This document shows, in pieces, positions 1 to 64,000 of a stretch of 64,000 nucleotides of DNA. The first letter of the stretch is position 1. Every line of letters begins with the position of its first letter. The position numbers and the translations under genes are program-made. The notes under the pieces are model-generated. The model had not been told where the DNA came from, did not search any database, and worked only from the letters and a program-made list of their open reading frames with translations. Where the stretch lies: sequence record PZ296772.1; one strand, written 5' to 3'. The stretch is from a phage.

Positions 1-2
1 AA

Positions 3-1730
3 GGACGTGGACAGCAGCTTCAAACTCTTCTTGCTCGTTTAGTTTCTACTAAAACCGGTGGTCGTTTTAAAGTATTGTCGGCAATGTATCAATTCACAGG
101 TAAACACACCTATGTGATGATGGTTCGTAAAAATGCCAACATTGAAGATATTAAAGGCATCCCTAACATTAACACAGAGTTGTACACGAAAGTAGATTCT
201 GATGTTGGCGAAGTTTATGTGAGTAAAAAGACCGGTGAAAAGGTCACCAAAGAAACGGCTATCGCTGGTTCTATTGCCGCGGTAGAAGAAAAACGTAAAG
301 ATAAGCCTGTTATTGCTCGCACTAAAATTTCTCGTCGTGCTATTGCAGCAAGTCAATCTTTAGAAGCTGACCGTCAAGAAGGTGAGTTATTCCAGAAATA
401 CGAAAATTCTGCTAAAGAAGTTAGTGGCCCGGCTACAGCCGAATTACTTCCTGAAGCATATGAAATCGTACTAGCCCAAGCATCGTCCACAGCAAAAGGC
501 ACTTTAGTTGCTGATATCGAAAATAAGATTTATAATCGTATTGATGAATCCTTTAAATTTGCCGATGAAGTTTCTTATGGTAGTGTTATTAAGCCGACTT
601 TAGAAAAGTTTGCTAAGAAAATTAAAACCGAAAAAACAACATCTGTTAAAGCATTAGCTGCTTTTGTTGAAGCTGCAAATGAAATTGCAGACTCTATTAA
701 AGACGAATGGTTTGAAGATTTTAGACGTGATAATTTCCAACTGCCTGACGACGTTTTAGCTGAAGTATCTGAAAGAACTTGGAAACAACGTAAATCAGCG
801 TTCTTGTCTAATGTGATGTATACTTATGCACGAGAATCAGCTAGAGGCACCTTTAATATAACAATGAATCGTGACCCTAAACAATACTCTGTTGCTGAAA
901 AACGAGCTATTCGTGAATATGCCTCTTCTGCATATACAGATATCAATAATATGTTGTTAGGTCGTTATAAACCAGATTTTTACGATGTTGCAGATGAAGA
1001 TGAAGTTAAACGCGCTATTGATGGTCTTGATTCGGCGTTTTTAAATGGAGATCGTTTACCTGAAGGTCTAACGTTATATAGAGCTCAGTCTATCAGAATG
1101 CCTATTTACGAAGCAATGGTTAAAAATAAGGTATTCTACTTCAGAAACTATGTTTCCACTTCACTAGCTCCTATTATTTTCGGTGGGTTTAAAGAGAACG
1201 TTGCCCTTGGACTTGCTCCTGAAGAAGTTCGCAAAGAGCTTAACATTGACAATAATGACGAAGGTGTTACTATTTCTCCTAGTCAAGTAAGAACAGCTAT
1301 GCATGCGCCAGAACAAATCCGTGTTAACGTTGGATGGGCTATTGATGGCGCCCATAAAGTTAACGTGATTTATCCAGGACAGTTGAGTAATCACCCTAAT
1401 GAGCAAGAAATTATTTTGCCTAGAGGCATTCTCTTGCAGATAAATAAAATTACAGATGCGTCATCTGACACTGGTGCAGGTTTAGAATCCAACCTTAAAT
1501 TTATTCAAGCTGAAGTCATGTCTTCAGACCAGTTAGATGAAGCTGTCATTTACGATGGTGATGTTCTCATGGAAACAGGCGAGGTGGTCGCTATGACGGG
1601 TGAAATCGAATCTGATGAGCTGGTATCGTTCTCCTCATTTGTAGAAAAAACTAGTGCACCTAAAGGTTTGGAATTGTTAGCATCTTTAATGGATTTAGAA
1701 TCAGTTCCGTTTAAATTTTTCCAAGGATAG
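3..1730 (+). CDS. alt: Alt-like mono-ADP-ribosyltransferase, C-terminal part (5-prime end outside window)
   Basis: Frame open from window edge (no stop between nt 3 and 75); R-S-E ART signature (LYRAQS, YVSTS, NEQEIIL); sits next to gene 54 as in T4. Confidence 0.7.
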   Translation, partial: GRGQQLQTLLARLVSTKTGGRFKVLSAMYQFTGKHTYVMMVRKNANIEDIKGIPNINTELYTKVDSDVGEVYVSKKTGEKVTKETAIAGSIAAVEEKRKDKPVIARTKISRRAIAASQSLEADRQEGELFQKYENSAKEVSGPATAELLPEAYEIVLAQASSTAKGTLVADIENKIYNRIDESFKFADEVSYGSVIKPTLEKFAKKIKTEKTTSVKALAAFVEAANEIADSIKDEWFEDFRRDNFQLPDDVLAEVSERTWKQRKSAFLSNVMYTYARESARGTFNITMNRDPKQYSVAEKRAIREYASSAYTDINNMLLGRYKPDFYDVADEDEVKRAIDGLDSAFLNGDRLPEGLTLYRAQSIRMPIYEAMVKNKVFYFRNYVSTSLAPIIFGGFKENVALGLAPEEVRKELNIDNNDEGVTISPSQVRTAMHAPEQIRVNVGWAIDGAHKVNVIYPGQLSNHPNEQEIILPRGILLQINKITDASSDTGAGLESNLKFIQAEVMSSDQLDEAVIYDGDVLMETGEVVAMTGEIESDELVSFSSFVEKTSAPKGLELLASLMDLESVPFKFFQG

Positions 1731-1759
1731 TTTACAAACACATGGATGTGTGATACTAT
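1730..1759 (+). promoter_or_regulatory. early promoter (sigma70-type)
   Basis: GTTTAC, 18 nt spacer, TACTAT, then CATCCTATCAA start region; same cassette type as 49477-49506. Confidence 0.6.
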
Positions 1760-1788
1760 CATCCTATCAACAACATGAGGAAAACGTT

Positions 1789-2082
1789 ATGAAATCTATG
1801 CTTCGCTTTAATGGTCAAGAACTAGTAGTTGAAGATGTTATCCCAGCGGATGATGTTTTTAACGAAGCTGTGATTGACGAATTGAATCGAGTATTCCCAG
1901 GTGCATTCCATATTGCTATGGAACCTCTTAAAAACTTTCGTGACCCTGAGCACACTGATCAAATTTTTATCGGTGTATTGACAGGACATTTAGAAACAGA
2001 GGTACCAATGGTCGTATTAGTTAAATACTCTAAAGATGATACTCCATTCCGAGCACCAGCATTCCTTTCATTCCGTAAATAA
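1789..2082 (+). CDS. hypothetical small early protein (alt-adjacent)
   Basis: ORF 1750..2082 trimmed to ATG 1789 preceded by GAGG; early promoter upstream, hairpin terminator downstream. Confidence 0.55.
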   Translation: MKSMLRFNGQELVVEDVIPADDVFNEAVIDELNRVFPGAFHIAMEPLKNFRDPEHTDQIFIGVLTGHLETEVPMVVLVKYSKDDTPFRAPAFLSFRK

Positions 2083-2090
2083 ACCCCTAA

Positions 2091-2115
2091 AGGGAGACAA
2101 CGTCTCCCTTTTTCT
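2091..2115. terminator. intrinsic terminator hairpin, likely bidirectional
   Basis: AGGGAGAC-AAC-GTCTCCCT then T run; between convergent ORF 1789..2082 and gene 54. Confidence 0.6.
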
Positions 2116-3077
2116 TATAGTCCTAAAACTCTTGATGTAGAATTCACCACACCTGTCAATGTGTTTATATTAGACACACCTCCGGCGGTCCCACCTAATC
2201 TAGAAAGTCTTGATACTGCACTTCCTAGGCCAGAATCATTCTGATTATTTCCAAACATTCCTGAAACACTACTAATAAGTCCTGATTCCAGCCATTCTAA
2301 AGCAGCCTGTCTATTTACAGCACCTGATTGCATAACGCGATAAGCAAATGTTACGTCAAAAACTGTTATCTGATTATCACCATCATACGTTAACTCAGGA
2401 GAAGAGACACTAACAGGAATACATCCAGTGAACATGACAGCGGTATGTGGTAAACCATTTCGTGCATGTAAATTAACCTGAATATCTGCTTCGACGTCTT
2501 GTGGTAAAGCGCGAAGACCTGTTACAGGGTCTTGGACTGAGTTTACCCAGTCTTGCATTGCTCTAAAGTTAGATGCTTCGGAATCCATTCTAAAGCTTAT
2601 TACTAACGGGTCCATTTCACGGCCGGTAATTCGGATGTTCGGGGAGTTATAGTTGAAATCCGTTTCATACGATAATCGGTTCTCAGGCATTTTTACAGAA
2701 TAAATCATTAAACCTGTATTATTATATGCCATATTGAAGAAGTCTATCAGATAAGCTCCTACTGTGAACTCACCTAACAAGCTTTGTACCGTACGTTGAC
2801 TCATTGCTCCAATCAGATATTTACTTATACCTGATTTTCGAATTAATTTCTGTGTTCCTGCTGTAATCAGGGTTGTTACGCCCTGATTGATATCACCTTG
2901 AGACAATCCTAGCCAATCTGAATCCAACCCTAAGTTATTATAAGCAAAACTACCAATTGACGAAATTAGTGAAGACGATTTGGTTGATGGTGTAGTAGCA
3001 AATACACAACTAAACATATTGTTTCGTTGGAAATCTGCATTTATAGCTTGGTTATTAAATTCTTCTAAAGAGTACAT
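2115..3077 (-). CDS. 54: baseplate tail-tube initiator gp54
   Basis: 320 aa ORF, same length and position as T4 gene 54. Confidence 0.8.
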   Translation of the reverse strand: MYSLEEFNNQAINADFQRNNMFSCVFATTPSTKSSSLISSIGSFAYNNLGLDSDWLGLSQGDINQGVTTLITAGTQKLIRKSGISKYLIGAMSQRTVQSLLGEFTVGAYLIDFFNMAYNNTGLMIYSVKMPENRLSYETDFNYNSPNIRITGREMDPLVISFRMDSEASNFRAMQDWVNSVQDPVTGLRALPQDVEADIQVNLHARNGLPHTAVMFTGCIPVSVSSPELTYDGDNQITVFDVTFAYRVMQSGAVNRQAALEWLESGLISSVSGMFGNNQNDSGLGSAVSRLSRLGGTAGGVSNINTLTGVVNSTSRVLGL

Positions 3078-4186
3078 TAGAAAGTCCCCGCATAAAGTGA
3101 AGAACGGTTTAATGTAATAATTTCTCGCATTGTTATCTCTAACGTAAATGTTGATGGTAAGTTAGGAGCAACAGCAAGACCATTAAATTGTCCATTTGGA
3201 GTTTTATCAAAACGTACGCTTTGAATTTGACATGGGCCAAATACGTCAGTTAATCCATCAAATTTAGACGTATAACCAAAGTTTTTAACCATCCAAATTG
3301 TAGGGTTGCTTACAACTAATACATTTGTTAATGACGCAGTAATCTTTTCAAACAATGTCTTATTTTTTACTGCATCGTCTGGTGTCATAGGCTCAATAAA
3401 CGTTGAACGGTACCATTCGTCTAAATAACTTTTAATCTCTTGGGCGTACTGTGATTTACCGGTCTCACCATATGAGAAATAGTTAAAATACTGGTAAATG
3501 TTTATAATAGCCATAAGGTCTTCAGTTGAACGCGGAGTTAAATCCCATGTAAAGACTTTAGTACGGTTCTCAGCACCGCCATACATACTACGAGAAGTCG
3601 TATAAATCTGTTCGTTATTATCAGCCATAAGCCCTTGAGTAATAGAATCTAATGCACCAAAAACTGCAGTAGAAGCAATGTTACTTAAAACACCTGTAGC
3701 AGTACCTCCACCTTTAGTAATAAGACTATCACCGATATCATTAAAACGATGTGAAGTTGTATCAACGTCAGATTTGGAACGTGGCAAAAGTATATTAGCA
3801 ACAGGAGTTTTATTTATAGTAGGTTTATTAGCTCCGGCAGGAAGCAACCCATTAGAGAATTTAGTCACTGCATCTTTCACATTATCAGTTAAATCTGATA
3901 TGATACCGTTAGATGAAGTGCCGGCGTATGCCGGACGTAAATTCCTGAGGGATCCTGAATCGCGTGCAGACATATTGTACGCGGTAAATAATAATCCATT
4001 CTTATAAAGATCTGTTACCTGGAAGTCTCCTGTGGAGTCATTTCCGGCTGCTCTTCCTGTAGGAAATTGAGCAACATAAGTTTTAGTAGTTGTTTCGGTT
4101 TTAGTGCTTTGCCCAGCACTTTCTGAGACTGGGATTGCTTTATTTAAATCCTTTGCATCTACTACTATTTCTTTTACACTAATCAT
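3077..4186 (-). CDS. 48: baseplate tail-tube junction protein gp48
   Basis: 369 aa ORF in T4 position of gene 48 (T4 about 364 aa). Confidence 0.8.
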   Translation of the reverse strand: MISVKEIVVDAKDLNKAIPVSESAGQSTKTETTTKTYVAQFPTGRAAGNDSTGDFQVTDLYKNGLLFTAYNMSARDSGSLRNLRPAYAGTSSNGIISDLTDNVKDAVTKFSNGLLPAGANKPTINKTPVANILLPRSKSDVDTTSHRFNDIGDSLITKGGGTATGVLSNIASTAVFGALDSITQGLMADNNEQIYTTSRSMYGGAENRTKVFTWDLTPRSTEDLMAIINIYQYFNYFSYGETGKSQYAQEIKSYLDEWYRSTFIEPMTPDDAVKNKTLFEKITASLTNVLVVSNPTIWMVKNFGYTSKFDGLTDVFGPCQIQSVRFDKTPNGQFNGLAVAPNLPSTFTLEITMREIITLNRSSLYAGTF

Positions 4187-4194
4187 AATAATCC

Positions 4195-5967
4195 TTAATT
4201 AACACCGGTGGCATGGAAAATTCCAGGAGCCGTTGTACTTGTTACAGGGGTCATATTCTGGACTACGGTATTCTTTTTGACGACATTATTTGTGTTACTA
4301 ATCGCCGCTACCGGTTGCTGTTGTTTAGATTCAGAAGCACGTCCTTTCTCTATTGACTGAACTTGTTTTGCTTCAGGAGATTTAGTCGAAGATTCAGGCT
4401 TAACTGTTGTCTGAGCCTTTTTGGCTTCAGCCATTTTATTATTTAGCTTTTCAAATCTAGCATCTAATTCCTTTTTAACAACAGGAGTTTTATTAAGTTC
4501 AGGGTCTTTAATAAGTTTACTTAAATCAGCATAAGACTTCTCGACGTTTTTAGCATTTTCCGGATTAGTCATATCGATTTTATCGATATAATCCTCAAAT
4601 CTAACTAGTGCCGCACGAGTTTCATTAGCTTTTATATATGCCTCTTTACGCTCCTCTTCAGGTAACTCTTTTAATTTTGCCGATTCCGCAGCACGTTCAT
4701 CGCTTGTACTAAACTCTTCTTTATTGTCATTACCACGAACCCAGTTAGTAACAAATGTTTTGCCGCGTTGTAACATATCAAGACCTTTAGAAACGGTTCC
4801 TAATTCCCCGTCGTCACGCTTCATTTGATATTTAGCGACTTTCTCTTGGTCTTCTTTCTTTAATTTGTTCCCGGTAGTTTCTTGGAATCCTTCCAAAGCA
4901 CGTCCTTCTATTTCGTCCGCGGTATCACCAAAACCTATAGCACGCAATATAGACGCAGAGAGTTTAGCCATTCCTAATTGAATTAGTTCACCTAAGTTCA
5001 TTAATGCTGTTCCTACACCTTTGACAATAGCAACGGTTAAACCACCCCAGTCTCCAGCTTCCCACAATTGTTTTATCGAGTCAATAGAAGTGAATATATC
5101 ACTTAAGAATTTACCCCACTCTTTAGCTTCATCAGAGAATTTAGTAAAGTTTTCATCAAATAAATCCCAGGCAGAAGTGAACTTGTCTGTCCAATATTTG
5201 AAATGGACTATCAATAAATCAATACCGATAACAATACCAAGAATAAGTGCGGCCATTTTTGCTGCTTCAATAGCAGCTGTTATAGTGTATTTGAAAAGCA
5301 TTCCAGCAATTCTGTCTGAAATTGATATTGATTTATTAAACCCGGTTTGAACCGTTTTGGTGAGCATTGCAATTTTATCGCTCAATTTAAAGCTAATCCC
5401 GCCTTTAGAATCGGAAGTAGAATTAGCGCTTTCTTGAACTGGCGCTGGGAAGAAATCTTCGTCTGGCTTATTATCAATCTTTTCAGGTGTAGGTAATGCT
5501 TTAAACAGCTCATCAGAAGTTTCATTCTCAACCACTTTAACAGGTATTGCGTTCTCAATTACTTCAAGAGAGGTGCCTCCTGTATTTTGAATAGCGGTAG
5601 ATGTTTGTAATTTTTGCTCTAATAATGTAGCTAATCGGTCTAACTTAGAGCTTATTGCACTAGAAACTTCGTTTATACTTTTAGTGACTTCAGTTTGTTT
5701 TTCAATAACCTCTGCGATAAGCTCTGTGCCTTCAGCAGTATTATCTGTCGAATTCTTTAAGTCTCCAATTGATTCAATAATTCCATTGCCTTTATCTTCT
5801 ACACTTTGTGATGTGAGTTCAGACGCGGCTTGGACATCGTCTAGTTTTGATGAAATGTTATTCAATGCTTCTAATGAATCAGTAGCTGCTGTTGCAGCTA
5901 CTTTTTGTGGTTTATTATCGGCAATGACCTTATTTCTACGCATGGATTTCATTTCTTCAGGTTTCAT
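4195..5967 (-). CDS. 29: baseplate hub subunit and tail length determinator gp29
   Basis: 590 aa, same length as T4 gp29; synteny. Confidence 0.8.
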   Translation of the reverse strand: MKPEEMKSMRRNKVIADNKPQKVAATAATDSLEALNNISSKLDDVQAASELTSQSVEDKGNGIIESIGDLKNSTDNTAEGTELIAEVIEKQTEVTKSINEVSSAISSKLDRLATLLEQKLQTSTAIQNTGGTSLEVIENAIPVKVVENETSDELFKALPTPEKIDNKPDEDFFPAPVQESANSTSDSKGGISFKLSDKIAMLTKTVQTGFNKSISISDRIAGMLFKYTITAAIEAAKMAALILGIVIGIDLLIVHFKYWTDKFTSAWDLFDENFTKFSDEAKEWGKFLSDIFTSIDSIKQLWEAGDWGGLTVAIVKGVGTALMNLGELIQLGMAKLSASILRAIGFGDTADEIEGRALEGFQETTGNKLKKEDQEKVAKYQMKRDDGELGTVSKGLDMLQRGKTFVTNWVRGNDNKEEFSTSDERAAESAKLKELPEEERKEAYIKANETRAALVRFEDYIDKIDMTNPENAKNVEKSYADLSKLIKDPELNKTPVVKKELDARFEKLNNKMAEAKKAQTTVKPESSTKSPEAKQVQSIEKGRASESKQQQPVAAISNTNNVVKKNTVVQNMTPVTSTTAPGIFHATGVN

Positions 5968-6497
5968 TCAAGCAATCCAATAATTTCTGCTATACCCTTA
6001 ATAGGGCCATTAGGGCCTGGAATAGCAATAGTTGTCGAAAGGTCTTCTGCCCATTTGATTACAAAAGCAGGCATCTCAAGGAAAGAAATTTCTTTCTCTT
6101 CGTCATTAACTTTTATTAAGCAATTTGATAGCATTTCACTGATTGTAGCGAATTGTTCAAATTTGCCTGGGGGTCTAAAATAAAAAGTATTACCTTGAAA
6201 TTGGAATTCTGTTCGTTGGCATACATAGACGTCATCTAGTTTATAAGTGAATCCATCTTTTTCAACTTCAGACTTAAGTTTGTTATTAAATTCCAATATG
6301 TGTAGACATGCAAAATCAAAATCTGCAGGACTCATATTTTTACAAATAGAATCAGCTAAGATTTTCATGTTTTCGTCAGGACCTTTAACGTCCTTTAAAA
6401 GATTATAATGTTTGAGCCCTAATTTAGGAATCATTACCTTTTTATTAGACTGTGGTAGAATTATTTTCTTTAGAGGTAGAATCAGATTTAAGTTCAT
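5964..6497 (-). CDS. 28: baseplate hub distal subunit gp28
   Basis: 177 aa as in T4; synteny; start overlaps 3-prime end of gene 27 by about 53 nt, start codon not certain. Confidence 0.75.
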
Positions 6498-7617
6498 TTT
6501 TAACCTTAACTGGGTTAACAGGTTCTAACACCATTGAGTTGGTAAACATGTACAGATGAGTTTGTGAGTTATTATTTGATAACTCATGAATAACTTCATC
6601 GACGTAAAATTCGGATTTGAATTGGTTCTTTTGGTCAACAAATATAATTTTAGTAGCAGGCGTTATGTTAAAATTACCTGTAGTAGTGCATTTAGCATAT
6701 CCATCATATTGAGCCATTGTCTGAAGACGACTTGCTTCTTCAAATCCATTACGATAGGTCATTTCAGAATATCCACCTGATCTTGACACAAGAATAGCAT
6801 TATCACCATCGCCTGTAACAATAACCGGAATAGATGTATCTAAAAATGAATGAGCGAATATCGTGGCGTTTTTAATAGGGTCTCTTGTAAATTGGTTAGC
6901 TTTAGTCATCCAGGTGAAATCCCATACTAATGGATACTCAAGCTCTTGAATATACTGACCTACAGTATTTGGCTCGCCTACAATCATCTTAATGCCTTCC
7001 TGACCAATAAGAGTATCATAGTCAATCATGTTTACGCCTAAAATATCTTGCCATACGAATACAAACTTATCACTCGCTGTAGCAAGTCCTAATTCTCTGA
7101 CATATGCCAAATAATCATCAAATGTGCTTGTCCAAGGAATATCAGGAACATAAGCATTAATAGTGTTTATTGGCGGAGTAATTAACGTACGGTCTTTATA
7201 TATGACACCTAACATTTCACGTATAGATTCTCCTGCGTCTGAGAAGAATGGTCGCCCAAATTTAAGGTTCTCTATAGAATGTATTGTTCCAAGCTCAATT
7301 GCAATAATATTGTCACCTTTTGAGTCCACAGACACAGAATAATGCCTACATCCGTAAATTCGAGTTCTAACTTGGAGAGGTGTGTTTGAATTTGAAACAG
7401 AGATTTGGACTATCTGTCTACCATCCATTTTAGTGTGGATGTTTTTAGTGTCATAAAATTGAAGAATCCCTTCATTTCTTCCATATAGCGAATCTCGCAT
7501 GGTTAAAGTTGTTATTGTTGCTGCGAGTTCAACGTATCTATTTTCTTGCCAAGCCGAATAATCTTGATATAATTTAACGCTTAAGTTAGGATATCCTGGA
7601 CGTTGGAATACTGTCAT
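6445..7617 (-). CDS. 27: baseplate hub subunit gp27
   Basis: 390 aa (T4 391); synteny. Confidence 0.8.
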
Positions 7618-8366
7618 TTTTTATGGTCCTTTTCTACTAATGTTAAAGCAATACCACGTTCAACAGGAATCATTTGCATAATAGAATCCAATGTGTATTG
7701 ACTCTTTACAAGTGAATGGTTTATCTGATAGAATGTAAAAATCTCATCAGGGTTAACTAACAATTTAAAAACCTCTAAGATATCAGTATATGTTTTAACA
7801 TGTCGTTCACAACAACCTAATCTAAGGGTCAAATTAATAGGATTCATAGAAGCAATAACCTTCTCAAGAGAGTCAATATCTATTGCTTCTATTACTTGGA
7901 TCTGGTTCTCTTCAGTCAAATCATTCCATGGGTACCATTCATCATTATAATATATTTCTTTTATGTTTTCACTTATCATTAATGCTTTATTGTCATAAAA
8001 CTTTTCAGGGAAAGAAAAACGTATTTTTATACCAGCAACATCAAGTTCAGGTTCGACTAGTTCTTTTTGATATATCTCAAATGGTGCAGTTTTTTCTTTA
8101 GAGCATTTAGGGCAAGTGAAAATAACGGGAACTTTTGTTTTGCCTATAGAGCCTGCAAAAACTTGCAGGAATATAAATGGTTGCCATGTTTTAGGGTACT
8201 CGCCAAAATAATCATCAATCAGATCGGCAATTATTTCTTTTTGTTCTTGCGGCGAACGATGTTCGATATCATTTCTAACTAGTAAAAAGTCTCTATAATC
8301 CGCCACAGTGAACGGCTTAAAACGATGAACACCATCCGGTAATTTACAACGAATTATATTAGCCAT
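7614..8366 (-). CDS. 51: baseplate hub assembly catalyst gp51
   Basis: 250 aa (T4 249); synteny; late promoter motif just upstream. Confidence 0.8.
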
Positions 8367-8383
8367 AATTACTCCTTTTCTAT

Positions 8384-8391
8384 TATTTATA
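8384..8391 (-). promoter_or_regulatory. late promoter (TATAAATA) for gene 51
   Basis: Reverse complement of TATTTATA, about 19 nt upstream of gene 51 start. Confidence 0.6.
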
Positions 8392-8395
8392 AATA
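8388..8395 (+). promoter_or_regulatory. late promoter (TATAAATA) for gene 26
   Basis: TATAAATA about 19 nt upstream of gene 26 ATG; overlaps the divergent gene 51 motif. Confidence 0.6.
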
Positions 8396-8413
8396 CACAA
8401 TAAAGGAGTTAAC

Positions 8414-9040
8414 ATGTACAAATATACGTTTACCGTACGTTTAGGCGATAAAGAAGTGAATTGCAGAGCCTTTACTTTAAAAGAATATTTAGGACTCATT
8501 GGTGCGCGGGCTACCGGTACTATTGAATCAGCAGTGAACAATATTATCACTAATTGCTCTAACGCTAAAAACTTGACTAAACAAGAAGCTGAGCTATTGT
8601 TGGTAAATCTGTGGGCACATTCGTTAGGTGAAGTGAATCAAGAACACACCTGGAATTGTTCCTGTGGGCATTCATTTCAAGTCTATATGAATTTATTGCA
8701 CACTCAATTGGATGAACAGGCCGATCCCTGGTATTCGTTTAGTGGTATTAAAATTAAGTTCCGTCAACCTAAATTATTTGACGATAAAAATATCGCATTA
8801 ATGATTGCTTCATGTATTGAGGCCGTTTTTGTCAATGGAGAGTCCATCCCTGTTGAAGATTTAACTGAAGCAGAAATAAACGACCTTTACGGCCTTATAA
8901 CAGAAGATGACATGATCAATATTAAAAATCTTTTAGTATCGCCATCAATTTATCTGGCAACCCCTATTAAATGTCCCAAATGTGGGGCGTCACACGTTCA
9001 CACAATACGAGGCCTCAAAGAATTCTTTGAGTTACTATAA
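8414..9040 (+). CDS. 26: baseplate hub subunit gp26
   Basis: 208 aa as in T4; AAAGGAG SD; late promoter TATAAATA upstream. Confidence 0.8.
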   Translation: MYKYTFTVRLGDKEVNCRAFTLKEYLGLIGARATGTIESAVNNIITNCSNAKNLTKQEAELLLVNLWAHSLGEVNQEHTWNCSCGHSFQVYMNLLHTQLDEQADPWYSFSGIKIKFRQPKLFDDKNIALMIASCIEAVFVNGESIPVEDLTEAEINDLYGLITEDDMINIKNLLVSPSIYLATPIKCPKCGASHVHTIRGLKEFFELL

Positions 9041-9438
9041 TGTCTAATATCAATAAACTTTATTCAGATATCGACCCAGAAATGCGTATGGATTGGAACA
9101 AGGACGTTGCTCGTTCTGTAGGACTTCGTTCTATTAAAAATAGTCTTCTTGGCATAGTGACAACTAGAAAAGGCTCACGCCCCTTCGACCCTGAATTTGG
9201 ATGCGATTTGGTCGACGAACTTTTCGAGAACATGACACCACTTACAGCCGATACGATTGAGCGTAATATCCAGGCAGCTGTTCGTAACTATGAGCCACGC
9301 ATCGACAAACTTTCTGTAAGTGTAACGCCAGTATATGATGACTATACTGTTATAGTAGAGATTAGATTTTCGGTCGTAGACAACCCTGACGATATTGAAC
9401 AAATTAAACTTCAGTTAGCGTCAAGCAATAGAGTGTAA
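9040..9438 (+). CDS. 25: baseplate wedge subunit gp25
   Basis: 132 aa as in T4; ATG overlaps gene 26 stop (ATAATG). Confidence 0.85.
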   Translation: MSNINKLYSDIDPEMRMDWNKDVARSVGLRSIKNSLLGIVTTRKGSRPFDPEFGCDLVDELFENMTPLTADTIERNIQAAVRNYEPRIDKLSVSVTPVYDDYTVIVEIRFSVVDNPDDIEQIKLQLASSNRV

Positions 9439-9463
9439 TGCTTCAAGGCAACCTATGTATAAT
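9436..9463 (+). promoter_or_regulatory. middle promoter (MotA box + -10) for uvsY
   Basis: aaTGCTTCA MotA box 9437-9445 and TATAAT 9458-9463, spacing typical for T4 middle promoters. Confidence 0.65.
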
Positions 9464-9518
9464 GGTTTTAGGTCCTTCCGATACAGCCGGGAGATTATTA
9501 GTTAAAAGAGAGAACATT

Positions 9519-9932
9519 ATGAAGCTGGAAGATTTACAGGAAGAGTTAGACGCAGACTTAGCTATTGATATGACAAAGTTGCAATATGAGACGGCGAATA
9601 ATGTTAAGTTATACAGCAAATGGCTACGTAAGCACTCATTTATTCGTAAAGAAATGTTGCGTATAGAGACTCAGAAGAAAACTGCTCTAAAAGCAAGATT
9701 AGACTACTACTCGGGACGAGGTGACGGTGATGAATTCAGTATGGACCGATACGAGAAATCTGAAATGAAAACTGTCTTGGCCGCAGATAAAGATGTGCTT
9801 AAAATAGAGACTACTTTACAATACTGGGGAATTTTACTTGAGTTCTGTAGTGGTGCACTTGACGCAGTCAAGTCTCGTAGTTTTGCACTTAAACATATCC
9901 AGGATATGCGAGAATTTGAAGCGGGGCAATAA
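9519..9932 (+). CDS. uvsY: recombination mediator UvsY
   Basis: ORF 9438..9932 trimmed to MKLEDLQEEL; 137 aa; matches remembered T4 UvsY; MotA-type middle promoter upstream. Confidence 0.9.
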   Translation: MKLEDLQEELDADLAIDMTKLQYETANNVKLYSKWLRKHSFIRKEMLRIETQKKTALKARLDYYSGRGDGDEFSMDRYEKSEMKTVLAADKDVLKIETTLQYWGILLEFCSGALDAVKSRSFALKHIQDMREFEAGQ

Positions 9933-10156
9933 TGCGTTATTCAATTGAAGATGCCTTTAATAATGATGAAGAATTTGAAACCGAAATTAAATTCTTAATG
10001 GAAAAGTATCGTCTACGTCGCCAGGACATTCGTATTCTGGCAGACCATCCTTGTGGCGAAGACGTCCTTTATATTAAAGGGAAGTTTGCTGGGTACATCG
10101 ACGAGTATTTTTATACAAAAGATATGGGTATCGATATGTGCATGCGAGTGATATAA
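9932..10156 (+). CDS. hypothetical protein (uvsY.-1-like)
   Basis: 74 aa ORF immediately after uvsY, as in T4. Confidence 0.6.
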   Translation: MRYSIEDAFNNDEEFETEIKFLMEKYRLRRQDIRILADHPCGEDVLYIKGKFAGYIDEYFYTKDMGIDMCMRVI

Positions 10157-10159
10157 ATA
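10152..10159 (+). promoter_or_regulatory. late promoter motif
   Basis: TATAAATA 30 nt upstream of the uvsY.-2-like ORF. Confidence 0.5.
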
Positions 10160-10188
10160 GATATGTAATTTCAACTTAGGAGGCAATC

Positions 10189-10356
10189 ATGTCAGATAAG
10201 ATTTGTGTTGTCTGTAAAACTCCAATCGATTCTGCATTGGTTGTTGAAACAGACAAAGGACCAGCACATCCTGGTCCTTGTTATAATTATGTCCAACAAA
10301 TGCCGGTTTCAGAAAGTTCAGAAGAGCAATTGAACGAAACCCAACTTTTACTATAG
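10189..10356 (+). CDS. hypothetical small Cys-containing protein (uvsY.-2-like)
   Basis: 55-codon ORF not in track (under 60 aa); AGGAGG SD; TATAAATA at 10152-10159; CVVC and HPGPC motifs. Confidence 0.55.
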   Translation: MSDKICVVCKTPIDSALVVETDKGPAHPGPCYNYVQQMPVSESSEEQLNETQLLL

Positions 10357-10381
10357 TGTTACCTTTTTTGCCTATGGTTTT

Positions 10382-10411
10382 GGCCCTTCCAAAAAGGTCG
10401 GGCCTTTTTTT
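10382..10411 (+). terminator. intrinsic terminator
   Basis: GGCCC..GGGCC stem followed by TTTTTTT; between uvsY.-2 and convergent uvsW.1. Confidence 0.6.
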
Positions 10412-10413
10412 AA

Positions 10414-10647
10414 TTAGAAGTCTTCTTCCTCATCCTCATCATCGTCACCTTCAAGTTCGGCACGCTTACCTGCTAAGGCATCCCTGACAGAAATATCATC
10501 TGTATCTTTTAATTCCGTTTCTTTTATACGTTTCTTATAATAAGCTTCCAATTCTTCAAGCCCTTCTAAGGTATGACAACTAGCAATTTTACCCATGAAT
10601 TCGTCAATAGATGCTTCGTATAAAAATTGTTTAAATTCAAGTACCAT
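10414..10647 (-). CDS. UvsW.1-like small acidic protein
   Basis: 77 aa ORF directly downstream of uvsW with AGGAG SD; acidic C-terminus. Confidence 0.7.
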   Translation of the reverse strand: MVLEFKQFLYEASIDEFMGKIASCHTLEGLEELEAYYKKRIKETELKDTDDISVRDALAGKRAELEGDDDEDEEEDF

Positions 10648-10672
10648 TTTTATCTCCTAAGGGCCGAAGCCC

Positions 10673-12187
10673 TTATAAATTAATTGTTTTCATTACATAG
10701 TTAAATTTCTCATCAGCGTAACGTTGGATACGATCAATACCGTGTTTTAACAAGTAATTAAGATGAGTATACTTCTTTTTAGTATTTAATGATTTAGGTT
10801 TTACACCTGCATCGTCGATTAGATCCCAAACTGTAGCAACAGCTTTAGAACCATGCTTACGAAGCACGCGACCTACGGTTTGAAGTACGATAATTTTTGA
10901 TTTAACACCATGGGCGAAAATAACATGATGAAGATTCTTGACTGAAATACCGGTAGAGAATACTCCATATGATGCGACAATAATAATGCCTTTACCATTT
11001 TCTGCCATGACTTTAAGCGCGTTACGTGTTTCAGTATCAACTTCACCTGATACGTAATAAACTTTTTCGTATCCAAGCTCTTTAATAGCTTCAAATATTT
11101 CTTTACCGTGTGTAACGTGTTTAAACATTACAAAGGCGTTCTCGTCTTTCTTAGCCAATTTGACTGAAAGTTGAGCAATCCACTTTGTACGTCGTTTTAG
11201 TCCGGTAATAATTTTAACTTCTTCTTGGTATGTTTTACCTTTTAATTTAACGGTGAATTCGTCCGGATAACGAAGGAAAATACTATTAATCTTAAGCTCA
11301 GTTACCTGTCCGTCTTCCATTAATTTAGACGTGCTAACAGGACGGAAGATTTCGCCGAACATACCTACGTACTGCATTACGTTGGCTTTTCCATCTCTTA
11401 ATGAGCCGGATAAACCGAATTTAAACATGCAATTATTTAATCCTGAGATGATTGAAGAAATACTTTTGCCTGTTGCTAAGTGGCATTCATCGTTCATCAT
11501 CATACCGAACTGAGAGAACCATTCTTTAGGCTGCTTAACTACTGTTTGCCATGTGCCGACAATAATTGGAGCGTCATTTTTAGCTCTGTCCGCTTTATCA
11601 GCACCACCGCCAATTTTCTTAATCATCGAATGACTAAACAAGCGATAATCAACAAAATCATTAGCCATCTGGGTTGTCAATGCTGTTGTAGGGACGATAA
11701 TGAGAATTTTACCTTCATAGTTCTCTAGATAATATCGAGCTAAAAGTGCTTGGATTAGTGATTTACCTGCTGATGTCGGAAGGTTTAAAATTCGACGACG
11801 ATTAACTAGTCCTTCATATACTGCATCTTTTTGATACCAATGTGGTTCGATTTTGGAGTTGCCTGAATAAATTTCTTGTTTAGAAAGCCATGCGTCAAAA
11901 TCTTCCCTGGTAAGGTCTTCGGTCTCAAAGATTTTAGGGTCAATCCATACAGAATAACTCATATTGCTACAGAACTTTTTTATTTGTCCTACAAGTCCAT
12001 ATGGTAACAAACGGTTGTAATCTAAAAGTCGAATTCTACCATCCCATTGCCCATAGCGATATTTTGGGTTAAATTTATACCCGTCTGCTTCAAAGCTAAA
12101 AAAGTCACGAAGTTCGTAAAACGTACTTTCGTCGCATTCAATGCGCACGTGACTAAAATCATAAAAATGTACTTTAATATCAGTCAT
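10673..12187 (-). CDS. uvsW: UvsW helicase (SF2)
   Basis: 504 aa; Walker A LNLPTSAGKS and DECH motif; T4 position and length. Confidence 0.9.
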   Translation of the reverse strand: MTDIKVHFYDFSHVRIECDESTFYELRDFFSFEADGYKFNPKYRYGQWDGRIRLLDYNRLLPYGLVGQIKKFCSNMSYSVWIDPKIFETEDLTREDFDAWLSKQEIYSGNSKIEPHWYQKDAVYEGLVNRRRILNLPTSAGKSLIQALLARYYLENYEGKILIIVPTTALTTQMANDFVDYRLFSHSMIKKIGGGADKADRAKNDAPIIVGTWQTVVKQPKEWFSQFGMMMNDECHLATGKSISSIISGLNNCMFKFGLSGSLRDGKANVMQYVGMFGEIFRPVSTSKLMEDGQVTELKINSIFLRYPDEFTVKLKGKTYQEEVKIITGLKRRTKWIAQLSVKLAKKDENAFVMFKHVTHGKEIFEAIKELGYEKVYYVSGEVDTETRNALKVMAENGKGIIIVASYGVFSTGISVKNLHHVIFAHGVKSKIIVLQTVGRVLRKHGSKAVATVWDLIDDAGVKPKSLNTKKKYTHLNYLLKHGIDRIQRYADEKFNYVMKTINL

Positions 12188-12216
12188 GTCAAATTACCAT
12201 GTAATAAATATAGTTA

Positions 12217-12224
12217 TATTTATA
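12217..12224 (-). promoter_or_regulatory. late promoter motif for uvsW
   Basis: Reverse complement TATAAATA 30 nt upstream of uvsW start. Confidence 0.5.
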
Positions 12225-12237
12225 ATGAGGAAATATT

Positions 12238-12906
12238 ATGATCGATAAAGACTATATTGAAGAGTTACGTGCTCTTTCTGATAAAAAGGAAGCCAAAGCT
12301 AAACTGTTTGAATATGCGGAACAATTTGGCATTAGTGTTAAGAAAACAAAATCATTCGATAATATTGTTATTGATATCGAAGAAGCTCTTAACGCACTGG
12401 CTGATGAACCATTACCTGAAACTGATGGATTATCTATCACCGATTTAATTACTGCCGCAGATGATGTGGACGGTGTTAATTTCACCAACGAAGAAGTTAA
12501 AGAAGAAGCTATTCTGTTGTTTGATTCTCCAACAGAACAAGTTGAAGTATTAGAAGTTGTCGAACAAGAAAAAGAATTAGACCATGATAAATTCGAAGAA
12601 GCAATTACTCAGGTTGTTGAATCTGAAAAAGAGCCTGAGACAGAGGTAAATAAAGAAGTAAAATTTGTTCTGCCTGAAAATTTTAGTCCTACACTCATTA
12701 AATTAGGCAAAGGTCCAGGATATGTTACTGTTCCTTGGTGGATTTATCAATGGATAGCCGAAACCCCAGATTGGAAATCTCGCCCAACTAGTTTTGTGCA
12801 CGCTTCTGCTCACCAAACATTATTTAGTTTAATTTATTATATTAATCGCGATGGATCAGTTCTAATTCGTGAAACTCGTAATTCTTCTTTCGTAACATTA
12901 AAATAA
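12238..12906 (+). CDS. inh: putative Inh (inhibitor of prohead protease)
   Basis: 222 aa acidic protein immediately upstream of hoc, the T4 position of inh; sequence not independently recognised. Confidence 0.55.
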   Translation: MIDKDYIEELRALSDKKEAKAKLFEYAEQFGISVKKTKSFDNIVIDIEEALNALADEPLPETDGLSITDLITAADDVDGVNFTNEEVKEEAILLFDSPTEQVEVLEVVEQEKELDHDKFEEAITQVVESEKEPETEVNKEVKFVLPENFSPTLIKLGKGPGYVTVPWWIYQWIAETPDWKSRPTSFVHASAHQTLFSLIYYINRDGSVLIRETRNSSFVTLK

Positions 12907-12915
12907 GGATAACTT

Positions 12916-14046
12916 ATGGCTTTTACAGTTGATATAACTCCTAAAACACCTACTGGAGTTATAGATGAGACTAAGCAGTTTACTGCTACTCCCAGTGGTG
13001 AAACTGGAGGTGGAACTATTACTTATGCATGGAGTGTAGACGATGCTCCTCAAGTAGGATCAGCAGAAACTTTTGATTATGTGTTAAAAGGACCTGCTGG
13101 AACAAAAACAATTAAAGTTGTTGCAACAAATACTATTCCTGATACTGACGCTGAAACAGCAGAAATTACTACGACTATCACGGTTAAAAATAAAACTCAG
13201 TCAACTACGTTGGCAGTAACTCCTGCTAGTCCTGCTGCTGGAGTAATTGGAACCCCGGTTCAATTTACTGCTGCCTTAGCTTCTCAACCTGATGGAGCGT
13301 CTGCCACGTATCAGTGGTATGTAGATGATTCACAAGTTGGTGGAGAAACTAACTCTACATTTAATTATACTCCAACTACAAATGGAGTCAAAAGAATTAA
13401 ATGCGTAGCCCAAGTAACTGCTGATGATTATATTGCAAAGGAAGTTACTTCGAATGAAGTATCATTGACAGTTAATAAGAAGACAATGAATCCACAGGTT
13501 ACACTGACTCCTCCTTCTATTAACGTTCAGCAAGATGCTTCGGCTACATTTACGGCTAATGTAACTGATGCTCCTGAAGAAGCGCAAATCGAATATTCAT
13601 GGAAGAAAGATTCTTCTCCTGTAGAAGGGTCAACTAACGTGTACACCGTTGATACATCATCTATTGGAAGTCAAACTATTGAAGTTACTGCTACTGTTAC
13701 TGCTACTGATTATGATAGCAAAACTATTACAGCAGAAGGTCAAGTTCAAGTGACTGATAAAGTTGCTCCAGAACCAGAAGGTGAATTGCCTTATGTTCAT
13801 CCTCTTCCACATCGTACTTCAGCTTACATCTGGTGCGGTTGGTGGGTTATGGATGAAATCCAAAAAATGACCGAAGAAGGTAAAGATTGGAAAACTGACG
13901 ATCCAGATAGTAAGTACTACTTGCATCGTTACACTCTCCAGAAGATGATGAAAGATTATCCAGAAGTTGATGTCCAAGAATCGCGTAATGGATACATCAT
14001 CCATAAAACTGCTTTGGAAACTGGTATCATCTATACATATCCATAA
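12916..14046 (+). CDS. hoc: Hoc, highly immunogenic outer capsid protein (Ig-like domains)
   Basis: 376 aa; near-identical to remembered T4 Hoc over its whole length. Confidence 0.95.
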   Translation: MAFTVDITPKTPTGVIDETKQFTATPSGETGGGTITYAWSVDDAPQVGSAETFDYVLKGPAGTKTIKVVATNTIPDTDAETAEITTTITVKNKTQSTTLAVTPASPAAGVIGTPVQFTAALASQPDGASATYQWYVDDSQVGGETNSTFNYTPTTNGVKRIKCVAQVTADDYIAKEVTSNEVSLTVNKKTMNPQVTLTPPSINVQQDASATFTANVTDAPEEAQIEYSWKKDSSPVEGSTNVYTVDTSSIGSQTIEVTATVTATDYDSKTITAEGQVQVTDKVAPEPEGELPYVHPLPHRTSAYIWCGWWVMDEIQKMTEEGKDWKTDDPDSKYYLHRYTLQKMMKDYPEVDVQESRNGYIIHKTALETGIIYTYP

Positions 14047-14050
14047 TCGT

Positions 14051-14079
14051 AAGGGGCTTCGGCCCCTTTCTTCGTTTTT
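14051..14079 (+). terminator. intrinsic terminator after hoc
   Basis: AAGGGGC-TTCG-GCCCCTT then T-rich tract. Confidence 0.65.
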
Positions 14080-14147
14080 AAAGCATACAAAACACAACTT
14101 GAGATTGATGTATATAATGGCACAAACCAAATAATACGGGATTGATT

Positions 14148-14342
14148 ATGAGAGCTGAAGTTGAAGTTTATACATTACATGAGGCGGGATTTTCATTCGT
14201 AGAAATTGCTCAAAAAATCGGTTTACAACCTAAAGAAGTTGGATTACTATGGACTAAAGCCGAGACAGCTCGGTCAAAGTTTAAAGCAAAAGAAAAAGTT
14301 GTATACCGTAAACGTTTGATTAACAAAAAGGTGAAGAAATGA
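14148..14342 (+). CDS. hypothetical small basic protein (24.3-like), possible HTH
   Basis: ORF 14142..14342 trimmed to ATG; T4 position of 24.3; FSFVEIAQKIGL segment resembles a helix-turn-helix. Confidence 0.5.
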   Translation: MRAEVEVYTLHEAGFSFVEIAQKIGLQPKEVGLLWTKAETARSKFKAKEKVVYRKRLINKKVKK

Positions 14343-14590
14343 GTTTTGCACAGGAATTAAGAGAAAGGGCCCTGGCCACTAAAGCCAATTTGTTGAAAGA
14401 TTTTATTACTAACTTCTCTGTGATGGCAGAGAAAGCTGCTGACAAAGGTCAGACACAATTCACGTACTATCCATCAAAGAATGATTTAACTATCACAGAG
14501 CAAGTCGGGCAGTGGTTACGTGATAATGGCTTTCAGTATAAAATTAATCACGACCAACGTGATGGGCACTGGATAGAAATCAAGTTCTAA
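14339..14590 (+). CDS. hypothetical protein (24.2-like)
   Basis: 83 aa ORF overlapping previous stop; T4 position of 24.2. Confidence 0.55.
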   Translation: MSFAQELRERALATKANLLKDFITNFSVMAEKAADKGQTQFTYYPSKNDLTITEQVGQWLRDNGFQYKINHDQRDGHWIEIKF

Positions 14591-14591
14591 T

Positions 14592-14618
14592 ATGCTTTAC
14601 ATTTTTTGATGGTATAAT
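14592..14618 (+). promoter_or_regulatory. candidate middle promoter upstream of rnlB
   Basis: aTGCTTTAc MotA-box-like element and TATAAT 13 nt downstream. Confidence 0.4.
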
Positions 14619-14709
14619 GAATCTAGGTTCTATCCATTCAAATTAAACATCGGGTCGGAGACAGAGTCTCTGCTAATTATTTTGATATTATTATTTATAA
14701 TGGTGATTT

Positions 14710-15708
14710 ATGTTTAAGAAATACAGCAGTCTTGAAAACCACTACAACTCTAAGTTTATTGAAAAACTCTACACTAATGGTTTGACTACTGGTGTTTGGG
14801 TAGCACGTGAGAAAATCCATGGGACTAACTTCTCGTTAATAATTGAACGTGACAACGTCACATGCGCCAAGCGCACAGGCCCTATTCTTCCAGCAGAAGA
14901 TTTTTATGGCTATGAAATCGTACTCAAGAAGTATGATAAAGCTATTAAAGCCGTTCAGGAATTCATGTACACAGCTCGAGCCGTATCATATCAAGTATTC
15001 GGTGAATTCGCTGGTGGTGGAATCCAGAAAGGTGTTGACTACGGTGAAAAAGATTTTTATGTGTTCGATATCCTTATCAATACAGAAAGTGGTGATAATA
15101 CGTATTTGACCGATTACGAAATGCAAGATTTCTGTAATGAATTCGGTTTTAAAATGGCACCAATGCTCGGTCGTGGAACATTCGATGCTCTTATCACGAT
15201 TCCAAACGACCTTGATTCTGTCTTAGCCGCTTATAATGCTACTGCGTCAGAAGATCTTGTAGAAGCAAATAATTGTGTATTTGACGCTAATGTTATTGGT
15301 GATAATACTGCCGAAGGTTATGTTCTGAAGCCTTGTTTCCCTAAATGGCTGCCAAACGGTACTCGTGTAGCTATTAAGTGCAAGAACTCTAAATTCAGTG
15401 AAAAGAAAAAGTCTGATAAGCCTATTAAAACTCAGGTTCCATTAACCGAAATTGACAAAAACTTGCTTGATGTTCTAGCTTGTTATGTTACATTAAATCG
15501 TGTTAATAATGTGATTTCTAAGATTGGGACTGTAACGCCAAAAGATTTTGGCAAAGTGATGGGATTGACTGTTCAAGATATTCTGGAAGAAACTTCTCGT
15601 GAAGGTATTGTATTAACATCATCCGATAATCCGAATCTTGTTAAGAAAGAATTAGTCAGAATGGTGCAAGATGTTCTGCGTCCGGCATGGATTGAATTAG
15701 TATCATAA
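14710..15708 (+). CDS. rnlB: RNA ligase 2
   Basis: 332 aa; KIHGTN nucleotidyl-transferase motif; matches remembered T4 Rnl2. Confidence 0.93.
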
Positions 15709-15715
15709 CGAAAAA

Positions 15716-15736
15716 GGGACCGTAAGGTCCCTTTTT
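15716..15736. terminator. bidirectional intrinsic terminator between rnlB and gene 24
   Basis: AAAAA-GGGACC-GTAA-GGTCCC-TTTTT, symmetric A and T runs. Confidence 0.7.
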
Positions 15737-15737
15737 A

Positions 15738-17018
15738 TTAATCCATAATAATTTTAGGCAATTTAACACCGAGTAAAACAGACAAGTCTGAACGTCCCGC
15801 CATTTTATCCATGTCCCCGCCATCAATTATTCTCGCTTCTTTTTCGTCTTTTGCTACTGTGTAAGGATTTGCTGATAAAGCATATCTAACCAATAATCCA
15901 ATAGACGGTTGCAAGCTTTCTGGATCAACTACAACTTTAAAAGCACCGACATGTTCCGGGTCATCTAAATCTACTCCTTCAGTGTATGGAGCATAAAAGA
16001 TGGACCCTACAATTTCTTTTTCGCCGATATTTTCTACAACACCCACAATAACATAATCTAACGGACTGTTGGTATCACAGTAAAGAGGTAATCCATTTGC
16101 CAAGAATCCATAAGCATTTTGTGAAAGATACTTGTCATCTTCTGGCTTATGTTTTAACCAACCAGAAGCAGCAAGAATAGCAGCTGCACGAGCTGAGGCT
16201 ACACAAAACGTTGCAGTATAAGTTGTCTCTTTTTGAATGTGTGATACCATTTCACACACCATTCGATATAATGAACGACCTGCTTCTGGAGCGGATGCAT
16301 AGCTCAAGTCAATAAATCCGGTGTCAGTAATTCCAGTAACTTTATAACGTTTCGATACAGTAATTAAAGACTGAAGAATATCTTTATTAATTTCATCAGC
16401 CATTTCAGTAGCAAGCAAATCTTCTAAGAAGTTAGGGGCATCAAATCCATTCGCTTCCAAATCTTGCGCTAATTCAACCGTGAGGCCAGTTTTAAGTTTA
16501 CGAGATTTGACTGAAGTTTGCCATTTATTAATCTGGAATCTTGCATCAGAAATTTCGCTATCAGAGCTTTCAAATTTGCTTGTTACCGCTGCATCTGAAA
16601 ATAACCGTACCTTTAAATGAACGACCGCAATCTGAAGAGCTAATTCTAGATCACTTTCTTGAATATCTGCAAACGGTGTATCTTCTAACACTTTATAGAC
16701 GATATTATTATATTTGAAAAAATCACCTTTATTTAGTGTGACTTTTGATTCTTCTGTTAGCTCAGTAATTTTTTCTCGGTCTACATATCCAACTTCACCC
16801 GCATAAGTAGCGCCAGTTTTAAATGTGAATTCGTTATCTGGGTTAAGATATTTGATACCATAAAAAGCAGCAACAGGTTGATTAGTTCTTTGTGTTGCTA
16901 CAATGTCAGAATATATTAATTTAGTCGTAGCGCGAGTCAAAGCAACGAGATTTGGGCGACCAATTGAGTTGCTAGTAGACGTTGTAGATTCACGCAATAA
17001 TTTTTGGATTTTACTCAT
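15738..17018 (-). CDS. 24: capsid vertex protein gp24
   Basis: 426 aa (T4 427); synteny next to gene 23. Confidence 0.85.
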   Translation of the reverse strand: MSKIQKLLRESTTSTSNSIGRPNLVALTRATTKLIYSDIVATQRTNQPVAAFYGIKYLNPDNEFTFKTGATYAGEVGYVDREKITELTEESKVTLNKGDFFKYNNIVYKVLEDTPFADIQESDLELALQIAVVHLKVRLFSDAAVTSKFESSDSEISDARFQINKWQTSVKSRKLKTGLTVELAQDLEANGFDAPNFLEDLLATEMADEINKDILQSLITVSKRYKVTGITDTGFIDLSYASAPEAGRSLYRMVCEMVSHIQKETTYTATFCVASARAAAILAASGWLKHKPEDDKYLSQNAYGFLANGLPLYCDTNSPLDYVIVGVVENIGEKEIVGSIFYAPYTEGVDLDDPEHVGAFKVVVDPESLQPSIGLLVRYALSANPYTVAKDEKEARIIDGGDMDKMAGRSDLSVLLGVKLPKIIMD

Positions 17019-17045
17019 TGCATTTTTTCCTTATGTGATATAGAT

Positions 17046-17053
17046 TATTTATA
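17046..17053 (-). promoter_or_regulatory. late promoter for gene 24
   Basis: Reverse complement TATAAATA 28 nt upstream of gene 24 start. Confidence 0.6.
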
Positions 17054-17059
17054 AAGATT

Positions 17060-17089
17060 GTTTACAACGTATTTGGTATGTGATACTAT
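17060..17089 (+). promoter_or_regulatory. early promoter (sigma70-type) in repeated cassette
   Basis: GTTTAC, 18 nt, TACTAT; the following 45 nt (17081-17125) are identical to 53491-53535. Confidence 0.65.
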
Positions 17090-17119
17090 AGACTTATCAA
17101 CTACAGAGGAGTAAACAAA

Positions 17120-17389
17120 ATGACTAAAGCACGTTTCTTACGAGATACTTTAAAAGTTCTAGAAGCTGAAGCAGTTAAGTTAGTAGAAAAATATGGTGCA
17201 AAAGTTAATGGTAATGCCTTCAACAAAGTATGGATGAAAGTTGATTCTGAAGCTCGAGCTAAAGGTTATTGGGCCACTGATAAACTTGCATCATTCAAAA
17301 ACAAAGACGGTTCTCTAGCATATGTCCAAGAAGGTATGCCTAATTGGCAAAATATTTTGAAAACTTACATCGAAATTGCACAGAAATAA
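17120..17389 (+). CDS. hypothetical early protein between genes 23 and 24
   Basis: 89 aa ORF with GAGGAG SD and strong early promoter; opposite strand to flanking late genes. Confidence 0.6.
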   Translation: MTKARFLRDTLKVLEAEAVKLVEKYGAKVNGNAFNKVWMKVDSEARAKGYWATDKLASFKNKDGSLAYVQEGMPNWQNILKTYIEIAQK

Positions 17390-17399
17390 AACCAAAAAT

Positions 17400-17417
17400 G
17401 GGAGACCGAAGTCTCCC
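17400..17417 (-). terminator. terminator hairpin after gene 23
   Basis: GGGAGAC-CGAA-GTCTCCC; on minus strand a UUCG-loop hairpin followed by ATTTTTGG. Confidence 0.65.
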
Positions 17418-17441
17418 AAAATAAGATTTAATCAATTAAGA

Positions 17442-19010
17442 TTAGATGCCTTTTACATATACACGGCGGAAGTAAGCGTTCTTACCAAGGCTGTTCAGGA
17501 TAGACGGCATACCGGACTGGATGCGAGCACCTGGAGCCTGCAGGGAACTTTCAGCAAACGGGTTAACACCGATACCGTAACGAGTTTTAAAGCCCATTAC
17601 CGGCTGGAAGTTCTTAGGATCGGAACCACGCAGTGGGGTAAGTGCAACGTAAGGAGCATAGTAAATACCTGCATCCATTTCGTTAGCGCCTTTGTAACCA
17701 ACGGTGAAGTAATCCTGTTTAGCATACTGGTCGATGTATACGCGGTATTTACCACCAAGTACACCGGCAAATACAGACTTAGTAGTGTCGGTATTAAAAC
17801 CAGAAGCCAGACCCTGTGCAGCGTAAGAAATACCAGTATCAACTGAAGCCAGTACGTTAACTACGTTACGGGAAGCGATAATGAAGTTACCTTCACCACG
17901 ACCGGTTTGACGAGCAATTTCAACTGCTTCTTTATCAATCTGGAACAACAGAGATTTAAAGCTTTCACCGGCCCAACGAGCACCACGGATATCAATCGGG
18001 TCCTGGAAGTCAAATACACCGGCTTTAGAACCCGGAGTCAGGGTCATACCAGATTTACCAACCTGTGCTGAGTAGTTAATCCAATCAACAACTTCACGGT
18101 TGATTTCTAGCATAATTTCTGTAGCCAGAATACCGCTCAGTTCAGCATCAGCATCCATACCGTGTACTGCACGGAGGTCTTGTGCTAATTCGATAGAGTA
18201 AGCAGCTTTCAGCTGGCGAGATTTAGCTTCAATAACTTGTTTATCGATACGGAAGCCCATTTCATTCCATGGGTTATCGGTAGAACCGTTGAAACCTTCC
18301 TGGAGTTCAGCGATAGAAGTAGCCATACCTTCAGCGATTTCTACCAGTGCACCAGCTTCCATTTGTTTCTTAACTTCTGCATCTAATTTAGCAGCATCAG
18401 TCGCACTAGAATCAAGTGTTACGATAGCAGAAGCTTGCAGATATACGGTACCAGTTTCTTGGAAGAAGTGAGTATAGATATCACCTACAACAGTAGTAGT
18501 GTCAGCAGCCAGAGCTGGGAATTTCTTAGCAGCACCCTGACCAGAGAACATCGCGTCCGGGGCATACATCGGATGGAAAGCTTCTTTAGCGCCAGCAGCG
18601 ATAGGGTCTTTACCATATACTGCACGGAGAGCAAATACCTGACCGGTCGGGCTGTTCATAGGCTGAACACCACAAATATCAAAAGCGATCAGATTAGGAA
18701 TAGCACGACGAACCATACCCATAACTGCTGGCCCAATTTGGGTTACTGCACCAGAGGTTTGACCTGCTGCGATGTTCTGAGCATTATAACCGTGGTCGCC
18801 ACCAATTTCAGCTTCGGTCAAGAAAGAACCAAATGCCTGAGCGATTTTCTCGTCTTTATATTCAGGGGATACTTCGAAATCTTTTTCCTGGTTTTCGAAG
18901 ATTTTAGCGATAATAGCCTGCTTGCTATTAGCGATTTCCGGCAGGCCTTCACCTTCCAGCAGTTCTTTCCATTTGTCTACGAGCTGAGCTTTAGTTTTGA
19001 TAGTAGTCAT
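17442..19010 (-). CDS. 23: major capsid protein gp23
   Basis: 522 aa (T4 521); synteny. Confidence 0.9.
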   Translation of the reverse strand: MTTIKTKAQLVDKWKELLEGEGLPEIANSKQAIIAKIFENQEKDFEVSPEYKDEKIAQAFGSFLTEAEIGGDHGYNAQNIAAGQTSGAVTQIGPAVMGMVRRAIPNLIAFDICGVQPMNSPTGQVFALRAVYGKDPIAAGAKEAFHPMYAPDAMFSGQGAAKKFPALAADTTTVVGDIYTHFFQETGTVYLQASAIVTLDSSATDAAKLDAEVKKQMEAGALVEIAEGMATSIAELQEGFNGSTDNPWNEMGFRIDKQVIEAKSRQLKAAYSIELAQDLRAVHGMDADAELSGILATEIMLEINREVVDWINYSAQVGKSGMTLTPGSKAGVFDFQDPIDIRGARWAGESFKSLLFQIDKEAVEIARQTGRGEGNFIIASRNVVNVLASVDTGISYAAQGLASGFNTDTTKSVFAGVLGGKYRVYIDQYAKQDYFTVGYKGANEMDAGIYYAPYVALTPLRGSDPKNFQPVMGFKTRYGIGVNPFAESSLQAPGARIQSGMPSILNSLGKNAYFRRVYVKGI

Positions 19011-19027
19011 TTGTGTTAACCTTTAAA

Positions 19028-19840
19028 TTAGAAACGAGATGCGACTTTCGCATATAAACTTACATTAGAATTCTGTTCTACCTGAGTTGTGGTAGTGTCA
19101 ACTGCTTCGGCAACAAAATTAAGACCGGCAGCGTCATTGTCAACTGTATTTATACTTTCGGTAATAGCGGCTTCTTCTTTAGTAGAACCTTTAACCATTT
19201 CTACAATAGCAGTTAACTTAGTACCAAATGCGTCAGAATAATCCATACCTTCAACCAGGCCAATAACTTTTTCTTTCTGAGATTCAGTCAGGTCTTTTAC
19301 GCTTTCATTAATAGCGGTTTCACGCTGAACGTAATTGATATATGCATCACGTTTGGTAACTTCTTCGAACAAACGAGCGGTTTCTTCTTTATGTTCGGCC
19401 AGCTCTTCTTCCATTTCTGCTACAACATCTACAGATTCTTCTGGAACAACAACGTTATGTTCAACAAACAGTTCTTTCAGACCACCAAGCATGGATTCGA
19501 ACAAATCAGCTTTAATGCCTTTATCAACTGCGATTTGGTTTTCTGCGAGCCATTCTTTTGCAAGATGGTCTAGGAATTTAGAAGCTTGTTCAGCCAATTT
19601 TTTATCAGCTTTCTCTTCAGCATCTTCTTTGGCCTTTTCAACTTCTTCTTCGGCCTTTTCGGCGATGGCTTTGATATGAGATTCAGCCAGTTTGACTGCT
19701 TCCTGCTTAACGGTGGCTTCGAATACAGTGCTGAAATTAGCTTTAATGTCCGGAGACAGTTCTACTGATTCGAAAACACTATTAAGAGCAACTGAAGTCT
19801 CGATGTTTTGAGCTTCTTTCAAAAGTTGTTCTTTGATCAT
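19028..19840 (-). CDS. 22: prohead core scaffold protein gp22
   Basis: 270 aa, acidic coiled-coil rich in E and K; T4 position. Confidence 0.85.
   Translation of the reverse strand: MIKEQLLKEAQNIETSVALNSVFESVELSPDIKANFSTVFEATVKQEAVKLAESHIKAIAEKAEEEVEKAKEDAEEKADKKLAEQASKFLDHLAKEWLAENQIAVDKGIKADLFESMLGGLKELFVEHNVVVPEESVDVVAEMEEELAEHKEETARLFEEVTKRDAYINYVQRETAINESVKDLTESQKEKVIGLVEGMDYSDAFGTKLTAIVEMVKGSTKEEAAITESINTVDNDAAGLNFVAEAVDTTTTQVEQNSNVSLYAKVASRF
19147..19154 (-). promoter_or_regulatory. possible late promoter inside gene 22
   Basis: Reverse complement TATAAATA about 137 nt upstream of gene 23; may be a chance match. Confidence 0.3.
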
Positions 19841-19870
19841 TTTAGTGTCCTGTGGTTTAGATTACATTAT

Positions 19871-19878
19871 TATTTATA
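19871..19878 (-). promoter_or_regulatory. late promoter for gene 22
   Basis: Reverse complement TATAAATA 31 nt upstream of gene 22 start. Confidence 0.5.
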
Positions 19879-20515
19879 ATGCTTTTAAACTCTCTGCGAG
19901 AGCTTTAAATGCTTCATCAGCACTGTTTTTGGTGGTTTCCACCGAATTTTCTGATTCTGATATTTGTTTAGGAGTAACCCAAGCATCTGGAGCAGAAGGT
20001 CCCCATACGGCATCTACGCCGACGGTTAATTTAAATCCTTCGTTCACGATACGGTACCCTTTATTGGTGTCGGTTAAAGAACCAAGACCACGAGAGGAAA
20101 CACCTGGAATCCAGCCAGCTCGTATATTAGCAGCTAATTTATCGCCGGGACCATGGTCGCCTTCAATAATTCTAGCACGTCCATATACATCGTTTCCTTT
20201 CCACCACATATCTTCAATAATGATAGCGGCTTGCATAGGGTCAACATTTGCACGAGGTGGATGGTTTAATTCTCCAAGGGCTTGTTTGGTTGCGACTTGT
20301 TCTTTAATATAGTCACTTACTGCTTTTTCCAAAACGCGTTTAGGATATAAACGTTTATTTCGGTTAACAACCTCTGCCTGAAGAAAAATACCTTCTATAT
20401 AAAGCCCTGGTTTTAAGCCAGAATCTTTTCCATCATGAGATTCCAACATTGGAACGCCATCAATAATCTCACCGGGTTGACCCCAAGTTTCAATAAGTAA
20501 CTCGGGTTTATTCAT
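19874..20515 (-). CDS. 21: prohead core protease gp21
   Basis: 213 aa (T4 212); synteny. Confidence 0.85.
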   Translation of the reverse strand: MNKPELLIETWGQPGEIIDGVPMLESHDGKDSGLKPGLYIEGIFLQAEVVNRNKRLYPKRVLEKAVSDYIKEQVATKQALGELNHPPRANVDPMQAAIIIEDMWWKGNDVYGRARIIEGDHGPGDKLAANIRAGWIPGVSSRGLGSLTDTNKGYRIVNEGFKLTVGVDAVWGPSAPDAWVTPKQISESENSVETTKNSADEAFKALAESLKAL

Positions 20516-20940
20516 TAGCTTAATCCTAATGCTTTACGACGTTTAAGAGCCTTTTTACGCTTACGCAAGCCTTTAACTTGGCCTGAAGGGTTAGCTTTTT
20601 TAGCTTTAACGACCTTACGAGCGATTTGTCTACGTTTTGCTTTAGAAAGACCAGTGGTTTGGAACGCGTTACGTTCACGAGTTTTACGGTCTTTAGTGCG
20701 GGTGACTTCACCACGAGAAGAAACATGTTTAACGATAAACTCATTTAACTGTTCTTCATTAATAATGGAAGCCATTGCAACAGCTAAATCCGTTTCAGTT
20801 TCAAGCATGTTCTCGATAATAGTATTTATATCGTCAATATCGAGAGCAGAAGACAATGCATCGATTCGGCCCTGTGCTTCAGGAATAAGTGCTTCGACAT
20901 TTTCGAGTACCAATTCATAAGATTCAGGGATAAGATACAT
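20515..20940 (-). CDS. 68: prohead core protein gp68
   Basis: 141 aa as in T4; synteny. Confidence 0.75.
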
Positions 20941-21176
20941 TATTCATCGTCCTCATCATCTTCGTCTTCGTCGTCATCGCCTTCATCAGCGTCGTCTTCC
21001 GAAGCTTTAGCTTTCTTTTCTTCTTCAGGTTCTTCGCCTTCAATCAAAAATTGAGAAGCGATTTCTGCTTTGCGTGCTTCAATCAAACGAACCGTTTTTT
21101 CTGCCATTGCACTTTCAAAAAACTTTCGAGTAGCAACGAGGTCGTTTGATTTAATAGCTTGAATTAAATCGTCCAT
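20940..21176 (-). CDS. 67: prohead core protein gp67
   Basis: 78 aa with acidic D/E tail; T4 position. Confidence 0.75.
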
Positions 21177-22747
21177 TAAAAATCCTCTTGTTCTTGGTCG
21201 GGGTCTTGGAAACGAGCCTCTTTCGACTCTTCTTCAATTTGCTTAGCCTCTTGTTCAATTTCCTCGTCAGACATCTGAAGAATATCTTTCATAGCTGTTC
21301 TGTGAGAAATATATTTACCAATAAATGGTTCGGCCATCTGAAGCATATTAATGCGACGCTCCAGAATCTCAGCATCCTTTAATTCCGAGAAATAACTATC
21401 CCGATGAAATTTTATCTTAATATTATTTATTTCATCATTCCACTCATCTTCTGTAATAATTCCTTTAAGAATTAAATTAGTTTTAAGCGGGTCTAGGAAT
21501 ATCTCTTCAAATTTATGTTGCAGCTCACGAATAAATTTACCAAATGACAATTCATCTCGTGTAATAGAAGTACCGGCATCAAACTGTATACCACCTTGGT
21601 CACTTGGAATACGTGTAATAGGAATACGTAAAGCCATATAAAGCGCATTACGGAACCAACGTACATCTTCCATATTTCCAGTATTATCTGCACCCGGTAA
21701 TGTATCAACTTCTGTTACTGCTTTACCATCACGTCGTTGTAACCAATAATCTTCGGTCATCGACATAATATGCTGCTGGTTTTTAATCTTGCCTGTAGTA
21801 GCATCATATGCAATACGGTTTTTCATCGTATTCATAACATGCTGCATATGTTCTGCTGCTTTTCTTGAAGGCATATTACCTGTATCAACGTACCATACAC
21901 GACGATCTGGAGCACGAGTAATACGATAAATTACAACGGCATCTTCAAGAAGTTTTAATTGGTTCGCCGGCTTAATAGCCCGATGCAAATAACCAATGAT
22001 ATTTTTACCACAACAATCAACTAAACCAGAATGGGCATAAACAATCGCGGCTTTAGGGATTTTTATTTTTGTGCCAGCTTCATATATGCGACCATCACAA
22101 GCATAAGATTCGTGTGATGTGTCATAAATGAAATATTCTTTATAACCCTTGACTATTTTAACACCGGCTTCAGTGGTTGTAATAACTTCACGGACATATT
22201 GAACTTGACGTGGGTCTAAACGACGAAGCTCTTTAATACCTTCTTTAGGGCGTTTAGGGTCAATAATTTTATGGAAGAAAATTCGAGAATCCACATACCA
22301 ACGTCTAAAATGATCTGAACCTTTACGTTGGAAAGATAAATGATTTAACACTTCGTTAAATTCATCCAACATCATTGATTTGATATTTGGACTAAATTTT
22401 GTGTTGTCTAAATTTATAGAAACGACTTCTGTATCATCTTCATATACGATAGCATCGGAAACTATTTCAGAGACTGCATTATCTACTTCATAGTTCGTCA
22501 TCAAATTTCGATACGTATCGATTAATTCACGTGTTGATTTGAGCCCTGGTTCTTGACTACCGAACATTCTCTGAAACATAGCATTATATGTTTGCTGTGC
22601 TTCATTTTCAGATACTTCGTATTCTTTAGCACCGTCGTCTAATTTTGGTGTGGTGATAGATTCTAAATTTTCTTTTTCTTGGTCTTTGTAATCACGTTCG
22701 TCCATTTTTGCCCATGGAGCAAACAAACTTAAGATATTAAATTTCAT
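21176..22747 (-). CDS. 20: portal vertex protein gp20
   Basis: 523 aa (T4 524); synteny. Confidence 0.88.
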
Positions 22748-22775
22748 TGTATTCTCCGAATGGGAATTATAGTTA

Positions 22776-22783
22776 TATTTATA
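22776..22783 (-). promoter_or_regulatory. late promoter for gene 20
   Basis: Reverse complement TATAAATA 29 nt upstream of gene 20 start. Confidence 0.6.
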
Positions 22784-22831
22784 TGGACTTCTCCGTCATC
22801 ACGGGAAGCTGGGGATTTCTCCCCAACCAGA

Positions 22832-23323
22832 TTATTCCCACCAATCAAGAGCAAGAGTTACTTCGAACGTTTCAATCTCGTTATTGCTGTCCCAGTCAAG
22901 AGATACTTCGCCAACGTTAGTAGGCCACAAGCCGACAATTTCAACTTCTTTAGTGACCGTTTTAGCATCACGAGCAAATTGACGAACGATAGCAGTCTTT
23001 TTATATTCAGCAGGTTTACCACCGGTAATTTCATTACCTTGTCCTGCTGCAATACCTTGCCAATCAACAAATTTCTGACGAATGCTATGAGCATCATCGT
23101 TCATTACTGTAATAGTCCAATCATCGAATGTACGATCACCGGCCACGTTAATTTTACGGTTCATATAAGAAACAGGAACCTTTTCAACGATCGCAGCAGG
23201 AAGAGCCGTAGCACGACACTGGAAGCTAAAGTTTTGCCCAAGATAAGAGATTTCTACTTCGAACAGGTTAGGGCGAGCGAAATCACCTGATTCGAAGGCA
23301 CGAGTTACGTCATCTACAAACAT
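22832..23323 (-). CDS. 19: tail tube protein gp19
   Basis: 163 aa as in T4; GAGG SD; late promoter upstream. Confidence 0.88.
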   Translation of the reverse strand: MFVDDVTRAFESGDFARPNLFEVEISYLGQNFSFQCRATALPAAIVEKVPVSYMNRKINVAGDRTFDDWTITVMNDDAHSIRQKFVDWQGIAAGQGNEITGGKPAEYKKTAIVRQFARDAKTVTKEVEIVGLWPTNVGEVSLDWDSNNEIETFEVTLALDWWE

Positions 23324-23395
23324 ATTAGCCTCTGTAGTAATATGGGCTTAGGATTAACCTGATGCCCATAGAATTAATTTTTAAACGATATAATA

Positions 23396-23403
23396 TATTT
23401 ATA
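23396..23403 (-). promoter_or_regulatory. late promoter for gene 19
   Basis: Reverse complement TATAAATA in the 18/19 intergenic region, immediately after a hairpin. Confidence 0.6.
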
Positions 23404-23424
23404 TGGGCTACCGAAATAGCCCAT
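23403..23424 (-). terminator. hairpin after gene 18 (terminator or attenuator)
   Basis: ATGGGCTA-CCGAAA-TAGCCCAT directly followed by the gene 19 late promoter motif. Confidence 0.45.
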
Positions 23425-23435
23425 CAGGCGTCTTA

Positions 23436-25418
23436 TTAACCACCTACAGCACCAATTAGTTCGTCGAAATCGGCACCAGTTGCTGTTGCTACAAAGTTCA
23501 ACGTAATATAATTTATCGAGCGGGCAGGTTGTAAGTAGAAAGTAGCTACAAATTCATTACGGTCGATAACTGCTGGGGTGTTATTGGTAGTATCACAAAC
23601 AACTTTAAAGTTATATACACCACCGAGAGCTTTAATACCCTGTAGATATTGAGAAGTCTCTGTACGGAAAGAAGAACGGGTGAATGCGTTGTTCAATTCA
23701 AACAGGCGATATTTGGATGCTGAACCAATGTTCGTTTTAACCATATTGAACAAACGACGAACGTTAATACGGTCAAATGGTGAAGGAACAGAAGTGGCAG
23801 TTTTATCACCGTACAGAACATACCCATCACCACCGGTACCAGTAACAGGGTTAATAGCTTCTTGATACAAACGATCACGCTGTGGTTGGCGAGTTTCAAT
23901 TGCAAGCTTAATAACGTTAAGAATTTGACCACGGTTATAACCAGCAGGAGACATCCAAGGCTGAGAAATATTGTCTGTGCGAGCACAAAGACCAGCAATA
24001 TCAGCAGCTAACGGAACCCAACGATTCACATCATTATATTTGTCATATTGATATTTATAGTTACCGTCAATAGCCGCGTAAGTAGAACTTACATTAAAGT
24101 TATTATCAGTGTAAGTTCCTGACGCAGTACGCCAATCAACCAGATTATCAACTGCACGATTAACAGGAATACCGACTATAGTTGCACGTGGCGGTGAGCA
24201 AAGAACCAAGCAATCTTGGCGAGAATCACCAATTGCTACAACATGTTTCTGAACTGTAGAAGCAACTTCTAAAGATTCACCTGCACAAGAACCGGCAATA
24301 AACAACTGCGCATTAACAGATTCGCGGTCAGCAAACAAATCCCAAGCTTCCATTAAATCACCAGCGTCAACCGTTTCATTAGATGATAAGCCGCCACCCA
24401 GTTTGATTACGCCAGAGAAACCTTTTGGCCAACCTTGTGCCGTAGCGAAAATATAATTGCTTGCGCCTTTAGCAAAGAAATCATCAATAAAGATATTACT
24501 ACCATAAATATCGCGTTCACCACGTTTAGTAGAAAGAACTACGCTCTGGACTACCGCGTCGTTGCGACGAACGATAATTGCATATTGGTCATCAGTCTGT
24601 GGGCCATACCCAAAGATTGCTTTAGCAGTAGATGCACGAGTACCACCATCAGGATAAATTTTTAACTGAGCCGAAGCACCTTTGTCATAGTCTGCTTTAG
24701 ATACGATTTCAATTTCGAGCTGGTCTCCAAGTTCACCTGGATAAAGAGCAACTACACCCGGGACACCATATTTTTTAATAGATTCTTGGAAAGTTAGAGA
24801 AGTAATAGCTTCTTCTGAAGTTTCAACTTCAGTCAACAGAATACCAGAATCCATTACAACAGAATCAATAGTAATTACTGCAGACAGACCAGAAGAAGAC
24901 CCAGACATTTCGGCAGTCCAGTTTGAACCTAATTCAGGATATTCGCCGATTTCTTTCGCTTTAGCGATAATTTTACCTGAAGGAATAAAGATATTCAAAA
25001 TTTTACCATCAGAATCAACTGAAGTAACTTCACCGTCTGGTTCGATAATATCTGTAGAATATTTAACTACAACTTTATCACCGACTCTGTAGTTGGTGCC
25101 AGCCGAAGAAATAGTAAAATTAATGTTTCCTGCCACAGGAGATGAGTTCTTAGCAGTATCACGATCAACAGCGCGTACAACACGAAGGTCATTACCATAT
25201 TGAAGGAAGTTCATAGCAGACATGAAATAATCTGCGGTGTCTGTGTTAGGAGTACCAAACATATCAACCAACGCAACTTCATCGGTGATTTGTTTAATCT
25301 GGAATGCAGGTCCCCATTGGAATTTTCCAGCCAGGGCAGCAGTACCAGTGGAGTTATTAACTACAGTACTCTGTACGGTAGTTTCTTTGAGCTCAACGCC
25401 CGGAGAGAGAAGTGCCAT
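23436..25418 (-). CDS. 18: tail sheath protein gp18
   Basis: 660 aa (T4 659); late promoter upstream. Confidence 0.9.
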   Translation of the reverse strand: MALLSPGVELKETTVQSTVVNNSTGTAALAGKFQWGPAFQIKQITDEVALVDMFGTPNTDTADYFMSAMNFLQYGNDLRVVRAVDRDTAKNSSPVAGNINFTISSAGTNYRVGDKVVVKYSTDIIEPDGEVTSVDSDGKILNIFIPSGKIIAKAKEIGEYPELGSNWTAEMSGSSSGLSAVITIDSVVMDSGILLTEVETSEEAITSLTFQESIKKYGVPGVVALYPGELGDQLEIEIVSKADYDKGASAQLKIYPDGGTRASTAKAIFGYGPQTDDQYAIIVRRNDAVVQSVVLSTKRGERDIYGSNIFIDDFFAKGASNYIFATAQGWPKGFSGVIKLGGGLSSNETVDAGDLMEAWDLFADRESVNAQLFIAGSCAGESLEVASTVQKHVVAIGDSRQDCLVLCSPPRATIVGIPVNRAVDNLVDWRTASGTYTDNNFNVSSTYAAIDGNYKYQYDKYNDVNRWVPLAADIAGLCARTDNISQPWMSPAGYNRGQILNVIKLAIETRQPQRDRLYQEAINPVTGTGGDGYVLYGDKTATSVPSPFDRINVRRLFNMVKTNIGSASKYRLFELNNAFTRSSFRTETSQYLQGIKALGGVYNFKVVCDTTNNTPAVIDRNEFVATFYLQPARSINYITLNFVATATGADFDELIGAVGG

Positions 25419-25445
25419 TTTAATTCCTCTTAATTTGCTTTATTT

Positions 25446-27771
<2,326 letters not shown>

Positions 27772-28596
27772 TTATTGTTTTCTAGGACCAGGAGGGGTTG
27801 GTGGAGTCGGGATTGGAATATCATGAGTATAAGTTTGTTCAACTTCGCCATTCCAATCTTGTGCTTCAACGTCTCTCGGTTTAATTTCTGTATCAACTGA
27901 TTCAAAAACACTGGCGGCTGTTTGAAGGTCTCGTTCATTAGCATGAAAATCAAGATAAGTCGTTTTAATAAGGCCTTCAGCTGCGCCTACCGGAGGATAC
28001 ATCCATCCATTTACTTCAAATGTTAATGACCACTCTAAACGTCGACGAGATAAATTATCACCGTCTATTTGTTCATCCATTGCTGCTGCCATCCATACGA
28101 CTTTAATATCCCTTTCAAATGGAATATCTTGCCCATATTGCTCAATCATAGTCGTATTAAAATGCGGCTGAAAATATGGAATAATTTGCTCAACGATTTG
28201 GAACATATCATCTTCATAACGAGTAAAGATGCTCAGTTCAAAAATCATTTTAATTGGTGATGGGTTGTATTGGTCTACAATATCCTTAGTCGATTTACTC
28301 AAAAGAGAGTTATTCAATATATTCGTTTTAAACGTTGGGTTATAAACGAAATCTACCATTTGGAGATTTATACGTGGTAGAATAGTTTCGACTTTAGCCA
28401 CATCTTCTTGTGAGTTTATAGAGGTCCATTTATTAAGTTTCATCATAAAGTGCTCTTTAGATGCATACGTAATAGGAACCCTAATTAATTTATTGCCTGT
28501 AGACAATTGACGGTTAACTTGGATATTTGAAAACAAATCGCCCATCATTGTGATATATCGCCTGAACGACGAGTTGTAAAAATAGCCAAACATCAT
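27772..28596 (-). CDS. 15: tail sheath stabilizer / tail terminator gp15
   Basis: 274 aa (T4 272); synteny. Confidence 0.8.
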   Translation of the reverse strand: MMFGYFYNSSFRRYITMMGDLFSNIQVNRQLSTGNKLIRVPITYASKEHFMMKLNKWTSINSQEDVAKVETILPRINLQMVDFVYNPTFKTNILNNSLLSKSTKDIVDQYNPSPIKMIFELSIFTRYEDDMFQIVEQIIPYFQPHFNTTMIEQYGQDIPFERDIKVVWMAAAMDEQIDGDNLSRRRLEWSLTFEVNGWMYPPVGAAEGLIKTTYLDFHANERDLQTAASVFESVDTEIKPRDVEAQDWNGEVEQTYTHDIPIPTPPTPPGPRKQ

Positions 28597-28645
28597 TTCT
28601 CCTAACCGGCCTTTCGACCGGTGTTTGCTTTATCTTATCTATTTA

Positions 28646-29410
28646 TTAATTCATAAATCCGTCATCAAAGGGTGAATTTTGTCTACCACGGTTGTTAACT
28701 ACTACATACGGCTCAACGTATTCACTTGCCTCTGAATTGATTTGCTCAACTTCAGAATATTCATTGATATTAATGTCATGGATACCGTCAAGATTTCTAA
28801 CAGGGTTAAGTTCCAAGTCACTAAATTCAGGTATATTGATACCTTCATTTTTCTGAAGCACCGGATTGATTTCTTCGCCAGAGTAAATAAACTTGCCTGC
28901 AGTAATTTTACGAATCGCATTTTTACCTACTTGATAGAATGGGTCATACGGTTCAACCCAGTTAATCTCAAACAAACTGTTATCCATTGGGAAGTATATT
29001 AAATCACCTTCCTTGGGCTCCTGATTGTTGACCTGGTGTTTGAAAAGACCTGGGTTAATAGATAATGTAACTTCGTCTTGAACTTGCATTCCGAAGTTGC
29101 TGAAGAACGATTTCGCTCCTTCATAACCTTCAAAAGAGTTAAGATATGCAGCAAATTTCCATGCTTTAGTAAATTTATTTTTAAGGTCCTCACCAAAGAT
29201 AAGGTCCACAGCAACATATTCACGTGGAACATAAAAACATTCAATACCGCGCATCTGTATGCTTTCTGCCACTAGAACATCGGCTAATGTCTGACTATTC
29301 TCGTAGTTATTAAAATTGACAAATGGATTGAGGATTTCGGTCTCATTTGTCTGAGAATACCCACCACGATTTTCTAGTTTGGCGAAAAGATTTTTATCAT
29401 AAGTTGCCAT
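28646..29410 (-). CDS. 14: neck protein gp14
   Basis: 254 aa (T4 256); synteny. Confidence 0.8.
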
Positions 29411-29411
29411 A

Positions 29412-30338
29412 TTAACCTACCAAAATACCTGCAGGAGGGTCTAGTAAATATAACTCTTCTCGTAAAGCTTCTTTCTCTAAACGAGCTTCTTCAATTAATC
29501 GAACGCCATCAACAGTGACGCCACCCGGTAACATCATACCTTGATGTTTAGCAAGAATTTGTCCATTAAGCTCTTTAGCTAATGCAGTTGCATAATCTTT
29601 AACCCAGCGGTTGTTATATGCGCCTTGTTTAGTTGCAGGATCTTCACCAACTCGTCTTCCGACCAAATTATGGTCCGGGTTGTCATACCGCTCAGAAATA
29701 GACCATGAATCACGAGGACCGACCTGTCCGTACCCTACTGTGTTTCCTACCATCTTATGGGTCTCGATATAAGAGCGAACATATGATTCAACGATAATGA
29801 CATCTTTCCGTCTAAAGTTACCCATTACTTTTAATTGCTCGTTTGCAGAGTTAAACCAAAAATCTGGAAGAGGAGCAATCATATCTTGAAGCATACCCAT
29901 ATAAGATACTAATTGAGAATAATACCCTAGATCAGCGCCAAAAGCGTTCGGTCCATAGAATTTACCACAATTACTACCCATACCACCTGAAACACCTGCC
30001 ATTCCTAAAAGGAAATCAGTGAACCAAGGATAAGTTGCATTACCGTCCATTGAAGTAATAGAGCCAACATTTGTTCTTATAATTCTTGTCACGGCAAATA
30101 CGTTAGAACCACGCATATCAAATACGCCGTGACGGTATTTTTCTTCATCATCAACAAAAAATACATGGAAACCTTTATTCAACCCATCAAAATGGTATTC
30201 ACCATAAAGTTCTAACGCTCGTGAAATACAATCATAAATTTGGTCTGTAGTTAATTCAACATTTACAATAGGAGCGCCTAAACGACGTAATATTACGTCC
30301 TTTAATTCTTTAGGGTTTTGTGCATTATAACCTGACAT
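29412..30338 (-). CDS. 13: neck protein gp13
   Basis: 308 aa (T4 309); synteny. Confidence 0.8.
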
Positions 30339-30370
30339 ATAAATCCTTTAGGGCCCGAAGGCCCTTTTCA

Positions 30371-31813
30371 TTAAGCTGTAGGAAGTTCAACCCATGCACC
30401 ATCTTTGCGAACATAGAATTTACCGTCTGAAGGAGCATCTTCGATATATCCAGCCTCTTTAAGGGCCTGAATTTCTGCTTCTGCTGCAGCAAGGTCTGTT
30501 TCTAAAGTGGTAACACGCGTAGTTAAAGCCATAATTATTGTGTCATGGTTTTTAACTGTTGGCAATATACCACGTTCTTCTATGGTTTGACCGTTTGGGT
30601 TAGTGCCGCTTATAAGTTTATTTAAACTAGTCACTTGTCCTTTAATACCGGACGAATTAGTTCCCAATTCGGTTTGAACGTTTTGAATGTTATTGCCTAG
30701 GTCAGTAACACCAGTTTCAAGAATACGAGTCCTATATAAAAGTGAACCAGCCGGTTCAGGTTGTCCACCATTTGAATCAACGCCAACCACCTGATTGAGC
30801 CATGCTACGTTAAAACGTAAACCACTAGAAGAATCAACACCTAAAACTGTGTTAATACCTGAAATGGAATCGGTATTTAATTTGATCTTACCCTGAAGAG
30901 TAGTTGGTAAATCTGGAGAGCCTATAGTAGTTTCTAACGTTGTCAAACGTGGTTTAATACCGCCAGGCGAGTTAATGTCTGAATTTAATGTTGATATAGA
31001 AAGACGATTGGCCTCGACTTGAGTTTTAATAGCGGTTGAATTAGGATATCCAACAAAATCTTTTAATGCCGCAATATCTCTAGTTTGGATAGAAATGGAT
31101 GAATCAATACCGGATAAACGAGTGTAAACCGGTACTGTTAACGATGGTCTAGGACCTATTTCTTGACGGAGGTTTTCAACTTCGGTTGTCAGAGCCCCAA
31201 CGTCAGAATCGGCAAATTTATTTTCTAACTCGGTTAAACGAACGTCTTGGTCAACCAACACTGAACTGTTAGTAATAATACGTCGTTTCATCCCGGTGCT
31301 TTCATTACCTTCGGTTGGGACACCATTAATATCTTGTCCAGTATATTGCCCTAATTCGGTTTTAATCCAAAGAAGGTCGTTACGCACCGTACGATACACC
31401 GAATCTGTTTCTGGATTAACTACTCCGATATTAGCAATAGTATCATCTAGTTTTTCTTCAGTGTTTAAAATATCAACACCGTGTGAATTTACGGTGTGTT
31501 TTAATACTTCAATATCATCAGTGTTATGTCCAATTTGTGCTAAAGCATCTACATCACCAGAAACATCCAAGATACTTTTAATTGTGACAATATCAGCATT
31601 AGCGATATCTAAAGATTCTGCGATAGTCTTAACGTTATCGTTAATTGTTTCTACATTTCGTTGAACTTCTGTTATTGGACGGTTCATTACTCCTTCAGAA
31701 CCGTATAACGTATCAGCGCCAGTTATTTCTTCTGAATTTTTAATCCAGTTTAAACGTTTTTGACCCTCATCAGGAGGGCCATCAACGTATGGTAGACTTT
31801 TTAATTCGATCAT
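30371..31813 (-). CDS. wac: fibritin (whisker) with C-terminal foldon
   Basis: 480 aa; C-terminus GYIEDAPSDGKFYVRKDGAWVELPTA is the foldon motif; N-terminus matches T4 wac. Confidence 0.9.
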   Translation of the reverse strand: MIELKSLPYVDGPPDEGQKRLNWIKNSEEITGADTLYGSEGVMNRPITEVQRNVETINDNVKTIAESLDIANADIVTIKSILDVSGDVDALAQIGHNTDDIEVLKHTVNSHGVDILNTEEKLDDTIANIGVVNPETDSVYRTVRNDLLWIKTELGQYTGQDINGVPTEGNESTGMKRRIITNSSVLVDQDVRLTELENKFADSDVGALTTEVENLRQEIGPRPSLTVPVYTRLSGIDSSISIQTRDIAALKDFVGYPNSTAIKTQVEANRLSISTLNSDINSPGGIKPRLTTLETTIGSPDLPTTLQGKIKLNTDSISGINTVLGVDSSSGLRFNVAWLNQVVGVDSNGGQPEPAGSLLYRTRILETGVTDLGNNIQNVQTELGTNSSGIKGQVTSLNKLISGTNPNGQTIEERGILPTVKNHDTIIMALTTRVTTLETDLAAAEAEIQALKEAGYIEDAPSDGKFYVRKDGAWVELPTA

Positions 31814-31822
31814 TTTTTACCC

Positions 31823-33373
31823 TTAGTAATGGACTTTAATAATATAATTTAAAGATATATTCCATGGTCTAGTTTCATAGCCAATTAATCCTTCGCGATT
31901 AAGTGTACCGAGGGCATCTCTCGGTCCGCCTAATTCAAATCCATCATTAGTGAAGTATGAAGCATTATCCCAGTCGGCATATTTTCTAGTTCCAAGATAT
32001 CCTTGATAAACAGATGCGCCAAATGGAGCTTCATGTCTTTGGTATTCTCCCCAACCACCAGCGTGTTTATGGTATGACATCTGCTGTGCTTGAACACCAC
32101 CAACGTGCATTCCATCACATCCTACACCAAGTCTATCCTTCCCATAACCATCTTGTCCTCGTTGATTTAAAATGTGACCACCAGTACCCGCTCCTCTGAC
32201 GAAAAGACCTCGCATATCAGGAATACCAGGATTATTCCAATCGCCGCCAAATCTCGTTCCGACCGTGTTTCTATAATCGGGATATTGATCTCCTGACACG
32301 GTTCCACCATGACATAAAACCCAACCCGGAGGAGCGCTATCACCTGCGAACATTTGAATTGTTCCAACAGGAACACGTTCAGATGCATATCTCTCTGTTG
32401 CAACTGGCTGGTCACCGTTTTTCCACATTCCGCCACGCGACCAAATTCCATTTGCTGTGAGGTGATCTAAATTTAAAGAACCATTAATAGTTTGCCCACC
32501 GCGTGTATTAATTACATCTGCGTTCCATGCTAATGCTCCAGAGCCATCGCCTTCGGGTGCAACACCGGCCTGCGTCGTTAATTTTACGACTCCACGCATA
32601 GAACCGGTAGCTCCTCTACCATTTAGCGTTTCACCTGTTACAGCAACATCTCCCAAATTACTATTAATTTCCGATTGTGTTCCTAGACGTATAACACCTT
32701 TATATTCTTGTGTTGCAACAGAATTCATAAAGGTATACGGGGAAATTGCATATCCTTCGCGAAGAGTTCCTTGACGTGTTTGAGCCACCGTAGCTAAACG
32801 CACAACACCGGTAATAGATTCTGAAGCCGGGTCGTTATTAGGAGCTATTTGAGAAATTAATTTTATTGCTAATTGCTGTGTTTTAAGCGGAGTCATTGCT
32901 GTGGTGTCATCAGACCCGGCAAGTGCAGCGGTTTGAGTTGCAATTTTAATAACACCATTAGTTGTTTCTGTTGAATAACGAGTAGAGAATGTGTTATCAA
33001 TAGTTTGGTTTAATTTAAGCGGAGTAATAGAAACAGTGTCTAAAGTGCCAGCAATGGCCTCCTCTTGTGTTGCATATTTAGTTACGCCGTACTGTGTTTC
33101 TGACGCGTTCGGATACTGAAGTCTTGCATTTAATGTGGCGGGTGTAACGGCTTTAGTACTATTAAATCCATCAAGAACTTCTTGTTCTGTCGCTAATTGA
33201 ATTACACCTTTTTCTGCTTCGCTTGCGTCCGGAACACCTTTAACACCATATGCGCTAATTGAGGCTAAGGCTGCCTGGACATTGGTTATTGAACTATCAA
33301 AATTTGACCCTACCGGGTCAAATTCAACATATACCGATTCGTTCGAAACGTGTTGATATGTATTGTTACTCAT
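31823..33373 (-). CDS. 12: short tail fiber gp12
   Basis: 516 aa; N-terminus [13 protein letters not shown] matches T4 gp12. Confidence 0.9.
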
Positions 33374-34029
33374 GCGGTTCTCACAAAATAATAAAAGGTT
33401 GTAGGTGAAGTATGGTTGTCAAGAGTAATGGTTTGCGCACCTAGTAAATTCCAAGTGCCGTACCCGGACTTAGCCTGAGACACTATTTCTTGAGAAACCG
33501 TGATACCATAAGCGGAATACGTTGGGAGTACGTGTCTTTGGTTATCTAAATATGTTATTTGTAATTTAGTCCCAACATTAGGGTCATCTTTATACTCTGC
33601 AATAGCCAATTGGTCGGAAATCGCATTCCGGAGAGTAGTACGTAATTGTACAACAAATTCGTCGGCTGTCATACCTACAGTAGCATTAACAGGAAGCCCA
33701 TAAACTTTTACAATAACAGGGCTTCCATCGGGCAAACTAGGGTCAGTTACACTTCCACTAAAGGACCAATAATCTACCTGTGAAGTTCCTTCAGGAGATA
33801 CACCTGAGGTGTTAATTGTAACTGTTCCTACATCTGCTCTAGCAATATTATGAACATCGTTTATTGCAGATTCTACGTTATCATCATAGAATCCTTTTGC
33901 CAATTGAGAAATGGTTACAGAACCTACGCCTTGGTTGTTTAAAATATCAATTTGAGTAGGATTTTTTCTAAATCCTAAAAAATCTGCTTCGCGGGATATT
34001 ACTCCCGCTTTAGTATTAAGTATGGTCAT
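33370..34029 (-). CDS. 11: baseplate wedge / short-tail-fiber attachment gp11
   Basis: ORF 33370..34047 trimmed to internal Met (T4-like start, 219 aa); matches remembered T4 gp11. Confidence 0.88.
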
Positions 34030-35843
34030 TATGCAATCCTTACCCAACGATATACGGTAATTGACGGTTGAATATTATTTACGGCTTGAGGCGGTATGTG
34101 TGTACTATTCGTTGTGGCGTGGCCTTCACGGTATTTGGTGTATATAGGACCTTCTGCATCAGGGTCGTATTGACAACCACCAATAATAATTGTACCGTTC
34201 TCATCGGAAATAAGAACTTTCTCGTCAGTTTGAGTAGGAGGTAAATCAGAATTAGTTAGTGTGTTAGACGTTGTTCCGAGTGTTCCACCGGCGGTATGTG
34301 TAGGATTCCCGCTAGAATCAAGGTCGTTATTATTTAATGCAAAATTAGGATCGCTAATATCGTCGTTCCATCCAACTAATACTTTTCCTTGTCCCCATAA
34401 TTTCCAAGAGCCAAATCCTAAATACGTGGCTGGGTTATTAGGGTTCACTGCATTTTCGTAAATAGTACCGACAGGGTAAATGGTGTTAAAAATATTTGCA
34501 ATAGACGAGAATTCCCTGCTATATGCAGGAACAGATTCTACATTAGGCCATCCGATATTATTGAAATCGGTCAAAGCCACATCGCCGGTCACATTTACGG
34601 TTGCACCTTGTGCGACATACCTTTCATCAGTTGTATCTAAAATGTCATCGATACTTAATAAAGTGCCTAAATCGTTATTAAACCATGTAATATCAATAAT
34701 GTCTTGGTCTTCAAACTTACGGTCAAAGACTAAAGCACGTGCAATAGTTGCATCGTTATCATCGTATTCAATAGAATAATCGGTGTTAGATGTAACCCAA
34801 GTCCCACCTAAAGCTGAACACTCGGTAGAAGTTTCTGCATCAGCACCTTCACATCTGAACATAGGTAAACCAACAGTACCAGCTAATTCTTGAAGAATAC
34901 CGTTAAAACGAACTTCTAAAGAATTGGTATTGACCGGTTCTGAAGGATTAACTCCAAATGCCGAAAAAGGAATAGATTTCAAAGTTGACAAATCCGCGAC
35001 ATATACACTTCCTTCTAAGGAAGGACGGGTTGTTAATTTCGAATCTAAAATACGTATTTGGCGGCGAGAATAAGAACTACGTAATTGTGTAATCCCATCT
35101 AAAAAGGTTTCAATTTGTACGGTGTCGCCGATATTACATGGTTGTCTTAAACGGATGCTTTTACCATCTAATGCAACGATTTCTCCAGGATTAGCTCCTG
35201 GAGAACCAAAGTCACTATTGTCACTGAACACGTCACCATAGTATAATTCGTTACCACGATGTTTTACACGGATATTATTCACATTATAAGAAACAGGCCC
35301 AAATACATCAAGAAAATCAGTTTGACCTTGAACTTCGACTAAAAATTCTTTACGAGCTACACTACTAATATCAGAACTAGTAATTTTGTCTATTTGTTTA
35401 TTTTTAACGTATTCCCAGCGCCCGGGAGAACAGTAAACTAATTCTAAGTCTGAAAACTGTACATTGATTTCTACTGGGCTAGAAGAACCTTTAATAGTAT
35501 CACCGCTGGCAGCAATTAATGTTACAGGGTTAATATTCCATGTGGCGAATACATCACGGGCTCTAATTACTTTATTATAATCTTCTACTGTTCCTTTAGG
35601 TAAATTTATAGAAACACGCCCTGTTGAAGTATCAATTGCGTATGATTTACCCCATTCAGCAGCTAAATTAAGTCCATCTGAAGAATGGTATGTTTTCCAG
35701 GCACCAGCGGAATACGGAACTTCGCCGTCGCCTAATTCATAATACAACTCATCAAAGTTTTCATTAATTTTTGCACCACCACGACGAAGGTAATCGCCTT
35801 GTCCGTCATCAACGACGTTCCCAATTTTAATATTTTGTTTCAT
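34029..35843 (-). CDS. 10: baseplate wedge protein gp10
   Basis: 604 aa (T4 602); synteny. Confidence 0.85.
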
Positions 35844-36706
35844 TATTGAGCGACCCTAATTTTCTGAGTTGAAATAACTTTAGCTGCCACTCGAAGACCA
35901 TTTATATGTGAAGAAACTGTCATAGTGGCAAAATTGTTAATTATCGAAAAACTAATATTCGCAATTTCATCTTCTTCGTTATCATTACCAACGCGCATCA
36001 CTGCGTATTCGGTTGAAATAACTCTTGAATTAATTGTATCTATTAGAATATTTATTTCACATGATTTAATTTTTCTACCGTTGGCAGATTGGCATGTAAC
36101 CAAAAGTTTAGCAGCGTTATATTCAGTTTTATAAAATAGAGGAATATTGACATAGTCTGAAATAATATTCCATGTCCCGTCTACAGGAATTTCGGTATGA
36201 CTAAACATACTTTCTGTAGAATAATCCCATATTGAACCGCCTGCACCAGAAGAAATACAACGAAGAGTAACTTTAGTATAAGGTGTGGTTATAACTAAAT
36301 TACCTGCAACACCTTTAATAGAATCTAATGCTTGGATACTTAATGGGTTATTTACAGAAATTGACCCGTTTGAATTTATAAATTCCACGGAATCGCCGAG
36401 TTCACCTCTAGCAACAGTAACAATAACACCACCGGTAGAAGCATCTATGTCGTGTCTACTTCCTACTGGAACAGGGGTGAAATAATCAGTAGGGCCTCCT
36501 TTTTGGTAGTATCCAGTGGCATGGATTATTTGTCCATTCGGTCCTGTCCCATTAGCAGTTGCCATTTTTCGTTGGTCACCAAACGCATTGTAAATAGCAT
36601 TTATATCATTGTTTATTTTAACACCGCCGTCAAAAAGGATATCGCCTGTAGAAGCGTTACCAATTTCGCCAACGTCAATCAATTGTTTTGGAGTTTGAAT
36701 ATACAT
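35843..36706 (-). CDS. 9: baseplate wedge / long-tail-fiber socket gp9
   Basis: 287 aa (T4 288); late promoter upstream. Confidence 0.85.
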   Translation of the reverse strand: MYIQTPKQLIDVGEIGNASTGDILFDGGVKINNDINAIYNAFGDQRKMATANGTGPNGQIIHATGYYQKGGPTDYFTPVPVGSRHDIDASTGGVIVTVARGELGDSVEFINSNGSISVNNPLSIQALDSIKGVAGNLVITTPYTKVTLRCISSGAGGSIWDYSTESMFSHTEIPVDGTWNIISDYVNIPLFYKTEYNAAKLLVTCQSANGRKIKSCEINILIDTINSRVISTEYAVMRVGNDNEEDEIANISFSIINNFATMTVSSHINGLRVAAKVISTQKIRVAQ

Positions 36707-36731
36707 GTGGCTAATCCTTAATAGTTTATAC

Positions 36732-36739
36732 TATTTATA
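36732..36739 (-). promoter_or_regulatory. late promoter for gene 9
   Basis: Reverse complement TATAAATA 26 nt upstream of gene 9 start, just after the gene 8 terminator hairpin. Confidence 0.6.
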
Positions 36740-36746
36740 CACGAAA

Positions 36747-36764
36747 GGGAGACCGAAGTCTCCC
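36747..36764 (-). terminator. terminator hairpin after gene 8
   Basis: GGGAGAC-CGAA-GTCTCCC, identical to the hairpin at 17400-17417. Confidence 0.55.
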
Positions 36765-36768
36765 TAAA

Positions 36769-37773
36769 TTAGAACATAAACAAAATATTGATCTCTTCGG
36801 TTTGGTCCATTGCCATAATAATAGGTGGACGGTTTTCCATATAAATCATTTCACCAGAATGACGCTGTAAATCTCCGGGGTCATAATAATCCTTTTCAGC
36901 CTTTATATTAGGGTCATTAGGACGGAGTTTAGCTTCTAAGGGATTTGTGATAATAGAAATTTGTCTAAATCCTTTATTACCAGGCAGTGCTGCATTAGGG
37001 AAATAAACTGAGTCTAAATAGGCTTTAAAACGAATTATGTTTGCTTTAACTCTATACACAAGGCCAAAATCATCTTGTTGCCAGGTTAGATTGTTTTCAT
37101 ATCCCCAACGAGCAGGGTCTTCTTTAACTTCTTCCGGCCATGGAACGACTATATATTCATTAGTACATCGGTTTATAGACACATCAGGTGGAATCTCATA
37201 AAGATACTCCCATATATATCCATCACCAACTTCGATAATCCCTTCAGCATCTCCACGACCTTCAGGAGGAGTCATTGACCTAACAGAAGGTGTCCATTTA
37301 CCACCTAATTTAAGACATTCTTCTTTGTTGTCGAGAGACTCAATAGAACACATCCCAACATCAGGAACATCTACGCAACGATATACTAACCATCCGGCCC
37401 CGACTTCAGTAGCATTATAAGGGGCTGTATTACATACGACTATATCATTTATTTTGAATGTATAAGGGTCCGGATAACGAATATCTCCCCAGTCACGTCT
37501 AGGAATAACCGAGTCTAACATAGATGGGATAACTTTAACTAAACCCATCATGTTAGTCCACATATCTGTTACACCTAAAACCGAGTCTGTTGGATACGGT
37601 GGGGCGAAGCCCACCTCATTTTCATTAGCAGCCCATGGTTCAGACCGACCAAACGTTATAAAGATGGTGTTTTTATTATCACCATCACCTATTGAATTGT
37701 AGAAATTCAACATTTTTTCAGTTCTAAATTTTGAAGTAACTATCGCACGATAGACAACACTTGAATCATTCAT
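36769..37773 (-). CDS. 8: baseplate wedge protein gp8
   Basis: 334 aa as in T4; synteny. Confidence 0.85.
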   Translation of the reverse strand: MNDSSVVYRAIVTSKFRTEKMLNFYNSIGDGDNKNTIFITFGRSEPWAANENEVGFAPPYPTDSVLGVTDMWTNMMGLVKVIPSMLDSVIPRRDWGDIRYPDPYTFKINDIVVCNTAPYNATEVGAGWLVYRCVDVPDVGMCSIESLDNKEECLKLGGKWTPSVRSMTPPEGRGDAEGIIEVGDGYIWEYLYEIPPDVSINRCTNEYIVVPWPEEVKEDPARWGYENNLTWQQDDFGLVYRVKANIIRFKAYLDSVYFPNAALPGNKGFRQISIITNPLEAKLRPNDPNIKAEKDYYDPGDLQRHSGEMIYMENRPPIIMAMDQTEEINILFMF

Positions 37774-40700
37774 CTAATTTAACCTGTGGTGGATTAATCG
37801 GGTCTCTAGGATTTCCCACGTTATCTAACAATCTTTCATTAACAAGCTCTCTAAATCTAGAGAACGTTGTACCTGATGCATCAAATAATGGGCTCATTGG
37901 CTTGCGTCGTTCGGACGGTAATTGTCCTTGGAAAATAGAGTTATCATTTTCTTCGTTATAATTTGCAGGTAAAGGGTATTCGATACCGGCATAAGGTCCA
38001 GCATCATAAATTACTTCACCTGTAACAGGATTGAATTCTACATTACCTTGAGGGTCTAAACGAGCGACGCGGTCTGCATATTCCGTAGGCAGTCCGGAAT
38101 CCCACTTATAATTTTTATATTTATTAATAATAGTTTCAACATGTTTAAGCGTTAATCCTGTATTAATAAACATTGTTAATAAGGTTATTGCAATAAATCC
38201 AAATCCTACCGGATGTACAAAACGTAGTACGTCAGATTTCCAACGAGAGGACGGAAGATTTGACTTTATTTTCATGACGTAATAAGCTCTACCACGATTA
38301 AAATAATCGATAGTGTTTTGGGCAAGTTCTTTACCTTTAATACCGCGAACTATTTCACCTTCAAAATCTGCTAGTCTTTCGGCTTTTACTTCTTGACCGA
38401 CTAAAAGCCTACCTAAAAGGTTATGAATAGTCACAGTCCATTGTAATTTACCTTTAGAATAGCTTCTTTCTAAATATGTAACATTACATCTACCTGTAGC
38501 GGTGTATATAGTTTGTCCAACCAAATCTTCACTTATAGAATCAGATTGAATTATGATATCGTACTCTGTTCCAGCAGATGACTCAATTTCCACTTCAACG
38601 TCTTCGTTATAAAGAACTTTAAACAAAAACTTATACGACGCTTCAGTTCCTTTAGTAGAATAAAAATCATAACTTCTAGACTCAAAGAACCTAGAAACTA
38701 AATCACGTTTCTCAGCATTCAAATAAATGTTCCGTTTATAAATTTCGGACCAAAGATATTCCCATGCGTGTTCTTCTCGTGGGTATTTATTTTTAATCAA
38801 ATTCAATAAGTTATTATAATGAGTCCCGTATCCATCAGAAAGATATTGAATATACGCTTCACAAAATGCTTCAAAGTTTGTATTATCCAACAGATAAGAC
38901 TCTGGCATCATTGTAGTGAGTAATGGGCGTAAATCCGGGTCAGCTAGACCTGTCTCTTCAACAGGAACCCAAGAAGTTTCTTTTTCTTGGTTTTGTAATG
39001 AGGCGGTCAAGAATACGTTAGTGGGCTTCCAAATTATAGAAACGTTATCTCTAACACGATAACTAAAATCGTAATATGAAATTATTTCACCTGATGATTT
39101 ATAAAACAACATACCAGATGCGTATTTTTTAAATCCAGTGAATTCTATATTCGGCATAACAATCTTACAATCGCCATCATTCCAGTATTCATGAACTTTA
39201 CGATCAGGTGAAGTGCTAGGGTGGCTTTCAACTACCTTTGTGTAAAGCAAATCAGAATAAATCACTACCGCTCTATCAGAGTTATTAATCCAAGAACGTG
39301 TGCCTGATTTTCTAGAATAACTAAAGAAAGGTTCTGCATAATACTGCATAGGAGTTGGTGAAAAAGTTTCCCAATTACTTTCTTCGTTTGATGCGAAAAT
39401 CATCATATGGTAATGTTTATCTGCGAGCCATTCTCTAGGATATTCATACTTAACTGCTCTTAAAAGTTCATACTTAGATTGCGTTTCTGGGTCGTCAACA
39501 ATATCAGATTCTAAAAATTTAAAATTACTAGAAGAGATATAAAGCTCAACACCATCAGTAGACATATTGGTGAAAGCCGGTTCTATACGACGGCGTTCTT
39601 CTTCGGTATTACCAAATATCCTTTTAAATGTTCCAGCGTCATGGTCTAAAACGTATACACCTTTATCAACGGAATCCAAAATAGGCTTTGTTCTTGGGTC
39701 GTCATTAACATTTTCGACTTCACCAATAATAAGAGCGAATATTCTTCCACCAACAGAATCCATTTTATAACAAACTGCTTTAGGGTTGCCTGTTATTGTA
39801 AACGTCTCGGGTTCAAACAACCGTTCGGAATAGGTCGGAGATAATGGATCTGAATCAATAGGAGCGTTACTGGTTTTAACGAAGCGAACTTTATCTCTGG
39901 CCGCAATATAAACATAGTCGTCATTACAAGTAATAGCTTCTGCAATACGTGATACGTTTCCTGGTAATGACGCGTATGTACCGAAAATCTCTACATCAAA
40001 ACCTAAATTTAATCGGTCCCCGATTTTAGCAAATGTTACATCTTGTGAACTGAAACGAACATCATCAGCAGACCAACGAATATCGGATGATTTACGCCCG
40101 TAAAAAATCTTATCATAGCCGAGCAAATACGTCGTATATTCTGATTGGTAATATACAGTTCGTGAAAGTGGATATCCTACACGGTCATTAAGCAATTTAA
40201 CCGCTTTCCATGTTTGGCCTTTATCATTAGACACTTTTACAATAGGTTGGAATCTTTCAAAAAGGTAAAGAATTCCTTCAGATTCCATTAGATATACTCG
40301 ATTTATATCTTTACATACGTCCTGGATATGCCCCTGGATTTCATGATACTGATTTTCACCAATTATAAAATTTCTAATCGATGACACATCGGTGTATGCA
40401 GGACTAAATTGGAACGACTCGCTCATCAGTGCTGCCATGATCGTGTCATTATTAAAATCAACGTAGTTTGTATTATTTTTTGTAAATTTTTCAGAAATAA
40501 ACTCGTTAGCTAATTGCATTTCAATCATATGTTGGAATGTGTAAGCGTTTATTTCAAATGTTTCAAACTCTTCGGTGTATCTCCAATCAGACTGCTCAAA
40601 TCCCTCCGCTGCTGTAGCCACACGCATCATATATGTTGTTAATGAATTTAAACCAGACTCAAAGAAATTGTTATCAGCGGTATATCCTAAATTAGTCCAT

Positions 40701-40864
40701 CTATAGCTATTACGGGGAATTGCTTCCCCATTAGCTGTTTTGGTCTCAGCTATTTCCACAAAATAGTAGAAATTAGCGCCAACCTCATCCCAGCGAATTT
40801 GAACTTGGTTTGCGGACAATTTAGATAATCTGAGACTCGTGACTGCTGGCGCTTTTACTGTCAT
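37766..40864 (-). CDS. 7: baseplate wedge initiator gp7
   Basis: 1032 aa, identical length to T4 gp7; synteny. Confidence 0.88.
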   Translation of the reverse strand: MTVKAPAVTSLRLSKLSANQVQIRWDEVGANFYYFVEIAETKTANGEAIPRNSYRWTNLGYTADNNFFESGLNSLTTYMMRVATAAEGFEQSDWRYTEEFETFEINAYTFQHMIEMQLANEFISEKFTKNNTNYVDFNNDTIMAALMSESFQFSPAYTDVSSIRNFIIGENQYHEIQGHIQDVCKDINRVYLMESEGILYLFERFQPIVKVSNDKGQTWKAVKLLNDRVGYPLSRTVYYQSEYTTYLLGYDKIFYGRKSSDIRWSADDVRFSSQDVTFAKIGDRLNLGFDVEIFGTYASLPGNVSRIAEAITCNDDYVYIAARDKVRFVKTSNAPIDSDPLSPTYSERLFEPETFTITGNPKAVCYKMDSVGGRIFALIIGEVENVNDDPRTKPILDSVDKGVYVLDHDAGTFKRIFGNTEEERRRIEPAFTNMSTDGVELYISSSNFKFLESDIVDDPETQSKYELLRAVKYEYPREWLADKHYHMMIFASNEESNWETFSPTPMQYYAEPFFSYSRKSGTRSWINNSDRAVVIYSDLLYTKVVESHPSTSPDRKVHEYWNDGDCKIVMPNIEFTGFKKYASGMLFYKSSGEIISYYDFSYRVRDNVSIIWKPTNVFLTASLQNQEKETSWVPVEETGLADPDLRPLLTTMMPESYLLDNTNFEAFCEAYIQYLSDGYGTHYNNLLNLIKNKYPREEHAWEYLWSEIYKRNIYLNAEKRDLVSRFFESRSYDFYSTKGTEASYKFLFKVLYNEDVEVEIESSAGTEYDIIIQSDSISEDLVGQTIYTATGRCNVTYLERSYSKGKLQWTVTIHNLLGRLLVGQEVKAERLADFEGEIVRGIKGKELAQNTIDYFNRGRAYYVMKIKSNLPSSRWKSDVLRFVHPVGFGFIAITLLTMFINTGLTLKHVETIINKYKNYKWDSGLPTEYADRVARLDPQGNVEFNPVTGEVIYDAGPYAGIEYPLPANYNEENDNSIFQGQLPSERRKPMSPLFDASGTTFSRFRELVNERLLDNVGNPRDPINPPQVKLDE

Positions 40865-42831
40865 TGTGAAATAGGCTCCAAATCTATGGTTAAATATTGC
40901 GGACGTAAGTCATTTTCAAATACAATTAACGACCCGTCTTTAGTAAAGATAACATCATCAGCTGGGTCCGAATAGAGTTCAATAGTTTGAACTTCAAACC
41001 TATCAGAAGTTAAATCAATTTTAGCTATATTCCAATAAATTGAATCAGCCGGATAATTTACTTCACCTATAGAGTAATATTTGTTTCTTCCGTCCGTAAC
41101 ATGAAGTTTATTAAAATCGTCACCAGTATATGGTTGAATATAAGCATTTTCTATAACGTCGCCATCTGCAAACGGGCCAATGATAACTTGTCCAATGCCA
41201 CGGTCATTTCTATCTGAACCTACAATGCGAACGTCATATTTAATAGTAGCTTCCGTTTCAGGGTCAACGCGTAAACTATCAAATGAAAACACGTTAGATT
41301 CTAATGTTCTATCTTTAATCTGGTTATTGTATTTAATACCTGTTTCAGGTGTTTTGTAGAAGTTCTGTACCTCGCGAACCATTTGAATAGTCGCAGACGA
41401 ACCAATGATAGAAATATCTGCGTCATCGACATACGTTAGCATTTTAGATTTTGCGAATGACGAGTTAAAAATTTCCACGTCTTCAATATAATACCGGTCG
41501 ATTTTATTAATAATTTGGCCTTCTAACCATTGTTCAGATTCCTGTAATTTGTTCAATGCATACGTAACGCGAATATTCATTTTAATAAACAAATAATCAG
41601 GAGAAATAACAACAGGAGTTATCGTCCCTAAGTTATACTCATTAAGATAATTTTTAATATCGTCTCGTTGGACGGAAGTCAAATATAGCCCAGACTTAGG
41701 TTTAGCAGCAATAAATGCGTACCCAGGCTTAGATGAATCCGTAAATGTCTGAACCGCTTGAATAATAGAACCAAATCGTTCAGAGACGAATGTGTCGTAA
41801 TCAGTAGCGGTCACACATCGTTGTTGAGTTTCGCGTTTAATTGTACCTAATTCACGGATACGTTCAATATCTTCAGGGTCGCCACCACCATCCGCACCAA
41901 CGAAGTCAGGGTTATTACTTGGGTTTTCATTAATTCCAATAACTGTGATATTAGCTAATGTATCAGCATAAGAGAATCCTACTGCACCATTTGCTTCAGC
42001 ACCATTAGTAGAAATATATTCAATTACGATTTTAGAACCCTGGACGGGTTTAAGGCCACCAATGTAGTTGGATGTTAAAGCACCTTCTGATGTGTTAATA
42101 GAGATTTCACCTTCACCAAAATAAAATTCAGTGTTCCCGTCAACAGTTTCTCGCATATAATAAATGGTTGAAGTAGAACCAGCATGAACCATCGATTTGC
42201 GGGTCCAGTTAATCCATTCTGCTCCGTCAACATACAATTTAACCAAATTACGGTCAATGTTCTTATCACGAATAATGATAGGTTTTAATTTATCAAATGT
42301 TAATTCAGTACGAACAATACGTCCCTGAGCTAACCTAAGACGTGGGAAATATTGATTATTTTTGTCTTTAACTACAATGACGTCTTCGGTGGAAACAAAG
42401 TTATATGGATTTACAGAAGTACCTTTAGCATACGCCAGGAAACGAGTACCACGTGGAATAGTGATATAGTTTCTATTTAATGCATCCGTACATGTGAGCA
42501 TAATTTCTGTTTGTGCTGCTGATTTAGATGCAGGCAGATATCCATTATCCTGCGCCGCTTGTACAACAGAACTGCGCAAGTTAGCAGTACGCATAAAGCT
42601 TTCATACACTGCACTATTACTGAACTGTTGGATATAAAGAGTGTTATATGCTAAAAGGTCGCACAATACATTTAAGCGTGAACCTTCAAAATCATAATCA
42701 AGAAATTCATTCTGCCCATTGAGCCATTCGATAATGTTTTGTTTGATTTCGGCAAATGTACCACCGATAAAAATCTCGGGAATAGCATTCGCTGTTCTGG
42801 CTAATTGATAATTTACAGGAGTGTTTGCCAT
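40861..42831 (-). CDS. 6: baseplate wedge protein gp6
   Basis: ORF 40861..42888 trimmed to MANTPVNYQL, the T4 gp6 N-terminus; strong match along length. Confidence 0.92.
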   Translation of the reverse strand: MANTPVNYQLARTANAIPEIFIGGTFAEIKQNIIEWLNGQNEFLDYDFEGSRLNVLCDLLAYNTLYIQQFSNSAVYESFMRTANLRSSVVQAAQDNGYLPASKSAAQTEIMLTCTDALNRNYITIPRGTRFLAYAKGTSVNPYNFVSTEDVIVVKDKNNQYFPRLRLAQGRIVRTELTFDKLKPIIIRDKNIDRNLVKLYVDGAEWINWTRKSMVHAGSTSTIYYMRETVDGNTEFYFGEGEISINTSEGALTSNYIGGLKPVQGSKIVIEYISTNGAEANGAVGFSYADTLANITVIGINENPSNNPDFVGADGGGDPEDIERIRELGTIKRETQQRCVTATDYDTFVSERFGSIIQAVQTFTDSSKPGYAFIAAKPKSGLYLTSVQRDDIKNYLNEYNLGTITPVVISPDYLFIKMNIRVTYALNKLQESEQWLEGQIINKIDRYYIEDVEIFNSSFAKSKMLTYVDDADISIIGSSATIQMVREVQNFYKTPETGIKYNNQIKDRTLESNVFSFDSLRVDPETEATIKYDVRIVGSDRNDRGIGQVIIGPFADGDVIENAYIQPYTGDDFNKLHVTDGRNKYYSIGEVNYPADSIYWNIAKIDLTSDRFEVQTIELYSDPADDVIFTKDGSLIVFENDLRPQYLTIDLEPISQ

Positions 42832-42839
42832 TTTAATTC

Positions 42840-43133
42840 CTATTTTATAAAGACTTTTGACGAGGCCTGAGAAACAGTATCCCCGCATGAAATTGGATCA
42901 GCCATTTGAACGGCCTTTTTACCGGTGATGTATACTTTAGATGTACGAGGTTCAGTAACACCTCCATGAGTCTCGTATGGTTTTTTAATTTCTGTATGAG
43001 GTGTTATTTGGTCTCCTGCCACAAGAACAGGAATACCGCCGGTGAACACTTTAGATTGGGAAGCATTTATTACAGTAGGAGGCCATGCTTCATGACCTGT
43101 TGTAACGCACTTGTCATAACTTAAGCCAGACAT
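42840..43133 (-). CDS. 5.4: PAAR-repeat spike tip protein gp5.4
   Basis: ORF 42840..43187 trimmed to [19 protein letters not shown] (97 aa); matches T4 gp5.4. Confidence 0.9.
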
Positions 43134-43135
43134 TT

Positions 43136-43651
43136 TCACGGCCTCACATAAACATAGTTTCGTAATTGATGAGCCCATTTGCTCCAATTTCCTACTATAG
43201 TTTTTGTATAAACCTTAGTAAGAGTTTTTTGTACTGGAGCCGGTGGAGGTTCTGTACCAGAGTCACTTCTAGAACCGCCTGATGAACTTTCTTCTTGGTG
43301 GTTATAAATCATTTCAACCGTATAACTAAACACTTTACGAAGATTCTGAGGAGCTCTCCACAAATATAACTGTGTTGACTCATCTTTTGGTAAATCATCC
43401 CATGAAGATGCGGTTTCAAAATCATCATTTAATCGGTATTTCAATGCATCAGAAGAAAAGCTAAACACACTTTCATATGTTCCATATAAACGATTACCAT
43501 CTACCGTAATGCCTTGTGTCGGTTCATAATCTGTTATATTTATTGACACTAAAGTTTCGGTTGTTTCTAACTGTGGAGTAAAAAGGACGTCAATAGACGC
43601 CCCTTCCATGTCTTCTCCTAAGTCGGTATTTAAAGGAAGTATTTGTGCCAT
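43136..43651 (-). CDS. hypothetical protein (5.1-like position)
   Basis: 171 aa ORF between gene 5 and 5.4; assigned by position only. Confidence 0.55.
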
Positions 43652-43654
43652 ATA

Positions 43655-45388
43655 TTACCCAATATCAATACGAGATCCGTCAACAGTATATTGTCCTGAA
43701 GCTATTGAGCTCATTGTAGTCATTGTCTCCGACCAATTTCCAGCAACAGTCATATCAACATTACCATTGACGGTCCATTTAACATTACCATTAACAGTAT
43801 AGTCATGATTCCCTTCAACTTGAGTCTTAGCATCACCTTTAACAAGAATATCTGCATTCCCGTCAACGACTATTTTGATATTGCCCTTAACGTAAAGAGT
43901 TCCATCGCCTTCAACAGTTTTAACTTGGTTGCCACGAATAAAGATTGTGTCATTGCCGTCTATTTGATGGAGGCGGTCCGCCATGTTATAATATATTTCA
44001 TTAGCACCAACGTTAACAAGCTTATCGCCAGAAATCAAGAAGTTCCCATCACCATTAGTGATGTCATAAAGGTCTTCTACAGTTTTACGAGTACGACGCC
44101 CGGACGGAGAAACTTCCTCATATGACCCTGTTGGATGAACTAAGCGATAACGTTCATTACCTGGAGTATCGTCAAATTCTTGGATATGACCACTTTCTGT
44201 TTCCATAGCATGAACATACGGGTATTCACCGCGATAACTTGATTCTGGTTCTTTAAAAAGGATGCGTGAATCTAATGGAACAGGAGGACCAGCCGGGTCT
44301 TCTGAATCGGTATTTCTAGTAACTAAATCGGCGCCAACACCAGGCGAAGGCGGTGTTTTAACAGGAACGCCATATGATTCCATGTTACCTGTTAAAATAA
44401 TTGTTGTTACACGTGAAGCGCGTCCTTTAGTCTGTTGGAACCATAATGAATCGCGTCCAGATTTGTATGCAGTTTTCCAATCACCTTCGGCCATTGCTTT
44501 AAGCATAGTATTGAATTTTGCTACACCACCAACGCCCATTTGGAAGCACATGTTTTCTAATGCCATTTGGCGAGATCTGTTCATTTTAGCATAAACAGGA
44601 CCTACTTTAGAATTAGAACGAATGTCTTTCTGCATCTTAGCAAGGTCCTTCTCAAATAACGCTGTTGCTTCTTCTAATGTAATAGTTCCCGGATTTCCTG
44701 TTACTTCACGCCCTACTTGATCGGATAACAATTTATTAATTCGAGACATGTCTCGGGTCTTTTCCATTACGATAAGGTGTCCAATACCTACTGTAGGATA
44801 CCCGAGATGGTCCCAATACACTTTATCACGAAGACCTTCGTCACGACGTAGCATTTCTGTTATTGTAAAATTAGGGTCATCATCTTCTGGAATATTTGCT
44901 AAATCTGTATCATCCGGGTTTATACCATAATCCAAGTTGTTGTCTTGAATTACGTTAGAATTCGAATAATAACCAGCTTCACCACCTTGGTTTAATACGT
45001 TCGTATCATTACCTAAACGTCGTGGATATTGACCTGTAGGGTCGGAAAAACCTTCGAGTCTATTAGGCTTTTCACGTACAATTCCGCCGTATGTACCAAG
45101 TACAATTCCGTTTGTTTTCCATTTGTCTAAGAAATGACCATATACTCGAGTTCCTTCAACAGGACCTGTAACAGAACCACCGATACCTGACATTGACGCA
45201 GACGTAATAGGTTGAATAACAGTCATCCATGGAAGTTTTTCTGTAGGAATACCTTGTACATCACCTTGTGCTCTCTGTGCCGGATGAAGACCAACTACTC
45301 GCACTCGAACTCGCCCTTGTTTTAATGGGTCCATTCTGTCCTCGACAACACCCACGAACCAATTAAGGCTACTGCTAATCATTTCCAT
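43655..45388 (-). CDS. 5: baseplate central spike gp5 with tail lysozyme domain
   Basis: 577 aa (T4 575); lysozyme-like GYPTVGIGHLIV; C-terminal VxGxxxxx beta-helix repeats. Confidence 0.9.
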   Translation of the reverse strand: MEMISSSLNWFVGVVEDRMDPLKQGRVRVRVVGLHPAQRAQGDVQGIPTEKLPWMTVIQPITSASMSGIGGSVTGPVEGTRVYGHFLDKWKTNGIVLGTYGGIVREKPNRLEGFSDPTGQYPRRLGNDTNVLNQGGEAGYYSNSNVIQDNNLDYGINPDDTDLANIPEDDDPNFTITEMLRRDEGLRDKVYWDHLGYPTVGIGHLIVMEKTRDMSRINKLLSDQVGREVTGNPGTITLEEATALFEKDLAKMQKDIRSNSKVGPVYAKMNRSRQMALENMCFQMGVGGVAKFNTMLKAMAEGDWKTAYKSGRDSLWFQQTKGRASRVTTIILTGNMESYGVPVKTPPSPGVGADLVTRNTDSEDPAGPPVPLDSRILFKEPESSYRGEYPYVHAMETESGHIQEFDDTPGNERYRLVHPTGSYEEVSPSGRRTRKTVEDLYDITNGDGNFLISGDKLVNVGANEIYYNMADRLHQIDGNDTIFIRGNQVKTVEGDGTLYVKGNIKIVVDGNADILVKGDAKTQVEGNHDYTVNGNVKWTVNGNVDMTVAGNWSETMTTMSSIASGQYTVDGSRIDIG

Positions 45389-45963
45389 TATGCAATCTCC
45401 ATCTCACGAATCAAATCTGTGATAAACGAGTTTATATCTTCTTTTGCAACAATTTTTATTTTACGAAGTTTTTCATTATCTAATACTGCCGCTTCATAAG
45501 TATCTACTGCAGCTAAAGGTCCTTTATATTGCGGATACTTACGAGCTTCATCACCTTTATCGTACCACACTAAAGGCTCGTCCGGATATGAAACCAAATT
45601 GTAAAATTTCTCACGATTTTCATTAATATGATAAAGAACTTGGTCGCCGCCCGCATTAGCATATTTCTGAATAGAAGCTTGATAAGCTGCTTCCTGAGAT
45701 GTAATCCAACCATAATACGGATCATAGTTATCATTACACATCAAAAGGACCCAGTATAATTGAGGGTTGCCATAAATGATATTCGCTAGTTCTTCAGGAC
45801 GCGGAGAGCCTTTAATATAATAAGAACGTAATCTATAATTGGCAGCAACACGTTTAAAGTACTCTTTATAGTTACGAAATATGTCTGTCATAGGAATAGT
45901 AGGTGCATTCTTATTAACTGTTTTAGCACTATATCCTATTGGGTCGAAGAATGTAAATAACAA
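45388..45963 (-). CDS. 53: baseplate wedge protein gp53
   Basis: 191 aa; N-terminus MLFTFFDPIGY matches T4 gp53; apparent TTG start. Confidence 0.88.
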   Translation of the reverse strand: MLFTFFDPIGYSAKTVNKNAPTIPMTDIFRNYKEYFKRVAANYRLRSYYIKGSPRPEELANIIYGNPQLYWVLLMCNDNYDPYYGWITSQEAAYQASIQKYANAGGDQVLYHINENREKFYNLVSYPDEPLVWYDKGDEARKYPQYKGPLAAVDTYEAAVLDNEKLRKIKIVAKEDINSFITDLIREMEIA

Positions 45964-45990
45964 GATAGTCTCCTTCCAATATGAAATTGG

Positions 45991-45998
45991 TATAAATA
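45991..45998 (+). promoter_or_regulatory. late promoter for gene 4
   Basis: TATAAATA 27 nt upstream of gene 4 ATG. Confidence 0.55.
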
Positions 45999-46005
45999 AT
46001 AATAC

Positions 46006-46013
46006 TATTTATA
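46006..46013 (-). promoter_or_regulatory. late promoter for gene 53
   Basis: Reverse complement TATAAATA 43 nt upstream of gene 53 start. Confidence 0.5.
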
Positions 46014-46024
46014 AGGAGGACAAC

Positions 46025-46474
46025 ATGGCCTACTCTGGTAAATGGGTCCCAAAAAATTTAAAAAAATACCGTGGAGACCATACCAAAATAACGTATCGTT
46101 CAAACTGGGAAAAATTCTTTTTCGAATGGTTGGATAAAAATCCAGAAATTATTGCATGGGGTAGTGAAACAGCAGTAATTCCATATTTTTGTAATGCTGA
46201 AGGTAAGAAACGTCGATACTATATGGACATATGGATGAAAGATGCATCAGGTCAAGAGTTTTTTGTAGAAATAAAACCAAAGAAAGAAACTCAACCACCT
46301 ATTAAACCGGTGAATCTTACAACTGCGGCTAAGAAACGTTATATGAATGAAATATATACCTGGTCTGTGAACTGTGACAAATGGAAAGCTGCCTCAGCTG
46401 TTGCTGAAAAGAGAAATATAAAATTTCGAGTTCTAACCGAAGATGGTCTTAGAAAACTCGGATACAAGGGGTAA
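46025..46474 (+). CDS. 4: head completion protein gp4
   Basis: ORF 45881..46474 trimmed to ATG after GGAGG SD (149 aa; T4 150); late promoter upstream. Confidence 0.8.
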
Positions 46475-46476
46475 TT

Positions 46477-47298
46477 ATGAGCATATTCCAAATTATATCT
46501 GAAGGCGTACAAGCCCCTAAGATTGCTCAGTCTATGAATGAAAGAAAATGGATTGAGATAGGATTAGAATACAAGAAAGCTAAAGAGAAAGGAATCACTG
46601 CAAAAGCATTTGCAGAATCAAAAGGAATAAAATACTCGTCGTTTACATCTGCAATGTCTAGATATGCATCATCTATTAAGACTGCACAGAAAATTGAAAC
46701 GCTTGAATCTAAACCTAAAAATAAACTCAATAAGCAAGAACGTCAACTTCTGATGATAAACTCGTTTCGCAGTTCAATACGAGAAAAGATTAGAAATGAA
46801 GGCGCAGCAGTAAACAACAAATCATCTAAGTGGTTTGTTGAAACAATTAAGAAAAGTGTAAAAGGTCATAAAGTAGTCAAGCCTACGCCAGGCAAAATTT
46901 ATACTTACGTTTATGATGCTAAACATAAAGATACTCTGCCATACTGGGACCGATATCCTTTGATTATTTATTTAGGATTAGGTAAACATAATTTGATGTA
47001 TGGGTTAAACTTGCACTATATCCCACCTAAAGCACGTCAACAGTTTCTTGAAGAATTGCTGAAGCAATATGCTAGCACAACTACTATTACTAATAACACA
47101 AAGTTGAAGATAGACTGGAGCAAGGTGAAAGGATTTCAAGGTGCTGACAAAATGATTAAAGCATACCTGCCAGGCCACATTAGAGGAACAATAACAGAAA
47201 TAGCTCCTAAAGACTGGGCTAACATAATCATGTTACCTACTCAACAGTTTATGTCAAAAGGAAAACGTTTCTCTGCGAATACTGTTTGGAAATCTTAA
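46477..47298 (+). CDS. 2: DNA end protector protein gp2
   Basis: 273 aa (T4 274); synteny 4-2-3. Confidence 0.8.
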
Positions 47299-47400
47299 TT
47301 CTATTCTCTTCCGTTCGTCTGATATTCTGTTGAATCGGATTAATGGAAGAGACCTAAAACCATTATACTGCATTTTTATTAAAGCGTTTTTGAGGTGCTT

Positions 47401-47985
47401 ATGACTCGTCCAGCGAGACAGATTTTTAACCAAACAAATATAACAAACTTTGTTGTGGATATCCCGGATAGTACACGAACTTCAGGTTTTGTGCTCAATG
47501 CCCAAACGGCTCCATTGCCAGGTGTGAGAATTCCTGTTGTTGAAACTGTGACAGGCACAATGGGGCTAGGACGTGCAATGCGTGCAGGCACCACATTTGA
47601 ATATGACCCTTTTATTGTACGATTTATAGTTGATGAAGACATGACGTCCTGGATGAACATGTATAAATGGATGCTCAGCACTAATAACTATATAACCGGC
47701 CATAATACGGCCCACTCTGATGGTCCTGAGTTTGTTACTTTGCACATTTTAAACAACAATAAGACCGAAGTAGTTTTGACGGCAAATTTCTATAAACCAT
47801 GGATTTCCGATTTGAGTGAAATTGAATTTAGTTACACTGAAGACTCTGACCCTGCCGTTACTTGCGTAGCAACTATTCATTACGCGTATATGACGATAGA
47901 AAAAGATGGCGAAGTCATTGTATCTCAACAACCACGTCAAGCGGTCGAATCTAAATCCATTTCTAGACACCCTTCCTTGCGTTAA
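47401..47985 (+). CDS. 3: tail completion / sheath stabilizer gp3 (by position)
   Basis: ORF 47395..47985 trimmed to ATG after GAGG; longer than T4 gp3, so assignment is by synteny only. Confidence 0.65.
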   Translation: MTRPARQIFNQTNITNFVVDIPDSTRTSGFVLNAQTAPLPGVRIPVVETVTGTMGLGRAMRAGTTFEYDPFIVRFIVDEDMTSWMNMYKWMLSTNNYITGHNTAHSDGPEFVTLHILNNNKTEVVLTANFYKPWISDLSEIEFSYTEDSDPAVTCVATIHYAYMTIEKDGEVIVSQQPRQAVESKSISRHPSLR

Positions 47986-48038
47986 TCGCTTCTAGCTCCG
48001 TATGTTATAATCACTCATAAATTATATGAGGAAAACCT

Positions 48039-48773
48039 ATGGAGCTAATCTTTTTAAGTGGCATCAAACGTAGTGGTAAAGACACTACTGCTGATTACAT
48101 CAATTCAAACTTTAAATCCGTAAAATACCAATTGGCATATCCGATTAAAGACGCTCTAGCAATAGCCTGGGGACGTAGGCATGCTGAAAACCCTGATGTA
48201 TTCACAGAGTTGAAATACGAATACTTTGAAGGCATTGGATACGACCGTGAAACACCATTAAATCTCAATAAGTTGGATGTTATTGAATTATTGGAAGAAG
48301 CGCTAATTTATTTGCAAAGTCAATATTTACCAATTAATAATGTTAAAGTATTATCATCGTTAGAAGGTGGATATTCGTATCTAGATATTAAACCATATGA
48401 AGCCCTGCGTGAAGCTATAAATAATATCAACGACACATGGTCAATCCGCCGTCTTATGCAAGCCCTCGGTACGGATGTTGTCGTTAATTTATTTGACCGT
48501 ATGTATTGGGTTAAACTTTTTGCATTAAACTATATGGATTATATTGGAAGTGATTTCGATTACTATGTCGTAACCGATACACGTCAAGTCCATGAAATGG
48601 AAACCGCTAGAGCGATGGGTGCTACAGTTATTCATGTGGTTCGCTCTGGTACGGAATCCACTGATAAACATATTACAGAAGCTGGGTTGCCTATTGAAGA
48701 AGGCGATTTAGTTATTACAAACGACGGCTCTTTAGAAGAGCTTTATTCTAAAATTGAAAAAATCTTAAGGTAA
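48039..48773 (+). CDS. 1: deoxynucleoside monophosphate kinase gp1
   Basis: 244 aa; P-loop GIKRSGKDT; matches remembered T4 gp1. Confidence 0.92.
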   Translation: MELIFLSGIKRSGKDTTADYINSNFKSVKYQLAYPIKDALAIAWGRRHAENPDVFTELKYEYFEGIGYDRETPLNLNKLDVIELLEEALIYLQSQYLPINNVKVLSSLEGGYSYLDIKPYEALREAINNINDTWSIRRLMQALGTDVVVNLFDRMYWVKLFALNYMDYIGSDFDYYVVTDTRQVHEMETARAMGATVIHVVRSGTESTDKHITEAGLPIEEGDLVITNDGSLEELYSKIEKILR

Positions 48774-48777
48774 TAAA

Positions 48778-49463
<686 letters not shown>

Positions 49464-49476
49464 TTTTCACAAAACA

Positions 49477-49506
49477 GTTTACATAAGGATGATGGTGTGT
49501 TACTAT
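49477..49506 (+). promoter_or_regulatory. early promoter (sigma70-type)
   Basis: GTTTAC, 18 nt, TACTAT, then CATCCTATCAA. Confidence 0.65.
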
Positions 49507-49540
49507 CATCCTATCAAATAAACAGCCTCAAGGAAATAAA

Positions 49541-49828
49541 ATGAAAACCTATAAAGAATTTATATCACCTGTTGCTAACGTTTCTACTCTGACCGAAGCA
49601 TCCCTTACTTCTGAAGTTATTAAAACAAATAAAGGACGTGAGGGTAAACCAATGATTAGTCTGGTTGACGGCGAAGAAGTAAAAGGTACTGTTTACTTAG
49701 GGGATGGATGGTCTGCTAAGAAAGATGGCGCTACTATTGTTATCTCTCCGGCTGAAGAGACTGCACTGTTTAAAGCTAAGCATATTTCTGTAGCTCAGCT
49801 TAAAATTATTGCAAAAACTCTTCTGTAA
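49541..49828 (+). CDS. internal (head-packaged) protein with capsid targeting sequence
   Basis: 95 aa; N-terminus MKTYKEFI; LTE cleavage-type motif; early promoter upstream; ipI locus position. Confidence 0.75.
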   Translation: MKTYKEFISPVANVSTLTEASLTSEVIKTNKGREGKPMISLVDGEEVKGTVYLGDGWSAKKDGATIVISPAEETALFKAKHISVAQLKIIAKTLL

Positions 49829-49831
49829 GTA

Positions 49832-49870
49832 GTTTACATGTTGATAGGACTATGTTATAGTAGTCCTATC
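49832..49870 (+). promoter_or_regulatory. early promoter with palindromic stem-loop cassette
   Basis: GTTTAC, 18 nt, TATAGT; 10 bp inverted repeat GATAGGACTA / TAGTCCTATC spans the -10. Confidence 0.65.
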
Positions 49871-49893
49871 AAAACAACCAAATGGAACCTAAA

Positions 49894-50157
49894 ATGAAAA
49901 CTTTCAACGAATTCATCTCAGAATCGTCTGGTGTGAAAATTAACAAAGCGGTCAATCAGGTTATTGTTGATATTCTTAATTTGTATAACATTGACTTAAC
50001 TCCGCATATCACGCTTGGTAACAAACGAAACTTTTTCATATTTGACACGTCTGAACTTGATGAAAATCAGTTCAATAACATTCAACGTTTTGCGAATGAT
50101 AAAGGTCTTCGACACGAGCCTGGTGGCTATAAAAAATACGCAATATATTTGAAATAA
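49894..50157 (+). CDS. internal protein-like with capsid targeting sequence
   Basis: ORF 49882..50157 trimmed to MKTFNEFISE; ISE after CTS; early promoter upstream. Confidence 0.65.
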   Translation: MKTFNEFISESSGVKINKAVNQVIVDILNLYNIDLTPHITLGNKRNFFIFDTSELDENQFNNIQRFANDKGLRHEPGGYKKYAIYLK

Positions 50158-50159
50158 AG

Positions 50160-50199
50160 GTATACAAGCCTATAGGGATATGATATAGTAGTCCTATCA
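50160..50199 (+). promoter_or_regulatory. early promoter, degenerate copy of stem-loop cassette
   Basis: GTATAC, 18 nt, TATAGT, then TAGTCCTATCAA. Confidence 0.55.
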
Positions 50200-50226
50200 A
50201 AACAAATGAGTAAATGGAGAAATAAA

Positions 50227-50412
50227 ATGAAACGCGCTGAACTGATTCGTAATGTTGCTGTAGTAATTGCTTCAATGGCCTTTAGTTTTTCGATGTTTGT
50301 AGGATTCATTTGTGGACTACTGACAACAACAGAAAATTCTATCTCATTGGTAGTAGCATTTCTAATCGGTTTAATCGCTATTGTTATGGATAAAATTGCA
50401 AAAGGTGAGTAA
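50227..50412 (+). CDS. small membrane protein
   Basis: ORF 50206..50412 trimmed to ATG after GGAGA; two hydrophobic segments; early promoter upstream. Confidence 0.5.
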   Translation: MKRAELIRNVAVVIASMAFSFSMFVGFICGLLTTTENSISLVVAFLIGLIAIVMDKIAKGE

Positions 50413-50775
50413 ATGAAATATCATGTATATGCAGATTTTGAAGCAAATCCTTCTAAAGACCCTGATTGTCGTTTGATACGCAGACCATTTGATTCAGCAG
50501 CTCAAGCATGGGCTTGGATTAAAACTTGTACTCCTTCTTACACTTTCTTTGAAGTGGTAGACGATAACGGTGTTCTGCATCCAGAACCTACAGAAACTAT
50601 TAATTTCCTTCTGTTTGCTGGATATGACTGTTATCCTCTTGGCGGTATTGACGACCTTGTTGCTACAGGAAAAACTGTTGAGGCTCTTCGCGAAATTTAT
50701 AAAAACGCAGAAGAAAATTTTGACTGGTATCATATTGTTGATGCTCATACCTTTGAAGTGGTGGAACACTCATGA
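50413..50775 (+). CDS. hypothetical protein
   Basis: 120 aa ORF, start overlaps previous stop. Confidence 0.55.
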   Translation: MKYHVYADFEANPSKDPDCRLIRRPFDSAAQAWAWIKTCTPSYTFFEVVDDNGVLHPEPTETINFLLFAGYDCYPLGGIDDLVATGKTVEALREIYKNAEENFDWYHIVDAHTFEVVEHS

Positions 50776-51062
50776 TTCTTTATGCTAAAGTAAAATCTGT
50801 CGAGAATGGATATGAAAGCGATCAACGTGCAGCTAAAGCACTAGTTAATGACTATGGTATTCTGACTAACTTTGAGGTTGAAAAGGTTTATATCGACCGT
50901 TCATCTTCGCAAGTTAAATTACTCTGTGAAGATGATAAATTTAACACAGTTAACTTTGATTTCTTTATTGAAACAGAAAAAGGCCCTCTTGAATATGATA
51001 TTTTCAAGAATCCTTTGAAATTACGTTGCATTGAATATAATTACATTAATATGGTACGGTGA
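50772..51062 (+). CDS. hypothetical protein
   Basis: 96 aa ORF overlapping previous stop. Confidence 0.5.
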   Translation: MILYAKVKSVENGYESDQRAAKALVNDYGILTNFEVEKVYIDRSSSQVKLLCEDDKFNTVNFDFFIETEKGPLEYDIFKNPLKLRCIEYNYINMVR

Positions 51063-51066
51063 GTAA

Positions 51067-51582
51067 ATGAATATTTGTTTAGGCAGTACAATTCCTAAGG
51101 GTTACGTAATTGATGTCACTACTTATGAAAATGATGGTGACAACTATAAAACCAAAACATTGTTTGAAGTGGAAGAGCATGAGCTCCAACAGTTTAAATA
51201 TCTTTTGAAGAAATTTAAGAGTCGTCATTCCAGCACTAAAGCTGAACGTTACTGTGGTAATACACCATTCAGTGATTGCTCGCTTTTAATCTACGAATAC
51301 TTGGTTGAAGGACTGTTCTCAGACCAGCTTTATCCAGAATTCATTAAAAAGGTCTTTGATATTGAAGTCGACCTTGGTAATAAATCTGAAGAAGACGAAT
51401 CGCGTGTATTCGACCTGTTCCGTGAGAATGGATATTTAGTATCAGAAGGTCTCGTTGGTATTCTTGGTCATGCTTCTGAATATTATGATTATGATTTCTT
51501 GCGTGTAGTTGAATGTGTTGAATTTGCTTATATTGAAGAAGAAATCGTTTTGCCAACTGTTAAAATGATTGATTTGCTTTAA
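51067..51582 (+). CDS. hypothetical protein
   Basis: 171 aa ORF in compact early operon. Confidence 0.55.
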   Translation: MNICLGSTIPKGYVIDVTTYENDGDNYKTKTLFEVEEHELQQFKYLLKKFKSRHSSTKAERYCGNTPFSDCSLLIYEYLVEGLFSDQLYPEFIKKVFDIEVDLGNKSEEDESRVFDLFRENGYLVSEGLVGILGHASEYYDYDFLRVVECVEFAYIEEEIVLPTVKMIDLL

Positions 51583-51661
51583 GAATTATGTGTTATTATT
51601 AATTCATACCATCTATTACCAAAGGTGCTCTAAAGTGCCTTTCATAATAGAAAGTTATTTA

Positions 51662-51735
51662 GGCCCTGTAGCTCAACGGTTAGCAGCAGTCCCCTCATAA
51701 GGGAAAGGTTACCAGTTCGAATCTGGTCTGGGTCA
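51662..51735 (+). tRNA. tRNA, anticodon CAT (Met or Ile2 type)
   Basis: Hand-folded cloverleaf: acceptor GGCCCTG/CTGGGTC (one mismatch), T arm ACCAG-TTCGAAT-CTGGT, anticodon loop CTCATAA; 3 bp D stem. Confidence 0.6.
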
Positions 51736-51741
51736 TATATT

Positions 51742-51818
<77 letters not shown>

Positions 51819-51836
51819 ACTTTAAGTGAGGAAAAT

Positions 51837-52181
51837 ATGAAAGGCAATGTTTATCTGGTAGTTCATGATTTAACGTTTTATTTTAACGAATATGATACAG
51901 TTATTTCTCATCGATTGATTAATTCGCTGTATCAGCATGCCGATTACATCTATGTTCAAAATGAATTTGGACATTGGAAGTTCATTAAAAACCGTTCTGG
52001 GTTAACTAGTTTTGAATACTTTGACCGTAAAGACCTTTTAAACGAAATCCCGTTGCAACATCGGTTCCAGAAACGTGAATCATTATATTATTGCCGTCAT
52101 ATACCAAACGCCGAATGTGTTAATGAAGCGATTAATCTATGGCGTCGGCGTCGAGAGCAAATTGATGATATGCCAAAATAA
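51837..52181 (+). CDS. hypothetical protein
   Basis: ORF 51789..52181 trimmed to first ATG after the tRNA (track ORF overlapped the tRNA). Confidence 0.5.
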   Translation: MKGNVYLVVHDLTFYFNEYDTVISHRLINSLYQHADYIYVQNEFGHWKFIKNRSGLTSFEYFDRKDLLNEIPLQHRFQKRESLYYCRHIPNAECVNEAINLWRRRREQIDDMPK

Positions 52182-52351
52182 GAAGCCGGGTCGCTACCGG
52201 CAAGTCGTCGGACTGATGTTCCCTGAATAAGACCCGACTTTAAGGCGTACATGAGTTGACATCTTAAAGTCCCTTATCTCACAGCAGAAACGGCGCACAG
52301 AATTATCGATTCGAGGAAATATCTTTGCCGTAAGCCGAGTAGCGTTTTTGA

Positions 52352-52443
52352 CGGAACGTTCGGATATGGTCGAGATATGGCCTTTTAAAAATATTGAGTA
52401 GCGTCAACTACTTAATAACCGGGTTCGAATCCCGGCGTTTCGT
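52352..52443 (+). ncRNA. tRNA-like element in structured non-coding region (candidate small stable RNA or degenerate tRNA)
   Basis: Canonical T arm CCGGG-TTCGAAT-CCCGG plus acceptor pairing CGGAACG/CGTTTCG; no canonical anticodon arm; in a 330 nt ORF-free stretch ending in a terminator. Confidence 0.3.
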
Positions 52444-52495
52444 ACAAACACTTGCCTTAGCAGGTGGAACCCCGACAAGGTTGCCGCAAGGCTTA

Positions 52496-52522
52496 GCCCC
52501 TTCCGAAAGGTTGGGGCTTTTT
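52496..52522 (+). terminator. intrinsic terminator
   Basis: GCCCC-TTCCGAAAGGTT-GGGGC then TTTTT. Confidence 0.65.
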
Positions 52523-52567
52523 GGTATAATAATAAATAGATAAGTTAATTAACTTAGGAAAAGCAAC

Positions 52568-53032
52568 ATGAAATCATACGCTGAATTTTTGACTGAACAA
52601 TCTAGTTCAGATGTAAAAGCCGCTGCGATTGCAGCAATTCAAGCAGGTAAATATTCTTACAAAGACGCCTCCGATGAAGAACGTTTCCGTTTTATTAGAG
52701 ATTTTAAAGCCGAAGGTTTTACTAATGCTAATACTGTTAGCCGAGTTTTTAAAAGCCTAGCTGCATCAGGTGAATTGTTCCAGAAAGCTACAGGTAAAGC
52801 ACCTGCGCCAAAAGCGGACCCTAAAACAGCTCAAGAAAAAAATATCGCCAAAGGAATTATTTCTAAGTATGAAGCAATTCTTAAAGAGCTTTTAGTAATC
52901 AAAACAGAAGGCCAGAAACTGGCACGAGCACATAGTTTCAAAGATAATCCTCACGCTCATAGCCTTGAGTATGTTGAAGATATCCAAAAACTTATTAAAG
53001 ACCGTATCTGGTCTGCTAAACAAATTAAATAA
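52568..53032 (+). CDS. internal protein-like with capsid targeting sequence
   Basis: 154 aa; N-terminus MKSYAEFLTE; flanked by near-identical terminator hairpins. Confidence 0.65.
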   Translation: MKSYAEFLTEQSSSDVKAAAIAAIQAGKYSYKDASDEERFRFIRDFKAEGFTNANTVSRVFKSLAASGELFQKATGKAPAPKADPKTAQEKNIAKGIISKYEAILKELLVIKTEGQKLARAHSFKDNPHAHSLEYVEDIQKLIKDRIWSAKQIK

Positions 53033-53038
53033 TAGAAT

Positions 53039-53065
53039 GCCCCTTCCTTACGGTTGGGGCTTTTT
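53039..53065 (+). terminator. intrinsic terminator (near-duplicate of 52496-52522)
   Basis: GCCCC-TTCCTTACGGTT-GGGGC then TTTTTGGTAT. Confidence 0.65.
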
Positions 53066-53098
53066 GGTATCTAGGGCATAAAAATATTTCATAAAGAT

Positions 53099-53127
53099 GT
53101 TTACTTCTTCTAAGGACATGATACTAT
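53099..53127 (+). promoter_or_regulatory. early promoter (sigma70-type)
   Basis: GTTTAC, 17 nt, TACTAT, then AGACTTATCAAC. Confidence 0.65.
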
Positions 53128-53155
53128 AGACTTATCAACCGCAGAGGAAAATGTT

Positions 53156-53461
53156 ATGAGTCTTTATACTGAACTGAATAAAAAATCTGAAGAATCTGCT
53201 GAAACTATTTTTAAAAACGTGCAAAAGCGTATTCTAGAAAAGATGTATAACACTGCAGCTAAAGGTGAAAAATCTTGCCGGTTCCCGATGAGGTGTTCTT
53301 CTGATTTATGCGCAAATACTATTGAATGGCTGGAAAGTGAAGGTCTTACGGTAGAGAAAAACCCGGCGACTTCTATTGATAGCGAATCATATATTAGTAT
53401 TTCTTGGGATAAACCTCGTACGAATGAAGGACACTACAAGTTGTTAAGTTGGAAAAATTAA
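53156..53461 (+). CDS. hypothetical protein
   Basis: 101 aa ORF with GAGGAAA SD and early promoter. Confidence 0.55.
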   Translation: MSLYTELNKKSEESAETIFKNVQKRILEKMYNTAAKGEKSCRFPMRCSSDLCANTIEWLESEGLTVEKNPATSIDSESYISISWDKPRTNEGHYKLLSWKN

Positions 53462-53470
53462 AAATAACGA

Positions 53471-53499
53471 TGTACAAGCACCAAGGATGGTGATACTAT
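53471..53499 (+). promoter_or_regulatory. early promoter in repeated cassette
   Basis: TGTACA, 17 nt, TACTAT; downstream leader identical to 17081-17125. Confidence 0.6.
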
Positions 53500-53529
53500 A
53501 GACTTATCAACTACAGAGGAGTAAACAAA

Positions 53530-53694
53530 ATGACTACTTTAATTATTTGGTTCGATGAAAATGAAGAAACATACTGTGTGAATATCGGTGAAAGTCCAAT
53601 GCCTGAATTTGAATCCTCAGATAAAAACTCTGTTGTATCTTGGGCTGAAGGTTATAAAGCCGCTAAAGGTGACGTTGAAATAATTTACATCTAA
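53530..53694 (+). CDS. hypothetical small protein (not in ORF track)
   Basis: 54-codon ORF MTTLIIWFDENEETY; leader identical to that of the 17120 gene including GAGGAG SD. Confidence 0.5.
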   Translation: MTTLIIWFDENEETYCVNIGESPMPEFESSDKNSVVSWAEGYKAAKGDVEIIYI

Positions 53695-53712
53695 GTAAGT
53701 TTATGTTATAGT
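53685..53712 (+). promoter_or_regulatory. early promoter (weaker match)
   Basis: TTTACA, 16 nt, TATAGT. Confidence 0.45.
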
Positions 53713-53740
53713 AATCACATCAAATCAAGAGGAAAACAAA

Positions 53741-53968
53741 ATGGCTAAAGTTAGTATTGATGTCGTTGATTATGAATATACCGAAGAAGTTATTCGCAAC
53801 CGTCACCCTGAAGTTCGTATCGATTCAGCCCAAGATTCCAAGTTCTGGACAACTGAGCTTAATCTGAGTGGTCCTTATGAAGCTGTTAAGAAGTTCATGG
53901 TTGAAGAATACTGCGAAGGCATGCACCCGGAAGACGCCAAGTTTTATGTCAATTTGATTAAAAAATAA
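53741..53968 (+). CDS. hypothetical protein
   Basis: 75 aa ORF with GAGG SD and early promoter. Confidence 0.55.
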   Translation: MAKVSIDVVDYEYTEEVIRNRHPEVRIDSAQDSKFWTTELNLSGPYEAVKKFMVEEYCEGMHPEDAKFYVNLIKK

Positions 53969-54003
53969 TTTACAAACTCTTGAGAGCAGAGTATAATGCT
54001 CTC
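53969..54003 (+). promoter_or_regulatory. early promoter overlapping a palindrome
   Basis: TTTACA, 17 nt, TATAAT; 7 bp inverted repeat GAGAGCA / TGCTCTC around the -10. Confidence 0.5.
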
Positions 54004-54038
54004 ATTGGATAATAAACCACCAATTGAAAGGTAATAAT

Positions 54039-54632
54039 ATGAACACACTGAAGAAACTTGTTGAATTCATCCGCACTAAACTGGGTACTGCTATGGCTAA
54101 AAATCTGACTGTCGAAGAACAGTATAATGCAGCTGCAGATAAGTTGATTACCCAAATCAGAGAACTAAAAACGGCTTCTGTTAAATCTATTAATGAAGAA
54201 AAACGTATTCGCGAACTTGTTATTGAAAAGAATAAGCAAGCCGCTTCTAAGGAACGTGAAATTCGTAAGCTCCTGGCTGAAGGACAAGATGTTACCATGC
54301 ATGCTAAGCTTGGTCTTCTGTATCGTCGAACTGCCGAACAACTTAATACAAAAGCTGACGGGTATGCCGCTATGCGAATTGAAATTGCTCGTAAGGTGGT
54401 TGAACTTGACGATGCTCGTCAGAATCTGGCAATCAAACTCGAATACATTCGTGAAACTCGAGCAGCCAATGCCCTTGGTATCTCTACGGCTGATGATGTA
54501 ATTGAAATCGCTGCACTGACTAAGGTTGATATCGAAGACACTCTGACTCGTGTTGAAACGTTCAATGGCACTCCAGCTGGTGTCGAAACCACTTCTGCCG
54601 ATGTACAAGAATATATTAACTCTTTGAAATAA
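54039..54632 (+). CDS. coiled-coil protein, possibly PspA/IM30-like
   Basis: ORF 54024..54632 trimmed to ATG; long predicted coiled-coil with a remembered resemblance to PspA-family helical regions; terminator downstream. Confidence 0.4.
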
Positions 54633-54640
54633 AATAATAC

Positions 54641-54662
54641 GGAGGACTCAGGTCCTCCTTTT
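54641..54662 (+). terminator. intrinsic terminator
   Basis: GGAGGAC-TCAG-GTCCTCC then TTTT. Confidence 0.6.
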
Positions 54663-54681
54663 GGATAATAAAGGAGTTAAC

Positions 54682-55278
54682 ATGCGAAACCAAAATAATG
54701 ATATTGACTCAATGTTCGAAGAGTTCCGAAATAAGGTAAATCCACCTACGTCTTTAGTTGATTCATTACGATATGTTGCAACTGGACGTAAATGGTACTG
54801 GTCGTCTTCTTATGAGACAACTGAATATGCAAATAACCGAAAATCTTTATTAGCCCCAGGTATTATGATTCATGATATCGGAGCTATTGCTAAACTAGTT
54901 GCAGACCATGATATTAGATTCACTGATTTCATTGCTCCTACATGGTCTGTTTGTTGTTTAAACACTGAACGGGACTATATCAGCGAACGCTCTGAAGATT
55001 ATTATGGTTTTAGAGATAAGCTCTTAAGGTCTAACATGTTTTATATCGATACTGAAGTTCTAGTCGATAATAAAAAATATTACTTTACGTTAATCGTCGA
55101 TTCTGAAACTATGTATGAAGGCAAGCCTTTGCTTAAAAGAGTTGATGCTTTAAGTGCTATTGATGCGCTTTATGAAACCATGGTTGTTAGTCCTAATTTC
55201 ACTAACAATTTAATCCTTGAGCAATTTATTATGGAATGTAGAGAATATGTCAAAGCCAACCCTATACATGCCAAGTAA
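54682..55278 (+). CDS. hypothetical protein with C-terminal EQFIMECR tail motif
   Basis: ORF 54661..55278 trimmed to ATG after AAAGGAG; no obvious TM segment. Confidence 0.55.
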   Translation: MRNQNNDIDSMFEEFRNKVNPPTSLVDSLRYVATGRKWYWSSSYETTEYANNRKSLLAPGIMIHDIGAIAKLVADHDIRFTDFIAPTWSVCCLNTERDYISERSEDYYGFRDKLLRSNMFYIDTEVLVDNKKYYFTLIVDSETMYEGKPLLKRVDALSAIDALYETMVVSPNFTNNLILEQFIMECREYVKANPIHAK

Positions 55279-55642
55279 GCCCTGGGCGTATGAATACAAG
55301 CGTAAATTAATCCCAAATGAAGTACTATTTGGCCCTATTTTAGCTTTAGCATTTTTAATCTTTATGATTATAGGAGCTGTTTTAGATTCTAGTGAAGTTA
55401 TATCGTCTGATGCAGCATTTTCATTAATGTTCGTCGCACCACTTATTGTACCATTTTTATTAATGCCTATTAACTGGGTAGGATATTGGCACCAAGGCCG
55501 TCATCACAGAGCTCGAGTTCGTGAGTGGAAAGTTCAGTGCGCAAAAGCCCAAGCTCAGTATGATGAAGCTGTTAAAAAGTATGAATATGAAGAAGCTATG
55601 GAATTCGTTAAGGAAATAAGATGCAAAAGCCTCAACTCTTAA
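55247..55642 (+). CDS. small membrane protein with EFVKEIRC tail motif
   Basis: ORF 55217..55642 trimmed to first ATG (55268 also possible); two hydrophobic helices. Confidence 0.5.
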   Translation: MSKPTLYMPSKPWAYEYKRKLIPNEVLFGPILALAFLIFMIIGAVLDSSEVISSDAAFSLMFVAPLIVPFLLMPINWVGYWHQGRHHRARVREWKVQCAKAQAQYDEAVKKYEYEEAMEFVKEIRCKSLNS

Positions 55643-55980
55643 CCGTATGGCCTTCTCTTGGTGAGAATATTTTAATTTTTATCACGAGCGCCGGCATGGG
55701 ATTTGCCTTTGGATTAGTTGGATTTCTTATTGACGGCGTTGTGTTAGGATTTATAGGGAACACTGGTGGGTTCACAGACCAATGGCAGGACTTACGGTAT
55801 ACCCAAGCCTTTGCATCCATCGCATCCTTTTGTACTGTAGTCTATTTTTACTACGATTTTATAAACCATAACAAGAAAAATAAAAAGGTTTACGCTTCTC
55901 AAATGATTAGTTATAATGAACTCCTAGCTAGACGTGAAAATGAAACAATCGAAAACTTTATTAAGGAATGTAGAAAATGA
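55621..55980 (+). CDS. small membrane protein with ENFIKECR tail motif
   Basis: 119 aa; AAGGAAA SD inside upstream gene; multiple hydrophobic segments. Confidence 0.55.
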   Translation: MQKPQLLTVWPSLGENILIFITSAGMGFAFGLVGFLIDGVVLGFIGNTGGFTDQWQDLRYTQAFASIASFCTVVYFYYDFINHNKKNKKVYASQMISYNELLARRENETIENFIKECRK

Positions 55981-56282
55981 GTAAGATTATTGAAATTAAA
56001 GTACCAGAGTTTAATGATGCCAAATCCGCTTCAGATGCAATTTATAAACTTCTGAATCAAGCTGAACGTATCGAAGAAGAAGCAACAAAGATCGCAGACC
56101 AATATTCTGTATCATTTTCTGTAGGTGATTATGGTAGCGGTCGTACTTATTATCCTAAGGGTGAAATCGTATCCCAGTGGATGAAAAATGAAATTGAAAA
56201 TAATGGCGGCGATGTTAAGCGTGAAGGTAATGGTTACGTTATTACTGAAGGTGCTTGGGTTTCGTCTTCTGCGTTGTGCTAA
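55977..56282 (+). CDS. hypothetical protein, tandem paralog 1 (C-terminal GAWVSSSALC)
   Basis: 101 aa; ATG overlaps upstream stop. Confidence 0.55.
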   Translation: MSKIIEIKVPEFNDAKSASDAIYKLLNQAERIEEEATKIADQYSVSFSVGDYGSGRTYYPKGEIVSQWMKNEIENNGGDVKREGNGYVITEGAWVSSSALC

Positions 56283-56291
56283 GGAATCATT

Positions 56292-56564
56292 ATGTCTAAA
56301 GAACAAACCGAACTGGCTGAAGCCGTAGCAAAAATATATGCAGCTATTGAGGCTGCCAAAGAAATTGCTGATAAACAAAACACAACATTCGACTTGTATC
56401 CAGCTTATGGTATGGGTGGAACCTATCATTCACCAGGACATCTTAAAGCCGATCTTGAACGTTGTACAAAAAACGGTTATGCTGAATGGGCTGATGTTTA
56501 TCAATACGACTACAACCTGAGCCTTGAAGATGGTGGTTGGGTTGCATCTTCACACACTTGCTAA
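56292..56564 (+). CDS. hypothetical protein, tandem paralog 2 (C-terminal GGWVASSHTC)
   Basis: 90 aa; junction TGCTAAGGAA..ATG conserved. Confidence 0.55.
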   Translation: MSKEQTELAEAVAKIYAAIEAAKEIADKQNTTFDLYPAYGMGGTYHSPGHLKADLERCTKNGYAEWADVYQYDYNLSLEDGGWVASSHTC

Positions 56565-56573
56565 GGAAACCAT

Positions 56574-56771
56574 ATGTCTCGTGAATTAGATTGTGCTGTA
56601 CGTACCGCGGTAGCTGCTCTAGAAAACCTGTTCCAAATTGCAACAGAAGAACGCGAAGAAGTTACATTATGGATTGAAGATAACGCAGGTCTGAATCTCC
56701 AGGACGCGATCTCATTATCTAATAATAGCATTACTGTTCAAGGCTGGGTATCGTCTAGTTATTCTTGCTAA
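56574..56771 (+). CDS. hypothetical protein, tandem paralog 3 (C-terminal QGWVSSSYSC)
   Basis: 65 aa; junction conserved. Confidence 0.5.
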   Translation: MSRELDCAVRTAVAALENLFQIATEEREEVTLWIEDNAGLNLQDAISLSNNSITVQGWVSSSYSC

Positions 56772-56775
56772 AACA

Positions 56776-56814
56776 GTTTACAATAAGATAGGACTATGTT
56801 ATAGTAGTCCTATC
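56776..56814 (+). promoter_or_regulatory. early promoter with palindromic stem-loop cassette
   Basis: GTTTAC, 18 nt, TATAGT; inverted repeat GATAGGACTA / TAGTCCTATC identical to 49843-49870. Confidence 0.65.
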
Positions 56815-56833
56815 AAATTAAATGGAGTCCGCA

Positions 56834-57073
56834 ATGATTTATTACGAAAGTATCGGAACCAAAGTGGTTGGTAAAACCATTACTCGTGAAAAGTTTGCAA
56901 AGATATTCGATATGCGTTATAAAAAATCTGAACACAAAGGCATCCGATTCGAAGATGCGCACTGTGCAATTTGCCCTTATAATGAAGACGTAAATGGTAC
57001 AATCGTTCCATTGGTAGAGGCTTCACATGATGACCTCTGGGATGAATATAATATCGCATGTCGTGAAATTTAA
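56834..57073 (+). CDS. hypothetical protein
   Basis: ORF 56822..57073 trimmed to ATG after GGAG; early promoter upstream; CAIC Cys pair. Confidence 0.5.
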   Translation: MIYYESIGTKVVGKTITREKFAKIFDMRYKKSEHKGIRFEDAHCAICPYNEDVNGTIVPLVEASHDDLWDEYNIACREI

Positions 57074-57101
57074 GTTAATGAATTAATCCGAGGAAAATAT
57101 T

Positions 57102-58058
57102 ATGATGTTAGTTATTGGTTCTCGTGCACTTCACTATCATGGTCTTATTGATTCTAGCGCTATCAAAAATAGTGATTGGGACTTTATTGCAGACCAAGGT
57201 TCTTGGAATGCATTCAAAAATCAAATGATGGGTGTATATGTTCATCAAGATAACCCTGATGTCCAAGTTTTCAAATGCTTCCATAATGGACGCGAAACTC
57301 ATTTTGAAGCATATATTGTTCCGGCAATCACTAATGTCCGTGAATTAGTCGGTGAACTCACTCCTGAAGATTTCACGTCTTCTTATGACCTTTTAAAATA
57401 CGCCAAGAAAAATTTGACTAAAGACCGTTTGACCGGGTTTTACTGGGCAACTCCTGAGATATGTCTTGCAATTAAAATGTCTCATCGTTTCAAGAAAAAT
57501 AATCCATTCTTTTTAAAGACTATGAACCATATTCAGTATCTTCGCGGTAAAGGTGTTACACTGAACGATGAACTTACTGAAATTATGCTGAAACGCCAGA
57601 AAGAAACTTTGAACTATGCTCACCCGGTTCTTGACACTTCTAAAAGTGCGTTCTTTAAAGATGACATCTATACATATGACCATGATACTATTCATGAAGC
57701 CATTGCACTAACTGACCAGCCTGCTTATAAGTTTTATATGAAAGAAGGCTCAGAAGTTATGACATCACGCGAGAAGTTCGAATCATTACCAGAAATGGTT
57801 AAATTAGCCGGTGTATATGAAGAAGCTTGTGTATTAGCTCTTGAACGTTCACAGATTCCTAACGACTTTAAAATCCATCCGAGTGATAGTTTTATGATGG
57901 CCCTTGAAAAGGTCTGTACATCAATCACATCAGGATGGTTCCGTGAGTTCGCTTGGGAAAATTATAGCAAAGTAGTAAGTATGTACCAAAGCTTAGGACA
58001 TGACGATTACGTCAAGCGTTTCAAACAAAACTTTCATATGGTAAAACCTTTCAAATAA
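57102..58058 (+). CDS. hypothetical protein, possible nucleotidyltransferase-like N-terminus
   Basis: 318 aa; GAGG SD; N-terminal GS..(x17)..DWD pattern loosely like the pol-beta NTase signature. Confidence 0.5.
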   Translation: MMLVIGSRALHYHGLIDSSAIKNSDWDFIADQGSWNAFKNQMMGVYVHQDNPDVQVFKCFHNGRETHFEAYIVPAITNVRELVGELTPEDFTSSYDLLKYAKKNLTKDRLTGFYWATPEICLAIKMSHRFKKNNPFFLKTMNHIQYLRGKGVTLNDELTEIMLKRQKETLNYAHPVLDTSKSAFFKDDIYTYDHDTIHEAIALTDQPAYKFYMKEGSEVMTSREKFESLPEMVKLAGVYEEACVLALERSQIPNDFKIHPSDSFMMALEKVCTSITSGWFREFAWENYSKVVSMYQSLGHDDYVKRFKQNFHMVKPFK

Positions 58059-58070
58059 TTTCACAAAACA

Positions 58071-58100
58071 GTTTACAAGGTCTGTAGTTGTTGATACTAT
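58071..58100 (+). promoter_or_regulatory. early promoter (sigma70-type)
   Basis: GTTTAC, 18 nt, TACTAT; leader 58103-58135 near-identical to 50192-50226. Confidence 0.65.
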
Positions 58101-58138
58101 AGACCTATCAAAACAAATGAGTGAATGGAGATATAAAA

Positions 58139-58339
58139 ATGACTACTTTGAATAAACGTTTCGGTAAAGCTAAACCTGGTTGTGCAGCAGAACGTCGTTA
58201 TGTTTTCGCTCAGTTAGAAGATGTAGAGTATCAGATTAATCAAGTTCACATTACTGGTATCGAGCCTATGTGTGGCCTTGAAGCTCTTCGTGAAGTTCGT
58301 GATGGGTATCGTCGTGACATCGAAGAAATGTCAAAATAA
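58139..58339 (+). CDS. hypothetical small protein
   Basis: ORF 58121..58339 trimmed to ATG (MTTLNKRF); leader shared with the 50227 gene. Confidence 0.5.
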   Translation: MTTLNKRFGKAKPGCAAERRYVFAQLEDVEYQINQVHITGIEPMCGLEALREVRDGYRRDIEEMSK

Positions 58340-58340
58340 G

Positions 58341-58378
58341 TGTACAAACTGATAGGGCTATGTTATAGTAGTCCTATC
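58341..58378 (+). promoter_or_regulatory. early promoter with palindromic stem-loop cassette
   Basis: TGTACA, 17 nt, TATAGT; inverted repeat GATAGGGCTA / TAGTCCTATC. Confidence 0.6.
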
Positions 58379-58395
58379 AACTTGAGGAGAATATT

Positions 58396-58701
58396 ATGAA
58401 ATTAACAGAAACCAACCGAATCGGTCTTTTTACAATATTTGCATCGCTTTTTTACGCAGCTCTTTCTGTTGCAGTATTACAAAAGGCTTACGATATGGAT
58501 GGTGTTCCTGGTTGTATATTTTTATCACCGTTTTTATTATTCGTCGGAGCTTTGATATTATATGCCACGTCCGGTTTAGACCATAATGTCTGGGTCAATT
58601 ATAAACGTAAATTGTCCGAAGAAGAACACGCAGAAGCTCGTAAAAAAGCTATTGAATCTACCAATCTAGAAAATTTCATTAAAGAATGTCGAGGAAAATA
58701 A
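58396..58701 (+). CDS. small membrane protein with ENFIKECR tail motif
   Basis: 101 aa; GAGGAG SD; two hydrophobic helices. Confidence 0.55.
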   Translation: MKLTETNRIGLFTIFASLFYAALSVAVLQKAYDMDGVPGCIFLSPFLLFVGALILYATSGLDHNVWVNYKRKLSEEEHAEARKKAIESTNLENFIKECRGK

Positions 58702-58702
58702 T

Positions 58703-59389
58703 ATGAATAGTTCTAAAGTGTTTAATAGTCAAGCTCGTGCAGTAGGTGGTTTTGCCGGCGGTATTTCTAATGATAAAATCAAGAACGAGCCTATGTTCTT
58801 CAACTGTAGTTTAGAATTTGCTTATAATAACGGCGGTCCTATTACTCGCTCTTTCATTATGAACTTGCCGGATGATTGGAACACCGACCAGGTTGTATTT
58901 GATTCACGAGTCCACATGCTGATGCCTGGTTGGTATCCTGCAATCCCAGGCTATCACCATGATGACGTACCACGCCCAGATATTCCAGTTGGTCAACACT
59001 TTATTACTGCAGGACAACCTGACTATGACAACCCTCGTTACCATTCTGAACATATTCTTGGTCTTGTTAACGCTGATGTGTGTCCTACTCATTTTGCAAC
59101 AGGAACTGCGGAGTTCAGTCAGATTCCTGATGGCGAACTTATCTATCGCCAGTGGCACAAAGAAGTCCTCGAAAAAATTGAAAAAGGTGAACTAGAGAAA
59201 TGGGAAGCTCCGGACCGTACTCTTCTTCAGTTTGATTGGCAAACATGGCACACTGGTTCTCGTGCAATTAGTAATGGATGGCGTTGGTTCGGACGTGTAT
59301 CTCGTAATACAGACAGAGTTAAAAAGATTACCAATGAAATTCGTGTCAATGCCCAAGTTTATCTGGAATTCCCTATGGAAGGCTGGTAA
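58703..59389 (+). CDS. hypothetical protein
   Basis: 228 aa; His-rich segments (GYHHDD, YHSEH) of unknown significance. Confidence 0.55.
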   Translation: MNSSKVFNSQARAVGGFAGGISNDKIKNEPMFFNCSLEFAYNNGGPITRSFIMNLPDDWNTDQVVFDSRVHMLMPGWYPAIPGYHHDDVPRPDIPVGQHFITAGQPDYDNPRYHSEHILGLVNADVCPTHFATGTAEFSQIPDGELIYRQWHKEVLEKIEKGELEKWEAPDRTLLQFDWQTWHTGSRAISNGWRWFGRVSRNTDRVKKITNEIRVNAQVYLEFPMEGW

Positions 59390-59880
59390 TGATACATAAA
59401 ATTCACTGGGCAAACATGGACGATGGCGATGAAGGTATTTCATATTATTCTATAGATTGGACAGGATGTCCATCCTACTTAGTGAAACATATTTGTCAAG
59501 AATTTAAAATCGACCAGCCAGCAGGTATTATCGTGAACAGATACATTAATGGATATCAACCTATCGATGAAGTAATACGAACAACTCAAGCTGAGCTTGA
59601 AAAGTTTTTCAATAAGTGCCAATGGATAACAGGATGGATTATATTTGTACCGTCTATATGGTTTTTCAGTACTAAGGTGAGTTCTTTCGGTTTTGTTGAT
59701 ACTATTGCTATCTTATTAGCATCTAGTATCATAAGTGTTGTTGGTGGCATCATTGGCGGCGGTACCGCCGCCATCATTATTAATCTTGTTAAAAGTAGTT
59801 TACAAGAACATAAAGACAAGATAAAAGCCAAGAATAATGAAGTTGAACGTTTTATTACCGAATGCAGGAATTTGAGATGA
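59389..59880 (+). CDS. membrane protein with ERFITECR tail motif
   Basis: 163 aa; soluble N-domain then hydrophobic Gly-rich segments. Confidence 0.55.
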   Translation: MIHKIHWANMDDGDEGISYYSIDWTGCPSYLVKHICQEFKIDQPAGIIVNRYINGYQPIDEVIRTTQAELEKFFNKCQWITGWIIFVPSIWFFSTKVSSFGFVDTIAILLASSIISVVGGIIGGGTAAIIINLVKSSLQEHKDKIKAKNNEVERFITECRNLR

Positions 59881-60113
59881 GTATAGCAATTTACATTAAA
59901 TCAGAATCATGTGATTCTTATCTGTATTCCTATGATACCGGAACGTCAGAAGAGAAAATCAAAGAAGATTTAGAAAGCGACTTGGATATGTTCCGACCTA
60001 TTTCTGATTATATGGTCCAAATATCTGATAGTGAAAGTCCGTCAACAGAAACATGTGTTGAAATTATTATACGAGATATCTTTAAACAATCACGGGACCG
60101 AGATGATGAGTAA
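59877..60113 (+). CDS. hypothetical acidic protein
   Basis: ORF 59862..60113 trimmed to ATG overlapping upstream stop. Confidence 0.45.
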   Translation: MSIAIYIKSESCDSYLYSYDTGTSEEKIKEDLESDLDMFRPISDYMVQISDSESPSTETCVEIIIRDIFKQSRDRDDE

Positions 60114-60561
60114 GAAAAATAAAGTGAAAGAACTATCAGCCGGTATTATTTTCCTTACCGAAGATAAAGAATTATTCATGGGGCGTGTAACTGGTTCTCG
60201 TCCTAAAGGTTCTTTAGCTCATCGGTGGGATATTCCTAAAGGTCGTGTCGAGCCCGGTGAATCTCCTATCGAAGCCGCTATTCGTGAATGCGAAGAAGAA
60301 ACTGGGTTTACACAATATGACCCTGCCTTCCTGAAAGACCTAGGTGAACATCATTACTCAGACAATAAGAATATTCATCTGTTCCTATATACCATCCCTG
60401 TAGAGCACGAGCAATTCAGAAACAGTGTTTGTAATTCCTATCATACATTCCCAGATGGACGACAGATTCCTGAATTTGATGCATTCGCTTTAATTAAACC
60501 TTCTCAATGGGAATATGTAATGGGCAAATCATTATATAAGGTGCTCACTACCCTCTTATAA
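60106..60561 (+). CDS. nudE: Nudix hydrolase NudE (e.1)
   Basis: ORF 60031..60561 trimmed to 151 aa; Nudix box GRVEPGESPIEAAIRECEEETG; immediately upstream of e as in T4. Confidence 0.85.
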   Translation: MSKKNKVKELSAGIIFLTEDKELFMGRVTGSRPKGSLAHRWDIPKGRVEPGESPIEAAIRECEEETGFTQYDPAFLKDLGEHHYSDNKNIHLFLYTIPVEHEQFRNSVCNSYHTFPDGRQIPEFDAFALIKPSQWEYVMGKSLYKVLTTLL

Positions 60562-60568
60562 GTAATAA

Positions 60569-60594
60569 ATACCTCCTATAAACGTGGGAGGTAT
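60569..60594 (+). promoter_or_regulatory. RBS-sequestering hairpin upstream of gene e
   Basis: 8 bp stem ATACCTCC / GGAGGTAT; the 3-prime arm is the SD of e; loop contains TATAAACG. Confidence 0.6.
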
Positions 60595-60595
60595 T

Positions 60596-61084
60596 ATGAA
60601 TATATTTGAAATGCTTCGTAATGACGAAGGTCTTAGACTGACTTTATACAAAGACACTGAAGGCTTTTGGACTATTGGCATAGGCCATTTAGTAACAAAG
60701 AACCCGTCTTTAGCCGTAGCTAAAGCTGAACTTGACAGAATGATCGGTCGTAAATGCAACGGTACAATTACACTTGATGAGGCTGAAAAGCTATTTAATG
60801 AAGACGTTGATAAAGCCGTTCGCGGAGTCTTGGGTAATGCTAAACTTAAACCGGTATATGATTCTTTAGATGCGGTTCGTCGATGTGCATTGGTCAATAT
60901 GGTCTTCCAAATGGGTGTAGCAGGCGTCGCCGGTTTTACTAATTCTCTTCGTATGCTTCAACAGAAACGTTGGGACGAGGCGGCAGTAAATCTAGCCCAA
61001 TCTAAATGGTATCGTCAGACACCTAATCGCGCGAAACGCGTAATCTCAACATTTAAAACAGGAACTTGGAAAGCGTATATATGA
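60596..61084 (+). CDS. e: endolysin (T4 lysozyme)
   Basis: ORF 60584..61084 trimmed to MNIFEMLR; catalytic E11/D20/T26 conserved; matches remembered T4 lysozyme. Confidence 0.95.
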
Positions 61085-61362
61085 AAACATATAGTGAATT
61101 TTTATCAGAATCTATTCTTAGCGAAGCTACTGACACATTTGCAACTAAGCTAGGTGCAGCTTTGGTTGAAGCTGAAAGTCTATTAGCACGTATTTCTGAA
61201 CTTGCTAGTAAGATAGATACTCGCAAATTTGAGCGCACCAGTGATATCGTTAAGCTTGAAGCATTGTTGCGCATGTGTGATAAACCAGAAGAAATCGCTA
61301 AGAACGGTTCGCTGATGAAACAACGTCTTGAAAAATATATTTCAGGCGCTTCAGAAAAATAG
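61081..61362 (+). CDS. internal protein-like with capsid targeting sequence
   Basis: ORF 61066..61362 trimmed to [10 protein letters not shown]; ATG overlaps e stop. Confidence 0.65.
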
Positions 61363-61363
61363 T

Positions 61364-61393
61364 GTTTACTTCCTCCAAGGTCTTTGATACTAT
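61364..61393 (+). promoter_or_regulatory. early promoter for denV
   Basis: GTTTAC, 18 nt, TACTAT; GGAGG SD before denV ATG. Confidence 0.65.
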
Positions 61394-61420
61394 ACATTCA
61401 TCAACTACTTGGAGGAAATT

Positions 61421-61834
61421 ATGACTCGTATCAATTTAACACTTGTTTCTGAACTGGCCGACCAACATCTTATGGCTGAGTATCGTGAATTACCACGCGT
61501 ATTTGGTGCAGTCCGTAAACATGTCCAAAATGGTAAACGTGTAAAGGATTTTAAAATCTCTCCAACATTTATCTTAGGCACAGGTCACGTAACATTCTTT
61601 TACGACAAACTCGAATTTTTACGTTTACGTCAAATCGAGCTAATCGCTGAATGTTTGAAACGCGGTTTCAAAATAAAGGACACGACGGTCCAGGATATTT
61701 CCGACATACCTGCCGAATTTCGTAATAATTATGTCCCGTCCGAAGCGTCCATTGCGATAAGTCAAGCACGCTTAGATGAAAAAATTGCTCAACGTCCGAC
61801 TTGGTACAAATACTATGGTAAATCAATTTACTAA
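61421..61834 (+). CDS. denV: endonuclease V (pyrimidine dimer DNA glycosylase)
   Basis: ORF 61409..61834 trimmed to [29 protein letters not shown]; matches remembered T4 EndoV. Confidence 0.93.
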
Positions 61835-61840
61835 GGAAAA

Positions 61841-62101
61841 ATGAAAATGTATCAAGAATTTATCTTTGAAGCAGATGCCAAAGGTCCTAAATTTAAAGTT
61901 AAAGCTTTCATTGGTGATGCGGAAGACTTTGGCTCGTTAAAACGTAATGGATATTCTTTCTTAGGTGGCGATGGTAAAGAAATCAACACCTATGCAAAAC
62001 GTAGTGAAATTGCTTATGTTGTAGCAAGCCCTAAAGTAGACGTTGGCGATATTGGATATGATTTTAACAACTTCGGAATTATTTCTGGCGGTAAAGCTTA
62101 A
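61841..62101 (+). CDS. internal protein-like with capsid targeting sequence
   Basis: 86 aa; N-terminus MKMYQEFIFE; AAGGAAA SD. Confidence 0.6.
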   Translation: MKMYQEFIFEADAKGPKFKVKAFIGDAEDFGSLKRNGYSFLGGDGKEINTYAKRSEIAYVVASPKVDVGDIGYDFNNFGIISGGKA

Positions 62102-62104
62102 ACG

Positions 62105-62134
62105 GTTTACGCTTAAGTATTAATATGGTATAAT
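62105..62134 (+). promoter_or_regulatory. early promoter
   Basis: GTTTAC, 18 nt, TATAAT, then GCTCTATCAA. Confidence 0.65.
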
Positions 62135-62164
62135 TGCTCTATCAAAACAAACAAGGAAACAAAA

Positions 62165-62494
62165 ATGAAAACGTATAAAGAATTTATCACTGAAGTTACA
62201 TTATCTGCGGAACAGAAAGCTGCTATCGAAGAAGGTAAAAATCCCAAAGTAACATATAAAGTAAATAGTAAAGGCGTTTTTGATGGTTTGGTTCAAGACC
62301 CTGAATTGAAAAAAGCTCTTTCTAAAACTAATGCGTACTTTGCTCCTAAATTTAACACAGCCGGTGTACTTATTGGATTGGATGTATTCAACTCTAAAGG
62401 TGTTCTATCTAATGCCTTTGGTTATGCCGCTAACAAAATTACCAAAGCTGCATGGGAATCCAATACCAAACAAGCTCAAAAGCCTAGAGTATAA
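62165..62494 (+). CDS. internal protein-like with capsid targeting sequence
   Basis: 109 aa; N-terminus MKTYKEFITE; first 8 codons near-identical at nucleotide level to the 49541 gene. Confidence 0.65.
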   Translation: MKTYKEFITEVTLSAEQKAAIEEGKNPKVTYKVNSKGVFDGLVQDPELKKALSKTNAYFAPKFNTAGVLIGLDVFNSKGVLSNAFGYAANKITKAAWESNTKQAQKPRV

Positions 62495-62666
62495 TTCTTG
62501 CCTAATAAAGGGAAACGCAACCTCTCCTCATGAACGTCGAGTCCTCTGAGTGATGTACCTTTTCCAACCTGTAATAAGGCCGAGCGCAATGCGGTAATGG
62601 GTTTACATAGCGAGTCGAAGGACCTAACATGTGCCACGGAACGGCCCCAACCTTAAGAGAAACTAA

Positions 62667-63206
62667 ATGAGAACATTTTTAACCGGACCTTATCTATCCC
62701 TGATGAATGCTTTTACACACCATTCTGATGCTAGAGTAGAAGAAATTTGTAAGAACGGTTATGTCCCACCATTTGAAGACGTACTCAAGCAGTACTGTAC
62801 ACTTCGTTTAGACGGCGGCAGACAATCAGGTAAATCAATTGCTGTGACTAACTTTGCTGCTAATTGGCTGTATGATGGCGGAACAGTTATTGTTCTTTCT
62901 AATACTTCAGCTTATGCTAAAATTTCTGCCGGCAACATTGAAAAAGAATTTTCTCGTTATTCTAGCGACGATATTCGATTCCGTTTATTTACTGATTCTG
63001 TTCGTAGTTTTATTGGCAATGAAGGTTCTAAATTCCGTGGATTAACGCTTTCTCGTATTCTGTATATAATTGACGAGCCTATTAAAGCTCCTGATATGGA
63101 TAAGATTTACAATGTCCATATTAAAACAGTCCAACACTGTTGCAAAAGCAAATATTGCATCGGCGGTAATGCTCGTCCTCAATTTTTTGTGATTGGAATG
63201 CAATGA
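62667..63206 (+). CDS. hypothetical small P-loop NTPase
   Basis: 179 aa; Walker A GGRQSGKS and Walker B-like LYIIDEP. Confidence 0.55.
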   Translation: MRTFLTGPYLSLMNAFTHHSDARVEEICKNGYVPPFEDVLKQYCTLRLDGGRQSGKSIAVTNFAANWLYDGGTVIVLSNTSAYAKISAGNIEKEFSRYSSDDIRFRLFTDSVRSFIGNEGSKFRGLTLSRILYIIDEPIKAPDMDKIYNVHIKTVQHCCKSKYCIGGNARPQFFVIGMQ

Positions 63207-63511
63207 TGACCACTATTGAAGTTTTTGAATATTGTTATAACAGTCCAGTATGCAATAAAAGGGCTCTTGTAGAAAATTACGAGATTTACCATTTTAAACC
63301 TAAACGATACCGTTTGACTAAAGGACTGTTTGCAGGGCAGCAGGTTCTTTGTACTGCTCCTAATGCACGGTTGATGACTAGTATTCCGCATTTCAAAATG
63401 GAATTTATTGATGGGCCATTTAAGGGATTAATCACTCAAAGTTTAATGGCGTTTAATTCCGACCCGTTTTTGATTAAAGAAAAAACTTGGATAAATTTAT
63501 TTTCTAATTGA
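63203..63511 (+). CDS. hypothetical protein
   Basis: 102 aa ORF overlapping previous stop. Confidence 0.5.
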   Translation: MMTTIEVFEYCYNSPVCNKRALVENYEIYHFKPKRYRLTKGLFAGQQVLCTAPNARLMTSIPHFKMEFIDGPFKGLITQSLMAFNSDPFLIKEKTWINLFSN

Positions 63512-63517
63512 GGTTAT

Positions 63518-63880
63518 ATGAAAGCATATCAAATTCTTGAAGGTGCACATAAAGGCACTATTTATTTTGAAGACGGCACTCAAGCCCGGATTATTGTCTC
63601 TAAGACTTTTAAAGAAGACGCTATTGTAGACCCGGAAATTTTCTACGGTTTGATTGCCCGTGAAATTGAAATTGAACATCAACCTAAAGTTAAAATTGAA
63701 GGTGGTCAACACCTGAACGTTAATGTTCTGCGTCGTGAAACTCTGGAAGATGCAGTTAAGCATCCAGAAAAATATCCGCAGTTGACCATCCGTGTATCCG
63801 GTTATGCAGTTCGCTTTAACTCTCTGACTCCGGAACAGCAGCGCGACGTTATCGCTCGTACCTTTACTGAGAGTCTATAA
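63518..63880 (+). CDS. autonomous glycyl radical cofactor (GrcA/YfiD-like)
   Basis: 120 aa; glycyl radical motif RVSGYAV; C-terminal ~60 aa match remembered E. coli GrcA. Confidence 0.85.
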
Positions 63881-64000
63881 TAGCTAAATTGATTATAGAA
63901 GGGTCTGAAGATGTTTTAAAATGTTTTGCCGCCTGGTTTAGTTGCTCAGGCGAGCAATCATTCATTGAAGCATTTAGAATGGGTGATATTACTGGAAACT

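Follow-up and report, generated by a model that had tools for sequence, protein, structure and literature searches.

Why does a T4-like phage carry a short gene whose product ends in the very residues of a host protein, and does this identity reflect a recent capture from the host or strong constraint? The gene lies on the plus strand at positions 63518..63880, near the end of the 64,000-nucleotide (nt) stretch of phage DNA that was analyzed (sequence record PZ296772.1; we refer to this whole stretch as the window). It runs from an ATG start codon to a TAA stop codon and is predicted to encode a protein of 120 amino acids. A putative ribosome-binding site read from the sequence, GAGG, is found on the same strand at 63510..63513, 4 nt 5' of the ATG, where it overlaps the TGA stop codon (63509-63511) of the upstream vs.7 ORF. 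The first-pass annotation had proposed a phage-encoded GrcA-like glycyl radical cofactor at this locus; the coordinates proved exact, and the proposed product is supported by matches to Pfam, to NCBIfam, and to the structure of Escherichia coli GrcA (6OWR).

The product has the features of a stand-alone small protein of this family (family members are of ∼14 kDa), being encoded by a 120-codon ORF with its own ribosome-binding site and stop codon. Pfam domain PF01228 (Gly_radical) covers residues 60-101 (E=1.9e-18, scoring 67.3 bits where 22.2 is the cut-off). The glycyl radical loop R92-V-S-G95-Y96 is encoded at 63791..63805 (+), as located by HMMER alignments to 6OWR and to the pyruvate formate-lyase (PFL) structures 1CM5 and 1H16, and it agrees column for column with 6OWR and 1H16. 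Gly95 (codon 63800-63802) aligns in these HMMER comparisons (6OWR and 1H16) with Gly102 of GrcA and Gly734 of PFL and is thus the predicted radical site. Among NCBIfam models, the GrcA equivalog TIGR04365 (InterPro IPR011140) scores highest, at 157.2 bits; this is below the cut-off of 170 because the N-terminal half is diverged, and the missed cut-off probably explains why the gene is labeled "hypothetical protein" in many phage records. No NrdD family is found among the NCBIfam matches of the protein. In a search of the PDB, 6OWR was the best match (E=4.5e-42), and the C-terminal 65 residues of PFL came next; the matches to Pfam and 6OWR are far stronger than chance would give. Residues 56-120 align to PflB residues 695-759 (E=2.3e-26), with 51/65 (78%) identical. 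Since the match to the PflB models and structures is limited to their last ∼65 positions and does not extend over full-length PflB or TdcE, the name "pyruvate formate-lyase" found in many phage record annotations is a misnomer. Homology of the N-terminal half to that of GrcA is weak, being detected only by profile-profile comparison. By domain, radical loop, size, and N-terminal homology, the protein is, as far as sequence criteria go, a member of the GrcA family that misses only the equivalog score.

The window belongs to a Tequatrovirus; its last 8 kb are 95-97.6% identical to many Tequatrovirus genomes, including that of Shigella phage SSE1 (97.5% across all 8 kb, window positions 56000-64000). 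Over the gene itself, the closest record is Escherichia phage 55 (99.2%), and matches spanning at least 80% of the gene occur in 834 phage records. The order vs.8-vs.7-vs.6-vs.5 is common to the window, RB32, and T4: the ORFs in the vs.8 position (62667-63206) and in the vs.7 position (63203-63511) match PHROG 1488 and PHROG 2049, respectively, and the sequence 3' of the gene aligns to vs.5. The 120 amino acids are identical at 112 positions to T4 vs.6 (Y06I, NP_049730), and PHROG 1209 is matched across residues 1-120 (E=3.5e-62). Because of this identity, the shared gene order, and the full-length PHROG match, we conclude from sequence and synteny that the gene is the ortholog of T4 vs.6, and not merely a relative; the remark in the first-pass annotation that a T4 homolog had been reported therefore applies to the gene in the window directly. 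A scan for sigma-70 promoters over 62400-64000 gave 5 sites versus 4.1 expected, terminator matches in this stretch fell inside coding sequence, and a search of 56000-64000 against Rfam gave no match.

The gene and its function are, therefore, already known through the T4 ortholog, which has been characterized and annotated; its RefSeq name in T4 is "autonomous glycyl radical cofactor GrcA." According to the account of Wagner et al. (2001, BBRC 285:456) given in PMC8683613, only two spare parts for PFL have been validated, E. coli YfiD (GrcA) and T4 Y06I; a 2026 review likewise names formate lyases as the only enzymes for which spare-part proteins are known to date. As described there, the PFL activase (PFL-AE) installs a glycyl radical on YfiD and Y06I, and both proteins form a complex with oxygen-cleaved PFL, whose activity is restored in vitro. 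In YfiD, the structured module (residues 61-127) substitutes for PFL residues 693-759, and the disordered residues 1-60 are dispensable for catalysis and improve binding and activation (PMC8683613).

The match to the host protein proved to be confined to one half of the phage gene. A codon-level alignment of residues 61-120 (ending in TFTESL) with residues 68-127 of E. coli GrcA gave 60/60 identical residues. The C-terminal sequence that the first-pass annotation had given, including RVSGY, was thus exact, the identity is no lower than stated there, and the radical glycine is conserved. That annotation had also described the protein as nearly identical to that of the host. This is correct for the C-terminal half, but the N-terminal half is of the phage type, so that about half of the gene is host-like. 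Codons 1-60 share only 19/60 amino acids (∼30%) with E. coli grcA, and the N-terminal half is 7 residues shorter than that of GrcA. The first 60 amino acids alone gave no match to NCBIfam even at E≤10. When profiles of the N-terminal halves from T4-like phages and from bacteria were compared with hhalign, however, they were aligned with a probability of 92% (E 6.5e-7) over 48 collinear columns at 31% identity. We therefore describe the phage-lineage 5' part (63518..63695, plus strand; codons 1-59 and the start of codon 60; GC3 of 0.25) as a diverged homolog of the N-terminal half of GrcA. Between the window and T4, codons 1-60 have a dN of 0.062 and a dS of 0.436, which indicates that this half is under purifying selection among phages and is thus functional; this fits the published role of the corresponding GrcA segment in binding cleaved PFL.

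At the DNA level, the two halves are separated by an abrupt boundary: differences from E. coli grcA are dense up to 63695 and then become sparse. The host-derived tract spans 63696..63870 (+), from the end of codon 60 to the second position of codon 118, and is identical to E. coli grcA at 172/175 nt; the three differences, at 63724, 63766, and 63782, are all synonymous. Beyond it, a difference map places the 3' edge at 63871..63880 (+), comprising the third position of codon 118 together with the two final codons and the stop codon. Here the phage reads gaG agT ctA taa and the host reads gaA agC ctG taa (differences at 63871, 63874, and 63877), and the phage copies differ both from the host and among themselves. 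Over codons 61-117, identity to E. coli grcA is 168/171 nt for the window, 170/171 for T4, and 171/171 for four other Tequatrovirus copies. Codons 1-60, by comparison, are identical at 83/180 nt (∼46%; Fisher p=8e-32 versus the tract). A blastn search of 5,426 complete E. coli genomes aligned no part of the gene other than nt 141-363, and when the 64-kb window was compared with the same genomes by megablast, 63696-63880 was the sole match. Matches spanning at least 80% of the 3'-terminal 183 nt of E. coli grcA occur in 749 phage records, 639 of which reach an identity of 95% or higher.

Base composition and codon usage change at the same place. In the window, GC3 rises from 0.25 in the N part to 0.39 in the tract, close to the 0.42 of E. 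coli grcA, and the GC content of the tract is above that of its surroundings. Residues that are conserved between phage and host are encoded by a different codon in 9/19 cases in the N-terminal half versus 6/60 in the C-terminal half (p=0.001). The bacterial grcA gene itself is evenly diverged along its length (identity between E. coli and Klebsiella pneumoniae of 0.841 in the N part and 0.877 in the tract); therefore, it is the phage gene that is the mosaic, with transfer from host to phage. Since the window contains no other host-like DNA and the tract exceeds the sequence around it in GC content, misassembly of host reads into the phage genome, yielding a chimeric ORF, also had to be considered. 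However, the identical in-frame junction is present in the T4 reference, in RB32, and in hundreds of independently sequenced phages, and the ORF is intact and carries phage-specific synonymous variants within the tract, so that we regard the probability of such an artifact as negligible.

The first-pass annotation had left the choice between recent capture and strong constraint. The DNA settles this in favor of recent capture of the 3' half, with constraint acting in addition, because synonymous sites are identical to those of the host while host species differ from each other at dS values of 0.6-1.1; constraint alone does not account for the data. Over the tract codons, dS is 0.07 between the window and E. 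coli and 0.00 between T4 and E. coli, compared with 1.13 between E. coli and Salmonella and 0.60 between E. coli and K. pneumoniae. In the last 60 codons, the window is identical to E. coli at 174/180 nt, to Citrobacter at 161, to Klebsiella spp. at 148-150, and to Salmonella at 145; among the hosts, the E. coli gene agrees with that of Salmonella at 151/180 nt and with that of Citrobacter amalonaticus at 167/180 nt.

The constraint reading in its strict form holds that the gene was captured once, long ago, that its C-terminal half has been kept identical to the host purely by strong purifying selection, and that an unconstrained N-terminal half has drifted. The C-terminal domain is indeed functionally critical, its protein sequence is highly conserved in all homologs, and fast evolution is expected of GrcA's disordered N-terminal half (PMC8683613). 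Selection on the protein, however, cannot hold synonymous sites at a phage-E. coli dS of 0.00-0.07 when the two host-host values are 0.60 and 1.13, and no Rfam family matches here that would suggest an RNA element constraining these sites. The tract is, moreover, specific to E. coli (168-171/171, versus 155-157 for Citrobacter and 139-141 for Salmonella), its edges are abrupt, GC3 steps to the donor value at the boundary, and the corresponding segment in Klebsiella phages matches K. pneumoniae instead. We consider a single old capture held in place by selection very unlikely.

The Klebsiella phages indicate that replacement by host sequence has happened more than once. Jiaodavirus phages (KEN37, Roth76, and an IMG/VR contig, L117) carry a copy with the phage-type N-terminal half, which has 73% nt identity to that of the window. 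In the tract, these phages agree with K. pneumoniae grcA at 160-166/171 nt, versus 146-148/171 for E. coli, and the reverse is seen in Tequatrovirus (147/171 between the window tract and K. pneumoniae); E. coli and K. pneumoniae themselves share 150/171 nt over codons 61-117. A four-taxon site test was carried out with the window, Roth76, E. coli, and K. pneumoniae, in which the informative sites were counted per segment. Sixty of the 65 informative sites in the N part group phage with phage, 3 group each phage with its own host, and 2 support the other arrangement. Within the tract, the corresponding counts are 0, 19, and 0 (p=8e-16 versus the N part), and in the last 9 nt they are 2, 0, and 0. 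GC3 in Roth76 shifts from 0.23 in the N part to 0.63 in the tract, the value in K. pneumoniae grcA being 0.67. The 5' edge of the tract agrees to within 2 nt between the two genera and lies directly before a conserved GAAGGYGGTCA; the 3' edge is located 7 nt from the gene end in T4, 10 nt in the window, 16 nt in RB32, and 25 nt in Jiaodavirus. From these patterns we infer that at least two independent host-to-phage replacements occurred, one in Tequatrovirus and one in Jiaodavirus. Had phage and host genes codiverged from a single ancient capture, phages should be about as distant from their hosts as the hosts are from each other, and this scenario is thus excluded.

For Slopekvirus, Pseudotevenvirus, Karamvirus, T5-like, Aeromonas, and jumbo phages, a comparison with ∼80 bacterial grcA genes gave no tract with more than 149/171 identical nt. 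Host tracking is thus established for two genera and not in general, on a limited sampling of hosts from which the true hosts of these phages may be missing. A 116-kb record, H66, with a tract that is 98.9% host-like, was considered as an independent capture in a T5-like phage and was rejected, since it turned out to be a short Tequatrovirus assembly.

To date the replacement within Tequatrovirus, we compared diversity among 11 Tequatrovirus copies, contrasting the clade of the window with that of T4. The tract has a mean pairwise difference of 1.5% and 0 fixed differences between the clades, and 10 of its 12 segregating sites are singletons, giving a star-like pattern around one E. coli allele. 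Codons 1-60 have a pairwise difference of 6.1% and 13 fixed differences, and the flanking vs.7 and vs.5 sequences differ by 14-17%, with 89 and 28 fixed differences, respectively. This trough of diversity without fixed differences implies that the tract is younger than the split between the two clades. No allele carrying the three tract variants of the window was found in the 5,426 E. coli genomes (best match, 98.2%), and for this reason the three variants are probably later mutations in the phage.

How the young tract came to be present in both clades allows for two readings. We somewhat favor the one in which the functional half of the phage gene is kept identical to that of the host by recurrent homologous recombination with host DNA while the N-terminal half is inherited vertically. 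A possible but clearly less probable reading is a single conversion in Tequatrovirus that then spread through the genus by phage-phage recombination, with no repeated conversion by host DNA within the genus. T4-like phages recombine readily, and the single conversion would also be in keeping with tracts that center on one E. coli allele with 10/12 singleton sites, with the absence of the window's three variants from host alleles, and with the E. coli-type tract that is kept by Tequatroviruses isolated on Yersinia. It would, however, require a sweep of only ∼175 nt, since the flanks have kept their clade differences (13 fixed in codons 1-60 and 28 in the 120 nt downstream). The unequal 3' edges (−7 in T4, −10 in the window, and −16 in RB32) fit separate events, or else later mutation, and the independent Jiaodavirus event argues that the process recurs.

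By analogy with T4 Y06I and YfiD, the following mechanism can be proposed. When oxygen cleaves the host PFL at its glycyl radical residue, Gly734, the small phage protein would bind the cleaved enzyme, and the host activase PflA would place a radical on Gly95 of the phage protein. The C-terminal domain of the phage protein would then take the place of the lost PFL domain, and the conversion of pyruvate to acetyl-CoA and formate would resume. The phage might need a copy of its own because infection shuts off host gene expression, so that host grcA could no longer be induced. For the gene itself, the present analysis shows that the 5' half is an old, diverged GrcA N-terminal half that has been inherited vertically in T4-like phages, that the 3' 175 nt encoding the glycyl radical domain were recently replaced by E. 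coli grcA via homologous recombination or gene conversion, and that Klebsiella Jiaodavirus phages independently acquired K. pneumoniae sequence over almost the same segment. We assign a probability of roughly 80% to this explanation as a whole, that is, a vs.6 GrcA spare part that repairs PFL and is a mosaic with a recent host-derived 3' tract, acquired independently in Jiaodavirus. The further suggestion of the first-pass annotation, that the phage supports the anaerobic metabolism of its host, would follow from the published in vitro work on T4 Y06I, as far as this is reported in PMC8683613.

Gene linkage in other phages points to a use for active PFL. In Aeromonas phage Ah1, the homolog is located between nrdG and nrdC, and a 235-kb viral contig (L217) has the order nrdD-nrdG-grcA-nrdC. 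Three contigs of ∼350 kb, one of which is Klebsiella phage RaK2, have the homolog between nrdD and nrdG, and the annotations of related jumbo phages of E. coli and Salmonella show the RaK2-like nrdD-grcA-nrdG arrangement. In T4, nrdD and nrdG lie ∼17-21 kb away from vs.6, and there is no positional linkage in Tequatrovirus; in the T5-like contigs (∼100-120 kb), neither nrdD nor nrdG was found within 5 kb of the homolog. PFL is the source of formate in the cell. Most of the class III ribonucleotide reductases characterized so far use formate as their reductant, and T4 NrdD has been proposed to contain a formate site (PMC4493059). Live PFL could thus provide fermentative energy as well as formate as a reductant for phage NrdD. 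That PFL rescue supplies formate to the anaerobic ribonucleotide reductase of the phage is suggested through guilt by association, from the gene linkage in these other phages.

The same linkage, with the gene lying within an nrdD-nrdG cluster in several phages, could also be read as a sign that the protein does not repair PFL in vivo, and serves instead as a spare part for phage NrdD or as a decoy that titrates PflA or blocks PFL. Spare parts for other glycyl radical enzymes have been speculated upon (PMC8683613), and an in vivo phenotype of a phage vs.6 mutant was not found in the searchable literature. The C-terminal domain of the phage protein, however, equals that of host GrcA and is 78% identical (51/65) to the C terminus of PflB, and the NCBIfam scores are of the GrcA/PFL type, with no NrdD family. 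T4 Y06I, in addition, is reported in PMC8683613 to restore PFL in vitro, and repeated replacement by the host domain is what would be expected if the protein has to function together with PflA and PflB of the host. A decoy or an NrdD spare part is therefore improbable, although not to the degree of the single old capture discussed above.

That a T4-like phage has a Y06I ortholog is in itself expected, and it suggests that gut coliphages invest in host fermentation under fluctuating oxygen. What the present analysis adds to the known gene is the independently repeated host-derived tract and the nrd linkage. The mosaic provides direct sequence evidence that strictly lytic T4-like phages of two genera exchange short tracts with the host chromosome, the exchanged tract being exactly the domain that must fit host PflA and PflB. 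It offers a simple system in which to measure host-to-phage gene conversion and a possible marker of recent host use; if recurrent replacement by host DNA were general, vs.6 could serve as a natural reporter of host-to-T4 conversion and of recent host history. The nrd linkage, for its part, provides a concrete hypothesis for the interest of phages in live PFL: if it holds true, the nrdD-grcA-nrdG arrangement in jumbo and Aeromonas phages points to a purpose, namely, formate for the anaerobic deoxynucleoside triphosphate (dNTP) synthesis of the phage. We found no description of the vs.6 mosaic in the searchable literature; key older papers were beyond the reach of this search, and an earlier mention of the DNA-level identity is possible.

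Among the known systems, T4 Y06I is closest to the gene in the window, which it resembles in length (120 amino acids), neighborhood, and mosaic structure. The two proteins differ at eight amino acids, seven of which are in the N-terminal half, the eighth being R73 in the window and H73 in T4. The tract of T4 has no synonymous changes, versus three in the window, which belongs to a different Tequatrovirus clade. E. coli GrcA/YfiD (P68066; 6OWR) has an N-terminal half that is collinear with, and remotely homologous to, that of the phage protein; its gene is located between ung and eamB on the chromosome, whereas the phage gene is part of an early-region-like cluster of a lytic phage. The C-terminal domain of PflB and TdcE has the same fold unit and radical loop as the phage protein, but PflB is a protein of ∼760 amino acids with a ten-stranded barrel and Cys418/Cys419. 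As the phage protein consists of 120 amino acids and has neither the barrel nor these cysteines, it could act only as a replacement module.

As a mosaic, vs.6 is best compared with the psbA and psbD genes of cyanophages, for which intragenic recombination between host and phage has been described (Sullivan et al. 2006, PMC1484495). In both cases, a metabolic gene of host origin in a phage contains host-like patches that are recognized by a shift in composition and by segment-wise incongruence. The signature of a recombinant patch of the psbA type is found in vs.6, with site counts of 60:3:2 in the N part versus 0:19:0 in the tract, a GC3 shift in both genera, and sharp edges. Unlike cyanophage psbA, vs.6 is carried by lytic T4-like phages of enterobacteria, and its host-like sequence forms a single sharp tract of ∼175 nt that covers exactly the functional domain, reaches up to 100% identity with the present host species, and was replaced independently in two genera.

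The GrcA-like gene is enclosed in an anaerobic ribonucleotide reductase cluster in Aeromonas phage Ah1 (positions 197-580 of its retrieved locus, L091), in a 235-kb viral contig (L217:4848-5210), and in RaK2-like jumbo phages of ∼350 kb with Klebsiella, E. coli, and Salmonella as hosts (L200:4902-5357, L202:4995-5357, and L203:4983-5357), the gene orders in these phages being nrdD-grcA-nrdG or nrdD-nrdG-grcA-nrdC. This placement suggests a functional link via formate, the NrdD reductant that is produced by pyruvate formate-lyase (PFL).

Among the Tequatrovirus copies of vs.6 examined, the sole nonsynonymous change in the host-derived tract was R73H (CGT to CAT) at codon 73 of the T4 gene (L002:5558-5920); the host's Arg is retained at this codon in the window and in RB32. 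The vs.6 gene of the Tequatrovirus Escherichia phage OES_C-2 (L173:227-583) differs from E. coli grcA by one base in its last 183 nt, and its N-half carries a 6-nt in-frame deletion (357 nt; ...REIETQPTVKI); the N-half therefore tolerates indels.

Naming of vs.6 in phage records is inconsistent, ranging over hypothetical protein, pyruvate formate-lyase, acetyltransferase-related protein, and GrcA, and in one record the gene is called an HNH homing endonuclease. The window protein (63518-63880) scored 157 bits against the 170-bit cutoff of the NCBIfam GrcA model, and this shortfall may account for the inconsistency. The K. pneumoniae host grcA used for comparison came from a 5.37-Mb replicon that is mislabeled in PLSDB as "plasmid unnamed2" (in the plasmids collection, L174 is CP125156.1 and L175 is LR134122.1). 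In the same collection, grcA of K. aerogenes NCTC10006 is frameshifted, probably by an assembly error, and annotated as a truncated "pyruvate formate-lyase." Several IMG/VR "viral" contigs among loci L245 to L254 should be left out of any tally of phage GrcA homologs; they contain full-length or partial pflB (760-amino-acid ORFs) and no GrcA-like gene, and probably derive from the host chromosome or from DNA flanking a prophage.

Upstream from vs.8, three small window ORFs (61066-61362, 61841-62101, and 62165-62494) have MKTYSEF, MKMYQEF, or MKTYKEF at or near their starts, which we take to resemble the capsid-targeting leader of the T4 internal proteins (Ip). The last of these ORFs is separated from vs.8 by an apparently noncoding gap of ∼170 nt (62495-62666) with an unusually high GC content (0.44 to 0.51, versus 0.38 window-wide). 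Searches of this gap against Rfam and E. coli genomes gave no match, and it contains nothing of note beyond a weak sigma-70-like site (62602-62630) and some short ORFs on the minus strand. The gene order in the window is e, Ip-like, denV, Ip-like, Ip-like, vs.8, whereas it is e, ipIII, ipII, denV, vs.8 in T4 and e, Ip4, vs.8 in RB32; given these differences, the region from e to vs.8 looks like a variable internal-protein locus.
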